From contig OZ245002.1 of NCBI GenBank assembly GCA_965223415.1, positions 1,632,001 to 1,696,000 of the forward strand: a stretch of DNA of 64,000 bases. Reading direction: 5' to 3'. Below the pieces are notes generated by a model. That model was not told where the DNA came from and did not search any database. It saw nothing but the letters and a program-made list of their open reading frames with translations. Numbering within the stretch: the stretch's first letter is position 1; each line of letters opens with the position of its first letter. A program made the position numbers and the translations under genes. This document shows, in pieces, positions 1 to 64,000 of the stretch. The stretch is from Myxococcota bacterium (lineage in GTDB: Bacteria > Myxococcota_A > UBA9160 > UBA6930).

Positions 1-213
1 ATGATCGAATCGCCCTTCCCGAACGAACGCCGCATCGCGATGAGGGCTCTCATCGAGAGGAACGCGCTGGGCGAGCTCGCGTCCCTGCTCGAGCAGTGGT
101 GGTTCGTCCCGGCACACGTGCGCGCCACCGTAGCGGCCGAGCTCTACCGCGGTGGCTATCGCTTCGTGGAGAGGGACCGGCGCCTCGAGATCGCGAGACG
201 GCAGTCGGGCTGA
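1..213 (+). CDS. Hypothetical protein, may extend upstream of the window
   Basis: 70-aa ORF starting at base 1 with plausible high-GC codon usage; no recognisable motif. Confidence 0.45.
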   Translation: MIESPFPNERRIAMRALIERNALGELASLLEQWWFVPAHVRATVAAELYRGGYRFVERDRRLEIARRQSG

Positions 214-349
214 GGGGAGGCCGCTGAGCGGCGATTCGTTCTCTGCGGCCCAGCTCGCGAACTCGCCGGGGCTCTCCACGGGGTCAACGCCATCCCATCG
301 CCGCCGGGTCCGTCGGCGAGGGTCGGCAGGAAGCCCCTAGAATCCCGCC

Positions 350-1327
350 ATGCGAATCATCATCGATACCGATCCCGCGATGGGCACGTTGGGCGGCGAT
401 CCCGAGGACTCGTTCGCCATCATGCTGGCGCTGGGCTCACCGGAGGTCGTGGTGGAGGGCATCACGATCGTCCAGGGCAACGTCCCCGCCGAGAAGGGCT
501 ATTCGAACGCCCACCATCTCCTTCGGCTCCTCGGCCGGGAGGACGTGCCGCTGCGGCGGGGGTGCCTGCGCCCCCTCAGCACCGAGCGGAAGGTCCAGGT
601 CACGTGGTTGGAGCGTCGCTATGGGTCCAAGCAGATCACCGAGAGGGTCGAGCCCTCGGACGCGGAGGCGGATGCCGCCTCCTTCCTGATCGACACCGCC
701 CTGGCCAACCCGGGCGAGATCACCCTGGTGACGATCGGGCCCCTCACCAACGTCGCTGCGGCCATGCAGCGGGCGCCGGAGCTCGCCGGGGCCCTCGAGC
801 GAATCGTGATGATGGGCGGCACGGCGGCTTGCGCCGGGAACATCTCCCCGGCCGCCGAGTTCAACTACTGGCAGGATCCGGAGGCCGCCGACGTCGTGTT
901 CCGGTCGGGCGCGGACATGACCATGGTGGGCCTCGACGTCTGTCACCAGACCCAGCTCCGTCCGGAGCAGGTCGAGGAGTGCGCGAGGGCCGGCTCGGAC
1001 CTGGGACGGTTCGTGCTCGAGGCCACGGCGCCCTGGTTCAAGATCATGGCCGCGGGCTCCGGCACCGAGGCCCTGCACCTCTACGACAGCCTCGCCATGG
1101 CCGTCGCCATCGATCCCGGCCTGGTGACCCTCGCGGACTCCTTCGTGGAGATCGAGACCGGGAGCGGGCCGGCCCAGGGGATGAGCGTGTCGCACCACCT
1201 CCTCTATCAGCGGGCGATCTTCGGCCATCGCGAGACGAACGCGAAGGTGGCGCTGGACGTCGACGCGGAGAGGTTTCACGAGCTCTTCCGCCGGAGGGTC
1301 CTCGACTCGATCGCGGGAGGTGCGTGA
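350..1327 (+). CDS. Nucleoside hydrolase (IU-NH family)
   Basis: N-terminal IIIDTDP...ED motif, TIGPLTNVA, MGG, GNISPAAEFN, MVGLDV. Confidence 0.9.
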   Translation: MRIIIDTDPAMGTLGGDPEDSFAIMLALGSPEVVVEGITIVQGNVPAEKGYSNAHHLLRLLGREDVPLRRGCLRPLSTERKVQVTWLERRYGSKQITERVEPSDAEADAASFLIDTALANPGEITLVTIGPLTNVAAAMQRAPELAGALERIVMMGGTAACAGNISPAAEFNYWQDPEAADVVFRSGADMTMVGLDVCHQTQLRPEQVEECARAGSDLGRFVLEATAPWFKIMAAGSGTEALHLYDSLAMAVAIDPGLVTLADSFVEIETGSGPAQGMSVSHHLLYQRAIFGHRETNAKVALDVDAERFHELFRRRVLDSIAGGA

Positions 1328-1361
1328 CCCGCGGCGAAGCGACCCGGCCACGGCGGGTCAC
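1324..1361. terminator. Inverted repeat spanning both stop codons of convergent genes; possible bidirectional terminator
   Basis: GTGACCCGC (1324-1332) / GCGGGTCAC (1353-1361); no U-tract. Confidence 0.3.
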
Positions 1362-1798
1362 TCGGGCGGGGGCACCCGCTTCAGCCGTTCCGGCACGTTC
1401 GGGGGCTGCGCCTTGCGGTGGTTGGCGATCAGCTGGTCCTCCAGAATCTGGCGAGTCCAGCTGTACATGCAGTCGTTTGCCAGGGCGCCGACGGGCTTCT
1501 TGCACATCACGTCGCGCCGGGACCAGAGCAGGATGAAGGGCTTGTCCAGCTCTCGCGCCAGGAGCAGCTCGGCCGCGACCTGGGGCGACGCGTCCGTGTG
1601 CTCGCCGCAGACGAAGACCACCTGCTCCGCCGCGGCGATCTCCCGGCGGGCACGCTGGTGCCAGGCGTCCGTCATGTCGCCGCCTCGCGAGCGGCCACAC
1701 AGCTCGAAGACCGGCGGGCCGTCGGTGCTCGAGGCGATCCGATCGAGGGCGTCCGCGTCGTGGTCGACGTCGAAGGCGAGGTAGATGCGGTGCGTCAT
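1358..1798 (-). CDS. MTH538/DUF1863-type TIR-like domain protein
   Basis: RIYLAFDVDHD, AEQVVFVCGEHT, VAAELLLARELDKPFILLW, CKKP and YSWT follow the TIR-like (ThsB-like) pattern; ATG at 1798. Confidence 0.75.
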   Translation of the reverse strand: MTHRIYLAFDVDHDADALDRIASSTDGPPVFELCGRSRGGDMTDAWHQRARREIAAAEQVVFVCGEHTDASPQVAAELLLARELDKPFILLWSRRDVMCKKPVGALANDCMYSWTRQILEDQLIANHRKAQPPNVPERLKRVPPPE

Positions 1799-2133
1799 GG
1801 TCGTCCCTCGGCCACGGTCGGCGCCGGTCACGGGCCCGGACGATCCGGACGGCGTTCCGCCGCATGGAGGATCCGGTTGCCGTCGGTGACATCTGCGTCT
1901 TCGGCGGCGCCGGAACCTGGAGGGTAGTTCGACGGAAACGGAGGCAAGGCGAAGCCGTGCCTGGGGATCTATCGGTGACCTCTCGTAGGCAAAAAATAGC
2001 GAACCTGGCCTCGAACGCTCGCTGCCGCCGTCGGGCGCACCGGGTGCTACCGGCGCGATCGCGAGCCGTGTAGCGTCAGCGTTGCGGCGGCCTCGGCCCG
2101 GCGAGGCCGCCGGGACACCACGGGGACTCCAAC

Positions 2134-3246
2134 TTGAACCGCTTCTCTGCCGAAGAGCGCCTTGCCCTCCAGGAGTCGGTTCGGCAGCTGCTCGCCAACG
2201 AGAGCGACGAGCGCGCCGTACGAGCGACGATGGACACGACGAGCGGCTACGACCCGGAGCTCTGGAAGCAGCTCGCCGAGATGGGAGTGGTCGGACTGAT
2301 CGTAGACGAAGCCCACGGCGGAGCGGGCCTCGGCCCGGTGGAGCTGGAAACGGTCATGGAGGAGGTTGGCGCGGCGCTGCTGTGCTCGCCCCTTCTCGCC
2401 AGCGGCGTTCTCGCGGCCGCCCTGCTCGGGGCGCTGGGCGACGAGCAGACCAACGCCCGCCTGCTGCCGGGCATCGCCGATGGAAGCCGCATCGCCACCG
2501 CCGCACTCACCGGGGCCCGCGGTCGCTGGACGCCGGACGGCGTCGCGATCTCGGCGGAGGCGGATGGAGCGGTTTGGAGGCTCACGGGCCACGCCGGCTT
2601 CGTGCTGCACGGTCAGAACGCCGACGTCCTGTTGGTGCTCGCCAACACGGCCCAGGGCCTTGGCTGCTTCGTGGCCGAACCCGGCCCGCCCGGTATCGAG
2701 ATCTCCCCCCTGCCCACCTTCGACCACACCCTGAGGCTGGCGGAGGTCGCCTTCGAGGGCGCGGTCGCCGAGCCCGTGGCCGCGCGGATCCCGGCCTGGG
2801 AGGCGGTGCGGCGCGCCATGGACGTGACCCTCGTCGCACTCGCGGGGGAGCAGGCGGGCGCCGCCAGGCGCTGCCTCGCGTTCACGGTCGACTACGCCAG
2901 GAGCCGCATCCAGTTCGGCCGGGCCATCGGCAGCTTCCAGGCGGTGAAGCACATGGCGGCGGATCTCCTGCTCGAGACGGAATCGGCCACCTCGGCGGCG
3001 CGCCACGCCGCGGCCCGGCTCGCCGAGGATGTGGACGGCGCGGCCCAGGCGGTGAGCCTGGCCGCCTTTGCCTGCGCGGACGCCTTCGTCACCACCGCGG
3101 CGGACAGCATCCAGATGCACGGCGGCATCGCCTTCACCTGGGAGCACCCGGCGCATCTGTACCTGCGGCGTGCCCGGGCAGACGCCCAGCTGTTCGGCTC
3201 CCCCTCGTTCCATCGGGAGCGATTCCTCGAAGCCCTGGGTGCGTGA
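2134..3246 (+). CDS. Acyl-CoA dehydrogenase-family protein (likely non-catalytic subunit of a heteromeric ACAD)
   Basis: RIQFGRAIGSFQAVKH, QMHGGIAFTWEHPAHLY; lacks the EPxAGSD motif; TTG start. Confidence 0.88.
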   Translation: MNRFSAEERLALQESVRQLLANESDERAVRATMDTTSGYDPELWKQLAEMGVVGLIVDEAHGGAGLGPVELETVMEEVGAALLCSPLLASGVLAAALLGALGDEQTNARLLPGIADGSRIATAALTGARGRWTPDGVAISAEADGAVWRLTGHAGFVLHGQNADVLLVLANTAQGLGCFVAEPGPPGIEISPLPTFDHTLRLAEVAFEGAVAEPVAARIPAWEAVRRAMDVTLVALAGEQAGAARRCLAFTVDYARSRIQFGRAIGSFQAVKHMAADLLLETESATSAARHAAARLAEDVDGAAQAVSLAAFACADAFVTTAADSIQMHGGIAFTWEHPAHLYLRRARADAQLFGSPSFHRERFLEALGA

Positions 3247-3247
3247 C

Positions 3248-4468
3248 ATGTCCCCTGGAAAGCCGATGAGCGACGACGAGCTGCGCCAGGAGGTCCGCGA
3301 GTGGCTGGCGGAAAGCTGGTCCGAGGAGAGAGCGGCTGCGCTGAGGGAGCAACCGGTCTGGGGCTCCTCGACCGAGCTGACGGCCTGGCTCGGCGAGGTG
3401 GTGGAGGCGCGATGGGCCGTGCCGAGCTGGCCCGCCCGTTGGTTCGGGCGCGACCTGGACGACGCCCAGGCGAAGATCGTCGCCCAGGAGTTCCGCCGCG
3501 CGCGGGCACCGGGCGCCGGGCAGGACCGGTCGAACATGTGGGCCAACACGCTGCTCGCACGCGGCACGGACGCGCTCAAGGCCCGGCTGCTCGGCCCGCT
3601 CCTGAAGAACGAAGTCAACATGTGCCTCCTCTACAGCGAGCCCGGCGCCGGCTCGGACCTGGCGGGCATCCGCACCCGAGCCGACCGGAAGGGAGACCAC
3701 TTCGTCGTCAACGGGCAGAAGGTCTGGACCTCCGGCGCCGCGATCGCGGACTACGGCATGCTGATCGCGCGCACTGATTGGGACGTACCCAAGCATCAGG
3801 GCATCAGCTTCTTCTTCTGCCCGATGAAGCAGCCCGGCATCGAGGTGCGCCCCCTGCGCCAGATCACCGACGAGAGCCACTTCAACCAGGTCTTCATCAC
3901 CGATGCCCACGTGCCGGCGGAGAATCTGCTCGGAGAGGAGGGCTCCGGATGGCGGGTGCTGCAGACCGCCCTCGCCTACGAGCGCTCGCTGCTGGGCGAT
4001 GCCGCCCGCGGCGCTCGGAGCGGTGCCAAGGAGGCCGCGCACGAAGAAGTGCTCGTCTCGTTGGCCCGCGAGGCCCACGTACTCGACGACCCTGCACTTC
4101 GGCAGGAGATCGCCCAGGCCATCGCCTACAAGAGGCTGAACGCCTTGAACAACGCCCGGGTCAAAGCCGAGATGGAGCAGGGCACGAGCTCGTCGCTGAT
4201 GAGCCTCGGCAAGCTGGCCATGTCCCGGGTCCTCCACGAGGAGGCCCGGGTCCGCACCGCGATCCTGGGCGCGCGGAGCCTGTTCGAAGGCAGCGACCAT
4301 CCGCGGGCCGAGGATGCGAACTTCCTGACCCTGAACGCCTACTTCACTTCGATCGGCGGCGGCACCGACCAGATCCAGCGCAACATCATCGGCGAGCGGG
4401 TACTCGGCCTGCCGAAGGAGCCGGAGGTCGACACGGCCGTTCCCTTCCGCAAAGTGCGCAAGAGCTAG
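3248..4468 (+). CDS. Acyl-CoA dehydrogenase (catalytic subunit of the pair)
   Basis: YSEPGAGSDL, NGQKVWTS, ALAYER, IGGGTDQIQRNIIGERVLGLPKEP; ATG 1 nt after the upstream stop (alternative ATG at 3266). Confidence 0.92.
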   Translation: MSPGKPMSDDELRQEVREWLAESWSEERAAALREQPVWGSSTELTAWLGEVVEARWAVPSWPARWFGRDLDDAQAKIVAQEFRRARAPGAGQDRSNMWANTLLARGTDALKARLLGPLLKNEVNMCLLYSEPGAGSDLAGIRTRADRKGDHFVVNGQKVWTSGAAIADYGMLIARTDWDVPKHQGISFFFCPMKQPGIEVRPLRQITDESHFNQVFITDAHVPAENLLGEEGSGWRVLQTALAYERSLLGDAARGARSGAKEAAHEEVLVSLAREAHVLDDPALRQEIAQAIAYKRLNALNNARVKAEMEQGTSSSLMSLGKLAMSRVLHEEARVRTAILGARSLFEGSDHPRAEDANFLTLNAYFTSIGGGTDQIQRNIIGERVLGLPKEPEVDTAVPFRKVRKS

Positions 4469-4533
4469 GGCGACTCACGGCAAGCGCCGCGTGGAGGCGC
4501 AGGTGGTCGATGTGCCGCCGGAGCGACGGCCGC

Positions 4534-5682
4534 CTAGAGACCGAGCTCCCGGGCGATCATGTTCCGTTGGAGCTCGCTCGATCCCTCGCCGAGCTCGAAG
4601 ACCTTGCAGTCGCGGTAGTAGCGCTGGATGGGCGAATCGCTCAGGTAGCCCGACGCGCCGTGGTAGTGGAGCGCCCGCTCCACGATGTGGGTGCACGCTT
4701 CCGTGGCATAGAGCTTGGCCATGGATGCCTCGCGACCGTGCGGAAGCCCGCGGTCCGCCGCGATCGCGGCCCGGTGACAGAGCAGCCTGGCGGCCTCGAT
4801 CCGCACCGCCATGTCGGCGATCCCGAAGCGCACGGCCTGGAAGCTGCCGATGGGCTGGCCGAACTGGACCCGGTCCCCGGCATGAGCGAGCGTCGCTTCG
4901 AAGGCGGCGCGCGCCACCCCGATCGCGAAGGCCGCGGAGGCGATCCGCCCGAGGGTGAGGGTCGCGAGCGAATCCAGGAAGCCGCCGTGCTCGCGACCGA
5001 TGAGGTTCCCCTTCGGAACGCGGCAATCGTCGAACACGAGCGCACCCATCTCGGAAGCCCGCACGCCCAGCTTGGAGAGGGAGGCTTCGACACGAAAGCC
5101 GGGCCGGTCGCACTCGACGAGGAACAGGGAGAGGCCCTTCAGCCGCTTCTCGGGGGCCGTCGACGCCACGACGACGAGGAAGTCCGCGATCGGGCCGTTC
5201 GTGATGAACATCTTGGAGCCGTTGATCACGTACGCGTCCCCGTCGGCGACGGCGCGGGTCGCGACCTGGCCCGCGTCGGAGCCGGCGCCGTCCTCGGCGA
5301 AGGCCCAGCCTCCGATCTTCCGGCCGGAGAGCGCGGCCGGAAGCCACTTCGCGCGAACCTCTGACGAGCCGAAGGCCTCGAGCGCGGCGCAGGCCAGCGC
5401 CATGTGGACGTAGATGCCCAGGGCGATGCCGCCGGATCCGTAGGCGAGCTCCTCGCAGAGGAACGCGTAGTCGAGATTGCTGCCTCCCGACCCTCCCACC
5501 TCTTCCGGGAACCCGAGCCCGAGGTAGCCGAGGGAGCCGAGCTTCGGGAAGAGCTGCACGGGAAAGCGCTCCTCCGCGTCGCACTCGGCGGCCAGCGGCG
5601 CGACCTCTCGGGAGACGAACTCGCGCAGGGCCCGCTGGAGCTCCCGCTGCTCGTCGCTCAGGTAGAAGTCGGGCTCGGCCAC
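4534..5682 (-). CDS. Acyl-CoA dehydrogenase
   Basis: AEDGAGSD, INGSKMFITN, RVQFGQPI, LGEGSSELQR; GTG start at 5682. Confidence 0.92.
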   Translation of the reverse strand: MAEPDFYLSDEQRELQRALREFVSREVAPLAAECDAEERFPVQLFPKLGSLGYLGLGFPEEVGGSGGSNLDYAFLCEELAYGSGGIALGIYVHMALACAALEAFGSSEVRAKWLPAALSGRKIGGWAFAEDGAGSDAGQVATRAVADGDAYVINGSKMFITNGPIADFLVVVASTAPEKRLKGLSLFLVECDRPGFRVEASLSKLGVRASEMGALVFDDCRVPKGNLIGREHGGFLDSLATLTLGRIASAAFAIGVARAAFEATLAHAGDRVQFGQPIGSFQAVRFGIADMAVRIEAARLLCHRAAIAADRGLPHGREASMAKLYATEACTHIVERALHYHGASGYLSDSPIQRYYRDCKVFELGEGSSELQRNMIARELGL

Positions 5683-5683
5683 C

Positions 5684-6463
5684 TCACTGCCCCCGGAAGA
5701 CGGGCGGGCGCTTCTCCTGGAACGCCCGCACACCCTCGCGATGGTCTTCGCTCTGGATGCACTGCACCTGGGCGAAGATCTCGAACTCGAACTCGGCCTC
5801 CATGTCCACGCCGAGAGACCGGTGGATGGCGCGCTTCGTCCAGCGGTGCGCGATGGGTGGGCCCGCGGCCAGCTGGGCGGCGAGTGCCGCGACCTCATCC
5901 TGGAAGGCGTCGGGCCCGGCCACGCGATGGACGAGGCCGATCTCCAGGGCTTCGGCCGCCTCGACCAGGCGGCCGGTGAACATCATCTCCGTGGCAGTCC
6001 CGAGGCCGAGCAGACGCGGCAGGAACCAGCCGGCGGACATGTCGCAGCCCGCCAGACCGATGGGCGTGAAGGGCGCCCCCAGCCGGATGCCCGCTGCGGC
6101 GATGCGGAAGTCGCAGGCCAGGGCCAGGCCGAGCCCGCCTCCCACCGCGTCGCCGTGCAGGGCGGCGACGACCGGCTTGTCCATGCCGACGATCGCGCGC
6201 ACCGGATCCAGGTAGCGGCGCACGATCGGCTCCCATTCCTGGGAGCCCCGCAAGGTCATCTCGGCCTGGTCGGCGCCGGCGCAGAACTTCCGACCCCTTC
6301 CGGCCAAGACGACCACCCGAACCTCCTCCGACGCGCCGACCTCGGTGAGCGCTTCCACGAGGCAGTCGACGGTCGGAATGGCGAGGGTGTTGAGTCGATC
6401 GGGGCGGTTGAGGGTGACGGTGCCGACACCGTCGGCCACCTGGACCAGGACTTCGTCGCTCAT
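5684..6463 (-). CDS. Enoyl-CoA hydratase/isomerase (crotonase), PaaG-like
   Basis: TLNRPDRLN, FCAGAD, AVGGGLGLALACD, EGVRAFQEKRPPVF; ATG at 6463. Confidence 0.92.
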   Translation of the reverse strand: MSDEVLVQVADGVGTVTLNRPDRLNTLAIPTVDCLVEALTEVGASEEVRVVVLAGRGRKFCAGADQAEMTLRGSQEWEPIVRRYLDPVRAIVGMDKPVVAALHGDAVGGGLGLALACDFRIAAAGIRLGAPFTPIGLAGCDMSAGWFLPRLLGLGTATEMMFTGRLVEAAEALEIGLVHRVAGPDAFQDEVAALAAQLAAGPPIAHRWTKRAIHRSLGVDMEAEFEFEIFAQVQCIQSEDHREGVRAFQEKRPPVFRGQ

Positions 6464-7491
6464 CGGCTGGATTCCTCGGCACGGGGAAGGATCACGGTTC
6501 GGGCGGGCCCGCTCGGCTCGGAGAAGACCCGCACGGCGTCGTCGAGCGGCACCTCCCTCGCCACCGAGCGAGACACGTCGAGGCGGCCCCGCTGCACGAG
6601 ATCGAGCACCAGCTCGATCTCGGCCGGGGTCGAGCCGAACGACCCGTGGATACTCAGCTCCGTGCCGATGAACTGGGAGAGGGGCGGGAGCATGGGACGG
6701 CCGGGACCGACGCCGACCACGACCAGCCGCCCCCCCGCGACGAGCGCCGCGAGACCGAGCTCGACCGTCTCGGGCCTGCCGACGCACTCGAGGGCGAGAG
6801 TCGCACCCGGTGCGAGTCGACGCAGCGATCGCCCGGCGTACTCCTCGGCGGCGGGATCGAGAACCGCATCCGCTCCCGCCTCGAGCGCCGCCTTCCGGGC
6901 AGCCTCCGAGGGGTCGGCGGCCACCACGCAGGCCGCGCCGGCGAGCCGCGCCAGCTGGATCGCGTGGAGACCCAGGCCCCCGGCGCCGATCACGACCACC
7001 GTCTCCCCCGCGCGCAGGCGGCCCACCGAATAGAGCGCGTGGAGGGGCGTCGCGATCGCGTCGGACGCGATCGCACCCACCGGGCTCGAGACCGTGTCGG
7101 GCAGACGGAGGAGACAAGATGCGGGAAGTGCGATCCGCTCCGCGAAGCCGCCCTGTCGCGCCATTCCCAGCACTGCGGGCCTGCGGCAGCGATTGGATGC
7201 ACCGGCGAGGCAGGCGGCGCACTGCCCGCAGGTCACCTGGCCGAAGGAGGCGACACGTTCCCCCGGCTCGAAGGTCTTGACGTCGGACCCCGTGCCCACG
7301 ACCGTGGCGGCGATCTCGTGGCCGAGCACGGTGCCGGGCGCCACGCCGAGCTCGCCCTCGAGGATGTGGCGATCGGTTCCGCACACGCCCGCCGCGTCGA
7401 CGGCCAGGAGAACCTCGTCCGAAGCCGGCTCCGGATCGGCGACCTCCTCGAGACGGATCTCGCCCGGCCCCCGATAGACCAGCGCCCTCAT
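6460..7491 (-). CDS. Zinc-dependent alcohol dehydrogenase (MDR)
   Basis: GVCGTD, GHE, CGQCAAC...C structural zinc site, GAGGLG; ATGA overlap with upstream stop. Confidence 0.92.
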   Translation of the reverse strand: MRALVYRGPGEIRLEEVADPEPASDEVLLAVDAAGVCGTDRHILEGELGVAPGTVLGHEIAATVVGTGSDVKTFEPGERVASFGQVTCGQCAACLAGASNRCRRPAVLGMARQGGFAERIALPASCLLRLPDTVSSPVGAIASDAIATPLHALYSVGRLRAGETVVVIGAGGLGLHAIQLARLAGAACVVAADPSEAARKAALEAGADAVLDPAAEEYAGRSLRRLAPGATLALECVGRPETVELGLAALVAGGRLVVVGVGPGRPMLPPLSQFIGTELSIHGSFGSTPAEIELVLDLVQRGRLDVSRSVAREVPLDDAVRVFSEPSGPARTVILPRAEESSR

Positions 7492-8639
7492 CCCATGCCC
7501 ATCGCGCGGGAGATGATGTTGCGTTGGATCTGGCTGGTGCCGCCGCCCAGCTCGCACCCCCGCACTTCGAGGACGCGCCTCATGAAGTGGGAATCCCGCT
7601 CGTAGCCCCGCGCACCGGCGCACTGCAGCGCCGCACTGGTCGCCCGGGCGGCGACGTTGTTGGCGAGCATCTTGGCCATCGAGGCCTCCTTCGGGCACGG
7701 CCCCTCGACGTCGCGCTTGCGGGCCGCGGCGTAGACGAGCAGGCGCGCCGCCGCCACCTCGGCCTGGGCCTCCGCCAGCGGATGGGAGACCGCCTGGAAG
7801 CGGCTGATCGGCTGCCCGTACTGCTGCCGGCCGTTCGCGTAGGCGACGCCGTCGTCGATCGCCGCCTGGGCGACGCCGATGGTCTGGGCCGCGTTGGCCA
7901 GGCGCTCCGGGTCCATCAGCCGGGCCAAGTTCAGCCAGCCCTCGTCCGGCGGGCCGAGCATGGCCGAATCGGGCACGACCACGCCTTCGTAGTGGACCTC
8001 GTTGACCATCAGGGCGCGCATGGCCGCATAGCGCTTCTGCTCGAAGCGAAGCCCCTCCGTGCCGTTCTCGACGAGGAACAGGCTGATGCCCCGATGCCTC
8101 GACTTCCCGGGGAAGCTGGCGGTCCGGGCCGCCGTGATGACGACCTCCGCCCGCTCCGCACCCGAAATGGGGCCCTTCACGCCATCGATCCGCCATCCGC
8201 CTTCGACCCGCTCGGCCCGGGTCTCCATGCCGGCGAAGTCCGAGCCCGCCCCCGGCTCGGACATCCCGAGGGCGAAGCGCGTGTCTCCGCTGACGATGGC
8301 CGGCAGGTAGCGCGTCCGCTGCTCCTCGGAGCCACAGATGTGGAGCGCGTGGGAGCCGAAGATGGTGCCCGTGATGTAGAGCGTCGAAAGGGAGATCGAG
8401 GTTCGGCCCACCTCTTCGACGAAGACGCAGAGGTCGAGGACGGAGCCGTCGGAGCCGCCGTGCTCGGTCGGCACTGGAATCCCGGTCCAGCCCCGCTTCG
8501 CGCACTCCCGATAGAAATCATCGGGGTACTCCTCGTCCTGCTCCATCTGCAGGATCCGCTCCGGCGGGTAGTGCTCGTCCAGGAACGCCCGGACGTCGGC
8601 CCGGAGATCGAGCTGCTCCGGCGACAGGTAGATGTCCAT
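7488..8639 (-). CDS. Acyl-CoA dehydrogenase
   Basis: MSEPGAGSD, DPERL, RQQYGQPISRFQ, LGGGTSQIQRNII. Confidence 0.92.
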   Translation of the reverse strand: MDIYLSPEQLDLRADVRAFLDEHYPPERILQMEQDEEYPDDFYRECAKRGWTGIPVPTEHGGSDGSVLDLCVFVEEVGRTSISLSTLYITGTIFGSHALHICGSEEQRTRYLPAIVSGDTRFALGMSEPGAGSDFAGMETRAERVEGGWRIDGVKGPISGAERAEVVITAARTASFPGKSRHRGISLFLVENGTEGLRFEQKRYAAMRALMVNEVHYEGVVVPDSAMLGPPDEGWLNLARLMDPERLANAAQTIGVAQAAIDDGVAYANGRQQYGQPISRFQAVSHPLAEAQAEVAAARLLVYAAARKRDVEGPCPKEASMAKMLANNVAARATSAALQCAGARGYERDSHFMRRVLEVRGCELGGGTSQIQRNIISRAMGMG

Positions 8640-9430
8640 CACTTCCCCTCGAAGTTGGGCGTTCGCTTGTTCTGGAACGCCTCCAGGCCCTCGCGGAAGT
8701 CCGCGGAGCGGATGCAGTCCGCCTGGAGCTGGGCCTCGAGGGCGAGCTGCTCCTCGAGGGACCTCGCGTGCAGGTCGAGCAGCGCCCGCTTGTTGGCCCG
8801 GAGGGCGAGCGGCGCCAGTGCGGCCAGGCGGTCCACCAGGGCCGCCACGCCTTGCTCGAAGCGATCGGCCGGCGTCACCTCGGTTACCAGTCCGGCGGCG
8901 AGCGCCTGCTCCGCGTCGAAGACCCGGCCGAGACTCAGGATCTCGAGCGCCCGGCTCGGGCCCACGAGACGGGAGAGCCACCAGGTCGCGCCGGTGTCGG
9001 CCCCGCTGATGCCGAGGCGTGCGAAGACGAAGCCGAGCCGGGCCCCGTCGCTCATCACCCGGTAGTCCGCGCTGAGCGCCACCGCTGCGCCGCCGCCGTA
9101 GGCATCTCCGTTCAGTGCGGCCACCGTGGGCACCTCGAGGCGCGCCAGTGCCGAGATTCCCGCGTTGGCGTTCTCGAGCTCGGCCACGGCGTAGGCACGA
9201 TTTCCGTCGAGCATCGCCTGCAAGGAGTCAAAGTCGCCGCCGGCCGAGAAGGCGCTCCCTTCCCCGCCGAGAACGAGCACCCGTGCCGAGCCGTCGGATG
9301 CGACCTGGGCGCAGGCCGCGCGCAGCTCGCGGAAAGCCCGGTCGTTGAGCGCGTTGCGCACCGTCGGCCTGCGGATCGTGAGCCGGTAGACACCGCGGTC
9401 GTCCCGCTCGAGGGTGAGGAGGTCAGACAT
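8639..9430 (-). CDS. Enoyl-CoA hydratase/isomerase (crotonase), PaaG-like
   Basis: FSAGGD, AYGGGAAVALSAD, EGLEAFQNKRTPNF; ATG at 9430. Confidence 0.92.
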   Translation of the reverse strand: MSDLLTLERDDRGVYRLTIRRPTVRNALNDRAFRELRAACAQVASDGSARVLVLGGEGSAFSAGGDFDSLQAMLDGNRAYAVAELENANAGISALARLEVPTVAALNGDAYGGGAAVALSADYRVMSDGARLGFVFARLGISGADTGATWWLSRLVGPSRALEILSLGRVFDAEQALAAGLVTEVTPADRFEQGVAALVDRLAALAPLALRANKRALLDLHARSLEEQLALEAQLQADCIRSADFREGLEAFQNKRTPNFEGK

Positions 9431-10283
9431 CGATGTTGAACACGCGCGCTGCGTTGTCTCGGAGGATCTTGCGTGTCGCCTCCTCGGAGAAACCGCAGTC
9501 GTACACATCGTCCACAGTCCGCTTGAAGGGCAACAGCGGGTAATCGGTTCCCCAGATCATCTTGTCCTGGCCGTAGCCGCCCGAGAACTCCTTCAGGCGC
9601 TCGGGCCAGTGGCGCGCCGCGCGCGCGGAAGACTCCACGTAGACGTTCGGGTGCTTCCAGGCGAGGATCATCATCTCCTCCTCCCAAGGATTGCCCACAT
9701 GGGTGCCCAGGATGCGGAGTTCGGGGAAGCTGAGCGCCACCTCGTCCAGGTAGATCGGACGCCCGCACTCCGAAGGCAGGAGCGGCCCGGTGTGTCCGAC
9801 CTGGATGGCGATCGGGATGTCGTACTCGCAGCAGGCCACGTAGAAGGGCCAGTACATGCGATCGGTGGGCGGCGGGGCCGTCGTCCGACCGTCTCCGTAC
9901 TGGTAGGGCTCCACGCGGAAAGCGCGGTAGCCGAGCTCCTCGACACAGCGACGGAACTCCTTCATGGCGGGCATGGGTTCGCGGATGTCGACGGTGAAGC
10001 ACCCGACGAAGCGATCCGGAGCGCGCGCGATGTAGGCCGCCGTCTCGTCGTTGTCGACCACCCAGGTGTCCAGGAACTTGAACGACGAAGCGACACCGAT
10101 CTCGACGCCGGCCTCGTCCATCTCGTCGATGATCTGGTCGAGGGTGAAGCCCTTGCGGAACCGTTCTTCGACTCCGTACTTCCGGAAGATGTGCCAGAAG
10201 GAGTCGGGCCAACGGTCGGCCGTCTCGGGCGACATGATGGACATCCAGGCGTCGATGGCGCCTACGCGCTTCGTGGTGCTCAT
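9423..10283 (-). CDS. Amidohydrolase family protein (Amidohydro_2)
   Basis: IDAW, QVGHTGPL, GRPIYLDEVA..FPEL, HVGNPW, WGTDYP, ILRDNAARVF. Confidence 0.88.
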   Translation of the reverse strand: MSTTKRVGAIDAWMSIMSPETADRWPDSFWHIFRKYGVEERFRKGFTLDQIIDEMDEAGVEIGVASSFKFLDTWVVDNDETAAYIARAPDRFVGCFTVDIREPMPAMKEFRRCVEELGYRAFRVEPYQYGDGRTTAPPPTDRMYWPFYVACCEYDIPIAIQVGHTGPLLPSECGRPIYLDEVALSFPELRILGTHVGNPWEEEMMILAWKHPNVYVESSARAARHWPERLKEFSGGYGQDKMIWGTDYPLLPFKRTVDDVYDCGFSEEATRKILRDNAARVFNIDV

Positions 10284-11455
10284 GAGCTCTCCGTGGTCTT
10301 GACCAGCGAGCGCGAGATGATCTCGCGCATGATCTCGGAGGTGCCGGCTCCGATGGAGAAGCCGGCAACGTCCCGGTAGTAGCGGGGGATGGGGGACTCC
10401 TCGATCTGGCCGTAGCCGCCGTGGAGCTGGAGCACGTGGGCGGCCACCGACTGGACGGCCGCCGCGGCGTGAAGCTTCGCCATGGAGACGGCCACGTCGC
10501 CGCCCCGGTCGCCATCGCTCAACAGGCGCGCCGCCTGGTAGCAGAGCGCCCGGGTCGCCTCGAGCTGCGTGGCCATCTCGGCGAGCCGGTGGCGCCAGGA
10601 TTGGAAGTCGAGGAGCGCGGAGCCAAACGCCTTGCGTTCGCGAGCGTGGTCGAGACCCAGCTCGATGAGACGCTCCATGATGCCGACGGCGAATGCGGCG
10701 ATGACGAGCCGCTCCCCGCCGAAGTGGGAGAGGATATAGTGCATCCCCTTCCCTTCCTCACCGATCAGGTTGGTGACGGGGATCCGGCACTCGTCGAAGA
10801 AGAGCTCGCCCGTATCCGACGCCCGCGATCCGAGCTTGTCGAGGCGACGACCGACCTTGAAGCCGGGCGTGTCGGTGGGAAAGACGACGAGCGAAATACC
10901 GCGCGGTCCGACCTCCCCCGTTCGAACGGCGAGCGTCACGAAGTCCGCGCGCGTGCCGTTCGTGATGTAGGTCTTCTGGCCGGAGATCACGTAGTCGCCA
11001 CCCACCCGTCGGGCGCGTGTGCGGATCGCGGCGACGTCGGAGCCGGCGCCGGGCTCGGAGACCCCGATCGAACCGATGCGCTCCCCGCGTATGGCGGGCG
11101 CCAGCCACTCCTCCTTGAGCTCGTCCCTCGCCTCGTCCGCGAGAGCCGAGAGGGCGAACTCCGACTGCGCCAGCAGGCCGACGGCGGTGCCGACCGAATC
11201 CCCCTTCGCGAGCTCCTCGCAGAGCACGCAGGTGGAGAGGAAATCCAGACCGCTGCCGCCCCAGCGCTCCTCGTAACGCATGCCCAGGAATCCGAGCGCG
11301 CCGGCCTTGCGGTAGAGCTCGCGCGGGAACTCTCCGGCGGCCTCCCAGGCATCCGCGTTCGGCCGGATCTCCCGATCGGTGAAGGCCGCCGCGCTCTCGC
11401 GCAGCGCCTGGTGATCGGCTCCCAGGTAGAGGGAGGGAAGGCGGAGGAGGCTCAT
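10280..11455 (-). CDS. Acyl-CoA dehydrogenase (long/branched-chain, AtuD-like)
   Basis: VSEPGAGSDVA, SGQKTYITNG, FGGERL, IGAGTSEIMR. Confidence 0.92.
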   Translation of the reverse strand: MSLLRLPSLYLGADHQALRESAAAFTDREIRPNADAWEAAGEFPRELYRKAGALGFLGMRYEERWGGSGLDFLSTCVLCEELAKGDSVGTAVGLLAQSEFALSALADEARDELKEEWLAPAIRGERIGSIGVSEPGAGSDVAAIRTRARRVGGDYVISGQKTYITNGTRADFVTLAVRTGEVGPRGISLVVFPTDTPGFKVGRRLDKLGSRASDTGELFFDECRIPVTNLIGEEGKGMHYILSHFGGERLVIAAFAVGIMERLIELGLDHARERKAFGSALLDFQSWRHRLAEMATQLEATRALCYQAARLLSDGDRGGDVAVSMAKLHAAAAVQSVAAHVLQLHGGYGQIEESPIPRYYRDVAGFSIGAGTSEIMREIISRSLVKTTESS

Positions 11456-11476
11456 CGGGGTGTTCCTTCTTGACTG

Positions 11477-11511
11477 ATGACCAGACTATGATATTGGTCA
11501 TTCATCGTCAA
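11477..11511 (-). promoter_or_regulatory. Sigma70-type promoter of the leftward operon, overlapped by a palindromic TetR operator candidate
   Basis: Minus strand TTGACG (11511-11506)-N17-TAGTCT (11488-11483); inverted repeat ATGACCA-N11-TGGTCAT (11477-11501). Confidence 0.65.
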
Positions 11512-11531
11512 CCGCTCTCCGGGAGCCTCCC

Positions 11532-12152
11532 ATGGCCGCCCTGCCCGACCCGGCGACCCGCCTGATCGCCGCCGCCGAGACCCAGTTCCGCCGCTTCGGC
11601 TACCGGCGCACGACGATCGACGACATCACCGCGGACGCCGGCACCGGAAAGGGCAGCCTCTACCTCCACTTCGAGTCGAAGCAGGCCGTCTACCTGGCCG
11701 TCGTGGGGGCGTCGGTCGAGCGCTTCGTGGGCGGCGCCTCCGAGCTACTGGAGGGGCCGGGCGCGGTCCCCGTGCGGCTTCGCTCCCTGGTCGAGCTGAC
11801 GATCGACCACTACGGAAGGGACGAGCTGCTCCAATCGTCGCTGTTCGGGAACGGCGCCCTCGTGGATGGCGAGGTCGCCCGAAGAGCGGCCGACCTCCAG
11901 CGCACCCGCATCGTCCACCTCCTGCGCGAGCTCCTCGCGGAGGGAACGCGAGAGGGAACAGTGCGCGCCGACATCGATGTGGACGCTGGCGCAGCCGTGC
12001 TCTTCGAGATCGGCTGGGCGGTCGTCCGCACCGCCCTCGAGGGCTCGAGCCGGATCCCCCTGGACGAGGCACTGAACACACTCAACCTGATCGTCGGCCT
12101 GGGCCTGCTGCCGCGGGGTGGCGGGTCGCCCGGGCCCCGACCGGAGGCGTGA
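11532..12152 (+). CDS. TetR/AcrR family transcriptional regulator
   Basis: FRRFGYRRTTIDDITADAGTGKGSLYLHFESK HTH; divergent from the catabolic operon. Confidence 0.92.
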   Translation: MAALPDPATRLIAAAETQFRRFGYRRTTIDDITADAGTGKGSLYLHFESKQAVYLAVVGASVERFVGGASELLEGPGAVPVRLRSLVELTIDHYGRDELLQSSLFGNGALVDGEVARRAADLQRTRIVHLLRELLAEGTREGTVRADIDVDAGAAVLFEIGWAVVRTALEGSSRIPLDEALNTLNLIVGLGLLPRGGGSPGPRPEA

Positions 12153-12153
12153 C

Positions 12154-12519
12154 GTGGACAACGAGCAGATCATCCGAAACTTCATCCAGGCCTGGTCGCG
12201 GCTCGATGCGGAGGAGCTCGCCAGCTACTTCACCGAGGATGGCGTGTACCACAACATGCCAACGGGCCCGGTGGCGGGGCGCAAGAACGTCCAGCAGATG
12301 ATCGCGGGCTTCATCTCGAGCTGGACCCGGACCGAGTGGGACATCCTCCATCTCGTGTCGGCGGGTGACGTCGTGATCGCCGAGCGCCTCGACCGCACGA
12401 AGGCCGGGGACAAGGGCGTCGATCTTCCCTGCACCGGCGTCTTCGAGATGAAGAACGGCAAGATCCGCGTGTGGCGCGACTACTTCGACCTCGGGACCTA
12501 CGCCAAGGGAATGAGCTGA
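12154..12519 (+). CDS. Limonene-1,2-epoxide hydrolase family (NTF2-like)
   Basis: YHN, ERLD and WRDYFD catalytic motifs; GTG start 1 nt after the TetR stop. Confidence 0.88.
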   Translation: MDNEQIIRNFIQAWSRLDAEELASYFTEDGVYHNMPTGPVAGRKNVQQMIAGFISSWTRTEWDILHLVSAGDVVIAERLDRTKAGDKGVDLPCTGVFEMKNGKIRVWRDYFDLGTYAKGMS

Positions 12520-12525
12520 CCGGGC

Positions 12526-13428
12526 CTAGAGGTAGGACACCCCGGTCAGCTCCTGGCTCAGATCCCACAGCCGCCGGGCCACCCCCTCGTCGTGGATGTG
12601 GTCCGCGATCACCGCCGGCCCCGCGGAGCGGGCCATCTCGAAGCGCTTTGTGGGCCCGTAGTAGTCCCGCGGCTTCGCCTCGGGGGAGGTCGCGGCCAGG
12701 AGCGAGGGGAGCGCGCCCTCCGCCGGCGTGTTGAAGATGGGGCGGATGATCGGCGCGAAGATCCGGAACCACTTCGGGAAGGTCCGCGAGAGCTCCGTAT
12801 CGGCGACGCCGGGATGGCAGGCCACGCTGGTCACGCCGACGCCCCGGGCCTCGAGACGTCGCGCCAGCTCGAGGGTGAAGTAGAGGTTGGCCGCCTTGCT
12901 CATCTGGTAGCGCTCCATCGCCTTGTAGGAGCGCTCGGCGTGGGGATCCTCGAAGTCGATCCGGCCGCCCCGGTGGGCGCCGCTGCTCACGTTCACGACG
13001 CGGGCCCCTGGCGTCCCGGCCAGCAGGTGCAGCAGGTGGCCGGTGAGCGCGAAGTGGCCGAGGTGATTGACGCCGAACTGCAGCTCGAAGCCGTCCTCGG
13101 TGAGGGTCTTCGGGGGGATCATCACGCCGGCGTTGTTCACGAGGACGTCGAGGCGCGGCTCGCTCTTCACCGCCTGCGCCGCGCCCTCCGCGGACTTCAG
13201 GCTCGTCAGATCGAGGGGGATCCAGGCGAGGTCCGCCCCGGGGTGCAGGGCACGGATCTCGTCCATGGCCTGCGTGGCCTTCTCCTCCGAGCGACAGCCA
13301 AACAGCACCCGGCCGCCGCGGCCCGCGAGGACCCGCGAGGCCTCGTACCCGATGCCGGTGTTCGCGCCGGTGATGAAGAAGGTCTTGCCTTCTTGGGACG
13401 GGACGGAGGACTCGGAGTAGTCGGTCAT
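12526..13428 (-). CDS. SDR oxidoreductase (retinol dehydrogenase-like)
   Basis: TGANTGIG, NNAG, QFGVNHLGHF, YQMSK, HPG. Confidence 0.92.
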   Translation of the reverse strand: MTDYSESSVPSQEGKTFFITGANTGIGYEASRVLAGRGGRVLFGCRSEEKATQAMDEIRALHPGADLAWIPLDLTSLKSAEGAAQAVKSEPRLDVLVNNAGVMIPPKTLTEDGFELQFGVNHLGHFALTGHLLHLLAGTPGARVVNVSSGAHRGGRIDFEDPHAERSYKAMERYQMSKAANLYFTLELARRLEARGVGVTSVACHPGVADTELSRTFPKWFRIFAPIIRPIFNTPAEGALPSLLAATSPEAKPRDYYGPTKRFEMARSAGPAVIADHIHDEGVARRLWDLSQELTGVSYL

Positions 13429-13540
13429 GGGTCGGGTCCGGGGATGAGCGATTGAATCCGGATCTTAGGGCAGATATCGTGGCCAGCCCGATGGGCCTTC
13501 GAACGCAGAGCGTCGGACGCGCCCACCCACGGAGGTCTCC

Positions 13541-13978
13541 ATGACCAGGCTTCTCGCCCTCGGGCTGATCGCCTCTCTCCTCGGCTGCAACGGCCCCCTC
13601 GTTCTGCTGCCCGGCGGCACGATCGAAGGCACGCTGGCACCGGCGCCCGCCGACTGGTCGTTCACGGACGCGGTCGACACGGTGCAGCTCGAGACGAACC
13701 CGACCGAGCCCTACTCGGTGAACATCTGGCTGATCGGCCTGGGCGAGCATGCCTACGTGCACGCCGGGGACAACCGGTCCGCCTGGGTGGAGCACATGGA
13801 GGCGGATCCGAAGGTGCGCGTGCGGGTGGAGGAATCGATCTACGAACTGGCCGCCGCGCGGGTCGACGGCCAGGACGAGTTCGATCGCTTCGCGGACGCC
13901 TACGAGAAGAAGTACGGGCGCCGCCCGGGCAACGAGAACGTGGCGGAGGCCTACCTCTTCCGCCTCGGGGCGCGCTGA
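13541..13978 (+). CDS. Putative lipoprotein, split-barrel/DUF2255-like
   Basis: Lipobox SLLGC, VQLET...PYSVNIW, AYEKKYG; GGAGG RBS. Confidence 0.65.
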   Translation: MTRLLALGLIASLLGCNGPLVLLPGGTIEGTLAPAPADWSFTDAVDTVQLETNPTEPYSVNIWLIGLGEHAYVHAGDNRSAWVEHMEADPKVRVRVEESIYELAAARVDGQDEFDRFADAYEKKYGRRPGNENVAEAYLFRLGAR

Positions 13979-13982
13979 TCCC

Positions 13983-14966
13983 ATGGAACGGCGCACGCTG
14001 GGAGGCCTCGAGGTCAGTGCGATCGGGCTCGGCTGCATGAGCATGACCGATTCCTACGGGAAGGCGGATCCCGAGGAGTCGGAGAAGACGCTCCGCCGGG
14101 CCCTCGAGCTTGGCGTGACCTTCTTCGACACCGCCAACGCCTACGGCCTCGGAGAGAACGAGCGACTCGTCGGACGCGTGCTGGCGGACCACCGGAACGA
14201 GATCCAGCTCTCCACGAAGTTCGGCTTCGTCGTGCGCGAGGGCGGGCCCACGATCGACGGGCACCCCGACCGCGTCGAGGAACGCTGCGACGAGTCCCTC
14301 GAGCGCCTCGGCATGGAGGCGATCGATCTCTACTTCCTGCATCGCCCCGACCCGGAGGTTCCGATCGAGGACACCGTCGGTGCGATGGCGCGACTCGTGG
14401 AGGCCGGGAAGGTCCGCCACCTGGGGCTGTGTGAGATCTCCGCGCGGACCCTGCGCAAGGCCTGCGCGGTCCACCCGATCGCCGCGGTGCAGTCGGAGTA
14501 CTCGCTCTGGACCCGCGATCCGGAGACCCACGTGCTGCCGGCCTGCCGGGAGCTCGGGGTGGGCTTCGTCCCGTTCAGCCCGATCGGTCGCGCCGTGCTG
14601 ACCGGGACCATCGATCGCGAGACCCGCTTCGAGAACGGCCCGGACATGCGCTCCAGCATGCCGCGTTTCCAGGGGGAGAACCTGGAGAAGAACCTCCAGC
14701 TGGTGGACGGGCTCAAGGCGGTGGCCGCCGAGCTGGAGGTGACGCCGGGCCAGCTGGCCCTGGCCTGGCTGCTCGGAAAGGGCGAGCACATCGCGCCGAT
14801 CCCGGGAACGAAGCGGCGGCGCTACCTGGAGGAGAACGCAGCCGCCGCCGGGATCGCCCTCGACGCTGCGATGATCAGCCGCCTCGATGGGATCTTCGCG
14901 CCCGAAGAGGTGTCCGGCGAGCGCTATGGCCAGCGCTGGATGCAGTCCACGGACACGGACGACTGA
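13983..14966 (+). CDS. Aldo/keto reductase
   Basis: GLGCMSM, DTANAYG, IDLYFLHR, QSEYSLW, PIPGTK. Confidence 0.94.
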   Translation: MERRTLGGLEVSAIGLGCMSMTDSYGKADPEESEKTLRRALELGVTFFDTANAYGLGENERLVGRVLADHRNEIQLSTKFGFVVREGGPTIDGHPDRVEERCDESLERLGMEAIDLYFLHRPDPEVPIEDTVGAMARLVEAGKVRHLGLCEISARTLRKACAVHPIAAVQSEYSLWTRDPETHVLPACRELGVGFVPFSPIGRAVLTGTIDRETRFENGPDMRSSMPRFQGENLEKNLQLVDGLKAVAAELEVTPGQLALAWLLGKGEHIAPIPGTKRRRYLEENAAAAGIALDAAMISRLDGIFAPEEVSGERYGQRWMQSTDTDD

Positions 14967-15005
14967 GACGAGCACCCTGGTGGAGCGCGACCCACCGGAA
15001 GCGGC

Positions 15006-16490
15006 TCACCTCATCTCGTAGTCGTCGAAGCGCGGGTTCCCCATCTCCTCCCGGAACCGGTCGAAGGTCCACGGCCACACGGCCGGCACCCCATGGGCGT
15101 CCAGGTACCAGCTGTTGCAGCCGCTCTGCCAGATCGTGGTCTTGGCGGCCTCCTTGCGCTCCTCGTCGAAGCGCTCCACGGATTCCTGCGCCGCGCTGAT
15201 CTCCCGGCACTCGCCGGATCGGACTTTCTCCACGAGCTGCATGATGTAGGAGAACTGCAGCTCCGCGACCTCGATCAGGGAGAAGTTGCCGACCGGGCCG
15301 TTGGGGCCGTTGAGCATGAACAGGTTCGGGAATTCCGCGACCGAGATGGCCATGTATGCGCACGGGCCGTCGCTCCAGGCCTCCTCCAGGGAGAGCCCGT
15401 CGCGTCCCACGACCTCCATCGGCCGCATGAAGCGGTCGACGCGGAAGCCGGTGGCGAGGATCAGCACGTCGAGCTCGTGCAGCTCGCCGTCGCGGGTGCG
15501 GACGCCACCGGGCTCGACTCGCTCGATTCCCTCGGTGACGAGATTCGCGTTGGGCTCCTGGATGGCCTCGTAGAAGTTCTCGGACATGATCAGGCGCTTG
15601 CAACCGGCGCGGTAGTTCGGGCGCAGCTTCTCCTTCAGCTCCGGGTCGCGGACGCTGGTCTCGAGGTTCTGCTCGCAGGCGTCGTGCATCGCCTGGAGCA
15701 CCGGCGAGTAGGCATCGACGACCGCGTTGGCGAAGCCGTCCACGAACTGCTTCGAGGTCTCCTCCCGGAGCTGGGCGATCGCCTCCGGGTGCTTGCGAAA
15801 CTCCTCCTTCTCCTCCTCGGAGTAGGCCGGGTTCTCCTGGGGCATGATCCACTGGGCGGTGCGCTGGAAGAGCGTGAGCTCCGCAACCTCGTCGATCAGC
15901 GCGCCCACGATCTGGATCGCCGTGGAGCCCGTCCCGATGACGCCGACCCGCTTGCCCGCGAGCTCCACGTCGTGGTTCCAGCGGGCGCTGTGGAACATGT
16001 CGCCCTCGAAGCTGCTGAGGCCTTCGATGTCCGGGTAGGAGGGGTGGTGCAGGACGCCGGTGGCCGCGATGACGAAGTCCCCCTCGTCCCGCGTGCCGTC
16101 GGCGGTCTCGATCCGCCAGCGCCCGTCCTCGAAGGCGCAGTGGGTGATCTCCTGGCCGAACTGGATCCTCCCCGTCACGCCGTAGCGCTTGGCGACGTCC
16201 TCGAAGTAGGCCTGGATCTCCGGGCCCGGCGAGAAGCGGTGGCTCCATTCCGGGTTGTACGCGAAGGAGTAGCTGTAGAAGTGGGAGGGAACGTCGCAGG
16301 TGAGGCCCGCGTACTCGTTCTCCCGCCAGGTACCGCCGAGGCGCTCGGCCTTCTCGTAGATGGCGAAGTCGAGGCCGGCCTCCTCCAGCTTGATCGCGCT
16401 GAGGATGCCGGACATGCCGGCTCCGATGATGAGGAAGCGCAGATCGGTGCGGGCCTCGGGTGTCGCAATCGGGGTGGCGGCGGCGGTCAT
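15006..16490 (-). CDS. Flavin-containing monooxygenase (Baeyer-Villiger type)
   Basis: GAGMSG, GGTW..N.Y.G..CD, FEGDMFHSARW fingerprint, GTGST, ATGF. Confidence 0.92.
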   Translation of the reverse strand: MTAAATPIATPEARTDLRFLIIGAGMSGILSAIKLEEAGLDFAIYEKAERLGGTWRENEYAGLTCDVPSHFYSYSFAYNPEWSHRFSPGPEIQAYFEDVAKRYGVTGRIQFGQEITHCAFEDGRWRIETADGTRDEGDFVIAATGVLHHPSYPDIEGLSSFEGDMFHSARWNHDVELAGKRVGVIGTGSTAIQIVGALIDEVAELTLFQRTAQWIMPQENPAYSEEEKEEFRKHPEAIAQLREETSKQFVDGFANAVVDAYSPVLQAMHDACEQNLETSVRDPELKEKLRPNYRAGCKRLIMSENFYEAIQEPNANLVTEGIERVEPGGVRTRDGELHELDVLILATGFRVDRFMRPMEVVGRDGLSLEEAWSDGPCAYMAISVAEFPNLFMLNGPNGPVGNFSLIEVAELQFSYIMQLVEKVRSGECREISAAQESVERFDEERKEAAKTTIWQSGCNSWYLDAHGVPAVWPWTFDRFREEMGNPRFDDYEMR

Positions 16491-17164
16491 GTCTTCTCCT
16501 CGTCTTCCGGTTCCCAGGCCAGGGCGGGCAGGCCGCCCATCGTGAAGCGCACCAGGGCGTCGAGCAGGCGCTCACGCGCCGCGGGCCGTTCGTCGTCCGG
16601 CAGGTCCTGGTAGAGAGCCACGCTGCTGAGGCCCAGGTCGATCACCAGCTGCGCGGCGAGCCGGCAATCCGTTTCGGGGACGCCGGCGGCGGCGAGCCGG
16701 TGGTAGTAGGCGGCGAGTCGATCGACCCAGCCTTCGTGGCTCTCGCGCAGGTAGCCGGACACCACCGGGTCGTCGTTGTCCCGCTCGCGTCGCTGGATGC
16801 GGAGCAGGTCCCCGTGCTCGTCGGCCAGGTCGAGGGCCATGCCGTAGCAGGCCCGGGCGAGGTCCACGAAGCCGGCGCGCTCCGCGGCGCCCGGGGCCTC
16901 CAGGCTCGCGAGCAGCCGATCGCGGAAGGCGCGGCCGTGCTCGTCGAGGATCGCCACGAGCAGCTCGTTCTTGTCGCGGAACTGGTGGTAGAAGCTGCCG
17001 GTGGAGACGCCAGCGGGCCGCAGGATGTCGTCGACCAGGATGGTGCCGGCGAGCCCCTTGCGCGCGAAGGCCTTGCGGCCCGCCTCCATCAGGCGTTGCC
17101 GCGTCGCGAGGGCACCCCGCCGGCGCGGGGCCGGGGTGGCGGGACTGGCGGAGGCGGGGGCCAT
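16487..17164 (-). CDS. TetR family transcriptional regulator
   Basis: AGVSTGSFYHQFRDK HTH; overlaps the monooxygenase start. Confidence 0.88.
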   Translation of the reverse strand: MAPASASPATPAPRRRGALATRQRLMEAGRKAFARKGLAGTILVDDILRPAGVSTGSFYHQFRDKNELLVAILDEHGRAFRDRLLASLEAPGAAERAGFVDLARACYGMALDLADEHGDLLRIQRRERDNDDPVVSGYLRESHEGWVDRLAAYYHRLAAAGVPETDCRLAAQLVIDLGLSSVALYQDLPDDERPAARERLLDALVRFTMGGLPALAWEPEDEEKT

Positions 17165-17168
17165 CCGC

Positions 17169-17201
17169 TCTAGAATACAGCTTCTAGAAGAATTATTCCA
17201 A
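17169..17201 (-). promoter_or_regulatory. Leaderless-type promoter of TetR overlapped by a palindromic operator candidate
   Basis: TCTAGAA-N6-TTCTAGA (17169-17188); minus strand TTGGAA-N18-TATTCT, with ATG 7 nt downstream. Confidence 0.55.
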
Positions 17202-18044
17202 TCTTGTCGCCGGCGCGAGGCCCCAGTCGATTGCGTTGCGCAGCAGGCGCTCGAAGGGCTCCGTCTCCCAAGGGCCGCGGAAGTGCGGGGGCGTCGTCCC
17301 CGCGGCGTCCACGCTGGCGTCGACGAAGGGCTGGATATTGGTCGAAGGCGTGTGGCAGTGGCCCAGGGCGAAGTAGGCCACGGCCCCGGCTCCGTGCTGC
17401 CGGACGTAGCCGAGCACCCGGGTGTGTCCGTCGGATCCGACGGAGGTGTCGTCTCCGTAGGTGAATCCGAACGTTCGGGGCGCCGGGTCGTCGGCCGGGA
17501 GATCGGCGGTCGTGAGCAGCACCCGGGTCTCCGCGGCGGCGCGGAGCTCGAGCAGGTAGAGCTCGTCCATCACCTCGAAGGACGCCGGCAGGCCGCGGGT
17601 CAGGGGATGTCCTTCCTCGTGCACGTCGACCCGGAAGCGCCGGATCGGGGGATGGTTGAGGAAGAAGGCACCGAGCACGTCGTGGTGACGGGCGCTCGAC
17701 AGGGTCCGGCCCGGACGCCCGTCCGGAAGCGGCACCGCCTTGCCGCCGCTCGTGCCGTGGAGGGCGAGCCAGCGCCCTCCCCCGTCGAGCCAGGCGGCCA
17801 GCTCCTCCGCCTGCACCTCGTTCGGGAACGGGCCCGCGACGTAGGTCACGAGTAGGTCGCTCTCCGGCAGCCAGCTCCCGAGGTCCGTGAAGTCCGGCGC
17901 GACGCTCGCCCTCGTCCGGTCGCCCTCCTGCAGCAACGAGAGGATGCGGAGCCGCGCGTAGTCGATGTCGTGGCCCGCGGCGGAGCCGCGCGGGAAGCCG
18001 CCGGCGACGACGTGGGCGCGAGCGGGCGCGGGGGAGGAGGACAT
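17193..18044 (-). CDS. ThuA-like (class I glutamine amidotransferase-like) domain protein
   Basis: GHD, GGRWLALHG, FLNHPP, DELY, YFALGH. Confidence 0.8.
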   Translation of the reverse strand: MSSSPAPARAHVVAGGFPRGSAAGHDIDYARLRILSLLQEGDRTRASVAPDFTDLGSWLPESDLLVTYVAGPFPNEVQAEELAAWLDGGGRWLALHGTSGGKAVPLPDGRPGRTLSSARHHDVLGAFFLNHPPIRRFRVDVHEEGHPLTRGLPASFEVMDELYLLELRAAAETRVLLTTADLPADDPAPRTFGFTYGDDTSVGSDGHTRVLGYVRQHGAGAVAYFALGHCHTPSTNIQPFVDASVDAAGTTPPHFRGPWETEPFERLLRNAIDWGLAPATRLE

Positions 18045-18122
18045 GGCGGGCGACAGGGTAAAGCGGTACCGGTTCGCGGCAAGTGACCGGATCGGTCACG
18101 GCGCCGAGCCATCCTTCCGGCC

Positions 18123-19169
18123 GTGGCTGGCGTTCGCATCCTGCTGCTCTCGGATACGCACATCGGGTTCGACACACCCCGCCGGCCGCGGGTGGCCCGC
18201 CGGCGCCGGGGGCCGGACTTCCAGGCGTCCTTCGAGCGAGCCCTCGAGCCAGCCCTTCGCGGAGAAGCCGATCTCGTCGTGCATGCCGGCGATCTCTTCC
18301 ACCGCAGCCGGGTGAGCACGGGGGTCGCCGAGCAGGGCCTGGCTCCGCTGCGCCGCGTCGCCGAGTGCGGCGTGCCCGTCTTCCTGGTGCCCGGCAACCA
18401 CGAGCGCTCGCGGATCCCCTTCCCCCTCCTGGCCGCCCATCCGAACCTCCACGTGTTCCACGAGCCGACGACCTTCTCCGGAAGGTGGGGAGGCGTGCGC
18501 GTGGCGGTCGCCGGGTTCCCGTTCGTCCGAAGGATCGGCGGCCGCAGCTTCGCCGAGCAGCTGGCCCGGACCCGCTACGAGGATCACCCGGCGGACGTGC
18601 GGATCCTGTGCCTCCACCAGGCGGTGGAGGGAGCCCGCGTCGGGCCGGCGGACTTCCTGTTCCGGTCCGGAAGCGACGTGATCTCCTGTGCCGAGCTGCC
18701 TGCGGGGTTCGATGCCTTCCTCGTCGGGCACATCCACCGCCACCAGGTGCTGACGCGAGATCTCGGCGGTCGTCCCCTTTGTGCGCCGGTACTGTTCTGC
18801 GGATCCACCGAGCGCACGTCCTTCGCCGAGCAGCACGAGCGCAAGGGAGCGCTGCGCGTCCATGCCGCTCCGGGCCGACCCGTTCGCTGGCGCTTCGATC
18901 CGCTGCCGACGCGGCCGATGCTCACCCTGCCCCTGGCCGCGGGTGGCAGCGCGGCCGAGCGGCTACGGCTGCTGCTCAGCGGCTGTCCGCCGGACGCGAT
19001 CGTGCGCATCGATCTGCAAGGGCCGGGCACGCTGCCGAGCCTGGCTCGGATCCGGGCCCTCGCGCCGGGAATGAACGTGAGCCTGTCGCGCTCGCCAGTC
19101 GGCGCGGCGCCTGCGGCCACGCCTTCCCTGGATCGCCGTCAGCTGCCGCCGCTGCGAGCACGCAGGTAG
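18123..19169 (+). CDS. Metallophosphoesterase, SbcD/Mre11-like nuclease
   Basis: DTH, HAGD, PGNHE, GHIH, GSTERTSFAE. Confidence 0.88.
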   Translation: MAGVRILLLSDTHIGFDTPRRPRVARRRRGPDFQASFERALEPALRGEADLVVHAGDLFHRSRVSTGVAEQGLAPLRRVAECGVPVFLVPGNHERSRIPFPLLAAHPNLHVFHEPTTFSGRWGGVRVAVAGFPFVRRIGGRSFAEQLARTRYEDHPADVRILCLHQAVEGARVGPADFLFRSGSDVISCAELPAGFDAFLVGHIHRHQVLTRDLGGRPLCAPVLFCGSTERTSFAEQHERKGALRVHAAPGRPVRWRFDPLPTRPMLTLPLAAGGSAAERLRLLLSGCPPDAIVRIDLQGPGTLPSLARIRALAPGMNVSLSRSPVGAAPAATPSLDRRQLPPLRARR

Positions 19170-19909
19170 TCGCGGCGCGCGGCAGCACACTCCGGGTCGC
19201 TGAATGCGGTCACGAGGCCGTCCGCGTCGGACCAGCTGCGCATGGTGCCCACCATCTGGTCGGTCACCGCGTTCACGTGGCGCTTGGTGGAGACGAGCGC
19301 GTGAGCCGGCTTCGAGGCGAGGGTGCGCGCCAGGGTCAGGGCCTCGTCGTCGAGCTGCGCCGCGGGCACGACGCGGTTCAGGAAGCCGGCCGCGCGGGCC
19401 TCCTCGGCGTCGAAGGGCCGGCAGGTGAGCACGAGCTCCTTGGTGAGGGCCGGGCCGATCTCGCGCACGAGGCGCGGTATGCCGCCCCAGGCGAGGGGAA
19501 TGCCCAGGTCCACCTCCGGGATCGAGAAACGCGCCTCCTCGGCGGCGATCCTCAGGTCACAGGCCGCCGCCAGCACGAGCCCTCCGCCCACGCACCACCC
19601 ATGGATCTTCGCGATGGTCAGCGCCCGCATGCCCTCGAGGGCCTCGGCCATGACCCGACCCCGGTCGGCCGCATCCCGGGTCGACCCCTCCTGGGGCCCC
19701 TGGAACGTCGAGAGGTCGGCCCCCGCCGAGAAGGCGCGCCCGGCTCCCTCCACGAGGACCACTTTCACGTCGGGCTGCTCGTCGAACCAATGCGCGGCAA
19801 GGGCAAGCTCGCCGAGCGTCTCGGTCGAGAGGGGGTTGAGCTTCTCGGGGCGATCGAGGACGAGGCGTCCGAGGGCGCCGTCGGCTGCGGTGCGAAGGGT
19901 CTGGAACAT
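19139..19909 (-). CDS. Enoyl-CoA hydratase/isomerase family protein
   Basis: LDRPEKLN, FSAGAD, VGGGLVLAAACD, IPEVDLG. Confidence 0.9.
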   Translation of the reverse strand: MFQTLRTAADGALGRLVLDRPEKLNPLSTETLGELALAAHWFDEQPDVKVVLVEGAGRAFSAGADLSTFQGPQEGSTRDAADRGRVMAEALEGMRALTIAKIHGWCVGGGLVLAAACDLRIAAEEARFSIPEVDLGIPLAWGGIPRLVREIGPALTKELVLTCRPFDAEEARAAGFLNRVVPAAQLDDEALTLARTLASKPAHALVSTKRHVNAVTDQMVGTMRSWSDADGLVTAFSDPECAAARRDYLRARSGGS

Positions 19910-19962
19910 CTGGGCTCCTCCGGGGCCGAGCCTACCACTGCCGGGGCGGCCGACGTGGTAGC

Positions 19963-20739
19963 GTGGCCGGTCTCTTCATGTTCAGCGACTTCACCCTGCC
20001 GCTCTGGCTGCTCAAGCTCGGCGCGCTCGTCAACCTCGGCTTCCTGGCGAACACATGGGCGCTGCCGTCGGACACGCCCGGTGCGCTGGTCGTCCTCCCG
20101 GCGCAGGTGCTGTTCGCCGTGTCCGCCTACCGCTGCCTCTTCCCGGTCTGGTACAAGGACAACGTCGTCTTCCACGCCTCCCCCCTCTCGTCGGTCTTCC
20201 TGACCCGGCTGCTCGCCACCTTCTCCGAGGTGGCCTTCATCTTCCTCTTCTCCCAGGTGGTCCGGCTGCTCAACGTCGACCGGGTGGGTTGGGTGGACGC
20301 GCTCTCCTGGCTGATGGTGCTGCAGGTCGTGGTGTCCCAGGGCTGCGTGTGGTGGGCCATCCTGACCGGACGGCTCGCCTACTACGTCTACGAGGAGCTC
20401 GGGTGGCTCGTCATCTTCGCAGCGAACACCGCGGCCAGCGCCTACCTCTACGCGACCGTCGAGCCGCCCGGCCGTGGGGAGATTCTCCTCCAGCTGAACC
20501 TGCTCTTCGGCGCGGTGTACCTGCCGTGGCAGCTCCTGCACCTCCGGGCGCTGCGTCGCGATGCGATCGCAGCGGGGCTCGTCGCAGGCGGTCTCTCCCG
20601 CTCCATCCACGAGAGGAACCGGACGAGTGACGCCACGGCGTGGGGCGGCCTCATCGGCCTCACCTGGATGGTGGCCTACTGGGCGACCCTGATCCCGATG
20701 TGGGTTCACCAGGTCGTCGTGGTCCTGGCTGCCGCCTAG
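19963..20739 (+). CDS. Uncharacterised multi-pass membrane protein
   Basis: About 7 hydrophobic segments; alternative ATG at 19978. Confidence 0.7.
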   Translation: MAGLFMFSDFTLPLWLLKLGALVNLGFLANTWALPSDTPGALVVLPAQVLFAVSAYRCLFPVWYKDNVVFHASPLSSVFLTRLLATFSEVAFIFLFSQVVRLLNVDRVGWVDALSWLMVLQVVVSQGCVWWAILTGRLAYYVYEELGWLVIFAANTAASAYLYATVEPPGRGEILLQLNLLFGAVYLPWQLLHLRALRRDAIAAGLVAGGLSRSIHERNRTSDATAWGGLIGLTWMVAYWATLIPMWVHQVVVVLAAA

Positions 20740-21629
20740 GACCGCTCCGCGGCGAGCTCCTCGAAGTACGATCGGAGCGTCGTGGTCCCTACGCTCGGCG
20801 CGACGCCGTCGATCTCTCCCGCGGTGACGATGAACTCGACGAGATCTCCGAACTGCCGGTTCAGCAGGCCGACGAGCTTCACGCCGCCGCGCATCAGCCC
20901 CATCGGGAGCACGATGATCTTCGGTGGCTTGCCGAGCACCTCGAAGGCCAGCTCGGCCGCCTGCCGCTGGGTCATCGTGTCGGGGCCGCCGGCACCGATC
21001 TCGGCTTCGTCGGATTCCATCGCCCGGACACAGACCTCGGCCAGGCCGGGGCCGTGGATCGGATTGAAGCGGTTCGTTCCCTTCCCGACCAGGAAGGAGC
21101 GGCCCTTCCGCGCCATGTCCATCAGCACGCCCATGTCCGAGAAGTAGCCGGAAGGCCGGACGATGCAGTGGGGCAGCCCCGATTCCCGGAGCGCCTCCAC
21201 CACCTTCTCGTGGGCGCGGACGATCTCCAGGTGGCGGATCTCCTCTTGTCCCCAAAGCGAGACGTAGACGAACTTCGCCACGCCGGCCCGCTTGGCCAGC
21301 TCCACCAGCCGCCGGTTGGCCTGGTGATCGACCTGCTCGAAGGTCAGGCCGTCGCGCTGGCGGGAGATGCCGATCGACGAGAAGACGAGGTCCACGCCGT
21401 CCATCAGCCCGTCCAGGGTCTCCGGCTTCGTCACCTCGCCGACCAAGACCTCCGGGGCCCACTCGGCCACGGCCGGAGCGCCGAAAGGGCCGGTCTCGCC
21501 GAGCCGCGCCGCGCTGCGCGTCAGCGCGCGGACGCGGAAGCCGTGCCGGGCGAAGGCCCGGACCGCGAACCTTCCGAGATACCCCGTCGATCCGGCGACC
21601 AGGACCACCCTGCCCTGCCCGTTCTCCAT
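20736..21629 (-). CDS. Atypical SDR / NAD(P)H-binding (NmrA-like) protein
   Basis: AGSTGYLG, FVYVS, IVRPSGYF, NPIHG. Confidence 0.88.
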   Translation of the reverse strand: MENGQGRVVLVAGSTGYLGRFAVRAFARHGFRVRALTRSAARLGETGPFGAPAVAEWAPEVLVGEVTKPETLDGLMDGVDLVFSSIGISRQRDGLTFEQVDHQANRRLVELAKRAGVAKFVYVSLWGQEEIRHLEIVRAHEKVVEALRESGLPHCIVRPSGYFSDMGVLMDMARKGRSFLVGKGTNRFNPIHGPGLAEVCVRAMESDEAEIGAGGPDTMTQRQAAELAFEVLGKPPKIIVLPMGLMRGGVKLVGLLNRQFGDLVEFIVTAGEIDGVAPSVGTTTLRSYFEELAAERS

Positions 21630-21674
21630 GGCCCCTCCCGGTGATTTCCGCGAGATTGAGTCTGTAAAAGCGAT

Positions 21675-21688
21675 TTTAACATGTTAAA
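21675..21688. promoter_or_regulatory. Perfect 14-bp palindrome, TetR (KstR-type) operator candidate upstream of P450
   Basis: TTTAACATGTTAAA; related copies at 25968-25981 and 25987-26000. Confidence 0.7.
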
Positions 21689-21712
21689 GTCCTCGGAGAC
21701 AAGGAGGACGCG

Positions 21713-22972
21713 ATGAGCGAGGTGTCCCTGGACGGATACAACCCTATGGATCCGGCCACCCAGCAGGATCCCTTCCCCCACTACAAGGCCCTGCGCGACC
21801 AGGCGCCCGTCCATCGGGGGCCGAACGGGATCTTCTTCGTGTCCCGGCACGAGGCAGTGCAGGAGGTCCTGCGCCAGCCGAATACCTTCTCCTCCCAGTG
21901 GTTCAACACGGCCGCTCCGCCCCCGGTCCCCGGAGCGGAGAAGGAGCTCGAGGAGATCCTGAAGGACGGCTACCCCGCGGTGAGCACCATGCTCACCCTG
22001 GATCCGCCCCTGCAGACCCGTTACCGGAAGACGGTCGGCCGGGCGTTCTCGACGAAGCGGATCGAATCCCTGGAGCCGCGGATCCGCGAGCTCACGGTGG
22101 AGCTGCTCGAGGCGTGGCCCGAGCAGGGGCGCGTCGACTTCATGCGCCAGCTCTCCAACCCGCTCCCGGTACGGGTGATCGCCCATGCCCTGTGCATTCC
22201 CCTCGAGCGCGAGGACGACGTCAAGCGCTGGTCCGACGACTCGGTCGCCGCCATCGGCGTCAAGATCACCAGGGAGCGCGGCCTCGAGGTCGCGCGTAGC
22301 ATCGTCCGCATGCAGAACTACCTGGCGTCGCTGATCGAGGATCGACAGAGGGAGCCGCGGGACGACTTCCTGAGCGATCTCGTCCAGGTCGACTTCGAGG
22401 ACGGCGAGGGCCGGAGGCGGCAGCTCGAGATCCCGGAGATGCTGAGCATCCTCCAGCAGCTGATGGTGGCAGGCAACGAGGCCACGACCAAGGGCATCAA
22501 CGAGATCCTGAAGCTCCTGATCCAGAACCCGGACGAGTGGAAGCGCATCCAGGAGGACCCGACGCGCATCCCCGTCATGGCCGACGAGGGCCTGCGGCTG
22601 GCGAGCCCCAACCAGGGGCTCTTCCGCCTGTGCACGGAAGACAGCGAGGTGGCGGGAACGCCGATCCCGAAGGGCTCGATGCTCTGGGTGATGTTCGGCT
22701 CCGCCAACCGCGACGAGAGGGTGTTCCCGGATCCGGACCACTTCGACCCCGATCGCCCGAACCTGAACGAGAGCTTCGCTTTCGGGCGCGGCGCCCACTT
22801 CTGCATCGGCGCGCCGCTGGCGCGGCTCGAGCTCCGGGTGCTCTTCGAGGAGCTCTCCCGCCGGATCGAGACCGTGGCCTTCGCCCCCGGCACGACACTG
22901 CGGTACGAGCCGAGCTTCATCCTTCGGGGCCTCGAATCGCTGGAGATCGAGATCACGAAGCGGGCTGCCTGA
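21713..22972 (+). CDS. Cytochrome P450
   Basis: AGNEATT I-helix, EGLR, FGRGAHFCIG heme-ligand motif; AAGGAGG RBS. Confidence 0.95.
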   Translation: MSEVSLDGYNPMDPATQQDPFPHYKALRDQAPVHRGPNGIFFVSRHEAVQEVLRQPNTFSSQWFNTAAPPPVPGAEKELEEILKDGYPAVSTMLTLDPPLQTRYRKTVGRAFSTKRIESLEPRIRELTVELLEAWPEQGRVDFMRQLSNPLPVRVIAHALCIPLEREDDVKRWSDDSVAAIGVKITRERGLEVARSIVRMQNYLASLIEDRQREPRDDFLSDLVQVDFEDGEGRRRQLEIPEMLSILQQLMVAGNEATTKGINEILKLLIQNPDEWKRIQEDPTRIPVMADEGLRLASPNQGLFRLCTEDSEVAGTPIPKGSMLWVMFGSANRDERVFPDPDHFDPDRPNLNESFAFGRGAHFCIGAPLARLELRVLFEELSRRIETVAFAPGTTLRYEPSFILRGLESLEIEITKRAA

Positions 22973-22998
22973 TCGGATCCAACGAGTAGGAGATAGCC

Positions 22999-24543
22999 GT
23001 GACGGAAACGACCACCGGAACCAACCGTTCCGCCGGAACGACCTATCAAGAGCTGCTCGAGCGCGATAGCCACCCGGTGCCCGAGATCTTCCGCACCGAG
23101 TCGCCGATGCCGCCGGGCCCGACGCGGGTGCCGGTGGAGCGATACGTCTCGAAGGAGTTCCACGATCTCGAGGTGGAGCGGCTCTGGAAGCGGGTCTGGC
23201 AGATGGCCTGCCACGAGGACGACATCCCGGACGTGGGCGACTACCTCGTCTACGACATCGCCGACCTCTCCTTCCTGATCGTCCGCACCGGCGAGCGGGC
23301 GTTCAAGGCCTACTACAACGCGTGCCTGCACCGGGGCCGCCTGCTCCGCGAGGAGCGCGGCAAGTGGGCACGGGAGCTGCGCTGCCCCTTCCACGGCTGG
23401 AGCTGGAACCTGGACGGCTCCCTGAAGGAGGTCCCCTGTCAGTGGGACTTTCCCACCGTCGACGCGGCGGACTTCTGCCTGCCGGAGGCCCAGGTGGGCC
23501 GCTGGGGCGGCTTCGTGTTCATCAACCCCGACGAGAACGCGGAGCCCCTGGAGGAGCACCTCGGGGACCTCGACGCGCACTTCCCGATCCTGCCCTACGC
23601 CGATCGCATCAAGGTGGCCCACGTCGCCAAGATCCTGCGCTGCAATTGGAAGGCGGCCCAGGAGGCCTTCTCCGAGGCGTACCACGTGGTGGCGACACAC
23701 CCGACCATCCTGGGCGGGATCGGGGACGCGAACTCCCAATACGACGTGTTCGGAAACGTCAGCCGCGCGCTGTCGCCGAACGGGCTCCCGAGCCCCCACC
23801 TCACCGGGTTGCCGAAGCCGGAGCCGCTGCCGGACGGGCGCTTCTACACCAAGCTACGCCACCCCCTGAGCGGAGCACTCTACGAGCGGGTGAGCGAAGG
23901 CAGGGTGCAGGTGACGACGCGGGACGGACGCACCGGGCTCTTCGGCGCCGATGGCCTGCGCATCGAAGGCGACCTGGGGCAGGTCGATCCGAACATGTGC
24001 GACTGGATCGGTGGGAAGCAGCTACCCGACGCCGAGGGCCTGCCGCTTCCGGAAGGGATGCCGGAGGCGGATCCCCCGGAGGTCCGGGCCGCCATGGCGG
24101 CGCCGCGCCGGGAGGCCTTCCGCCAGCTGCTGGGCGACCGCATGGACCAGGTCTGCGATGCGGAGCTGGTCGACTCGATCTACCTCACCGTGTTCCCGAA
24201 CTTCCACCCCTGGGGCTCGTTCAACCAGGTCGTCTATCGCTTCCGCCCGCACGGGAGCAACCCGCACGAGTGCATCCACGAGTGCATGTACTTCGCACCG
24301 GCGCCGGAGGGCGAGCGGCCGCCGGCGCCGCCGATCCACTGGCTCGGCCCCGACGACGATTGGGTCGACGCCCCGGAGCTCGGGATGCTGGCGAAGGTGT
24401 TCAACCAGGACGTGGCGAACCTGCCCTCGGTCCAGCGCGGGCTCAAGACGATGAAGCAGCCCTTCGTCATCTTCGGCGACTACGGCGAGACGAAGGTCCG
24501 CCACTTCCACGAGCTGCTCGAGAAGTGGATCACGCGGGACTGA
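22999..24543 (+). CDS. Rieske non-heme iron oxygenase alpha subunit
   Basis: CLH...CPFH Rieske motif, NWK, EAYHVVATH, C-terminal QD Fe ligand. Confidence 0.92.
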   Translation: MTETTTGTNRSAGTTYQELLERDSHPVPEIFRTESPMPPGPTRVPVERYVSKEFHDLEVERLWKRVWQMACHEDDIPDVGDYLVYDIADLSFLIVRTGERAFKAYYNACLHRGRLLREERGKWARELRCPFHGWSWNLDGSLKEVPCQWDFPTVDAADFCLPEAQVGRWGGFVFINPDENAEPLEEHLGDLDAHFPILPYADRIKVAHVAKILRCNWKAAQEAFSEAYHVVATHPTILGGIGDANSQYDVFGNVSRALSPNGLPSPHLTGLPKPEPLPDGRFYTKLRHPLSGALYERVSEGRVQVTTRDGRTGLFGADGLRIEGDLGQVDPNMCDWIGGKQLPDAEGLPLPEGMPEADPPEVRAAMAAPRREAFRQLLGDRMDQVCDAELVDSIYLTVFPNFHPWGSFNQVVYRFRPHGSNPHECIHECMYFAPAPEGERPPAPPIHWLGPDDDWVDAPELGMLAKVFNQDVANLPSVQRGLKTMKQPFVIFGDYGETKVRHFHELLEKWITRD

Positions 24544-24571
24544 GGCGTCGGGCTCGGCGGGCCCGGTGGGC

Positions 24572-25918
24572 TCAGGCCGGATCGGGGATCCAGCTGCCGT
24601 GGAAGCCGAAGGGCACCCGCTGCGGGAGCTTGACCCGGGCGACCGGCGGGCCGGTGAAGTTCGTGGCATCGGCGATCACGAACTCGCTCTTGCCGCTGCC
24701 GTCGTCGTAGACGTAGGTCATCACCCAGCCCTCGTCGCTGTTCGGGTCGGCGCCAGACGCGGACACGAACACGGGCTCGCCGGGGTTGCGGCCCTCGCCG
24801 CAGGGGTGCAGCTCGGTCGTTCCCTTCTCGTGGTCGAACTTGTAGTGGCCGATGAAGGACGACATCGAGCCCGCCTGCTGCTGGCCGAAGGCCAGGGTGT
24901 AGGCGTAGCGGTTCTTGAGGCCGACCCGACCGTCGGCGACTCGCGGGAACTCCATGCCCCGATCGTCCAGCGCCTCCTCCTTCACGTTGCCCGTGGCCAG
25001 GTCGAAGGTGTAGCGGTGGAGGGTGAGCTTCGTGTTCTCGCCCATCATGTCGCCGGCCTCGCGCCACACCTCGCTCATGCGGATGGCGTCGTAGACGACC
25101 TTGTCGCCTTCGTCCCAGGCGTTCATGGCGTGGAAGATGTAGCAGGGCTCGATGTCGAACCACTTGACGTCGGCGTTCGTGCCCGTGCGCGGCATGAGGC
25201 CGATGCGGGCGTCGTAGTCGTCGCTCCAGCTGAAGGGCATCGTACCCGCGAGAGCTGCCTGGAGGTCGAAGACCACCGGCAGGTCCATGAAGATGGCCCG
25301 CTTCTCCGTGATCATGAAGTCGTGCATCATCGTCGGGCCGGGGACGTCGATCACCTCGCTCTGCACGAGCTTCCCGTCCGGGCTCACCCGGTAGTAGATG
25401 AGGTAGGGCGGGAACTGCGCATAGCCGAAGCCCAGCATCTCTCCCGTCACCGGACAGGTGTGCGGGTGGGCGGTGAAGGCGGTGGTGAGCTTGCCGTCGA
25501 AGGTCATGCAGCCGACGGTCTCGAGCTCGGCGTCGAGCTCGTAGGGGAAGGAGCCCTCTTCCAGGGCGAGGATCCGGCCACCGTGCCCGACCACGTGGGT
25601 GTTCGCGGCGGAGACGTCGTGGTGGATCACGCCGTCGTCGGTGACGCGCTTGGCGTCCGGGTCGTCGAGCATCGTCGTGTGCACGTAGCGGTTCCGGTAC
25701 CAGGAAGCGGCCCCGTTCTCGATGCGGACGCCGTGGACCATGCCGTTGCCCATGAACCAGTGCTCGGACTGGCCCGTCGCCGGGTTGGAGCCGTTCCGCG
25801 CGTACATCCCGCAGAGCTCCGGCGGAATCGACCCCACCACCTCGAGATCGGTGGCGGTCAGCTCCTCCTCGATGGGCGCGAAGTTTCCCTGGAGGTGAAA
25901 CGGCTTGTCTTCGGACAT
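24572..25918 (-). CDS. Carotenoid oxygenase family protein (CCD/LSD)
   Basis: GNFAP, RNGSNP, four Fe-binding His (TAHP, MHDF, FHAMN, GFHGSW), EFP, GEPVF; ATG at 25918. Confidence 0.94.
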   Translation of the reverse strand: MSEDKPFHLQGNFAPIEEELTATDLEVVGSIPPELCGMYARNGSNPATGQSEHWFMGNGMVHGVRIENGAASWYRNRYVHTTMLDDPDAKRVTDDGVIHHDVSAANTHVVGHGGRILALEEGSFPYELDAELETVGCMTFDGKLTTAFTAHPHTCPVTGEMLGFGYAQFPPYLIYYRVSPDGKLVQSEVIDVPGPTMMHDFMITEKRAIFMDLPVVFDLQAALAGTMPFSWSDDYDARIGLMPRTGTNADVKWFDIEPCYIFHAMNAWDEGDKVVYDAIRMSEVWREAGDMMGENTKLTLHRYTFDLATGNVKEEALDDRGMEFPRVADGRVGLKNRYAYTLAFGQQQAGSMSSFIGHYKFDHEKGTTELHPCGEGRNPGEPVFVSASGADPNSDEGWVMTYVYDDGSGKSEFVIADATNFTGPPVARVKLPQRVPFGFHGSWIPDPA

Positions 25919-25967
25919 ACTGGCTCCCGTCTTCCGGGCGGGCGGATGCCGCCGGTTGATCCTGGAC

Positions 25968-26000
25968 TTTAGCATGTTCAATTCGATATAACATGTTGAA
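25968..26000. promoter_or_regulatory. Two tandem operator candidates between the carotenoid oxygenase and TetR
   Basis: TTTAGCATGTTCAA (25968-25981) and TATAACATGTTGAA (25987-26000). Confidence 0.7.
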
Positions 26001-26001
26001 A

Positions 26002-26685
26002 ATGAGCCTGATGGACGAGCAGATGCGGGAGCGCCGCGGACGGATCCTGGAGACCGCCCGGGAGCTGCTCGCCGAGCGCGGCTACGCGGCCGTCACCGTG
26101 CGCGAGCTGGCGGAGCGCTGCGGCGTCTCCGTGCCCACGCTCTACAACCGCTTCGAGAGCAAGGACGCGCTGATCGCCGAGGCGGTGCAGGACCACTTCC
26201 ACACGATCCTGCGCGCCGCCAGCTCGGGCGACGAAGCGCCCGGCCAGGAGCGGCTGCTCGCCATCGTCGGGCGGTGCGTCGAAGAGGTGACCCGACTCTC
26301 CGACTATCATCGCGCGCTCCTGTCCGCCTTCGCGCGGGCCCCCGAGACCGGGCCCCTCCACTTGACTCTCGCGGCCGACCTGGTCTCGGCGGTGTCCGCG
26401 GAGCTCGCGACGATGGCGAGGCGTCGGCAGCTCGCCGAGTGGGTCCGCGTCGACCAGCTCGCGGCCCAGATCACGACGGCCTGCATCAGCGCCGCCATGG
26501 CCTGGGCTGCCGGGGGCGTGGTCGACGCGCGCATCCGCGCCTTCGCCGAGCAGTCGGTCGGCCTGATGCTCCTGGGCGTCGTGCGCGGCGCGGCGCGCGA
26601 CCGGCTCGAGGAGCGCCTGCAGGCCGGCCAGGTGGTTCTCGCGGGCGCTGCGGCGGGCGTCCCGGCCGAGGCCAGCGCGGGCTAG
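26002..26685 (+). CDS. TetR family transcriptional regulator
   Basis: GYAAVTVRELAERCGVSVPTLYNRFESK HTH; start could be 25993, 26002 or 26011. Confidence 0.92.
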   Translation: MSLMDEQMRERRGRILETARELLAERGYAAVTVRELAERCGVSVPTLYNRFESKDALIAEAVQDHFHTILRAASSGDEAPGQERLLAIVGRCVEEVTRLSDYHRALLSAFARAPETGPLHLTLAADLVSAVSAELATMARRRQLAEWVRVDQLAAQITTACISAAMAWAAGGVVDARIRAFAEQSVGLMLLGVVRGAARDRLEERLQAGQVVLAGAAAGVPAEASAG

Positions 26686-26731
26686 GCCGGCACGGCCCAG
26701 CACCCTGCGTTTCCCGGTACGTTTCCACGCG

Positions 26732-28126
26732 ATGCAGTCCCGCCTCCGTGCTGCCACTGCGTGCGCGGCCCTCGCCGTGCTCGCGAACGCGGCGTCGGCC
26801 GCCGACCTGACGCCCCGCTGTGCCGGGTGCAACCTGATCGTCATCTCCGTCGACACCGTGCGGGCCGATCACCTGAGCTGTCAGGGCCACATGCGGGACA
26901 CGAGCCCCGCGATCTGCCGCTTCTTCGCCGCGGGCACCATCTTCGAGAACGCGGTCAGTCAGTCCCCCTGGACCGGTCCGGCGCACGCCTCGATGTTCAC
27001 CTCGCGCTACCCCCACGAGCACGGGCTGAACTTCGGGCCCAAGGCGCCCCGGGTGCGGAGCGACGCCGATCTCTTCTCGATCCTGGGGCGGCACGGCTAC
27101 TTCACAGCGGCGATCCACGGCGGGGGCTACGTCACCCAGGCCCTGCCGGAGGCGGGTCTCGACGCTGTCGTCGCGGGCAAGTCGATCACTTTCCGGCGCA
27201 GCCCGGTCCAGCTGATGCGTCGGGCGTTGCAGGACAAGCCGGCCGGCGCGCCGTTTGCCCTCTTTCTGCACGGCTACGATCCGCACCTCGACTACAAGCC
27301 GACGCGGAACTGGTTCGGCCCGCCGCAGCCGCGCTTCGACGCGGTGGCGAGCGAGGGCGGGCGACTCTGCGCCTACGAGACCCTGGGCGACGACTCGAAG
27401 CGCATCGACCCGAAGACCGTTCCGCAGGATCCGGCAGCGCGGCACCACTTCGAGCTCCTCTACGACAGCGAGATCCGCGACGTGGACCGCTCCCTCGAGC
27501 GGCTCTTCCGGCATCTGGAGCGCAGCGGTCTCGTGGCACGCACCGTCGTGCTCTTCACGTCGGATCACGGCGAAGAGTTCTTCGAGCACGGAAGCTGCGA
27601 GCACGTGAAGACGGTCCACCACGAAGTCCTGCACGTCCCCTTCATGCTCCGCGTCCCGGGCCGCCCGGCGGGGCGGCGCCGGGAGTTCGTTCCTGCGTCG
27701 ATCGGTCTGGCGCCCACCGTGCTGGATGCGTTGGGCATCGATCCGGCTCCCTTCGGCTTCTCCGGGTGGAGCCTCCTGCCCCCGGGCCCGGAGCGGACCT
27801 TTTTCGCGGAGACGGCCTTTCACTACGACGGTCGGATCCTCCGGCGCCACGCCGTGCAACGGGGAGCGCGAAAGCTCCTCTTGGACGTGGAGACGGGGCG
27901 GATCCAGTCCTTCGACCTCTCACGAGATCCCGCCGAGAGCGTGGATCTGGCGGCCGACGGCCTCCGCGCGGAAGACCGCGAGCTCGAGAAAGCACTGCGC
28001 CGGCGCGTTCGAGAGTCGATCGCGGCGACGGATACCGGAGGCGCGGCGATGGACTGCGACACCATCCGCGCCCTCCGCAGCCTCGGCTACCTGGACGCGG
28101 GGAGCGACGCCGAGCGGTGTCCCTGA
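26732..28126 (+). CDS. Secreted sulfatase-like hydrolase/transferase (alkaline phosphatase superfamily)
   Basis: Signal peptide, VDTVRADH, WTGPAHASMFT, YDPH, TSDHGE, LRSLGY. Confidence 0.88.
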   Translation: MQSRLRAATACAALAVLANAASAADLTPRCAGCNLIVISVDTVRADHLSCQGHMRDTSPAICRFFAAGTIFENAVSQSPWTGPAHASMFTSRYPHEHGLNFGPKAPRVRSDADLFSILGRHGYFTAAIHGGGYVTQALPEAGLDAVVAGKSITFRRSPVQLMRRALQDKPAGAPFALFLHGYDPHLDYKPTRNWFGPPQPRFDAVASEGGRLCAYETLGDDSKRIDPKTVPQDPAARHHFELLYDSEIRDVDRSLERLFRHLERSGLVARTVVLFTSDHGEEFFEHGSCEHVKTVHHEVLHVPFMLRVPGRPAGRRREFVPASIGLAPTVLDALGIDPAPFGFSGWSLLPPGPERTFFAETAFHYDGRILRRHAVQRGARKLLLDVETGRIQSFDLSRDPAESVDLAADGLRAEDRELEKALRRRVRESIAATDTGGAAMDCDTIRALRSLGYLDAGSDAERCP

Positions 28127-28165
28127 AACCGGCCCGGCCGGCTGTGGGCAGCCCGCGCCTGCTAC

Positions 28166-28324
28166 GACGGGCAGGTCTTCCGCACTCTTCACCTCCCCCA
28201 GGCCGACGGCGCCGTCGCGGACGACGGGCCCGAGCGTCCGGTAGCCCCGCTCCGTCAGCGCGCCGAGTAGACGCGGCAGGTCTCCGTCCGGGAGCCAGCG
28301 CTCGTCACCGTTCGACCGGTCCAG
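28166..28324 (-). pseudogene. 5' remnant of a 4Fe-4S dicluster protein (sulfhydrogenase beta / AsrA-like)
   Basis: AAGGAGG RBS, then LPRLLGALTERGYRTLGPVVRDGAV..GEVKSAEDLP; similarity stops at about 28166 and no Cys clusters follow. Confidence 0.6.
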
Positions 28325-28568
28325 GGGGTGCGCCTCCTTCGCGATCGTAGCAGTGCGGCCGCGGAGGAGACCCGGGTTTCGACGCGTCGACGCTGCGGGG
28401 CGCGGGGCGTTCCGGCGGGCTGGTGGGGCACGGCGGTGCACTGGTCGCAGATCGCGGCGGCGTCTGGCGCGAGACAGCCGTCGCGTGGTCATCACGTCCG
28501 ATCCGGAGGGCAGCGAGGACGTCCGCCAGTGGGCGTTCGACCTTGACGGCGGCAGGCTGCGCCGACGC

Positions 28569-29963
28569 CTACGCGCGCAGTCCGCTCCGATGGCGGGCCA
28601 GGTAGCTCGCCGTGAGCGCCTCGATCTCCTGGATGCCCAGCTCCCGCGCGTAGGCCAGCAGGAACCCCCGGAGATAGGGCTCGGGAGGAAGCGATGCGAA
28701 GCGCTCGCGCTCGATATCGCCGAGGCCGTGGATACACGTGCGCTCGGTCATCTCGCGCAGCGTCAGGCCGAGCCGTCTGCGACACCGGCGCAGGTAGGCG
28801 CCCGGTCGCTCGAGATCGAGAGCGGGCAGCGAGGGGGACGGCGGGGGCGTTGCCGGAGGCGCCACCTGGGTGCGCCGCCCCGTCCGGGTGGGCTCCGCTC
28901 GGCGCGACGCGAGGGAACCGCCGGGCTCCGCTCCGCGCGACGCGTGGGAACCGCCGGGCTCCGCTCCGCGCGACGCGTGGGAACCGCCGGGCTCCGGCGT
29001 CTCCCACTCCTCGCGGAGGAGACGCCCCGCAAGCGCGTCGATCTGGCGCGCGAAGGCGCTCCGCGCGAACAGCTGGGGTGCGGGTCTCCTCCGCGCGACG
29101 GCCTCCCGCACGTGGGGGTCGGCATCGATGTGGCCCGCGTAGTCGATCGCTACGCCCAGACGCTCCCAGCAGCGCGCGGCGAGTGCCGGTCCGACCTGCC
29201 GGTCCTCGAGATCCCGGGCCTGGTTGACCAGCAGGAGCGGTGCGAAGGCCTCGGCCTGCTCCGCCAGCAGCTTGGCCGCAAGCGGGTCGATCCGCCGGAC
29301 CCCTGCGATCAGGTCCCAGGTCGAGCCCACGCGACGCAGCGAGCCGTCCTCGTTGGCCCGAAGAATGGCGGCGCGCACCTCCGGACGGCGCGTCACCACC
29401 CGCAGCGAGCGGTAGAAGGCGGCCCGGATGAAGTGCTGCGCATTCTCGATCGCCGTGGGCTCGGACGTCACCACGACCAATCCGCGCCGTGCGACCAGGA
29501 ACGCGTCGAGCACGTTGAACGCGCTCCCGGCGCCGAGGTCGATCACCACCTCCTCCACGTCCAGGCCCCTCACGTGCCGGAGAAACTTCTCCTTCTGGCA
29601 GTGCTTCGGGTTCGCCATGTCGAGGAGCGCGCGGCTGGCGCTCACCAGGGAGAGGTGAGGGACGGATGTCGGCACCAGCAGCTCCGCAAGCGCTTTGACC
29701 TCTCCGCTCAGGAAGTGCGAGAGCGTCCACCGGGGCGCCGGGACCCCGAGCATGGTGTGCAGGTTCGCACCACCGAGATCCGCGTCGATCAGGGCACAGC
29801 GGCGCCCGCTCGCGGCCATCGCGCAGGCGAGGCTGGAGGCGACGAGGGACTTCCCAACGCCCCCCTTGCCGGCCCCGACGGCCCAGATTCGGGCTGCTCC
29901 GTCCAGCCTCGGCGCCGGAGCGGCCGGTTCCGTGAGCGTTCTCCGTTGTCCCCGTCGGTTCAT
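28569..29963 (-). CDS. MinD/FlhG-like P-loop ATPase fused to a C-terminal RodZ-like HTH
   Basis: Deviant Walker A GKGGVGKS, IDADLGGANLH, IDLGAG, EPTAIEN; C-terminal GAYLRR.R...GLTL...IE...F..LP...YLRGFL..YAR.LG. Confidence 0.88.
   Translation of the reverse strand: MNRRGQRRTLTEPAAPAPRLDGAARIWAVGAGKGGVGKSLVASSLACAMAASGRRCALIDADLGGANLHTMLGVPAPRWTLSHFLSGEVKALAELLVPTSVPHLSLVSASRALLDMANPKHCQKEKFLRHVRGLDVEEVVIDLGAGSAFNVLDAFLVARRGLVVVTSEPTAIENAQHFIRAAFYRSLRVVTRRPEVRAAILRANEDGSLRRVGSTWDLIAGVRRIDPLAAKLLAEQAEAFAPLLLVNQARDLEDRQVGPALAARCWERLGVAIDYAGHIDADPHVREAVARRRPAPQLFARSAFARQIDALAGRLLREEWETPEPGGSHASRGAEPGGSHASRGAEPGGSLASRRAEPTRTGRRTQVAPPATPPPSPSLPALDLERPGAYLRRCRRRLGLTLREMTERTCIHGLGDIERERFASLPPEPYLRGFLLAYARELGIQEIEALTASYLARHRSGLRA
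28890..28996. repeat. In-frame 33-bp tandem repeat, about 3.2 copies (EPGGSHASRGA)
   Basis: Unit GGGCTCCGCTCCGCGCGACGCGTGGGAACCGCC at 28890, 28923 and 28956; copies 2 and 3 identical. Confidence 0.95.
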
Positions 29964-30192
29964 CCAGCCCCTCCCCCGAAGCGAGCGGCACGACCTCCTT
30001 CTGCTCGACATCTTCCGGGCCGCCGCGCGTGAGCCCACTCACACGCCCGCCGCCCGCCTCCTCCCCAGGCAGCCCGTGCGCAGGTTTCCCAGGCCTGTGC
30101 GCCCGAAGCGAGCACCAAAGCGGCGCCCCCGCCTGCGAAGGCGGCCGCGACGGCCCCGAGATGGGTTGAATTCGCCCCGCTTCCCTTCGCAG

Positions 30193-30220
30193 TCAACGGG
30201 TGGGCGCGATCGACCGATAG
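30193..30220 (+). promoter_or_regulatory. Possible sigma28-like promoter
   Basis: TCAA-N16-ACCGATAG, 38 nt upstream of ATG 30259. Confidence 0.3.
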
Positions 30221-30258
30221 GGACGAACCACCCGGCCAGCGGTGACACCCGGGGAACC

Positions 30259-32406
30259 ATGCAACTCCAGAAGTTCCGCGTCAGCAATTTCCGCAACATC
30301 CACGACAGCGGGTGGGTCGAGCTGGCTCGCACGACGGCTCTCGTCGGCCGCAACGAGAGCGGGAAGACGAACCTCCTGAGCGCACTGATGGCGCTCGTGC
30401 ACGACGAGGACACGTCGCCCTTCGATCGAGCGCGCGACTTTCCGGCGGACCGGATGCGGAAGGAGTACCGGGGCGATCTGACGGTCCTGCGCACGTGCTG
30501 GCAGCTCACGCCCGAGGAACGCTCGGAGCTCGCCGCCCTGCTCCGGGACGACGAGAGCCCCGGGACGGTCGAGGTGGAGCTCCGCTTCGAGGGTCCGCCG
30601 CTCGTGCACTTCGGTGATGCGTCGTCCGGCCGCCGCGACGAGTGTGATGTGGATGCGAGAGCGGAAGGAGACACGCCCGATGCCACGAGCGCCTTCCCGG
30701 GGCTCGAGGTTCCCCGCGTTCACGACCCCGCGGCTGCAGCCCAGTGGGTCCTGGATCGCCTGCCCTGCATCCTCCACGCTGACCAGGCGCCCGACATCGA
30801 CGGCCGCATGGATCTGCGCGGCTTCGCGCGTCGGCGCCGCGAGGGCGAGCCCGCGCCCGGCGATCTCCAGTTCGCGCTGCTGCTCGACGTCGCCGGGATC
30901 GAGGACGAACAGCTCGACGAGATCCTGGAGACCGATGTCGAGGCGCGCCGCCAGCTCATGGCCCAGGCCGGCGCCACCGTGACGCGGGCGATTCGCGAGA
31001 TCTGGACGGATCGACCGCTCAAGGTGCGCTTCCATCTGGATGGCGATCAACTGAACACCCTGGTCTGCGACCCGACCGCCCTCGCCGACGTGGAGGTCAA
31101 CCTGAATCAGCGCAGCTGCGGCTTTCGCTGGTTCTTCGCGTTCTTCGTGATCCTGAAGGCCTCCCAGAAGGCGGCCGACGATCGCGGCATCCTGCTCATC
31201 CTCGACGAGCCCGGACGTCACCTGCACCCCGTGGGTCAGCTCGACTTGATCCGCTTCCTGACCGCGCTCGACGCTCCGTCGCTCATCACGACACAGTCGC
31301 CGGCCTTCCTCCCCTCGGGCGCCGGCTCGACGATCCTGTCCGTCCTTCACGATCCGCAGACCGGAACGAACGTGTCGACCGGGGCCATCGATCTCCACGC
31401 GATCCCGGGGGTGGTCACCGCCGCGGCTCCCGACGTCGCCGAACCCGTTGCGGAGCCGATCGTGTTGCCCGCCGCGGCCGAGCGTCCTGTTCGCGAATCG
31501 GAAGAGCCGGCCGACTCGGAGCCGACTCCGATCGACGAGGGCGGTGAGCTTCTCGGAGACGCCGCCGGGGAACCGGTCGCGGAGGCCGAAGGAGCCAAGC
31601 CCGCCTCACTCGAGATCGCGAACGAGCCGGACGATGCCCCGCCCGCCGCCGGTCCGGAGAACCTCGAAGCTCCCGAGTCCGCCACCGCAGTCGAGGCGCC
31701 CGCCGTCCAGGTCCTGTCCCTCGACGACGCCGGCGCGCGCATGGTGTCCGGGCTGGTCGGCGACGGCCCGGCCCTGCTCGTCGAGCACCTCTCGGACTTC
31801 TGGTACCTGCGCTCCATCTCCGAACACCGGAAGGCACTCGGCCACACCGGACTCCCGAATCGGATCGTTCCGGTGCCGGCTGGCGGCGCGGCCTACCTCG
31901 GACTGCTCGCGCGCCTCACCCGCCAGGGCAGACACGAGGCGGTCGTCGTGCTCGGCAGCCGACCGCCCGCGGAGATGAGCGCCGCGCTCGGCCCCCTGTC
32001 GGAGGACGTCGCGACCGCGTACGTCTTCATCGGCAGCGCCCATGAGTCCGAACCGGCCAGACGCTTCGATCTCGAGGACTTGGTCGATCCTGCGGTCTTC
32101 GAGCGTTTCGTCGAGGTGGCCTACCGCAAGCGCATCAAGGGCGAGAAGCTCCGCTTCGACCGCTCGATCCCGAACCACGTCGACCGCTGCGAGCGGGCCC
32201 TCGAGGACCTGGGCGTGAGCTTCTCTCGGGATCGCCTCGCGAAGCTGATCGTGAACGGCGGCGAGCGCCGCACCCTCCGAACCATGCTGTCGGGCGGGGC
32301 CGACGACCGTTTCGAGCTGCTCTTCGAACGGATCCAACAGGCATTCGAGAGCGCGGCCGATATCCGCGTGGACGTGGAAGTCGACCAGGAGAAAGCCCTC
32401 TACTGA
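30259..32406 (+). CDS. OLD-family-like ABC ATPase with C-terminal degenerate TOPRIM domain
   Basis: FRVSNFRNI, Walker A GRNESGKT, RSCGFRWF, Walker B LILDEPG.HLHP, LLVEHLSD, PAGG, LEDL. Confidence 0.8.
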   Translation: MQLQKFRVSNFRNIHDSGWVELARTTALVGRNESGKTNLLSALMALVHDEDTSPFDRARDFPADRMRKEYRGDLTVLRTCWQLTPEERSELAALLRDDESPGTVEVELRFEGPPLVHFGDASSGRRDECDVDARAEGDTPDATSAFPGLEVPRVHDPAAAAQWVLDRLPCILHADQAPDIDGRMDLRGFARRRREGEPAPGDLQFALLLDVAGIEDEQLDEILETDVEARRQLMAQAGATVTRAIREIWTDRPLKVRFHLDGDQLNTLVCDPTALADVEVNLNQRSCGFRWFFAFFVILKASQKAADDRGILLILDEPGRHLHPVGQLDLIRFLTALDAPSLITTQSPAFLPSGAGSTILSVLHDPQTGTNVSTGAIDLHAIPGVVTAAAPDVAEPVAEPIVLPAAAERPVRESEEPADSEPTPIDEGGELLGDAAGEPVAEAEGAKPASLEIANEPDDAPPAAGPENLEAPESATAVEAPAVQVLSLDDAGARMVSGLVGDGPALLVEHLSDFWYLRSISEHRKALGHTGLPNRIVPVPAGGAAYLGLLARLTRQGRHEAVVVLGSRPPAEMSAALGPLSEDVATAYVFIGSAHESEPARRFDLEDLVDPAVFERFVEVAYRKRIKGEKLRFDRSIPNHVDRCERALEDLGVSFSRDRLAKLIVNGGERRTLRTMLSGGADDRFELLFERIQQAFESAADIRVDVEVDQEKALY

Positions 32407-32454
32407 GCCGCGGACTCGCTCGGCTCGGCGCTGCTCGTGATCGGGGAATCGACG

Positions 32455-34032
32455 CTAGGAATCCGCCCCCGCCCCGAGCTTCGCCTCCAAGCTCTCGACG
32501 AGCCGATCCAGGGAGTGCTCCTCGTCGGCCACGCCGAACACGTAGCGATCGGGACGTACCACGGCGGCGCCGGCGGACTCGAAGAGGGCGTCGAAGCGGC
32601 CGTGGCTGGGCTCGAGCTCGTCCAGAAGGATCGTGGGCGCGCCGAGCCTCGACAGGAAGGTGCGGCTCGCCTCCGATAGGACGAGCTCCGAGGCGCCCCG
32701 GGCGACGACGGCGAAGCCCTGGCCGAGGAGCTCGTCGAGCATCGCCTCCCCGTCGGCGGCCCGCACCGTGGGCTGGGCGAAGAGGTGGCCGGCGGGCTTG
32801 CCGTCGCCGACCTGCTCCTCGATCACGACGCCTCCGCGAAGGGGCGGAGCCGTTCGCCCCTGGCCGTAGCCGGAGCGACGCAGCTCCTCCGAGGGCGCTT
32901 GGGCCTCGTCGCCGGCCTCGGCGGCGGCGAAGGCCTCCATGAGCTGGCCCACGGCCACCGCCCACTCCACTAGGTCCCGGGCGTGGCCGTCCCGCTCGGC
33001 GGCGTAGGTATCGAGGAGGCTGTCGTCGCACTTTCCGTCGAGCACGAGCTGGAGCTTCCAGCCCAGGTTGATGACGTCGCGGAAGCCGGCGTTCAGGCCC
33101 TGGCCCAGGAAGGGAGGCGTCTGGTGGGCGGCGTCGCCGGCGAGGAAGATGCGGCCCTCCCGCCAACGCTCAGCCGTGGCCGCATGGAACTGGTAGACGG
33201 CTACGCGGCGCAGTGCATAGTGCTCGGCGGGCAGCCAATCGTCGAGGAGTGCGCGCACCTGTTCGGGCTGCACCATCTCTTCCCTGGATTCGTCCGGGAG
33301 GAGCTGGAACTCCCAGCGCCGGTTCGGGTCCTTCGCACAGATGTAGGTCGTGATGCGCGCGGGGTCGCAGACCTGCATCGAGAGCAGGGGCAGCTCCGCC
33401 TCGGGCTTCGTGGTGATGTCGACGACCAGCCAGTCCTGGTCGTAGCCGAGGCTCTGCCAGCCGATGCCGAGGGAGCTGCGCACGAAGCTCGAGGCTCCGT
33501 CGCAGCCGATCAGGTAGGACGCCGAGAGCTCGGTGCTCGATCCGGCGGCGAGATCGGTCGCCGTGAGGACGACCCGATCTTCTCCCTGCTCGAGCTTCGT
33601 GACCTCGTGGCCGAGGAACACTTCGATGCGATCGCTCTCCGCGATCATCTCCCGGAGCACGCCCTCGAACTCGGGCTGATCGAAGAACGCGGCGTCCCGC
33701 CAGCCGTTGACGCACACGGCGGGCAGCTCCATGCCGAAGAGCGGCTGGCGCTTCGAGTCGGTGAAGGCGACGGCGTCCGGGTTCCGGGGAGGCTGGAGGA
33801 CGGCGTTCACGCGATCGGCGAGGCCGATCCGCTGGAATGCGCGAACCACCTCGCCGTCGAGGAGCACGGCGCGCGGGATGTCCATTGCCTCGGTGGTCTT
33901 CTCGACCACGGCCACGCGGAGCCCTTCGTGGGCCAGCAGCAGGGCGGCTCCGGCGCCGATCGGGCCGTAGCCCACGATCGCGACGTCGAAGCGGGGACCT
34001 GCGGATCGGGTGCGCACGTCGTTGGCAGCCAT
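32455..34032 (-). CDS. FAD-dependent aromatic hydroxylase (MhpA-like)
   Basis: VGYGPIG, PRAV.LDGE, GCDGASS, RRWEF, LAGDAAHQTPPFLGQGLNAG.RD, VRPDRYV. Confidence 0.92.
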   Translation of the reverse strand: MAANDVRTRSAGPRFDVAIVGYGPIGAGAALLLAHEGLRVAVVEKTTEAMDIPRAVLLDGEVVRAFQRIGLADRVNAVLQPPRNPDAVAFTDSKRQPLFGMELPAVCVNGWRDAAFFDQPEFEGVLREMIAESDRIEVFLGHEVTKLEQGEDRVVLTATDLAAGSSTELSASYLIGCDGASSFVRSSLGIGWQSLGYDQDWLVVDITTKPEAELPLLSMQVCDPARITTYICAKDPNRRWEFQLLPDESREEMVQPEQVRALLDDWLPAEHYALRRVAVYQFHAATAERWREGRIFLAGDAAHQTPPFLGQGLNAGFRDVINLGWKLQLVLDGKCDDSLLDTYAAERDGHARDLVEWAVAVGQLMEAFAAAEAGDEAQAPSEELRRSGYGQGRTAPPLRGGVVIEEQVGDGKPAGHLFAQPTVRAADGEAMLDELLGQGFAVVARGASELVLSEASRTFLSRLGAPTILLDELEPSHGRFDALFESAGAAVVRPDRYVFGVADEEHSLDRLVESLEAKLGAGADS

Positions 34033-34058
34033 GTCGGCTCTCCTTGGAATCGGGGGAA

Positions 34059-34709
34059 TCAGGACCGTTCGGTTCCGGGCGGATCCAGACGCACGAGCTC
34101 CTCGCCGACGATGGCGGACGCCTCGTCGGCGGGAACGCCGAGCTGACGCAGCGCGAGGGCAGCGAAGGACGCGTCGGCCTCCGGAGGCAGGCGGCCTTCG
34201 AGACGGCTGCGCAGCAGCGCTTCGATGCCGCCGGCGATCATCGTCATGGCGACGGCCGGGGCATCGCAATGGAAGCGACCGGACTCGATCCCCCGGCGGA
34301 CGTCGCGGCGCCCGTAGCGAGCCAGGCCGACCTCTCCGAGGGCGACCACCTCGCCGGCTCGCAAGGTGAACCAGCCGAGGATCGGATCCTCCACGCAGGT
34401 GCGGAGCGTGTGTCGCAGGCAGACGGCGAGCACCCGGGCGGGGTCGTCGCGCATCGGCTCGGTGAGCCGGTCGAGGGCCCGACCGAGATCGGCCAGCGTC
34501 TCCTGGGCGACGGCCCGGAGGATCGCGTCCTTCGACTCGAAGTGGTTGTAGAAGCTGCCCTTGGCCACGTCGGCGGCCTCGGTGATGTCCTGGATGGTGG
34601 TCGCGTCCGCACCCTGGGCGGCGAACACCTCGCGGGCCGCGACGAGCAGGGCCGCGCGGGTGCGAAGGCGCCCGCGCTGGGCACGGCTGGCGGGGCGGGC
34701 TTCCGGCAT
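34059..34709 (-). CDS. TetR family transcriptional regulator
   Basis: TTIQDITEAADVAKGSFYNHFESK. Confidence 0.92.
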   Translation of the reverse strand: MPEARPASRAQRGRLRTRAALLVAAREVFAAQGADATTIQDITEAADVAKGSFYNHFESKDAILRAVAQETLADLGRALDRLTEPMRDDPARVLAVCLRHTLRTCVEDPILGWFTLRAGEVVALGEVGLARYGRRDVRRGIESGRFHCDAPAVAMTMIAGGIEALLRSRLEGRLPPEADASFAALALRQLGVPADEASAIVGEELVRLDPPGTERS

Positions 34710-34726
34710 GGATGGATGGATACCCC

Positions 34727-34792
34727 GAAATGACCGTATCGTCAACTATGACTATCTGGTCATTTCCCGAAATTCCTGATACGGTCTGGTCA
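34727..34792. promoter_or_regulatory. TGAC-N6-GTCA operator candidates between divergent TetR and VOC genes
   Basis: TGACcgtatcGTCA (34731-34744), TGACtatctgGTCA (34749-34762), partial third site at 34779-34792; outer inverted repeat GAAATGACC/GGTCATTTC. Confidence 0.65.
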
Positions 34793-34809
34793 TCACCCAA
34801 GGAGGAACC

Positions 34810-35379
34810 ATGCCCATCGGATCCCAGACCTCTCCGTCCCCCCGGCTCACCCTCGGCCACTCCACCATCGCCGCCCGCGACCTGGACGCCCAGATCGCCT
34901 TCTACCGCGACGTGCTGGGCTTCCACGTCACCAATCGCGGCCCGGCCGGACCGGGCGGCGAAGCCGAGCTGGCCTTCCTGAGCCAGGACCCTTCCGTCCA
35001 CCACCAGATCGCCATGGTGTCCGGGGTGCCGGTGCCCGATCGCTCGTTCCACATGGTCGACCACCTGGCCTTCCGGACCGGGAACCTCGACGACCTGCGT
35101 TGCCTGCGCGCGGCCCTGCTCGAGGCCGGGGTCGAGATCACGCCGATCTGCCACGGAAACGCCTGGTCGCTCTACTTCAACGACCCGGAAGGCAACGGGG
35201 TCGAGTGCTACGTCGATTCGCCGTTCCACGTGGCCCAGCCTGCCGCCAAGCCCTTCGACCTCGACCAGAGCGACGACGAGATCGAGCGGGCGACCCGCGA
35301 GCAGTTCGAGGCCGAGCCCGAGTTCCGCCCGATGGCCGAGTGGCAGGAGGAGTTCACCAAGCGCCTCGACCGGGCCTGA
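34810..35379 (+). CDS. VOC/glyoxalase family protein
   Basis: LGH, FYRDVLGF, HHQIA, DHLAF, HGNAWSLYFNDPEGNGVE; AAGGAGG RBS. Confidence 0.9.
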   Translation: MPIGSQTSPSPRLTLGHSTIAARDLDAQIAFYRDVLGFHVTNRGPAGPGGEAELAFLSQDPSVHHQIAMVSGVPVPDRSFHMVDHLAFRTGNLDDLRCLRAALLEAGVEITPICHGNAWSLYFNDPEGNGVECYVDSPFHVAQPAAKPFDLDQSDDEIERATREQFEAEPEFRPMAEWQEEFTKRLDRA

Positions 35380-35727
35380 GCGCGCCAGCCCCGGGGCGAT
35401 TCGGGCTCGCGGCGGGGCGCCTTGTCGCAGCCGGCGCCGTGGAGAACAACTCGTCTCCCGACACGCGGCATGTCGCTTGCGCTCTCCGCTCTCGCGGAGG
35501 AAGCCGCCGTTCCTCGGCGCAGCCCCGACCCCCTTCGGGGGAGCCGAAGACGATCGCCTGGTGGCGGCCCACCGGCTGGGCGACGGAAGCAGACTGCGCG
35601 CTCGCCACGGCCTTCCTCGTCGCGGGCCTCGTCCTGCTCGCATCATCAAGCTCGGCCAGTGGCAGGCGGAGGCGTTCCAGGCGCAGGAGCTGCGAGATCA
35701 AGCCGCCGGAGCTCGGGGTAGGGCCTG

Positions 35728-36456
35728 TCAGTCGCCTGTGCCCTGCCAGCGCGAGACCAGCACGCCGTCCTCGATGTCGTTGTACTCGAGGTGAGCCTCG
35801 ACGTAGCGGCTCTCGAAGTCGCTCCGTCCCTGCATCCAGCCCACGTAGGGGTTCTCTCCGAAGAACGGGCCGACGTTGTCGGCCAGGATCACGGCACCCG
35901 GGCGGAGGAGCCCGCGCGCCAGCAGCTCCTCGGCGTCGCGCTGATAGAGGCCCTTCCAGTGGTCGAGGAGAACGAGGTCGAAGGGCTCCTTCAGCGTGCC
36001 GATCCTCTCCGTGGAGGGACCGGTGACGAACTCCACCCGATCCGCCAGCCCGGCCAGCTCCGCCATCTCGCGGGACACGCGGGAGGAGGTCTCGCTCACG
36101 TCGATGGAGACGAGCCGCCCGCCGGGGCCGAGGCTGCGCGCGACGAGGATCGCCGAGTAGCCCACGAAGCTCCCGAGCTCGAGCACCCGGGCGTCGGGGC
36201 CGGCGGCGCGAACCGCGTCTTCGAGCAGGGGGCCCTTCTCGTCGCCGATGTTCATCAGGAAGCGCTTCTGGGCGGCGAAATGATCGAGGGCCGCGAGCAC
36301 GGAGGCGGGGTCGGAGGGCGTGGCGTTCTGCCTCGCGTAGGCCAACGCGGCATCGTGAACGCCCGGCTCGCGGCGCAGCCAGGCCAGGGCGAACCGGCCG
36401 CCTTCCCGAAGAACCCAGGGGATCGCCCGGATGCGGGTCCGCAAGACACTCGACAC
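35728..36456 (-). CDS. Catechol-O-methyltransferase-like SAM methyltransferase
   Basis: LMNIGDEKG, VLELGSFVGYS, LDHWK..Y, ADNV. Confidence 0.88.
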   Translation of the reverse strand: MSSVLRTRIRAIPWVLREGGRFALAWLRREPGVHDAALAYARQNATPSDPASVLAALDHFAAQKRFLMNIGDEKGPLLEDAVRAAGPDARVLELGSFVGYSAILVARSLGPGGRLVSIDVSETSSRVSREMAELAGLADRVEFVTGPSTERIGTLKEPFDLVLLDHWKGLYQRDAEELLARGLLRPGAVILADNVGPFFGENPYVGWMQGRSDFESRYVEAHLEYNDIEDGVLVSRWQGTGD

Positions 36457-36515
36457 GGGAGGAGACTACGCCGCCGGGGCCGGCGGCGCCCACGAGCCTG
36501 TGAGAAGATGGGGAC

Positions 36516-37358
36516 ATGCAGGACGCACGGGGTCGCAAGATCGCCTTCATCACCGGCGCCGCCAGCGGGATCGGACGGGCGACCGCGGAGCTCCTCGCCG
36601 AGAAGGGCTGGTGGGTCGGCGCTGCCGATCGCAACGCCGCCGGTCTCGACGTCCTCCGCGACAGCCTCGGTGAGGCGCAGTGCCGGCCCTTTCCCCTGGA
36701 CGTCACCGACAAGGCCGCCTACGACGCCGTGATCTCCGAGCTGGCGGGGGAAACGGAGGGGCGCCTGGACCTCCTGTTCAACAACGCGGGCATCGGCGTG
36801 GCAGGCTTCTTCGAGGAGATTCCCGTCGAGGAGAGCCTGCGGGTGATCGACGTGAACCTCGTCGGCGTAATCCACGGCATCTATGCCGCGCTTCCGCTGC
36901 TCAAGGCCACGCCGAACAGCCTGTGCTTCACCACGTCGTCCTCGGCCGCCACCTACGGCGCGCCCCACCTCGCGGTGTACACCGCCACCAAGTTCGCCGT
37001 GAAGGGGCTGACCGAGGCGTTGGCGGTGGAGCTCTCGCGCTGCGGAGTGCGGGTGGCCGACGTCCTGCCGGGCGTCATCGACACGGCGATCTTCGGCGAC
37101 TCCCCGGTCTACGTGAAGGGCGAGCGGCAGTCGGGTCTGGACCAGACCATCGCCTCCCAGGCGAGCACGAAAGGGCCGTTCCGACTGGTGCCGCCGAGCC
37201 TCGTCGCCGAGGCGGTCTGGCGCTGCTACGAGGGCGACCCGCGCATGCACTGGTACGTGCCCGAAGAGATCGAGGAGATCGACAAGGCCAAGGCGGAGGC
37301 TCCCGAGGCCTTGCGCGACGCCCGCATCGCCCAGCTGAAGGGGAGCCTGAGCGGCTGA
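36516..37358 (+). CDS. SDR oxidoreductase
   Basis: TGAASGIG, NNAG, YTATK. Confidence 0.92.
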   Translation: MQDARGRKIAFITGAASGIGRATAELLAEKGWWVGAADRNAAGLDVLRDSLGEAQCRPFPLDVTDKAAYDAVISELAGETEGRLDLLFNNAGIGVAGFFEEIPVEESLRVIDVNLVGVIHGIYAALPLLKATPNSLCFTTSSSAATYGAPHLAVYTATKFAVKGLTEALAVELSRCGVRVADVLPGVIDTAIFGDSPVYVKGERQSGLDQTIASQASTKGPFRLVPPSLVAEAVWRCYEGDPRMHWYVPEEIEEIDKAKAEAPEALRDARIAQLKGSLSG

Positions 37359-37386
37359 TCCCGCCGATGGCACTCGAGGAGAGATC

Positions 37387-38580
37387 ATGACCTTCCAGGT
37401 TCCCGAGCGCGTCAGGCCGATTCGCGCCGCCGTCCAGCAGTTCATCGAGGAGAAGATCTACCCGGTCGAGCACGTCCTCGAGGAGCGCGGCACGGCCGAG
37501 GGCGCGGAGGTGATGGCCGATCTCATGGGGCAGGCCAAGGCGGCGGGCCTCTGGGCGCTCGGCCACCCCAAGGATATCGGCGGCCAGGGGCTGCCCTTCC
37601 TCGACTACGTCTACGTCAACGAGGTCGTCGGCCGCTCGACCCCGGCGATGGTCGCCCTCGGCACCCACTCGCTGCAGGACTCGATCATGCTGAAGGAGTT
37701 CGCCTCGGACGAGTGGCGCGACCGCTACCTGAAGCCGTTGGTGGACGGCGAGGCCTTCCCCAGCTTCGGCATGACCGAGCCGGACGTCGGCAGCTCGGAC
37801 CCGACCCAGCTCCAGACCTCCGCCGTCCTCGAGAACGGGGAGTGGGTGATCAACGGCCGCAAGTGGTTCACCTCCGGAGCGGACGTCGCCGCCTACACCA
37901 CCGTCATGTGTCGCACCGAGCCGGACGCCCCGGACCACGACGCCTTCAGCATGATCATCGTTCCCACCGACACGCCTGGCTACGAGATCGTGCGGGAGCC
38001 CCGGGTGATGGGCCGCCACGGTGGGCACTGCGAGATCTCCCTGCGCGACGTACGCGTGCCGGAATCGAACCTGCTCGGCCCCCGCGGCGCCGGCTTCCGG
38101 ATCGCCCAGCGCCGCCTCGGCCCCGGGCGCATCTTCCACTGCATGCGCTGGCTCGGGCAGGCCCAGCGGGCCTTCGACCTGATGTGCGAGCGGGCCAACT
38201 CGCGAGTCGTGTTCGGCAAGCCCCTCGGCGGCCACCAGCAGATCCAGAAGTTCATCTTCGACAGCCTGTGCGAGATCCAGGGGAGCCGCATGCTCACCCT
38301 GGCCGCCGCCCACAAGATCGACCAGGGCGACGAGGCCCGGGTCGAGATCGGCATGATCAAGGTCGTGGGCGCGTCGATGCTCCACAACGTCATCGACCGC
38401 GCCATCCAGGTGCACGGTGCCAAGGGCGTCACCGACGACACGCCCCTCGAGCGCATGTACCGGGAGGCCCGCTTCGCGCGGATCTACGACGGGCCGGACG
38501 AAGTCCACGTGATGACCACGTCGCGGCGGGTGCTGAAGGCCTACGCGATCGGCGACGGCTGGGACTTCGGACTGCGCTGA
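37387..38580 (+). CDS. Acyl-CoA dehydrogenase (ACAD10/11-like)
   Basis: MTEPDVGSSD, GRKWFTSGA, RLGPGRIFHCMR, RIYDGPDEVH. Confidence 0.94.
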   Translation: MTFQVPERVRPIRAAVQQFIEEKIYPVEHVLEERGTAEGAEVMADLMGQAKAAGLWALGHPKDIGGQGLPFLDYVYVNEVVGRSTPAMVALGTHSLQDSIMLKEFASDEWRDRYLKPLVDGEAFPSFGMTEPDVGSSDPTQLQTSAVLENGEWVINGRKWFTSGADVAAYTTVMCRTEPDAPDHDAFSMIIVPTDTPGYEIVREPRVMGRHGGHCEISLRDVRVPESNLLGPRGAGFRIAQRRLGPGRIFHCMRWLGQAQRAFDLMCERANSRVVFGKPLGGHQQIQKFIFDSLCEIQGSRMLTLAAAHKIDQGDEARVEIGMIKVVGASMLHNVIDRAIQVHGAKGVTDDTPLERMYREARFARIYDGPDEVHVMTTSRRVLKAYAIGDGWDFGLR

Positions 38581-38599
38581 CGCGCGCGCCCCCGGAACG

Positions 38600-40084
38600 C
38601 TATTCCGCGTAGCCCAGGCTGCGAAGCCGCTCGGCGTCGTCCTCGGAAACCGCATCTGCGCCTACGTCCGCGCGGGGCGAGTCGACGATCCATCGCTCCA
38701 GCTTCTCTACGCGCTTCGCCTCGTGCGGAGCCAGGTTGGCGAGTTCGTTCGGATCCCGATCCAGATCGTAGAGCTCCGTCGAGCCCCCGACCCAATGGTG
38801 GCCCATCCACCCGGGCTCCCGGCGGATCAGCTTGAACCGGCGGTCGGCAACGGACACCGCGGCCTGCTCGCCGGGCTCCGGGTCGAGGCGCATGATCACG
38901 GGGCCGGCGGGCTGCATCCCGTCGCCGCGGAGCGAGCCGGCCCAGCTTCGCCCGTCGAGGCCCGGCGGAGGCGCAAGACCGACCAGCTCGAGCACGGTGG
39001 GAGCGATGTCGACGAGAGCCGCGGGCGCCTCGATCGTCGAGCCCTCCGGGAGACGCACGCCGCGTCCGGCGACGACGAGCGGGACCCGTTGCGTCGCCTC
39101 GTAGAGGTCGCGCTCCCAGTAGAGGCCGTGCTCGCCCATGCTCTCGCCGTGGTCCGAGGTGACGACCGCAAGGAGACCCGCGGAACCGGCCGCATGCTCG
39201 GCGCGTTCGAGGAGCTCACCCAGCGCCCAGTCGGCGATCGCGATGTCGTCGTCGTACCACGCCCGCATCTGCTCGAGCGCTTCGGCATCGCGAACGACCT
39301 GCGCGCGTGAATCGGGCCCCATCTGATACCACTGGCTCGCTCCCGTGGGCTCGTCATAGGGAAGATGGGGGTCGAAGTAGTGGACCCACGCGAAGAAGGG
39401 CGACTCTGCCCCATCCTCGAGCCAGGCGAACGCGTCCGCGTTGACGTTCCCGGCTGGACGTGCCGGCGGGTCCGGATCGATCCCGAGCCAGGGCGCGATC
39501 CAATCCACGAGAAGGGCGAGGGGCGCCGTCACGACATGCCGTCGAAGCCAGGGCAGGGGGCCGAAGACGTCGCCGCGCACGTCGAAGCGGGAGGGAAGTC
39601 CGGATGCCCGGTCCGTCGTGGTCCACCCGCCGACGAAGGCCGCGGTCCGGTACCCGGCCGCTCGCAGGGGCTCGACGAGCGTCGGGACCGATTCGTGGAG
39701 TCGCCGTCCGTTCCGGACGACACTGTGCCGCCCGGGCAGGAGGCCCGTCATCAGGGAGATGTGGGCGGGCCCGGTGAATCGCGAGGGCGTGCGAACGGTC
39801 TCGAAGCGGACGCCGCGGGCCGCGAGCGCATCGAGGTTGTCGGTTCGCCCTCGCGGGTAGCCGTAGCTCCCGACGTGGTCTGCCCGGAGGGTGTCGATCG
39901 TGACGAGCAAGATGCTCGGTCGGGAGCCTCCCCCTCCGGGCACCGGCGCGGGCGTGGCGAGCTGTGCGTCGACGGCGGCGAACGAGGAAGCGATCAGACC
40001 GACGAGGAGGATGGCTGTGAGGAATCGAGGGGCCAAAAACAAACACCGTTCGCGCGAGAGGCTATCGCGGGCGCCCTTGGGCAT
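38600..40084 (-). CDS. Secreted/membrane-anchored sulfatase-like hydrolase/transferase
   Basis: IDTLRADH, FTGPAHISLMTG, HYFDPH, TSDHGE, LRSLGY; start uncertain. Confidence 0.85.
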   Translation of the reverse strand: MPKGARDSLSRERCLFLAPRFLTAILLVGLIASSFAAVDAQLATPAPVPGGGGSRPSILLVTIDTLRADHVGSYGYPRGRTDNLDALAARGVRFETVRTPSRFTGPAHISLMTGLLPGRHSVVRNGRRLHESVPTLVEPLRAAGYRTAAFVGGWTTTDRASGLPSRFDVRGDVFGPLPWLRRHVVTAPLALLVDWIAPWLGIDPDPPARPAGNVNADAFAWLEDGAESPFFAWVHYFDPHLPYDEPTGASQWYQMGPDSRAQVVRDAEALEQMRAWYDDDIAIADWALGELLERAEHAAGSAGLLAVVTSDHGESMGEHGLYWERDLYEATQRVPLVVAGRGVRLPEGSTIEAPAALVDIAPTVLELVGLAPPPGLDGRSWAGSLRGDGMQPAGPVIMRLDPEPGEQAAVSVADRRFKLIRREPGWMGHHWVGGSTELYDLDRDPNELANLAPHEAKRVEKLERWIVDSPRADVGADAVSEDDAERLRSLGYAE

Positions 40085-40159
40085 CAAGCGAGTGGACTTC
40101 CACTCACTGCAACCAGAGAGGGAGGTGAATACAACGCGAATCGCGAACGGTGCGTGCCG

Positions 40160-40237
40160 TGCGCGTCTACCCGCGGATGCAGAAGTCCGCGACGCTGCGC
40201 GTCTACCCGCGGATGCAGAAGTCCGCGACGCTGCGCG
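40160..40237. repeat. Perfect 36-bp tandem duplication of the esterase 3' end including its stop codon
   Basis: TGCGCGTCTACCCGCGGATGCAGAAGTCCGCGACGC at 40160 and 40196, plus TGCGCG at 40232. Confidence 0.95.
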
Positions 40238-41237
40238 CAGCCTCCCGCGAGATCTCGGGACACGCGATCGGGAAGATCTCGGTTCCGTGGATGGTCCCCA
40301 TGGCCTGGCGGCAGCGTGCCGGCACGCCCGCCCGCAGCAGGAGCCGGTAGAATGCGATGCCCTCGTCGCGCAACGGGTCGCACTCGTTCACGCTGATCAC
40401 GGTCGGCGGCAGGCCGCGCACGTCGTCCTCGGTCGCGAAGCCGGGCCACGCGAGGGGGTTCTTGCGTTCGAACTCCTCGATGCCGTAGGCCATCGCGCCG
40501 CGGTTGTCGTGCAGGTTCAGCAGGATGCCGTTGTTCAGGGTCGAAGAAGGGTACTCGTCCCGCGGCCAGCTCCCGGCGATGTAGGGGCAGAAGGCGTAGA
40601 GCCCCCGGATCAGGTCGAGGCGATCCTCCCGCTTGAGACGCAGGCCCGTCGCCAGGGTGAGGTTCCCGCCGCCGCTCTCGCCGGCGACGATGATGCGGCC
40701 TGCATCGATGCCGAGATCGTCCGCGTTCGCGGAGACCCACTTCAGGCCGGCGACGCAGTCGTCGAGGCCGGCGGGATAGGGCAGGACCTCGGGCGCCGAG
40801 GAAGGTGTCAGCGCGTTGCGGAAGTCGACCATCGCCACCGCCACGCCGTGGGCCGCGATGATCTTGCCCCAGGCCCGGTAGTTGCCGTCGAAGCAGGAGA
40901 GGGTCTGCATCCCGCCGCCGTGGATGTAGTACACGCACGGCAGGGACCCGGAGGTGTCGGGACGGATCAGCTGGATCTTGACCGAGTTGCCGTCAGGCTC
41001 CGACGCGAACTCCAGAGTCTTGATCGAGAGGCCGGCCGAGGGCGCGATCTCCTCGTTGTCGCACATCTCCATGAACCCGCGAAACCGCTCCGCCTGGGCC
41101 TTGGCTTCGGGGGTGTTCACGGCGGCCAGCAGCTCCTCCCGGCTGGCCACGTCGGAGGCCGGCATCTCGGGAAGGGCCGCGAACACCGCCTTCAGGCGAG
41201 AGTCGATTCTCGGGTCGTCGGCGATCTTCGAGCTCAT
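40203..41237 (-). CDS. Alpha/beta hydrolase, HSL-family esterase
   Basis: HGGG, GESGGG nucleophile elbow, ECDPLRDEG, H; ATG at 41237 with GAGGAGG RBS. Confidence 0.92.
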   Translation of the reverse strand: MSSKIADDPRIDSRLKAVFAALPEMPASDVASREELLAAVNTPEAKAQAERFRGFMEMCDNEEIAPSAGLSIKTLEFASEPDGNSVKIQLIRPDTSGSLPCVYYIHGGGMQTLSCFDGNYRAWGKIIAAHGVAVAMVDFRNALTPSSAPEVLPYPAGLDDCVAGLKWVSANADDLGIDAGRIIVAGESGGGNLTLATGLRLKREDRLDLIRGLYAFCPYIAGSWPRDEYPSSTLNNGILLNLHDNRGAMAYGIEEFERKNPLAWPGFATEDDVRGLPPTVISVNECDPLRDEGIAFYRLLLRAGVPARCRQAMGTIHGTEIFPIACPEISREAARSVADFCIRG

Positions 41238-41253
41238 GGCTCCTCCTCGGCCG

Positions 41254-42699
41254 CTAGGCCTCGCGATACTCGTGCAGGCCCGCCTCCGTGCGGTGCCGCT
41301 TGAACGTCTTGAAGTCTCCCGGGAACAGGAAAGGGGTGTGGCCGGAAGACGTTCGGTAGTAGCTGGTGCAGTCGGGAGATCCCCAGGAGAACTTCTCGCG
41401 TTCGGAAGCGATCCAGTCGTTGTACGCCCGGTGGAGCTCCTCGCGAACCGCGATCGCCTTGAGTCCGGCGGCTTCCTTCTGGGCCAGCAGCTCCACGATC
41501 GCCGCGAGGTTGCTCTCGGCGGCGGCAAAGAAGGAGGCGGAGAGCAGCACGCCGTTGGGTCCGACCCCGAGGAAGTAGTTCGGAAAGCCCGGGACGGCGA
41601 TGCCCTTGAAGGCTTCGGGCGCCTGCTTCATCTGCTCGGCCAGGGAGCGGCCCTGCTCCCCGCGCACGTCGATGCGCTCGAAGTCCTGCACCCGATAACC
41701 GGTGCAGTAGACGATGACGTCGGCGTCGACCGTGCGGCCGTCCTCCGCCACCAGGCCCGTCTCGGTGACGGCCTTCGCCGCGCAGGGCACCAGGGTGACG
41801 TCGTCGCGCAGGAGGGCCGGGTAGAAATCGTCCGAGACGAGGGGCCGCTGGCAGCCGAAGTGCTGGGTTGGCATCAACGCCTGGCGCAGCTCCTCGTCGG
41901 GCACGGAGGCGGCCAGGTGCTTCCGTCCCATCTCCTCGACGGTGCTCATCGTCTTGTGCCCGAGCTGGGACGCGCCGTGGCTCAGGTTCAGCACCAGGTC
42001 GAGAAACGCGCGGTAACCGCGCATGGCGAGGGGAAGGTGGCGGAACAAGCTGCGGGTCAGCGGCTTGAACTTCTTGCAGCCGCGGGGAAGGATCCAGTTG
42101 GGCGAGCGCTGGAACACGTGGAGGTGGCCCGCCTGCTTCGCGATCTCCGGAACGATCTGGACGGCAGCCGCGGCCGAACCCACCACGGCGATGCGCTTGC
42201 CCTCGAGCGACACCTCGTGGTTCCAGTTCGTGCTGTGCCAGGAATCGCCGCGGAAGCGCTCGATGCCGTCGATCTCCGGCAAGATGGGCGTGTGCTGGTT
42301 CCCCATGGCGTTGATCACAAAGTCGAAGGTCGCGGTCTCGCCGCCTTCCGCCTCGAGGATCCATTCGCCGGCGCCCTGGTAGCGGGCGGCGGCGATCTTC
42401 GTGTTCAGCCGGAGATGGGGCTCGAGGCCGAACTCCCGGGCGCAGCGTTGGAGGTAGGCCTCGATCTCCGCCTGTCCGACGTAGCTGGCCGACCAGTCCG
42501 GGTTGCCCGCGCCAGTGAAGGTGTAGGCGTGCGCCTTCACGTCGCAGGCGAGGCCGGGGTAGGAGTGGATGTGCCAGGTTCCCCCGACCGCGCCTTCCTT
42601 CTCGAAGATCGTGAAGTCGCGAAAGCCCCGGCGGAGCAGCTCACGCCCGGCGATCAGGCCGACGGGTCCCGCTCCGATGACGGCGATTCGTGCACCCAT
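41254..42699 (-). CDS. Flavin-containing monooxygenase (Baeyer-Villiger type)
   Basis: GAGPVG, GGTW...YPG.ACD, FRGDSWHSTNW, CTGY. Confidence 0.9.
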   Translation of the reverse strand: MGARIAVIGAGPVGLIAGRELLRRGFRDFTIFEKEGAVGGTWHIHSYPGLACDVKAHAYTFTGAGNPDWSASYVGQAEIEAYLQRCAREFGLEPHLRLNTKIAAARYQGAGEWILEAEGGETATFDFVINAMGNQHTPILPEIDGIERFRGDSWHSTNWNHEVSLEGKRIAVVGSAAAAVQIVPEIAKQAGHLHVFQRSPNWILPRGCKKFKPLTRSLFRHLPLAMRGYRAFLDLVLNLSHGASQLGHKTMSTVEEMGRKHLAASVPDEELRQALMPTQHFGCQRPLVSDDFYPALLRDDVTLVPCAAKAVTETGLVAEDGRTVDADVIVYCTGYRVQDFERIDVRGEQGRSLAEQMKQAPEAFKGIAVPGFPNYFLGVGPNGVLLSASFFAAAESNLAAIVELLAQKEAAGLKAIAVREELHRAYNDWIASEREKFSWGSPDCTSYYRTSSGHTPFLFPGDFKTFKRHRTEAGLHEYREA

Positions 42700-42726
42700 G
42701 GCCCGAGGGGGTAGCCCACCCGCGCG

Positions 42727-43074
42727 TCAGCTGCCGCGGCGGGCCTCGATCGCCGCCGCCAGCCCCTCGACCTCTTCGCGGCTGGCGCTCTCGAAGGGGA
42801 CCGACTTCCCTTCGCTGGCGGTGAGCTGGAGCTGGAAGGTCGGCTTCTTCCACGCCCACCAGCCGACCGCCGCCGCGATCGTGGCCAGGCCGGCGGGAAC
42901 GCCGATCCACCCGAGCTCGCCCATCGCAGCCGCCAGCATGACGAGCCCCGCGACGATCATCAGGATGGGGCCGTTGGCGGGGGGCGCGACCCGGACCACC
43001 TCCACCCGCTCGAGGCCCGAGATGTCGAGCTCGCGACCGAGCTTCGCTTCGAGAGGGGTCGTGCCGCTATTCAT
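42727..43074 (-). CDS. Small two-TM membrane protein (DUF6232-like)
   Basis: Two hydrophobic helices; start overlaps the kinase stop. Confidence 0.65.
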   Translation of the reverse strand: MNSGTTPLEAKLGRELDISGLERVEVVRVAPPANGPILMIVAGLVMLAAAMGELGWIGVPAGLATIAAAVGWWAWKKPTFQLQLTASEGKSVPFESASREEVEGLAAAIEARRGS

Positions 43075-45226
43075 CGCTGCCTCGAGCGGTTGGCTCCACG
43101 ATCAGGCTCTCGATTGCCGTCGTGAGCCCGATCGGTGAGAACGGTTTGGGAAGGAAATGGGTTCGGGCGAGCCCGGGCTCGCTGAGGCCGATCTCCCGGT
43201 CGCTGTAGCCGGACACGAAGAGCACGGGGAGATCGGGGCGATCGCGCCGCAGGTGGTCGGCCAGCTCGGGACCACGCATCTCGGGCATGACGACGTCGGA
43301 GACGAGCAGGTCGAGCTCCGCGGAGGCACCGTTGACCACGTCCAGGGCCGCGGGCCCATTCGCCGCCTCCAGGACGTCGAAGCCCGCGCGACGCAGCGTC
43401 TTGCACATCAGCGCCCGAACGCTCGACTCGTCCTCCACGAGCAGGACGCGGAGATCGCGCGCGACCGTCGGGCCGGCGTCCGTCCTCGGAGATGCGGCGG
43501 CGGCCGCCTCCCGGGCCTGCGCTCGCGGAAAGAAGAGCGCCACCCGGGTCCCCTGCCCCGGAGCGCTGTGCAAGCGGATGCCGCCGTGGCTCTGCTCGAC
43601 GATGCCGTAGACCGAGGCCAGCCCGAGGCCGGTGCCCTCGCCCACCTCCTTCGTGGTGAAGAAGGGCTCGAAGGCACGGTCCCGCGTCTCGGGCTCCATG
43701 CCGGCTCCGGAATCCTCCACCACGAGCTGGGCGTACTCTCCGGGGGGCACGCCGATGGCCGCCGATTCCTCCCGGCCGAGGTAGGTGCGCAGGGTCTCGA
43801 TTCGCAGCAGACCGCCCTGGGCCATGGCATCCCGGGCGTTCGTGGTGAGGTTGACGAGGACCCGCTGCATCTGGATCGGGTCGATCTCGACCTGCCAGGG
43901 CGCCGAGTCGAGGCGAAGCTCCAGCCGCACCTCTTCGCGGACCAGGCTCTGCAGCATCCCCCGAAGGTCCGTCACCAGGGTGTCGAGGGTCGTCCGGCGC
44001 GGCTGCAGGAGCTGCTTGCGACCGAAGGCCAGCAGCTGTCCCGTCAGCGCCGCGGCCCGGCGCGCGGCCCGGCGGATCTCCTCGGCGGCGCCGCTGTCCT
44101 GGAGCTCCTCGGCGTAGCCGGTGATCACGGTGAGCAGGTTGTTGAAGTCGTGAGCCACGCCCCCGGCGAGCACGCCCAGGCTCTCGAGCTTCTGGGCCTC
44201 GGCCAGGTGCTCCCGTGCCGCGCGCTCCTGCGTGATGTCGCGCCCGGCGAAGATCCAGCGCTCTTCGCCCTCGGGCGTCTGGTAGCGGCTGGCCACGACC
44301 TCCTGCCAGACGCTGTGGCCGTGGCGGTGGCGATTTTCCACCTCGACCCGCTGGCCGGGCCGGAGGCTCTCCTCCACCGGGGGGGGCCTCGTGGGCGGGT
44401 TGGCCAGGAGAAAGCTCGGCTCACGTCCGACGATCTCTTCCGGCTTGAATCCCAGCACCTCCTCGAGACGAGGATTCGCGTACAGGACCACGCCGTGCTC
44501 ATCGGTCTCCGTCAGGGTCTGGAACGATTCGTCGCTGATCGCCAGGAAACGCGCCTGCTCGCCCTCGAGGCGGCGCGCCATCTCCTCGGCGAGGTGGCGC
44601 GCCTCGTCGGCTTCGTCGAGGGCCCGGGCCCGCAGCCTCTCACCCAGGGCCATTCCGCCGAAGACGACCACGGTGAACGCCGTCGTTGCCCACGCCACCA
44701 CCATGGGCGAACGCGCCTCGTCCAGGAACCGCTCGCCCTGGAGCATGGCCAGGGACCAGGCCGACAGGACCACGACGCAGGTCCAGAGCCATCCAGCCCG
44801 GGTGCCGACCACCAGCATGGCAGCCACGGGCACCAGGAAGAGGAACGCGATCGAGAGCGTCTCGTCCCAGACGAACCCGGCATGCCCGCCCAGATCGATG
44901 AAGACCCCGAGCGGGATCCAGTGACCAGCGGCCCGAACCGAGTGGGTGAGCCACAGGGTCGGAAGGGGAAGCGCCCAGAGCACCGTGGCGATCCAAGAGA
45001 GCTTCGGGCTGAGCCCCGGCTCACCTTGCCCGGCGACCAGCGCACCGATCGACCCGGCCAGGACGCACAGCAAGGAGATCCCCATCAGGGCCCGAACCCG
45101 AGTCCGCTCCACGGGCCGGCTGGCCGCGAGCACTTCGGCGGGAACCAGGCGATCGAGCAGGTGATGGGTGAGAAAGTCCGGGCGAGGCTGCACGCTTTCC
45201 CCCGAGAGCCAGGGGCCAGGATACAT
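43067..45226 (-). CDS. Membrane-bound PAS hybrid sensor histidine kinase/response regulator
   Basis: N-terminal TMs, PAS, H-box VAHDFNNLL, FEPFFTTK, GTGLGL, receiver SDVVMP and KPF; alternative GTG start at 45193. Confidence 0.94.
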   Translation of the reverse strand: MYPGPWLSGESVQPRPDFLTHHLLDRLVPAEVLAASRPVERTRVRALMGISLLCVLAGSIGALVAGQGEPGLSPKLSWIATVLWALPLPTLWLTHSVRAAGHWIPLGVFIDLGGHAGFVWDETLSIAFLFLVPVAAMLVVGTRAGWLWTCVVVLSAWSLAMLQGERFLDEARSPMVVAWATTAFTVVVFGGMALGERLRARALDEADEARHLAEEMARRLEGEQARFLAISDESFQTLTETDEHGVVLYANPRLEEVLGFKPEEIVGREPSFLLANPPTRPPPVEESLRPGQRVEVENRHRHGHSVWQEVVASRYQTPEGEERWIFAGRDITQERAAREHLAEAQKLESLGVLAGGVAHDFNNLLTVITGYAEELQDSGAAEEIRRAARRAAALTGQLLAFGRKQLLQPRRTTLDTLVTDLRGMLQSLVREEVRLELRLDSAPWQVEIDPIQMQRVLVNLTTNARDAMAQGGLLRIETLRTYLGREESAAIGVPPGEYAQLVVEDSGAGMEPETRDRAFEPFFTTKEVGEGTGLGLASVYGIVEQSHGGIRLHSAPGQGTRVALFFPRAQAREAAAAASPRTDAGPTVARDLRVLLVEDESSVRALMCKTLRRAGFDVLEAANGPAALDVVNGASAELDLLVSDVVMPEMRGPELADHLRRDRPDLPVLFVSGYSDREIGLSEPGLARTHFLPKPFSPIGLTTAIESLIVEPTARGSDE

Positions 45227-45288
45227 GCTGCGCCCAAACTCGCAGTGCCTACAATCTCGGCTCCCCCGACGGAGGCACCCGAGCCAAG

Positions 45289-46053
45289 ATGTCCGACGAG
45301 CAGACCCGGGATCCGGGTTCCCTCCCGCCCCACAAGACCCTCACCAGCTACTACGACTCGGATCCGGAGCGAAGCGCCTACGTCCACGATCTCTTCAAGC
45401 GCACCGCTCCCCACTACAACACGATCGAGCGCATCTTCGGCAACGGCGGGCTCGCCTACCGACGCTACTCGCTCCGCTTCAACGGGCTCCGGGCGGGCAT
45501 GAAGGTGCTGGACGTGGCGATCGGCACCGCCGCCGTCTCACGCGGCGCCGTGAAGGAGGTCGGTCCGACCGGCCAGGTCTTCGGCGTCGACCCCAACGAG
45601 GGCATGCTCGCCGAAGCGCGCAAGAACTTCTCGGGCCCGCTCACCCGCGGCGTCGCCCAGGCCCTGCCCTTCAAGAGCGACACCTTCGACTTCGTGACGA
45701 TGGGCATCGCTCTCCGTCACGTCTCGGACCTGAAGGCGACCTTCTCCGAGTACTACCGGGTGCTCAAGCCCGGAGGCCGCGTGTGGCTGCTCGAGGGCCA
45801 CGTCGCGAAGAGCCGGATCGGCCACGCCCTCACCCGCTTCGTCTGGAAGACGGTGGTCCCGGGCCTCACCCTGCTCTTCACCCGCGATCGCGACGCCAAG
45901 CTGCTGATGGACTACTACTGGGACACCGTCGAGCAGTGCGTCCCCGAAGAGCAGATCGTGGAGGCCATGCGGAGCGCGGGGTTCGAGCACGCCCGCGTCC
46001 GGGTGACGATGCCCGGGGCATTCTGCGAGTACAAGGGGCAGAAGCCGGAGTAG
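45289..46053 (+). CDS. Class I SAM-dependent methyltransferase (UbiE/MenG-like)
   Basis: VLDVAIGT, VDPNEGML, LPF....FD, RVLKPGG. Confidence 0.88.
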   Translation: MSDEQTRDPGSLPPHKTLTSYYDSDPERSAYVHDLFKRTAPHYNTIERIFGNGGLAYRRYSLRFNGLRAGMKVLDVAIGTAAVSRGAVKEVGPTGQVFGVDPNEGMLAEARKNFSGPLTRGVAQALPFKSDTFDFVTMGIALRHVSDLKATFSEYYRVLKPGGRVWLLEGHVAKSRIGHALTRFVWKTVVPGLTLLFTRDRDAKLLMDYYWDTVEQCVPEEQIVEAMRSAGFEHARVRVTMPGAFCEYKGQKPE

Positions 46054-46086
46054 GCACGGGGCCGGTGCAGCGACGGGGAGCCTTCG

Positions 46087-46632
46087 CTAGTCCTCCGCCT
46101 CCCGCCCGCGAAACCCAAGCTCGCCGAGCTTCCGGGCGATATCCTGCCCGGCGGTTCCGACCTGCACCTCCTTGTCGATCGCGCGGATCACGCCTTCGCG
46201 ATCGATGTAGAAGGTCCAGCGGCGGGCGAAGAGGCCGCCGAAGCCGCGCACGCCGTAGGCCTTCGCCGCGTCACCGCTGGTGTCGGAGAGGAGGGTCTGG
46301 GTGGTGTCGAGGCTCTCGGCGAACTCCCGGTTCTTCTCGGGATCGTCGAGGCTCACCATGAACACGGCGGCTTCGTAGGCGGCGAGGTCGGAGGCGCTGT
46401 CCCGCAGCGCCTGGAGCTCCTGGGTTCAGCCGGGAGTGAAGGCCTTCGGGAACCAGGCGAGCACGAGCTCCCGCTGGCCCACGAAGTCCCCGAGCGCGTA
46501 GGTCTTGCCGTCCGAGCCTGCCAGGCGGAACGGCGGCGCGGGGTCGCCCGGGGAGAGATCCGCAGCGGCTGCAGCGGCGACGCCGAGAACGAGCAGGGCG
46601 ACCACGAGCAAGGGGAAGGCGAGTCGCATCAC
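46087..46632 (-). CDS. Peroxiredoxin (BCP/AhpC-TSA type), probable selenoprotein with signal peptide; in-frame UGA at 46428-46426
   Basis: ORFs 46426..46632 and 46087..46365 share a frame; readthrough gives WFPKAFTPG-U-TQELQALRD (PxxxTxxC/U); downstream SLD, LLSD and RWTFYID motifs. Confidence 0.88.
46392..46412 (-). promoter_or_regulatory. Bacterial SECIS-like hairpin
   Basis: mRNA AGGCGCUG-CGGGA-CAGCGCCU, perfect 8-bp stem with loop 21 nt after the UGA and G at loop position 2. Confidence 0.75.
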
Positions 46633-46652
46633 CTACCGAGCATAGCCGGGCC

Positions 46653-47294
46653 TCAGAGGTCGACGACCATGAGCTGCACGTGATGGCGGCGGCCCTCCGG
46701 CGAGCGCAGGCCCGGCGTCGGAACCGGGGGCCCGTGGCGGCGGAAGCCGACGCGCTCGAAGAAGCCGATGGCCGGGTGGTTCTCGGCGAGCGTTCCGAGG
46801 TGGCAGCCCGGCGAGCCGCGCTCGCGAAGCCGGGCGAACCAGGCATCCGTCAGGCGACGGCCGGCGCCGCGGCCGCGCACCGGTGCGAGGAGATCGATGT
46901 GGAGATGAGAGGGCCAGCGCGGATCGTCGAGCTCGCCGTCCGGGATGCCCATGCGAAGGGCGTCCACGAAGGACCGCCACAGGAAGCCGGCGGTGCCCGG
47001 GCGAAGGAGCAGGCCGTAGCGCAGGGCGCTCTTCAGGATCGCGCGTTCGGGGCTGGGCGCACGGCGGGTGTCGACGCAGCCGATCAGGTACCCCCGCACC
47101 TCGCCTTCGTGCTCCACGACCCAGGCCGATTCCGGCTCCTCGTCGGTGTAGTAGCCGGACCAGATGTCGGAGAAGCTGTCACGGTGGCGCCAGTAGAAGC
47201 TCGGCGAGGCACCCATGTAGCCGGTCTCGTAGGTGACCCGGCGAAGGCCGGACCGATCGGCGGAGCGATAGGGTCGAACGTCCAGCTCGGTCAC
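46653..47294 (-). CDS. GNAT family N-acetyltransferase
   Basis: HLHIDLL..VRGRGAG, N..AIGFFERVGF. Confidence 0.88.
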   Translation of the reverse strand: MTELDVRPYRSADRSGLRRVTYETGYMGASPSFYWRHRDSFSDIWSGYYTDEEPESAWVVEHEGEVRGYLIGCVDTRRAPSPERAILKSALRYGLLLRPGTAGFLWRSFVDALRMGIPDGELDDPRWPSHLHIDLLAPVRGRGAGRRLTDAWFARLRERGSPGCHLGTLAENHPAIGFFERVGFRRHGPPVPTPGLRSPEGRRHHVQLMVVDL

Positions 47295-47299
47295 AGCGC

Positions 47300-50200
47300 T
47301 CAGCGCAGGGCGGCGAGCGGATCCTGGCGGAGTCGCTCACCCACCTGGAGGAATCGCCGTCGGAGCGGCTCCTCTTCGAACGGCTCCGCCAGGGCCGCGA
47401 GGGTCGCAGCCGCGTCCGCGTGGTGCTTCTCAGCCTCCCCGTCGTGGCCCCGGCGTCGGGCCAGCTCGCCGAGCAGCGCGAGGGCGCGCCGGCGGATCGG
47501 CGGGTAGCCGATCGCGTCCGTCGAGGCGAGGGCTTCCCGCAGGCTCTCTTCAGCAGCGCCGCGCTCGTCGAGGTGGAGCCAGGCGCGCCCGCGCAGCTCG
47601 AGGGCGCGGGCGACGAGCTTGGCCGCGTCGTTGCGGCGCGCACCAGCGAGCTCCTCGTCCAGGAGCGGAAGGGCTCGCTCGGGCTCGCCGCGGGCGATCC
47701 ACAGCCGCGCCTCCGCGTCCTGAAGATGGAGCGAGTAGCGCCAGCGCATCCACGGATCGTCGCCCCCGGCGAGGTCGGCGCGAACCGGCTCCAGCACGGC
47801 GTCGGCTCCAGCGAGATCTTCGAGCGCGATGCGGTTGCCGGCCTTGTTGATCGACGCGTTCCCGTGGATCTCGTTGACCCCCGCCACCAGCTCGAGATCG
47901 AGCAGCTCCTGCGCCGTCTCGACGGAGCGGCGATTGAAATCCTCGGCGAGCTCGTCGGCCCCGAGCTCCGCGTGGATCCAGCCCAGGGTGTTCAGCATGC
48001 GCGTGCGCTGGTGACGATCCCCGATGCGCTCGGCCAGCTCGTCCGCGTCGCGGATGAGCCGCAGCGCCTCGCCGTACTGCCCCAGACAGCAATGGGCCTT
48101 GGCCCGGGACCACTGGCCGGGGATCAGGAGCCCTGGCAGGCGGTGCTTGCGTGCGAGCTCGACGCCCTCGGCCTGCGCCGCCGCCGCCTCCCGGTAGCGC
48201 CCGCACCACTCCGCGTACTGACCCTGCAGGTAGCGCAGCACGATCACGACCTCGGGGTGGGTGGGCGCCAGCCGTTCGACCTCCTCGAGCAGCCGATCCT
48301 GCTCCGGGAACTCGGCGACGATCGCATGGCGGAACACCTCGAGGGTCTTTGCGAAGGCGAGCCCTTCGCCGAGGCCGTGCTCCCGAGAGAGCCGCGCGCA
48401 CGCCGCCACCGCCTCGTCCATCTGGGGATAGTGATGGCCCCAGGCGAAGCCGTGGGCCGCACGGCCCAGGTTCAGCACGACGTCGGTGGGATCGTCCGCC
48501 AGCTCGGCAGCGCGAAGAAAGGCGTCGCCGGAGGCCTGGAACTCGCTCATGGCACTGGTGCACATGCCCAGCAGCTCTTCCAGCTCGCGGAGGGTCGCAG
48601 CGGACACCGCCTCGCCCAGCCGTTCGGCGATGGCGAGGGCGCGCCGCGCGTACTCGCGCGCGGACTGGTTCGCAAAGGCCTCGGCGGCCCGCTCGGCCGC
48701 GCGCATGTCGTAGAAGAAGGCCTTGTCCCACTCCTCGGCGGCGGTGAAGTGGTGAGCGAGATGGTCGAAGTGCTCGGCCAGGCGATCGCGGTAGAGCTCC
48801 TCGATCGCCAGGCCGACGAGCCGGTGCAGCTCCTTGCGGCGGCTCTCGAGAACGCTGTCGTAGGCGACGTCGCGGGTGAGCGCGTGCTTGAACATGAAGG
48901 CCAGCTCGGGATGCGCGGCCGTCTCGTAGATCAGCTCCAGGGAGCGGAGCTCGTCGATCACCGGCTCGATGTCGCCGCCAACCGCCGCCGCGTGCTCGAG
49001 AAGGCGGAGCGCGAACTCCCGACCGATCACGGCGCCGAGCTGAAGGGCGCGCTTGGGCTCGTCGGCCAGACGATCGAGGCGCGCCATCAGCACGTCCTGG
49101 ATCGAGTCGGGAACCGAGCCGCCGTCGAGCTTGCGGGCCACCTCCACCCGGCCGGCAACGGGGCGCAGGGTGCCGTCCTCGACCAGGGACTGGATCACCT
49201 CCTCGACGAAGAAGGGGTTGCCCTCCGCCCGGGCGGCGATGAGATCGCGGAGCTCTCCGGGCACGCTGTGGGCGGCGAGGACCTGCTCGGCCATGCGACC
49301 CATCTCCGCCGGGCTCAGGGGCTGGAGCGAGAGGCGAAGGTAGAAGCTGCGATCGCCGAAGGGGTGGCGGTAGCCGGGCCGGTGGGTCAGCACGAGGAGG
49401 ATGCGACTCGCCGGGACGCTGTCGATCACGAAGGCGAGGAACTCCTCCGAGGCCTTGTCGATCCAGTGGATGTCCTCGATCACGAACACGAAGGGCGCAT
49501 CCCGGGCCGCGCGCTGGAGCTGGGCGCGAAGCGCATCGAAGGTGCGACTGCGCCGGGTGGCAGCGTCCATGGCGTCGACTTCCTCGTCGCCGCTCGGCAA
49601 CGAGAGCAGGGTCTTCAGGTAGGGGAGCGTCCATGCGAGCTCGCCGCCGGCCTCGCTCTCGACGCGGTCCATCCGTTCGAGGGCCACGGCGTCGTCGTCA
49701 CCGGAATCGATGCCGAACGCCTGGCGCAGAGCGTCGATGATGGGGTGGAACGGAAAGTCGCGGGCGTAGGTCATGCAGCGACCTTCCGCCCATCGATGGG
49801 GTCGCCCGGCCAGGCTCCGCTGGAACTCGTACCGCAGGCGCGATTTCCCGATGCCCGCCTCGCCGACCAGGAAGGCCACCTGGCCGACGCCGGAAGCCGC
49901 GGAATCGAAGGCCCGCTGCAGGGCCGCGAGCTCCAGCTCCCGGCCGACCAGCGGCGTCAGGCCTCGTTCGGCCTGGGCCTCGACGCGCCCGGGCACGCTT
50001 CGCTCCCGCTGGGCCACGAAGGCGCGCACCGGCTCGGCCTTTCCCTTCAGGTCGAAGCTCCCGCGATCCTCCAGGTCGAAGAAGCCCTCCACCGAGCTTC
50101 GGGTCGCCTCGGAGACCAACACGGCACCGGGCGGCGCGGCCGCCTGCAGCCTTGACGCCAGGTTGGTCGTGTCGCCGACGGCGGTGTAGTCCATGCGCAG

Positions 50201-50827
50201 GTCGTCGCCGATGCGACCGACCACCACCGGGCCGGAGTGGATGCCGACCCGCATGTGCAGGGGCGCGCCGTAGCGCCGGGCAACCTCCTCGGAGAGGGGC
50301 CCGAGGGAGCGCTGAACGGCCAGCGCGGCGGCGACGGCTCGCCGGGGTGCATCTTCCAGGGCGAGGGGCGCGCCGAACAGAGCCATTACGCCGTCGCCGA
50401 GGAACTGGTTCACCGTTCCCTCGAAGCGGTGCACCTGATCGAGGATCAACGCGAAGCAGCGATCCATGATCTCGTGCATCGCTTCGGCACCGATGCGCTC
50501 GGCGAGGGCGGTGGAATCCGCGAGGTCGCAGAAGAGGACGGTGACGTTCTTGCGCTCGCCTTCCATCGCCGCGCGGCTCTGCAGGATCCGCTCGGCGAGG
50601 TGGGCCGGTGTGTAGGCGCTGGGGGCGTCGGGCGACTGCGACGCCTCGCCGGCCGGCGCCGACGCCTCGCTGGCCGGCGTCAGCCGCTCACCACAGGCGT
50701 TGCAGAAGGAGGACGCGGGCGGGTTGCCATGGCCGCAGCTCGCGCAGGCAGCGGACAGGGGCGCACCGCACCCGTTGCAGAAACGGGCGCCGGTCGGGTT
50801 CTCCCGTTCGCAGGCCGAGCAATCCAC
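47300..50827 (-). CDS. Double zinc ribbon - class III nucleotidyl cyclase - STAND ATPase - TPR protein
   Basis: Four CxxC pairs, LFCDLADST, FLGDG, GDTTNLASRL, GEAGIGKS, EDIHWID, GNPFF, FKHAL, helical repeats. Confidence 0.93.
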   Translation of the reverse strand: MDCSACERENPTGARFCNGCGAPLSAACASCGHGNPPASSFCNACGERLTPASEASAPAGEASQSPDAPSAYTPAHLAERILQSRAAMEGERKNVTVLFCDLADSTALAERIGAEAMHEIMDRCFALILDQVHRFEGTVNQFLGDGVMALFGAPLALEDAPRRAVAAALAVQRSLGPLSEEVARRYGAPLHMRVGIHSGPVVVGRIGDDLRMDYTAVGDTTNLASRLQAAAPPGAVLVSEATRSSVEGFFDLEDRGSFDLKGKAEPVRAFVAQRERSVPGRVEAQAERGLTPLVGRELELAALQRAFDSAASGVGQVAFLVGEAGIGKSRLRYEFQRSLAGRPHRWAEGRCMTYARDFPFHPIIDALRQAFGIDSGDDDAVALERMDRVESEAGGELAWTLPYLKTLLSLPSGDEEVDAMDAATRRSRTFDALRAQLQRAARDAPFVFVIEDIHWIDKASEEFLAFVIDSVPASRILLVLTHRPGYRHPFGDRSFYLRLSLQPLSPAEMGRMAEQVLAAHSVPGELRDLIAARAEGNPFFVEEVIQSLVEDGTLRPVAGRVEVARKLDGGSVPDSIQDVLMARLDRLADEPKRALQLGAVIGREFALRLLEHAAAVGGDIEPVIDELRSLELIYETAAHPELAFMFKHALTRDVAYDSVLESRRKELHRLVGLAIEELYRDRLAEHFDHLAHHFTAAEEWDKAFFYDMRAAERAAEAFANQSAREYARRALAIAERLGEAVSAATLRELEELLGMCTSAMSEFQASGDAFLRAAELADDPTDVVLNLGRAAHGFAWGHHYPQMDEAVAACARLSREHGLGEGLAFAKTLEVFRHAIVAEFPEQDRLLEEVERLAPTHPEVVIVLRYLQGQYAEWCGRYREAAAAQAEGVELARKHRLPGLLIPGQWSRAKAHCCLGQYGEALRLIRDADELAERIGDRHQRTRMLNTLGWIHAELGADELAEDFNRRSVETAQELLDLELVAGVNEIHGNASINKAGNRIALEDLAGADAVLEPVRADLAGGDDPWMRWRYSLHLQDAEARLWIARGEPERALPLLDEELAGARRNDAAKLVARALELRGRAWLHLDERGAAEESLREALASTDAIGYPPIRRRALALLGELARRRGHDGEAEKHHADAAATLAALAEPFEEEPLRRRFLQVGERLRQDPLAALR

Positions 50828-50883
50828 CGCGGGCTCCAGCGCACGAGGCGCTCCGCGATCCTAGCGCCGCGGAGTCCCGCGGC

Positions 50884-51201
50884 TCAGGAAGCGCAGGCGA
50901 CGCACACGGGCGTATGAGGGATGGCGTCGAGGCGGCGTGCGTCGATGGCTTCGCCGCAGCTCACGCAGGTGCCGAAACGGCCGTCCTCGATCCGGGCCAG
51001 GGCGGCGTCGATCGCGTCGAGCTCCTCCCGCCCGGAGGCATCCAGGCCCTCCAGCACCTCGTCGTTCTCGGCCTCCGTGGCCCGCTCTTCCGAATCCGGA
51101 TGCTGGGGGCGGCGGAGATCCGTCTCGATGCGACCGACCCGACGGGCGAGCACCCGGCGGCGCGCCTCCAGATTGTCTCGATGGGCTTCGACGGACGTCA
51201 T
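50884..51201 (-). CDS. TraR/DksA family C4 zinc-finger protein
   Basis: AALARIEDG.FGTCVSCGEAI...RL...P....CVAC; coiled-coil tip DSEERA. Confidence 0.9.
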   Translation of the reverse strand: MTSVEAHRDNLEARRRVLARRVGRIETDLRRPQHPDSEERATEAENDEVLEGLDASGREELDAIDAALARIEDGRFGTCVSCGEAIDARRLDAIPHTPVCVACAS

Positions 51202-51290
51202 GGCTGCGCTCCCGGCTGCGCCTCCCCGGGGGAGGACTCTACGGAGAATACGCAACTCGGGGATCGGGCCCAGGCCGGTCGGGGCCCGCC

Positions 51291-51698
51291 TCAGGGCCGG
51301 CGGCGCCGGGCTCCCGCCTCCCGGCGGCGCTGCTCCAGGTAGGCGGCGACGGTCGCCCGCACGTCGACCTGGTCCACTTCCAGCTCGAAGACCACAGCGG
51401 ACGGCGGAAAGCCCATCCGGTATTCGGCGCCGTCGCGGGTGCGGTCGAGCAGGCCGTGGTCGACGAGCAGACGGCGCAGGGTGACGTGGTCCGTCGAGAT
51501 CGCCGGTGCCACCTCCCGGCCCCAGGCGCGCAGGAGCACACCGATCTCCCGCTCGCTGTATCTTCGGCGGCTGTCCATCAGCAACAGGATGCTCTTCATG
51601 AGGATCTGCCGGTCGCGACGCCGCCGCGGAAAGCGGCGGGGGCCTCTGTGGACGCCGAGGCGGCAGAGGCGGTCCAGGAACTCGTCGAGGCTGATCAT
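51291..51698 (-). CDS. DUF2087-like winged-helix protein
   Basis: YSEREI, DHVTLRRLLVDHGLLDRTRDG.EY. Confidence 0.8.
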   Translation of the reverse strand: MISLDEFLDRLCRLGVHRGPRRFPRRRRDRQILMKSILLLMDSRRRYSEREIGVLLRAWGREVAPAISTDHVTLRRLLVDHGLLDRTRDGAEYRMGFPPSAVVFELEVDQVDVRATVAAYLEQRRREAGARRRRP

Positions 51699-51797
51699 GC
51701 GTTCGGGGGCCCGGCTGGATAGTTGAGGGTGATTCGCCCGTAGCGCGCAGGGGGTCCGATGCGCTACCACACCCCCCGTTTGGGGGAGGTTCCTAGT

Positions 51798-51983
51798 ATG
51801 GCGGTTCGAAGAGACTGGCCGGCCATCATCAATCGCCTGAATCGCAGCAGGACGGGCGTGATGCGGATCAAGATGGGTTCCCCCGGGAGCGCCCAGGTGA
51901 CCCGCGTCCGCCTGCTGGCCGAGTGGAAGAACCTCGAGGCGACGACTGTCGGATCGGTCCTCGAGCTCCGGCTCCGCTCGTAG
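51798..51983 (+). CDS. Small basic hypothetical protein (61 aa)
   Basis: Strong GGAGG RBS, fills an intergenic gap, globular-looking sequence. Confidence 0.65.
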   Translation: MAVRRDWPAIINRLNRSRTGVMRIKMGSPGSAQVTRVRLLAEWKNLEATTVGSVLELRLRS

Positions 51984-52031
51984 CCCTGCGACAGGGCGCT
52001 CGGATCGACGCCTCCGGCTAGGCTCCCTTTC

Positions 52032-54956
52032 GTGATGCGCTCGGGGGGAGGCGCGAAGCCGGCGGAAGGAGTCCGGAGGCCGCTGAACGCGCGGGCGGGC
52101 TGCTGGATCCTGCTGCTCGTGTCCCTCCTCGGCGCCTGCGGCGAGCTCCAGCGACCGGTCGCTCGCACGGTCGAGCTCCGGCTGCGCGAGGTGTACGACG
52201 CCGGCGCCTGGCTGCGCCGCGTCCCGGCGCAGCTCGCCCTCTCGCTCTACGCGCGCACCAAGCTCGAGAGCTTCGTGGACGAGCTGGAGCTCCCGCCGGA
52301 GGTCCGCGCCCGGGTGCGTGCGCGGATGCGAGCCGAGGACTTCCTCGACGAGCTCGTTCCCTTCCTCCTCTTCCTGCGGGACATGTACACGCCGCCCGAG
52401 GGCGCGAGCGCGGAGACCTTCGACGACCACCTGCGCCGCGCCTTCCGCCCCGGCGACGGCGTGCCCGGCATGGAGCACTCGATGTTCCGCTGGGAAGAAG
52501 TGGAGACGGCGACGGAAGGCAGTCCGGCGCTCCCGGGCCTCGACCCGGACCTGGTGCGTCACCTCGTCACCTTCTACGACGTCCTCTACCTGAAGGCTGC
52601 CGTCGACGCGACGAACATGGGCGACCGCCTCGCTTGCGAGAGCCGCACCGCCCTCGAGGGGCTTCAGGAGGCGACGCGCGCCGCCAAGCCCGCGGTGCGT
52701 GGGCTGTTGCGTGCCCTGCGCAGTCAGCTCGCGGCCCAGGCCGACGTGGGTGCCGCCGTCGACGGCGTGCTTCGCGACGACGGGCGGCTCGAGGCCGCCA
52801 CCGCCGCGTTGATCCGTTTCGTCGACCAGACCGTATGCCGCAACTACCGCTTCTTCGCGGCCCGGGCCTTCCGGATGCAGCAGCTCGAGACGTGGATGCT
52901 AGGCGAGCTGGCCGAGCCCGACGGGGGCGAGCTGTGGGCCTTCCTCGAGCACGCCAATCGGCAGCGGCGCTACGGTGCCGTGATCGTCGTGGACGGCCTG
53001 CAGGGCGCGCTGCTCGACGCCCTGGCCCGGGGCGAGGCAGCCGCTCCCTTCCTGCGCGTCGTCGCCGCCGAGCAGGCGGCGGCCGGCGGCCCCGCGCCTT
53101 CCGCCCGGTCCCTGCGCGCCCCGGAGGCCCAGCAGACCCGCTTCGTGGAGCACATGGCCGAGCGGGGATTCCAGCACCCGGCCTACCTGCCCTTCTTCCG
53201 TCGGCTTCGCGCCATGCAGCGGAGTCTCTGGATCCCGATCGGCATCTCGACCACGCCGACGATCAGCGTGCGCAACATCCCGCTCGCCTTGGCGGGCGCG
53301 CCCGTGGCCGGCCAGGGCGCCACTGGCCTTCCGAACTTCCATTTCGTGGACCGCACCTTCACCCGCAAGGGCGAGCAGCGCGGCCGCCCCTACTACTTCT
53401 ACGGGAGCGACGCTGTGGAGCTGGTCTCCATGGCGCGAGCGTCGGGGATGCGCACCCTCTTCGAGCGCCTCCCCCAGCTCGGCGGCCTGAGCTGCACCGC
53501 CCAGTACGACGAGCACGCCCACTTCGGGATCGACGCGCTCCTCAACCTGGGTCTGGGGGAGAAGCTCCGCGACTTCGGCGACCGGATGTGCGCCGCGGAG
53601 CTCGAACGACGCGCTCGCACCGAGCGCGAGCTCCAGGCCCTCCGGAGCGAGCTGCTGGCGAAGCGCGAGCTCCTCCGAGGCGAGCGGCCCTGGTACGCCT
53701 TCTGGCAACAGCTGGGGGACGAGCAGGACCGCGCCCTCGCCCGCCGCTCGATCGCGGACGTCGCACGGCTCGAGCAGCGCACCCTGCCGGAGCTGCTCGT
53801 CTACTACAACCCCTGGCCGGATCACTTCGCCCACTTCGAGGGCCCCTTCGCCGACGAGATCCTGGCGCCCTCCGGTGAGCTGAACCGTCTCGACTACTGG
53901 CTGGGGCGCGTCCACGGCGCCTACGCGGAGGCGGGTGTGCTGCCGCGCACCCTGTTCGGCATGGCCGGCGACCACGGCCTCGCCCCCGTCTTCCACCTGC
54001 TGAACCCCGAGGTCGAGGTCTTCGACGCCCTGCGCGACGAGGGCGTCGACTTCCGCGTCCTGAAGATCTCCTCCGACGAGGGAGAGGGGCCCAAGCTCAC
54101 CAACCCGTTCGATCCGCCGTCGATGAAGGGCGTCGACCTGGTGGTCGCCTCCACCGCGGGCGGCAACTACATGCTCGACCTCTTCGCGGATCAGGCCGAC
54201 GGCTTCGCGACCCAGCCGCTGGCTTCCCAGCTACGGGTCTTGCGCCCCCTCGCTTCCCGCGACGGCCCGATGGTCGACCTGCTGGAAGAGATCACCCGCC
54301 GTCTGGCCGACTCCCTGGACTACCTGGTGGTCCGAGAGAGCCGGTGCTCACCAGCTGGCGGCAGCGTGCTCGTGCTCGCGGAACGCGACGGAGTGCAGGC
54401 CCGCGGGCGCATCGAGCGTCGCGAGCGCCGCGTCCACTACGCCTTCGCAGGCGCTGACCTCCTCGACACCGGCGTCCTGTCGCCCTACGAGGCGATCGAC
54501 GATGCCGGACGCGCCGCGCATGCGGATCTTCGCGCCCGCTGTCTCTCGGCGGCGGTGGATCGGCCGGAGACCTGGTGCGACGAGAGCGAGTGGCGCCGGC
54601 TCACGTCCTACACGCCGCGGCCGGACTCGGTCGTCCAGCTCGCCCACCTCTACGACGCGGAACGCGCCGGCACCGTGAACCTCTTTCCCCGAGCCGGCGT
54701 CGGCTACAACTCCGGCGTGCCGGGCCGGCACGCCGGCGAGTCGTTTCACGAGAAGAACGCCTTCCTGGCGGTGTGGGGCGAGCCGCTCGCCGACGCCGAT
54801 GGGAGAGGCGTGCGCAGCGTCGTCAACGGGGCGATGCCGATGGCGGTCTTCCAGCATCTCGCGGGCGAGCGGCCGGTGCGCGGGCGGGACGGCTGGGGCC
54901 ACGACCCGCTCCCGGCCGACGCCTTCCGCGCCCGGTCGGGCGACGGCGGCCCCTGA
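52032..54956 (+). CDS. Large lipoprotein with type I phosphodiesterase/NPP (alkaline phosphatase superfamily) domain
   Basis: Lipobox LLGAC, IVVDG, PTISVRN, PDHFAH, GDHG, GRHAGE; start uncertain (possible CTG at 52083). Confidence 0.8.
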   Translation: MMRSGGGAKPAEGVRRPLNARAGCWILLLVSLLGACGELQRPVARTVELRLREVYDAGAWLRRVPAQLALSLYARTKLESFVDELELPPEVRARVRARMRAEDFLDELVPFLLFLRDMYTPPEGASAETFDDHLRRAFRPGDGVPGMEHSMFRWEEVETATEGSPALPGLDPDLVRHLVTFYDVLYLKAAVDATNMGDRLACESRTALEGLQEATRAAKPAVRGLLRALRSQLAAQADVGAAVDGVLRDDGRLEAATAALIRFVDQTVCRNYRFFAARAFRMQQLETWMLGELAEPDGGELWAFLEHANRQRRYGAVIVVDGLQGALLDALARGEAAAPFLRVVAAEQAAAGGPAPSARSLRAPEAQQTRFVEHMAERGFQHPAYLPFFRRLRAMQRSLWIPIGISTTPTISVRNIPLALAGAPVAGQGATGLPNFHFVDRTFTRKGEQRGRPYYFYGSDAVELVSMARASGMRTLFERLPQLGGLSCTAQYDEHAHFGIDALLNLGLGEKLRDFGDRMCAAELERRARTERELQALRSELLAKRELLRGERPWYAFWQQLGDEQDRALARRSIADVARLEQRTLPELLVYYNPWPDHFAHFEGPFADEILAPSGELNRLDYWLGRVHGAYAEAGVLPRTLFGMAGDHGLAPVFHLLNPEVEVFDALRDEGVDFRVLKISSDEGEGPKLTNPFDPPSMKGVDLVVASTAGGNYMLDLFADQADGFATQPLASQLRVLRPLASRDGPMVDLLEEITRRLADSLDYLVVRESRCSPAGGSVLVLAERDGVQARGRIERRERRVHYAFAGADLLDTGVLSPYEAIDDAGRAAHADLRARCLSAAVDRPETWCDESEWRRLTSYTPRPDSVVQLAHLYDAERAGTVNLFPRAGVGYNSGVPGRHAGESFHEKNAFLAVWGEPLADADGRGVRSVVNGAMPMAVFQHLAGERPVRGRDGWGHDPLPADAFRARSGDGGP

Positions 54957-55054
54957 AAGGCCCCCGGCACGCCGTGCAGCAGCCGACGCCGGAGCCAGGC
55001 GAGCCCTTGGAATCTCGGGCACCATGGGCTTCTCCCGTCCACCCGGAGGCTCCC

Positions 55055-56659
55055 ATGCGCCATCTCGCCCCGCTCCTGATCGCCCTGCTCCTGGCCGGCC
55101 CCGCCCTGGCCGGCGGGCCGACGGCGCCGGTCGCTTCCCACCCGGCACCGGAAGGCGTCGGCGAAGCCTTCGTGCCGGGGGTGCGGCTGGTGAGCGAGCT
55201 GCCCGGAGGCTACGTGGAGGAGGAGTTCATCCTCAGTGGAGCCGCCAACAACTACACCTACGCCCAGCCGCCGGTTCGCGACGAGCTGGTGGTGCTCCAG
55301 CCCGACGTGCCGTGGACGACCCGCCTCATCGTTCGCCGCCCGCCGGACCCCAGGGCCTTCGGGGGGACGGTGGTCATCGAGTGGTGGAACTCGACGGCCC
55401 AGTTCGACACGGCGCCGGTGTGGGATCCCTCGGCCGAGTTCTTCGTCCGCGAGAACTGGATCTACGTGGGCGTCACGAACAGCCCCACCTCGATCGACCA
55501 CCTGACCGGGGGTTGCATGACCTTGGGCGTCCTCCCGCCGACCTGCGGTACGCGCTACGCAGGCCTCTCGATCCCGGAGGCGGGCGTCGCCTTCGAGATG
55601 ATGAGTCAGATCGCGAACAAGCTGAAGAGTCTCGACGCGGACCGCCCGATCCCCCTGTCCTACGACGTCGAGCGCATCTTCCACACCGGCCAGTCCCAGC
55701 AGGGTGGCTCCGTCATCACCTACGCGACCGCGTTCCACTTTCCGGCGAACGACGGCTACTTCGTCCAGGGCGCGACCGGCGCGCGGCCGATCAACTTCCA
55801 GCCCAGCTGCACGCGGGATCCCGACAGCAACCCCTCACCTCCGCCCTACCCGGCGTGCACGCCGCGACTCACGGGCCCGGACGCCCTCGTCGCGACGGAC
55901 CTTCCGGTGCCGCTCGTCCAGGCCCTGGCCGAGACCGACGTGCCGGGGAGCCTTCGCCGCGGCGGGCGCCAGGCCGATACCGAGACCTACCGGTACTACG
56001 AGATGACCGGCGTGGCCCACACGACGGTTCACGAGGACGTGGAGCTCCTGCCCCAGGGCTTCCTCGGCCTGCCCCGCCTGACCCTGGAAGACGCCTGCCT
56101 GAACCCGCTGAACACCAGCGCCGACGGGCCCGTCTTCGGCAGCTATCTGATGAACGCCATGTGGGCCAACCTGGATTCTCAGGCGCGTTTCGGCATCGAT
56201 CCGCCCTTCGGCGATCCGCTCCAGATCGACGCGGCCGGAGCCATCGCACGCGACGCGCTGGGCAACGCGCAGGGCGGCGTCCGGCTGCCGGCCATCGAGG
56301 TGCCGATCGCCGCCTATACCGGGACCAACATCATCGACCCGAACGTGTTCCCTCCTCTCCAACCCCTGCTCGGGCTGTTCTGCCGCCTCACGGGCTCGGT
56401 AGACGCCTTCGATCACGCCACCCTCGCGACCCTCTACCAGAACAACAGCGGCTACGTGCGGCGCGTGCGCGCCGCTGCGACGGCGCTGCGAGTGGAGGGC
56501 TTCCTGCTGCGGGCCGCCGTGGACCAGATCGTCGCGGATGCGGAGGCCGCGAACATCATGGGCGAGGACAGCTGCGGCCGAGGCAGCGGCGCGTCCCTGG
56601 CGATCCTCCCCCTCGCCTGGTGGCGAAGCCGGCGCGCGCTGCGGAGCCGACGCGCCTGA
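55055..56659 (+). CDS. Secreted alpha/beta-hydrolase-domain protein with C-terminal membrane sorting tail
   Basis: Signal peptide, YVEEEF, GTVVIEWWN, GQSQQG, GNAQGGVRLP, C-terminal SCG..hydrophobic..RSRR. Confidence 0.82.
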   Translation: MRHLAPLLIALLLAGPALAGGPTAPVASHPAPEGVGEAFVPGVRLVSELPGGYVEEEFILSGAANNYTYAQPPVRDELVVLQPDVPWTTRLIVRRPPDPRAFGGTVVIEWWNSTAQFDTAPVWDPSAEFFVRENWIYVGVTNSPTSIDHLTGGCMTLGVLPPTCGTRYAGLSIPEAGVAFEMMSQIANKLKSLDADRPIPLSYDVERIFHTGQSQQGGSVITYATAFHFPANDGYFVQGATGARPINFQPSCTRDPDSNPSPPPYPACTPRLTGPDALVATDLPVPLVQALAETDVPGSLRRGGRQADTETYRYYEMTGVAHTTVHEDVELLPQGFLGLPRLTLEDACLNPLNTSADGPVFGSYLMNAMWANLDSQARFGIDPPFGDPLQIDAAGAIARDALGNAQGGVRLPAIEVPIAAYTGTNIIDPNVFPPLQPLLGLFCRLTGSVDAFDHATLATLYQNNSGYVRRVRAAATALRVEGFLLRAAVDQIVADAEAANIMGEDSCGRGSGASLAILPLAWWRSRRALRSRRA

Positions 56660-57183
56660 GCAAGGCCGCCGAGGCGCTGGCGGCGCTGCGCCGGCTCCAC
56701 GACGAGGTCGACCGGCGTGTCGCGGCCCTGGGCCCGCGACACGGCAGCCGCCTCCAATGCCGGCGCGGCTGCGCGGCCTGCTGTGTCGACGACCTGACCG
56801 TCTCCCAGATCGAGGCCCAGCGCATCCGGCGGGCGCACCGGCGACTGCTGGAGGAAGGCGCTCCGCACGGGCGCGGCGCCTGCGCCTTCCTTTCGGAGGG
56901 CGGCGCATGCCGCATCTACCCGGACCGCCCCTACGTCTGCCGAACCCAGGGCCTGCCGCTGCGCTGGATGGAGGAGGATGCCTCGGGCCGCATCCGCGAG
57001 CAGCGCGACGTCTGCGAGCTGAACCTGCCCGGGCCACCGCTCGCGAGCCTGGAGGAGGAAGCCTGCTGGACCCTCGGTCCGACGGAGCTCGAGCTCGACC
57101 GCATCGAGCGCGAGTGGCGGCCGGGCCCCCAGCGGCGCATCCGCCTACGCGACCTCTTCGCGCGGCCTCAGCCCTCGACCTGA
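56656..57183 (+). CDS. YkgJ family cysteine-cluster (CxxxCxxCC) protein
   Basis: CRRGCAACC, CAFL...GACRIYPDRPYVCRTQG; start CTG at 56656 (CTGA overlap) or GTG at 56620. Confidence 0.85.
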   Translation: MSKAAEALAALRRLHDEVDRRVAALGPRHGSRLQCRRGCAACCVDDLTVSQIEAQRIRRAHRRLLEEGAPHGRGACAFLSEGGACRIYPDRPYVCRTQGLPLRWMEEDASGRIREQRDVCELNLPGPPLASLEEEACWTLGPTELELDRIEREWRPGPQRRIRLRDLFARPQPST

Positions 57184-57530
57184 CCGCCCCGCGCCCGGCA
57201 CTCGTCCACGCGCATGAACGAGACCGCGCCGTTCAACCGACAGCCGACGATGTTGGTGTTCTTCGGGCCGGAGGTGATGGTCCGGGCCTCCTTCCACCAC
57301 TCGCTCACGTCGGGAACCTTCTCCTTCCAGGAGGACGACGAGTCGGGCTTCGCGGCCTCGGGCGCCGTGGCCTTCGGCGCCGCCGCCTGGGGCGACGCGG
57401 CCGGCCGACCCTCCGAGTTCCCGCCGTAGCGCTCGAGCTCCGCCTGCCCCCACTCGAGCTCGTCCAGCACGAAGCAGCCCGAGAGGCCGGTGGCCAGGAG
57501 GGCGAGGACCAGGAGACGGAAGAGAGCCAT
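57168..57530 (-). CDS. Hypothetical lipoprotein
   Basis: MALFRLLVLALLATGLSG-C lipobox; C-terminal C...C pair. Confidence 0.7.
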   Translation of the reverse strand: MALFRLLVLALLATGLSGCFVLDELEWGQAELERYGGNSEGRPAASPQAAAPKATAPEAAKPDSSSSWKEKVPDVSEWWKEARTITSGPKNTNIVGCRLNGAVSFMRVDECRARGGQVEG

Positions 57531-57608
57531 GTCGGACTCTTCGGCCGGCCGGGGCTGGTGCCTTTGTGACGGAAGGTCCAAGGGCGGGAGAGGTGCTGCG
57601 AGGCCGGC

Positions 57609-57782
57609 GTATACACTGCTGGGTGGGTTCTCCGGGGGATCGTTGCCGATCGATGAACCCCGTTTTCCATATAAATTTCCAGTGATTATGGAGGCTTTTG
57701 CGCATCGCCATCCGAACGAGTCTTGACGCAATGTGATTTTGGATGTATTTGTTCGTATACTTTTCATTTCGTTGGAGATCGA
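57609..57782. promoter_or_regulatory. AT-rich divergent promoter region of the psp operon
   Basis: TTGACG at 57723, TATACT at 57756, GTATAC palindromes at 57609 and 57755. Confidence 0.45.
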
Positions 57783-58295
57783 ATGTCGTCCAAGAGCGTC
57801 CCTCTGAGCGTCCGGATCACCCCGGACGATGCGGAGTTCCTGGCCCGGCTTCGCGTCGATCAGGCCGCCACCCCCAGCGAGAAGCTCCGGGCCCTGGTCC
57901 GTGAGGAGCGCAGGCGCCGCGAGGGCTATCGCTCCTACGGCCGCGTGCTGCGCCTCACCAGCGAGACCCTCGCGCCCACCCTCGAGCGCATCCGGACCGC
58001 CGAGAACACCCATCGCATCCACTCGGAGCTCGTGCACACCGTCGAGGAGTGGCTGCCGGACCTGATGGCCTTCGTGCTCACGTCGATGGCGGAGACGCCC
58101 GAGGGCGACGAGCGCCAAGCGCTCCTCGACATGGAAGACGCCCTCGCCGATCGGGTCTTCCGCCTCGTCGAAGCCGTGCTTCGCCTAGCCGTCACCCGAC
58201 AGGTACGCGGCTACGACCCGGACGTCGTGGCGCGACGCATCGGACCCATCCTGGAGCTGGCGGAGCTGATCCGGCGCGCCAGCGACGATTCCTGA
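57783..58295 (+). CDS. Putative regulator with N-terminal ribbon-helix-helix-like segment
   Basis: VPLSVRITPDDAEFL...TPSEKLRALV beta-alpha-alpha pattern; first gene of the psp operon. Confidence 0.7.
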   Translation: MSSKSVPLSVRITPDDAEFLARLRVDQAATPSEKLRALVREERRRREGYRSYGRVLRLTSETLAPTLERIRTAENTHRIHSELVHTVEEWLPDLMAFVLTSMAETPEGDERQALLDMEDALADRVFRLVEAVLRLAVTRQVRGYDPDVVARRIGPILELAELIRRASDDS

Positions 58296-58321
58296 AGACG
58301 AACCGCGAGAGGAGAACGAGC

Positions 58322-58987
58322 ATGGCCGAGTCGTTGGCATCACGAGTGGGACGCATCGTGAGCGGAAGTGTGCACGCCCTGGTGAAGGCAATGGAGGACG
58401 CGGCGCCGGAAGCCGTGCTCGAGCAGGCTATCCGGGAGGTGGAGGCCGCCACCGATGACGTGCGGGCCGAGCTGGGTCGTGAGCTGGCGAAGAAGCACCT
58501 GGCGAGCACGCGCCTCGCCGAAGAGAGCCGACGCCACGAGGACCTCGCCGAGAAGCTCGAGCTCGCCCTGAAGGAGGAACGGGAGGATCTCGCGGAGGCC
58601 GCCGCGGCGCGGCAGCTCGACATCGAGGCGCAGATCCCGGTCCTCGAGCGCACGCTCGCCGATTGCGGAGACCGGGAGAAGGAGCTCGAAGGTTTCGTCG
58701 CCGCCCTCCAAGCGCGGAAGCGCGACATGGCGGAAGAGCTGCGCGGCTTCATCGAAAGCCGCACGAGCGCGAGCCCCCGCGCAGACGCCGCCAGTGCGAA
58801 CCCCACCAAGCGGGTCGAGAAGGCCGCGAGCGCGTTCGAGAAGGTCCTCGAGCGAAATGCTGGCGTCGCCGGCGGCCGCGAGGGTCTGGAACATGCGACC
58901 AAGCTCCAGGAGCTGGAGGACCTCGCGCGGAAGAATCGGGTCCGGGAGCGCCTCGAGGCTGCCCGCGCCCGAATGGACCAGAGCTGA
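58322..58987 (+). CDS. pspA: PspA/IM30 family protein
   Basis: Coiled coil, MEDAAPEAVLEQAIRE, REDLAEAA; about 220 aa. Confidence 0.88.
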   Translation: MAESLASRVGRIVSGSVHALVKAMEDAAPEAVLEQAIREVEAATDDVRAELGRELAKKHLASTRLAEESRRHEDLAEKLELALKEEREDLAEAAAARQLDIEAQIPVLERTLADCGDREKELEGFVAALQARKRDMAEELRGFIESRTSASPRADAASANPTKRVEKAASAFEKVLERNAGVAGGREGLEHATKLQELEDLARKNRVRERLEAARARMDQS

Positions 58988-59009
58988 GGAAGGAAGGAGA
59001 AGCATCCGC

Positions 59010-59705
59010 ATGCTCGAGTTCCTGCTGCTGCCGCAGAACTTCCCCTTCAGCGTCGCGCTGGCGGTGATGCTGGGGATCGCGGTGATGGAGGGAGTCGGCA
59101 CGCTCTTCGGAGCGGGCCTCTCCTCGCTGCTCGACTCCTTGATCCCGGACTTCGACGTGGACGTCGACCTGGATCTCGATGCGGACGCGGACCAGGCGGG
59201 CGCCATGGGCCACGGCTTCTTCACCGGCGTGCTCGGCTGGCTGCAGGTGGGTAGGGTTCCGGTTCTCGTCCTGCTGGTGATCTTCCTGACCGGCTTCGGA
59301 CTGATCGGCCTGGCCGTGCAGGGCTTCGTCCACGGGCTCCTGGGCCTGGCGTTGCCGAGTGTCGTGGCGGCCGTCCCGGCGTTCCTGGGCGCGATGCCGG
59401 TGGTCCGCGTCGCCGGGGGGCTCGTGGCTCGGCTCGTCCCGAAGGAAGAGACGGCGGCGGTCTCGCGGGAGAGCTTCGTGGGCCGCGTCGCGACGATCGT
59501 GCTGGGAACCGCCGCCACCGGCGCGCCGGCCCAGGCCCGCCTGCGCGATACCCACGGCCGCACCCACTACGTGATGGTCGAGCCGGATATGGATGGCGAG
59601 ACCTTCTCGGCTGGCGAGTCCGTACTCCTCGTCCGCAGTGCCGGCCCGAGATTCCGCGTGATCGCACCACCTAGCGACACGCTTCTTGCGAACGAAGACG
59701 AATGA
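59010..59705 (+). CDS. yqiJ: YqiJ-like membrane protein (NfeD-like OB fold)
   Basis: N.PFSVAL, WLQVGRVP, GR.ATI..GTA..G.PAQAR.RD.HG.THYVMVEP. Confidence 0.85.
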   Translation: MLEFLLLPQNFPFSVALAVMLGIAVMEGVGTLFGAGLSSLLDSLIPDFDVDVDLDLDADADQAGAMGHGFFTGVLGWLQVGRVPVLVLLVIFLTGFGLIGLAVQGFVHGLLGLALPSVVAAVPAFLGAMPVVRVAGGLVARLVPKEETAAVSRESFVGRVATIVLGTAATGAPAQARLRDTHGRTHYVMVEPDMDGETFSAGESVLLVRSAGPRFRVIAPPSDTLLANEDE

Positions 59706-59724
59706 AACGGATGGAAGGACTCAC

Positions 59725-61506
59725 ATGATCGACGGTTTCTCTGTACTTGCCTCGGCCCTCGTCGCGCTGATCGCCCTCGCGACGGTCGGCATGATCGTCG
59801 CGCGGCTCTATCGGCGCGCTTCCAAGGAGCTCGCCTACGTGCGAACCGGCTTCGGAGGGCAGCGGGTCATCATGGACGGTGGCGCGCTGGTCTTCCCCGT
59901 GTTGCACGAGGTGATCCCGGTCAACATGAACACGATCCGGCTGGAGGTGCGACGCTCCCAGGCCGGCGCACTCATTACCCACGACCGGATGCGCGTCGAC
60001 GTGGCCGCAGAGTTCTACGTGCGGGTGAAGCCCACGGAAGAGGCCATCGCCGATGCGGCCCAGACCCTGGGCCGGCGCACGCTCGACCCCGAGAACCTCA
60101 AGGAGCTGGTGGAGGGCAAGTTCGTGGACGCCCTCCGGGCCGTGGCCGCCGAGATGGCCATGGAGGAGCTCCACGAGCAGCGTGTGGACTTCGTCCAGAA
60201 GGTGCAGACCGCCGTCTCCGAGGACCTGCTGAAGAACGGCCTCGAGCTCGAAACCGTCTCCCTCACCTCGCTCGACCAGACCGATCGCGACTACTTCAAC
60301 CCCAACAACGCCTTCGACGCCCAGGGCCTCACCAAGCTCACGGAGGAGATCGAGGCTCGCCGCAAGCAGCGCAACGACATCGAGCGCGATACCGAGGTAG
60401 CGGTCCAGCAGAAGAACCTGGACACGGAGCGCGAGAGCCTGGAGATCAGGAAGCAGGAAGAGTACGCGCGACTCGCCCAGGAGCAGGCGGTCGAGGTCGA
60501 GCGGGCACGGCAGTCCGCGGACATCGCGAAGGAGCAAGCCGACCAGCAGCGTGCCGCCGACCAGGCGAAGATCAGCGCCCACCAGCAGGTGGAGCAGGCG
60601 CAGATCTCCGCCGACCGCGCGGTCGAGGAGCAGCGCATCGACAAGGAGCGCCAGATCCGAGAGGCGGACATCGAACGTCTGCGCCGGGTCGAGGTGGCGG
60701 ACGTCGAGAAGCGCAAGAGCATCGAGCTCACGGACCAGGATCGTTCGATCGCGATCGCCGAAAAGAGCCGCGAGCAGTCCGTGGCGGAGGCCGAGGCAGA
60801 CCGGGCGCGGGCCCTGTCGACGGAGGCCGAGGAGGCCGTGGTCACCGTCCGCGAGAACGCCAAGGCCGAGCGCCAGAAGCTGATCGAGCTGGTCGAGGCC
60901 AGGAAGCAGGCCGAGCGCGATGCCATCGCCGTGACCGTGGCCGCCGATGCCGAGAAGGCGGCGGCCGTCGACCAGGCGGAGGCCGTTCGAACCCTCGCCG
61001 AGGGACGGGCCAGCGAGCAGCGCATCGCGGCGGACGCCGACGCCGACGCGGAGCGCGCGCGCGCCGAGGCGGCGCGGGTCCGCTACGAGGTGGATGCCCA
61101 GGGCCAGACGAACCTGCACCAGGCCGAGAACCTGCTCTCGAGCGAGATCGTCGGAATGCGCATCAAGCTCGCGTTGATCGAGCACCTGGACAAGATCATC
61201 GCCGAGAGCGTGAAGCCGATGGAGGCCATCGAAGGCATCAAGATCATCCAGGTAGACGGCTTCGGTGCCGCAGCGGGTGTGAACGGTGGCGGTGGTGGCC
61301 TCGCGGCCCAGGCTGCGGGCGGAGGCGAAGGCAACCTCGCCGACCAGGCCGTGAGTGCCGCACTGCGCTACCGGGCGCAGGCGCCGCTGCTCGATTCGCT
61401 ACTCCAGGAGGTCGGCATCGACGGCGGCAACCTGAACGGCCTCACCGATGCCCTTCGGGAGACCCATGGCGCTGCCGGTGAGGCGGAAGACGGGACGGCG
61501 CACTGA
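59725..61506 (+). CDS. yqiK: Flotillin/SPFH (YqiK-like) protein
   Basis: N-terminal TM, LYRRASKE.AYVRTG.GG, LITHDRMRVDV.AEFYVRV, AAQTLG, long coiled coil, SAALRYRAQAP. Confidence 0.92.
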   Translation: MIDGFSVLASALVALIALATVGMIVARLYRRASKELAYVRTGFGGQRVIMDGGALVFPVLHEVIPVNMNTIRLEVRRSQAGALITHDRMRVDVAAEFYVRVKPTEEAIADAAQTLGRRTLDPENLKELVEGKFVDALRAVAAEMAMEELHEQRVDFVQKVQTAVSEDLLKNGLELETVSLTSLDQTDRDYFNPNNAFDAQGLTKLTEEIEARRKQRNDIERDTEVAVQQKNLDTERESLEIRKQEEYARLAQEQAVEVERARQSADIAKEQADQQRAADQAKISAHQQVEQAQISADRAVEEQRIDKERQIREADIERLRRVEVADVEKRKSIELTDQDRSIAIAEKSREQSVAEAEADRARALSTEAEEAVVTVRENAKAERQKLIELVEARKQAERDAIAVTVAADAEKAAAVDQAEAVRTLAEGRASEQRIAADADADAERARAEAARVRYEVDAQGQTNLHQAENLLSSEIVGMRIKLALIEHLDKIIAESVKPMEAIEGIKIIQVDGFGAAAGVNGGGGGLAAQAAGGGEGNLADQAVSAALRYRAQAPLLDSLLQEVGIDGGNLNGLTDALRETHGAAGEAEDGTAH

Positions 61507-61542
61507 GTCGCCGCCGAGCGCACCCTGGAGATCGCCGAAGGC

Positions 61543-62334
61543 CTAGCCCGTCGCGAACCAGATGTGCCCGGCGGTGTGCCCGCCGTCCACCATGTACTCG
61601 GCGCCGTTGCAGAAGGCGGCCTCGTCGGACGCGAGGAAGAGGATCACGTTGGCGATGTCGCGGGGCGCGGCGTGCCGGCCGCCCATGACGCCGTGGTCGA
61701 GCCCCTTCACCTCGAGCTTCTCGCCTGCGGCGACCCGCTTGCTGAGGTTCTCGGTGAAGCCCTCCGTGAGCTCCCGGTTGCCGCCGGCGGGGCACACCAG
61801 GTTCACGCGGATGCCCTTCTGGCCGAGCTCGAGGGCCGCGCACTTGGTGAAACCGCGAAGGCCGAACTTCGAGGCGCCGTAGGGCGCCACCCAGCCCATT
61901 CCCTCCATGGCGTCGATCGAGCCGAGGTTCACGATGGCCCCGGCGCCCTTCGCCTCCATGTCGGGCAGCACGGTCCGGGTTCCGATCATCGGGCCGATCA
62001 GGTTCACGTCGAGGATGTTGCGGGCGACCTCCACGTCCAGCTCGGCGATCGGCCGCACGTCGAGGACGGCGGCGTTGTTGACGAGCACGTCCACCGGGCC
62101 GAAGCGCTCGTGGACGGCCTCCAGCGCGCGGGCCCAGTCCCCCTCGCGGCGCACGTCCAGGTGCTGGAAGAAGGCCGAGGCGCCGAGCCCGCCGGCGTGG
62201 CCTTCCCCTCGCTCGTCGAGGACATCCGCCACGCAGACCTTCGCGCCGTGCTCGGCCAGGAGCCTCGCGGTCTCCGCGCCGGTGCCCCGGGCCGCCCCGG
62301 TCACGATCGCCACCTTGCCGTCCATCCGTCCCAT
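61543..62334 (-). CDS. SDR oxidoreductase (hydroxysteroid dehydrogenase-like)
   Basis: TGAARGTG, NNAA, YGASK, VDGG. Confidence 0.92.
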   Translation of the reverse strand: MGRMDGKVAIVTGAARGTGAETARLLAEHGAKVCVADVLDERGEGHAGGLGASAFFQHLDVRREGDWARALEAVHERFGPVDVLVNNAAVLDVRPIAELDVEVARNILDVNLIGPMIGTRTVLPDMEAKGAGAIVNLGSIDAMEGMGWVAPYGASKFGLRGFTKCAALELGQKGIRVNLVCPAGGNRELTEGFTENLSKRVAAGEKLEVKGLDHGVMGGRHAAPRDIANVILFLASDEAAFCNGAEYMVDGGHTAGHIWFATG

Positions 62335-62390
62335 GCAGAGGTCCTCCACGCCCCGGTGTAGCCCACCCGCGGGCGCGGTACGATCCTCCC

Positions 62391-62672
62391 ATGTGCCGCA
62401 ACATCAAGACCCTCTTCAACTTCGAGCCGCCCGCCACGGACGAAGAGGTGCGCGACGCCTCCATCCAGTTCGTCCGCAAGCTCTCGGGCTTCACGAAGCC
62501 GTCGAAGGCCAACGAGGAGGCCTTCCTGCTGGCCGTGGACCGCGTCTCAGCCGCGTCCCAGAGCCTGCTCGACTCCCTCGTCACCAACGCCCCGCCGAGG
62601 GATCGCGAGATCGAAGCCGCGAAGGCCCGCGCCCGCGCGGCCAAGCGCTTCGGCACCGCCACTCCGGCCTAG
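62391..62672 (+). CDS. DUF2277 family protein
   Basis: MCRNIKTLFNFEPPAT.EEV..ASIQFVRKLSG. Confidence 0.88.
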   Translation: MCRNIKTLFNFEPPATDEEVRDASIQFVRKLSGFTKPSKANEEAFLLAVDRVSAASQSLLDSLVTNAPPRDREIEAAKARARAAKRFGTATPA

Positions 62673-62681
62673 GAGGAGCCC

Positions 62682-63014
62682 GTGGCCCGACTCTCGACCG
62701 ACAACGGCGTCTTCACCGTGCTCGTCGAGTTCCACACCACCCCAGAGACGCAGGGCGAGGTGCTCGACACGCTGATCGCCGGCGCCGATCTCTTCCCTTC
62801 CCAGCCGGGCTTCGTCTCCCAGCACTTCCACCGCAGCCACGACGGCGCCCGGGTGCTCTGCTACGTGCAGTGGCGGTCGGAGGCGGACCACCTCGCCTGC
62901 TACCAGAGCCCCGACGTGGCCGCGCGCGGCAAGGCAGTGAACGACCTGGTCGAGTCGGGCAAAGCGACGATGGAGGTCCGGACCTACGACGTGGCCCACG
63001 GCACCGAGGCGTAG
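62682..63014 (+). CDS. Antibiotic biosynthesis monooxygenase (ABM) family protein
   Basis: QPGFVS..FHRS.DG.RV..YVQW.S; AGGAGG RBS. Confidence 0.85.
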   Translation: MARLSTDNGVFTVLVEFHTTPETQGEVLDTLIAGADLFPSQPGFVSQHFHRSHDGARVLCYVQWRSEADHLACYQSPDVAARGKAVNDLVESGKATMEVRTYDVAHGTEA

Positions 63015-63026
63015 GGGCCGCCGCCA

Positions 63027-63404
63027 TCAACGGGGCAGCTTGTCGACGGGAAAGGGCGGAGAGGCCATCGGGCGGGCGGCGATCGACATCAGCACGAGAC
63101 CGTTGTCGTCTCCGGCGATGCGGTTCACGCGGGTGATGTGACAGCTGCCGCAGCGATGCACCAGGCTCCACTCGCCGTCCGGGCGTACCCAGACGGCGAT
63201 CGGCTCCATGCCGCCGCCGCAGGCGGAGCGGCGGTCTCCGGGATGCTCGTCGAGGTGCGCGCTCCACAGGCACTGGGGGCAGTGGTTGCGGTGGCGCGTA
63301 CCGGGAGCGTCCAGCGGCACGTCGATGCGGCAGTGCTGGCAACGGAAGCTGTGGGCGCGGCGCTTCGGACGGCGGCCGCGGCGAGGCGAACGTCGGTCGT
63401 CCAT
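63027..63404 (-). CDS. RNHCP domain-containing protein
   Basis: F.C..C, RNHCP.CLWS.H.D..PGDR...CGG.MEP, HRC..C, NRIAGDDN. Confidence 0.92.
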   Translation of the reverse strand: MDDRRSPRRGRRPKRRAHSFRCQHCRIDVPLDAPGTRHRNHCPQCLWSAHLDEHPGDRRSACGGGMEPIAVWVRPDGEWSLVHRCGSCHITRVNRIAGDDNGLVLMSIAARPMASPPFPVDKLPR

Positions 63405-63481
63405 ACGGGCAGGCGACTCCAGGCGGACGGCCCTCCCGAGAGCCTCGGGACGGGACGTGGGTCCCTGCGCCGGACGGGCGA

Positions 63482-63544
63482 CTAGCGGCGGCGCGCGGAG
63501 TGGCGAAGGGACGGGGACGGCGTCATGGCCTGGATCGCAAGCAT
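63482..63544 (-). CDS. Putative leader peptide MLAIQAMTPSPSLRHSARRR (20 aa)
   Basis: Strong AAGGGAGG SD before ATG 63544; TAG at 63482; lies between the promoter and the RNHCP gene. Confidence 0.6.
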   Translation of the reverse strand: MLAIQAMTPSPSLRHSARRR

Positions 63545-63581
63545 CGAGTCCTCCCTTCGCGGCGTTCCTGCCGGGAGCCCG

Positions 63582-63610
63582 AGTATGGCCAGGGGCGACC
63601 CGGCCCGCAA
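63582..63610 (-). promoter_or_regulatory. Sigma70-type promoter for the leader/RNHCP transcript
   Basis: TTGCGG-N17-CATACT. Confidence 0.5.
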
Positions 63611-63612
63611 CG

Positions 63613-64000
63613 TCAGGAGAGCGACGCTCGCAGCCTCTCGAGCACCGCCTCCTCTTCGGCCGAGACCGGATCGCGCAGCCCGAGGAGCCCGCCGGCCGCC
63701 TCGGCGACGGCCCGGGTGGCGCCAGTGAGCCGGCGCGCGAAGGCGGCGCGCTCCCCGTCGTCGAGCTGCTCGCCCAGGGCCGCGACGAAGGCGTTCCAGG
63801 CCTCGAAGAGCCCGGGCGGCGGCGGATCGTAGGTCCAGATCCGCAGCAGGCGATGGCTCCACGAGTCCTCCCGGATGCCCTTGGCTTCCGCGCCGTGCAG
63901 GATGGCGTCCCGCTCCCGGCGGTCCATGCGGCCGTCGGCCCAGGCCACCTCGACCAGGGGCACCAGGGTGAAGGCGGCGAGGGTCTCGGCCCGGATGCCC
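63613..64000 (-). CDS. TerB-like (tellurite-resistance fold) protein, 5' end outside the window
   Basis: LVPLVEVAWADG.MD..ER..IL, VAEAAGGLLG, VSAEEEAVL. Confidence 0.75.
   Translation of the reverse strand, partial: GIRAETLAAFTLVPLVEVAWADGRMDRRERDAILHGAEAKGIREDSWSHRLLRIWTYDPPPPGLFEAWNAFVAALGEQLDDGERAAFARRLTGATRAVAEAAGGLLGLRDPVSAEEEAVLERLRASLS

Follow-up and report, generated by a model that had tools for sequence, protein, structure and literature searches.

A stretch of 64,000 nucleotides (here called the window; C1:1632001-1696000 of one 5.83-Mb contig, genome 71% GC) very likely harbors a genuine selenocysteine-decoded peroxiredoxin gene, in which we infer that selenium is inserted at an in-frame UGA. 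To the whole account, namely an exported BCP/PrxQ-type peroxiredoxin with selenocysteine (Sec) at UGA codon 69, a clade-specific SECIS element and recycling by an outside thiol, we assign a probability of about 0.8. A genuine selenoprotein gene with a SECIS of its own is proposed because codon 69 is TGA in 39 and TGC in 11 orthologous genes, because the hairpin following the codon is found in all TGA forms with a compensatory change in its stem, because synonymous variation within it has nearly disappeared, and because its core is found in no TGC form. The features concerned are the following.

46087..46632, minus strand: predicted complete selenoprotein gene for the precursor of a BCP/PrxQ-type 1-Sec peroxiredoxin, one open frame when TGA is read as U
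46426..46428, minus strand: UGA codon 69, predicted to encode selenocysteine as the peroxidatic residue of P62xxxT66xxU69, from TGA/TGC alternation in orthologues
46413..46425, minus strand: 13-nt spacer from the UGA to the stem, with the loop 21 nt after the UGA, spacing identical in 39/39 Sec forms
46392..46412, minus strand: predicted SECIS hairpin, 5' arm AGGCGCUG (46412..46405), loop CGGGA (46404..46400) and 3' arm CAGCGCCU (46399..46392), from conserved core and covariation
46561..46632, minus strand: predicted N-terminal signal peptide, residues 1-24, with n-region M-R, core LAFPLLVVALLVLGV and c-region AAAAAA, from the sequence pattern
46180..46551, minus strand: peroxiredoxin (AhpC/TSA) domain, residues 28-151, with catalytic P62, T66, U69 and R138, from PF00578
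46653..47294, minus strand: gene of a GNAT acetyltransferase, upstream neighbor on the same strand, from PF00583 (E 4.6e-10)

The gene, its codon 69 and the selenocysteine machinery

The ORF listing gives two minus-strand fragments that share a frame, one of 68 aa (46426..46632) and one of 92 aa (46087..46365), and the original prediction that they are one hidden gene split by the ORF caller was borne out: they join across a single TGA, codon 69, and the region 46632..46087 contains no other in-frame stop and no frameshift. The frame comprises 181 codons when counted from GTG 46632, or 180 from ATG 46629, and ends with the stop codon TAG at 46089..46087. The TGA lies, as had been claimed, at the peroxidatic position of the peroxiredoxin motif, in the context W-F-P62-K-A-F-T66-P-G-U69-T-Q-E-L, which is PxxxTxxC with U replacing C. 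Translation with TGA read as U yields the expected product of 181 residues without a single cysteine.

The product matches the peroxiredoxin domain PF00578 with 99.2 bits (cut-off 26, E 2.1e-28) over residues 28-151, a match that spans the TGA, and P62, T66 and R138 are invariant across 19 aligned sequences. An AlphaFold model calculated from the alignment of these 19 sequences (A1) has a pLDDT of 91.2 and shows the thioredoxin-like peroxiredoxin fold, with U69 within the opening turn of helix alpha2 (67-78). The leading Foldseek matches to the model are Bcp1, BCP, BcpB, AhpE and PrxQ (E 1.6e-16 and weaker, TM 0.82-0.86 normalized to the target, rmsd 2.3-2.7), among them Bcp1 3drn with a TM of 0.85 and AhpE 1xxu with a TM of 0.86; by sequence the PDB matches are Bcp1, Bcp4 and AhpE (E 4.9e-19 to 1.7e-13). 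By sequence and model the product is thus placed as a BCP/PrxQ-type peroxiredoxin of the BCP/PrxQ-AhpE branch, with predicted peroxidase activity. The best NCBIfam models are those of BCP and PrxQ, and every NCBIfam match remains under its curated cut-off: 77.6 vs 140 bits for NF006960 (the E. coli-type BCP equivalog), 60.7 vs 260 bits for NF053650 (Deinococcus PrxQ) and, for the two selenoperoxiredoxin models, 33 vs 270 bits for NF040737 (PrxU) and 21.3 vs 298 bits for NF045827 (Prx-SUH). Judged by these scores the protein is a relative, not an equivalog, of E. coli-type BCP and Deinococcus PrxQ, and none of the NCBIfam selenoprotein models covers this peroxiredoxin clade.

Orthologues were collected in two sets. 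Among 41 genomes of the same genus, family and order there were 18 orthologue matches (56-99% identity), all of which contain exactly one TGA and translate to FPKAFTxGU; more distant paralogues alternate between U and C. A search of 401 genomes sampled evenly across the phylum gave 39 matches at E 1e-40 or better in 37 genomes, 28 of them with the TGA and 11 without, all in six families of one class, which belongs to an uncultured Myxococcota-like lineage. Combined, the 18 and 32 new loci make 50 genes in 48 genomes, and the switch between Cys and UGA that had been proposed as a check was found at exactly codon 69, which is TGA in 39 of the genes and TGC in 11, in the context FP.A.T.G-U or FP.A.T.G-C. 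Since the TGA recurs in 38 other genomes and in a relative's contig, the suspicion of a sequencing or assembly error can be laid aside. The public relatives come from metagenome-assembled genomes of uncultured Myxococcota or "Deltaproteobacteria"; full-length homologues with 50-69% identity are labeled "peroxiredoxin Q/BCP", and in the 18 of them that were aligned the peroxidatic column contains Cys 17 times and Trp once. The Trp, in homologue P0002, is most likely a TGA called as Trp by the gene caller.

The machinery required for Sec insertion, which the original prediction had asked for, is complete: the same genome encodes SelB (267 bits), SelA (497 bits) and SelD (253 bits), all above the curated cut-offs, with selB at C1:1703912-1705810, about 8 kb past the end of the window, and it contains a tRNA-SeC(tca), the only tRNA found that reads UGA. 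An alternative code with TGA for Trp or Gly was rejected because TGA closes most long frames; it terminates 2446 of the 4123 open frames that are at least 500 codons long and is the commonest stop. The gene selA was present in 14/14 genomes with a Sec form that were tested and in 8/10 with a Cys form. It is missing only from G080 and G399 (96% and 95% complete), both with Cys forms, and G282 of the same genus has selA and a Sec form.

Upstream of the peroxiredoxin gene, 20 nt from its start, ends the GNAT acetyltransferase gene; the two are possibly co-transcribed, and the neighbor is no part of the Sec mechanism. Among 26 loci, the GNAT gene and a gene for a UbiE-type methyltransferase recur as neighbors in three close relatives only (L014, L016, L075). 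A Pfam scan of 127 ORFs in the 3-kb flanks of 9 orthologue loci revealed no conserved adjoining gene for a redox partner and no thioredoxin-like or DsbD gene; the flanking ORFs are varied (acyl-CoA dehydrogenase, enoyl-CoA hydratase, carboxylesterase, sigma factor and others).

The hairpin after the UGA and its history

The hairpin described in the original prediction, a perfect 8-bp stem with a CGGGA loop 21 nt past the UGA, is present at 46412..46392, encoded by codons 74-81 (Q-A-L-R-D-S-A-S), with a minimum free energy (MFE) of −13.7 kcal/mol. In a single sequence it would be a hint at most, because perfect 8-bp hairpins with loops of 3-9 nt occur genome-wide at 6.4e-4 per nt, giving a chance of about 1.4% that one falls into the slot permitted downstream of any particular codon, and because the 81-nt region folds no better than its shuffles (z 0.09, a value that is uninformative at 71% GC). 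Published constraints for bacterial SECIS elements are a loop of 3-9 nt, a stem of 4-16 bp, a G among the first two nucleotides of the loop with a G or U after it, a spacing of 16-37 nt and an MFE of ≤ −7.5 (PMC13188914, in the legend to its Fig. 2). The hairpin lies within all of these (loop 5 nt; stem 8 bp, of which 6-7 conserved; G at loop position 2 followed by G/U; spacing 21 nt; MFE −13.7); its loop matches the published G[G|U] rule and does not match the optional N1-N2 closing pair. An Rfam scan of 46000..46700 with E up to 10 returned no SECIS family and noise only (mir-193, sX2, Ms_IGR-5). That the core motif might be a common genomic repeat was considered and rejected: there are 2 copies in 5.8 Mb, and the other one has no TGA in the 30 nt upstream.

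The decisive support for the predicted hairpin is comparative: the codon is TGA in 39/50 orthologous genes, and the hairpin is there in 39/39 of the TGA forms. In these the core [G/U]CGCUG-CG[U/G]GA-CAG[C/U]G[C/A] aligns without a gap at a constant distance from the UGA. Four of its 8 stem pairs are the same in every Sec form; another has G-C in 34 and G-U in 5, one has G-C in 28, U-A in 8 and is broken in 3, and one has G-C in 26, C-G in 5, A-U in 1, G-U in 1 and is broken in 6. The change to U-A is compensatory on both sides of the stem and alters the protein from Ala/Ala to Ser/Glu. The outermost pair of the window's stem (23-43) is unpaired in 26/39 Sec forms, so the conserved stem comprises 6-7 bp. 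Altogether 88.8% of the cells are paired; 0 of 500 shuffles match the pairing or the covariation score, and when the partner strand is slid by 1-3 columns, pairing falls to 14-55%. RNAalifold recovers the same helix from the 39 Sec forms.

Codon choice within the hairpin is likewise restricted. The relative codon entropies of codons 75-80 are 0, 0, 0.28, 0, 0.21 and 0.17 (mean 0.11, vs 0.68 at 72 other conserved columns); this is the 6-column window of lowest entropy, and among 100000 randomly drawn sets of 6 columns none was as low. In the Sec forms Ala75 is always GCG, Leu76 always CUG and Ser79 always AGC or AGU, and Arg77 is CGU in 31 and CGG in 8, never CGC, the codon that encodes Arg138 in 29/38. 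AT-rich relatives (L027 and L030) retain the GC-rich hairpin amid AT-rich codons. A relative's contig that differs from the window at 18 positions in 46345..46488 has the TGA unchanged and, within the hairpin, an outer pair altered from A-U to C-G, an inner stem pair from G-C to G-U and a loop G replaced by U, which is the pattern of the family; another contig ends at 46431, shortly before the TGA.

That close relatives would all have TGC/TGT and no conserved hairpin had been named as a refutation, and the alignments showed the opposite: the core motif, present in all 39 TGA forms, is kept in 0/11 TGC forms. In the Cys forms codon 77 is CGC in 6, CGU in 1 and a codon for another residue in 4, and Ser at codon 79 occurs in 0/11. 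An MFE of ≤ −7.5 was calculated for 37/39 Sec forms vs 2/11 Cys forms (medians −13.1 vs −5.8). To judge from this comparison the hairpin is a clade-specific bacterial SECIS. The counts and shuffle tests overstate independence, because the 39 Sec forms are kin from one class, and, the hairpin overlapping the conserved residues A-L-R-D-S-A, some of that conservation could stem from the protein sequence.

A quick maximum-likelihood tree was calculated for 48 orthologues, with 6 Planctomycete-type Cys homologues as outgroup and the catalytic column masked; L029 and L030, being too short or masked, did not enter it. At least 4 changes between Sec and Cys are required, at least 2 of which are forced by well-supported branches, with Cys forms nested within Sec clades, among them L067 (in a clade at 99% support) and a Cys clade of 6 genes. 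The simplest reading of the tree, with a rooting that is weak, would be a single gain of Sec and several later reversions to Cys, proposed because all Sec forms share one hairpin. The CGU at Arg77 of L067, a Cys form placed among Sec forms, looks like a relic.

Export, proposed mechanism and rival explanations

The N-terminus consists of M-R and about 20 hydrophobic residues ending in AAAAAA-D, and the Pfam domain begins at residue 28; cleavage before D25 is likely from this pattern, and the mature protein would have 16-17 kDa. A hydrophobic leader, defined by a 12-residue window with a mean hydropathy of 1.8 or more, is found in 45/50 orthologues (among the five without it, one sequence is masked with N), and public Cys homologues have a comparable one. 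The AlphaFold model gives the leader a pLDDT of about 60 and shows it as an isolated helix spanning residues 6-17. Where the original prediction spoke of a secreted protein, the leader-like N-terminus (hydropathy, A-x-A motif) held up, and export itself is deduced from this leader; we consider export probable. The further claim of a 1-Sec enzyme with no resolving residue agrees with the relatives: the mature part is devoid of Cys in 37/39 Sec forms, and 8/11 Cys forms have the peroxidatic Cys alone, from which we conclude that the clade would use a one-residue chemistry like that of AhpE.

We propose that during translation the hairpin 13 nt past the UGA, with its loop CG[G/U]GA, recruits SelB with Sec-tRNA(Sec), the SECIS lying within the stretch that encodes A-L-R-D-S-A. 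The precursor, with its Sec-pathway signal peptide, would be exported to the cell envelope, where the selenolate would reduce H2O2 or organic hydroperoxides and be converted to a selenenic acid. Because the mature protein has no Cys, recycling of this 1-Sec enzyme would need an outside thiol. The likeliest donor would be a thioredoxin-like protein of the periplasm, for instance a TlpA/ResA-like one, that receives its electrons through a membrane transporter of the CcdA/DsbD type, on the model of the ScsB-TlpA-PprX pathway of Caulobacter; the genome encodes two proteins of the DsbD_TM family, at C1:4716639-4717316 and C1:1622732-1623370. Selenium insertion, export and cleavage, the substrate and the reductant are what we infer in this scheme.

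The most obvious objection is that the two fragments in the ORF listing are what they seem to be, the dead halves of an ordinary Cys peroxiredoxin hit by a nonsense mutation; a single change, TGC to TGA, suffices, and Cys orthologues exist. A pseudogene would hardly have a TGA that is kept in 39 genes of 38 genomes down to 45% identity, nor keep its downstream half conserved in frame (e.g., the invariant R138-W-T and D153) without a further stop or frameshift, and a hairpin co-conserved with the TGA alone does not fit with it at all, which leaves this explanation next to no credit. Cys insertion at Sec codons under selenium shortage is known in other systems and, together with the W recorded at the Sec column of the public homologue P0002, could suggest that the UGA is read through without Sec, by a near-cognate Trp or Cys tRNA or by local reassignment, and that the hairpin just stimulates readthrough. 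Such a reading is set against the full Sec machinery of a genome in which TGA is the commonest stop and tRNA-SeC the sole UGA reader found, against the SelB-type bSECIS geometry of the hairpin, and against the two sampled genomes without selA, which have TGC rather than TGA; moreover, an enzyme with Trp as its peroxidatic residue would be inactive. We regard it as very unlikely.

The remaining alternative accepts the Sec peroxiredoxin as genuine and questions its export: the leader might stay on the protein as a membrane anchor, or translation could begin downstream and yield a cytoplasmic enzyme. The low confidence of the leader in the model (pLDDT about 60) would be compatible with this, as would in-frame alternative starts 61 and 59 codons before U69, within the hydrophobic core of the leader. 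Speaking for a signal peptide are the basic n-region, hydrophobic core and A-x-A-like c-region found in 45/50 orthologues and in the Cys homologues, a pattern that is kept while the sequence varies, as is typical of signal peptides, and a domain that does not set in before residue 28. A similar signal sequence, 20 residues in length, is described for the periplasmic PrxQ PprX in the accessible text of PMC3322552. A non-exported enzyme therefore appears improbable.

Taken together, these results tentatively suggest a wider reading, to which we give somewhat less than even odds. The protein might be the first bacterial cell-envelope selenoperoxidase, a 1-Sec PrxQ with a signal peptide and no Cys, in which Sec would have been kept because the periplasm lacks ATP-dependent repair and selenium resists irreversible over-oxidation. 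It would have arisen once with its own SECIS and reverted to Cys several times with decay of the hairpin, in one genus coinciding with the loss of selA. If this were true, the clade would offer a natural series on what Sec buys a peroxiredoxin.

Comparison with known systems

Sec-containing peroxiredoxins of the family PF00578 / COG1225 (Bcp) with the motif TxxU are listed in PMC9312934 and PMC13188914, and 12 peroxiredoxin selenoproteins, 3 of them in Anaeromyxobacter dehalogenans, were counted in PMC1794560. The premise that TxxU peroxiredoxins exist is thus well founded in a catalogued family (PMC1794560, PMC9312934, PMC13188914, as far as their accessible text goes), and the novelty of the find had been rated too high, Sec-containing Bcp-type peroxiredoxins having been catalogued since 2001-2006. 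Like the present protein, the catalogued ones share the Pfam domain, TxxU with Sec at the peroxidatic position, a SECIS directly after the UGA and widespread Cys homologues. They differ in being described, in the accessible text of the same three papers, without a leader peptide, a periplasmic location or 1-Sec chemistry; neither "periplasm" nor "signal peptide" occurs in PMC13188914. Table 1 of PMC1794560, in the part available, gives Cys-to-Sec events only for peroxiredoxins, whereas the present clade looks like one origin of Sec with later returns to Cys. The clade, set against the catalogued proteins by description, may already be among them. A published exported Sec-peroxiredoxin was not found in the open-access literature searched.

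Our knowledge of Sec decoding and of the peroxiredoxin mechanism is left unchanged by this gene, which reveals no new principle. Its interest lies elsewhere. Gene callers split or misread it (two fragments here, a W in one public homologue) and no NCBIfam selenoprotein model exceeds its cut-off, so the clade of 39 genes is likely to be under-annotated. The 39 Sec and 11 Cys orthologues constitute a clean natural experiment in Sec/Cys exchange, with the hairpin lost together with the Sec codon, and they could serve to test the use of selenium in peroxide defense beyond the cytoplasm.

PrxU of Eubacterium acidaminophilum is the sole Sec-containing peroxiredoxin cited as characterized by experiment, reportedly in work of Sohling et al. 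in 2001. The window protein resembles PrxU (NF040737) in being a predicted Sec-containing peroxiredoxin, but PrxU belongs to a different peroxiredoxin subfamily: with 33 vs 270 bits the window protein scores as a non-member, and it aligns with the model of 233 positions only from position 39. Its closest solved relatives by sequence and fold are AhpE of M. tuberculosis and Bcp1/Bcp4 of Sulfolobus solfataricus. AhpE, a 1-Cys peroxiredoxin according to its PDB title, has the same one-residue chemistry as that predicted here; unlike the window protein, AhpE and Bcp1/Bcp4 are cytoplasmic Cys enzymes without a leader, and the identity is only 29-32%.

With the SECIS of the E. coli fdhF type (bSECIS), as defined in the accessible text of PMC13188914, the hairpin shares the position of a stem-loop inside the coding region and directly 3' of the UGA, the small apical loop with G followed by G/U, the distance of the loop from the UGA (16-37 nt) and an MFE of ≤ −7.5. 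It differs in its short stem (6-7 conserved bp), in a CG[U/G]GA loop of invariant length, in that no conserved bulged U was seen and in that the Rfam scan detected no kinship above noise.

The nearest counterpart in the cell envelope is PprX of Caulobacter crescentus, a periplasmic BCP/PrxQ with a signal sequence of about 20 residues that functions in the ScsB-TlpA-PprX pathway (PMC3322552). PprX has a Cys plus a resolving Cys where the window protein has the predicted Sec and no Cys, and neither the resolving Cys nor a linked partner for reduction via TlpA/ScsB/DsbD was found in the window protein or next to its gene. Likened by description, as given in the accessible text of that paper, the two nevertheless have the BCP/PrxQ subfamily and the N-terminal signal sequence in common, and PprX is an envelope peroxide reductase fed by a transporter of the DsbD family, to which the two DsbD_TM genes of the window genome would correspond.

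A further Sec-peroxiredoxin gene and selB in the same genome

Outside the window, the genome encodes a further Sec-peroxiredoxin, a paralogue of the main peroxiredoxin gene with 42% identity, and about 8 kb past the window end lies selB:

G000:C1:48792-49256, minus strand, paralogous Sec-peroxiredoxin
G000:C1:1703912-1705810, selB

The paralogue contains a single in-frame TGA in the context FYVKDFTPGU-TIEARDF, a hydrophobic leader is not obvious in it, and the sequence 3' of its TGA differs from that of the main gene. U-type paralogues of this kind are also found in relatives (loci L032, L034 and L035), each with a hairpin of its own. The open frame holding selB comprises 1182 amino acids and far exceeds the selB model (581 positions).

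Overlapping frames and unusual tRNA calls

Between positions 43067 and 50827 of the window, very long open reading frames overlap real genes on the opposite strand, for example:

43157..45502, plus strand, frame of 781 amino acids opposite a histidine kinase gene (43067..45226, minus strand)
47420..50155, plus strand, frame opposite a cyclase/AAA/TPR gene (47300..50827, minus strand)

These long antisense frames are spurious, as is typical for a genome of 71% GC. When the genome was searched with aragorn, two tRNA-like sequences (tRNA-???) with "anticodons" of 2 nt were reported, c[2585101,2585190] and c[4923085,4923169], together with several tRNA-Ala of unusual length (up to 101 nt). Calls of both kinds are either possible false positives or possible tRNAs of an atypical form.

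Residue 69 in homologues

The metagenome homologue P0002 (67% identity) is recorded with a tryptophan in the column of residue 69, the Sec position of the main protein (FTPGWTQEL; alignment of 19 sequences). The tryptophan is probably a TGA rendered as such by the gene caller, in which case P0002 would be a mis-annotated selenoprotein.

L067 from genome G342 is a Cys-form gene whose position in the tree is nested among the Sec forms. Its codon for Arg77, within the hairpin, is still the rare CGU, and the hairpin part CUGCGUGAC is retained; the hairpin looks like a SECIS element in decay following a recent Sec-to-Cys switch.

The Cys orthologues L071, L072 and L074 have an extra cysteine four residues past the peroxidatic one (C-T-[IK]-E-C), a motif also present in the Planctomycete-type homologues (public proteins P0092-P0120). 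From the sequences, this second cysteine suggests a 2-Cys variant with an unusual C-x3-C spacing in both groups.
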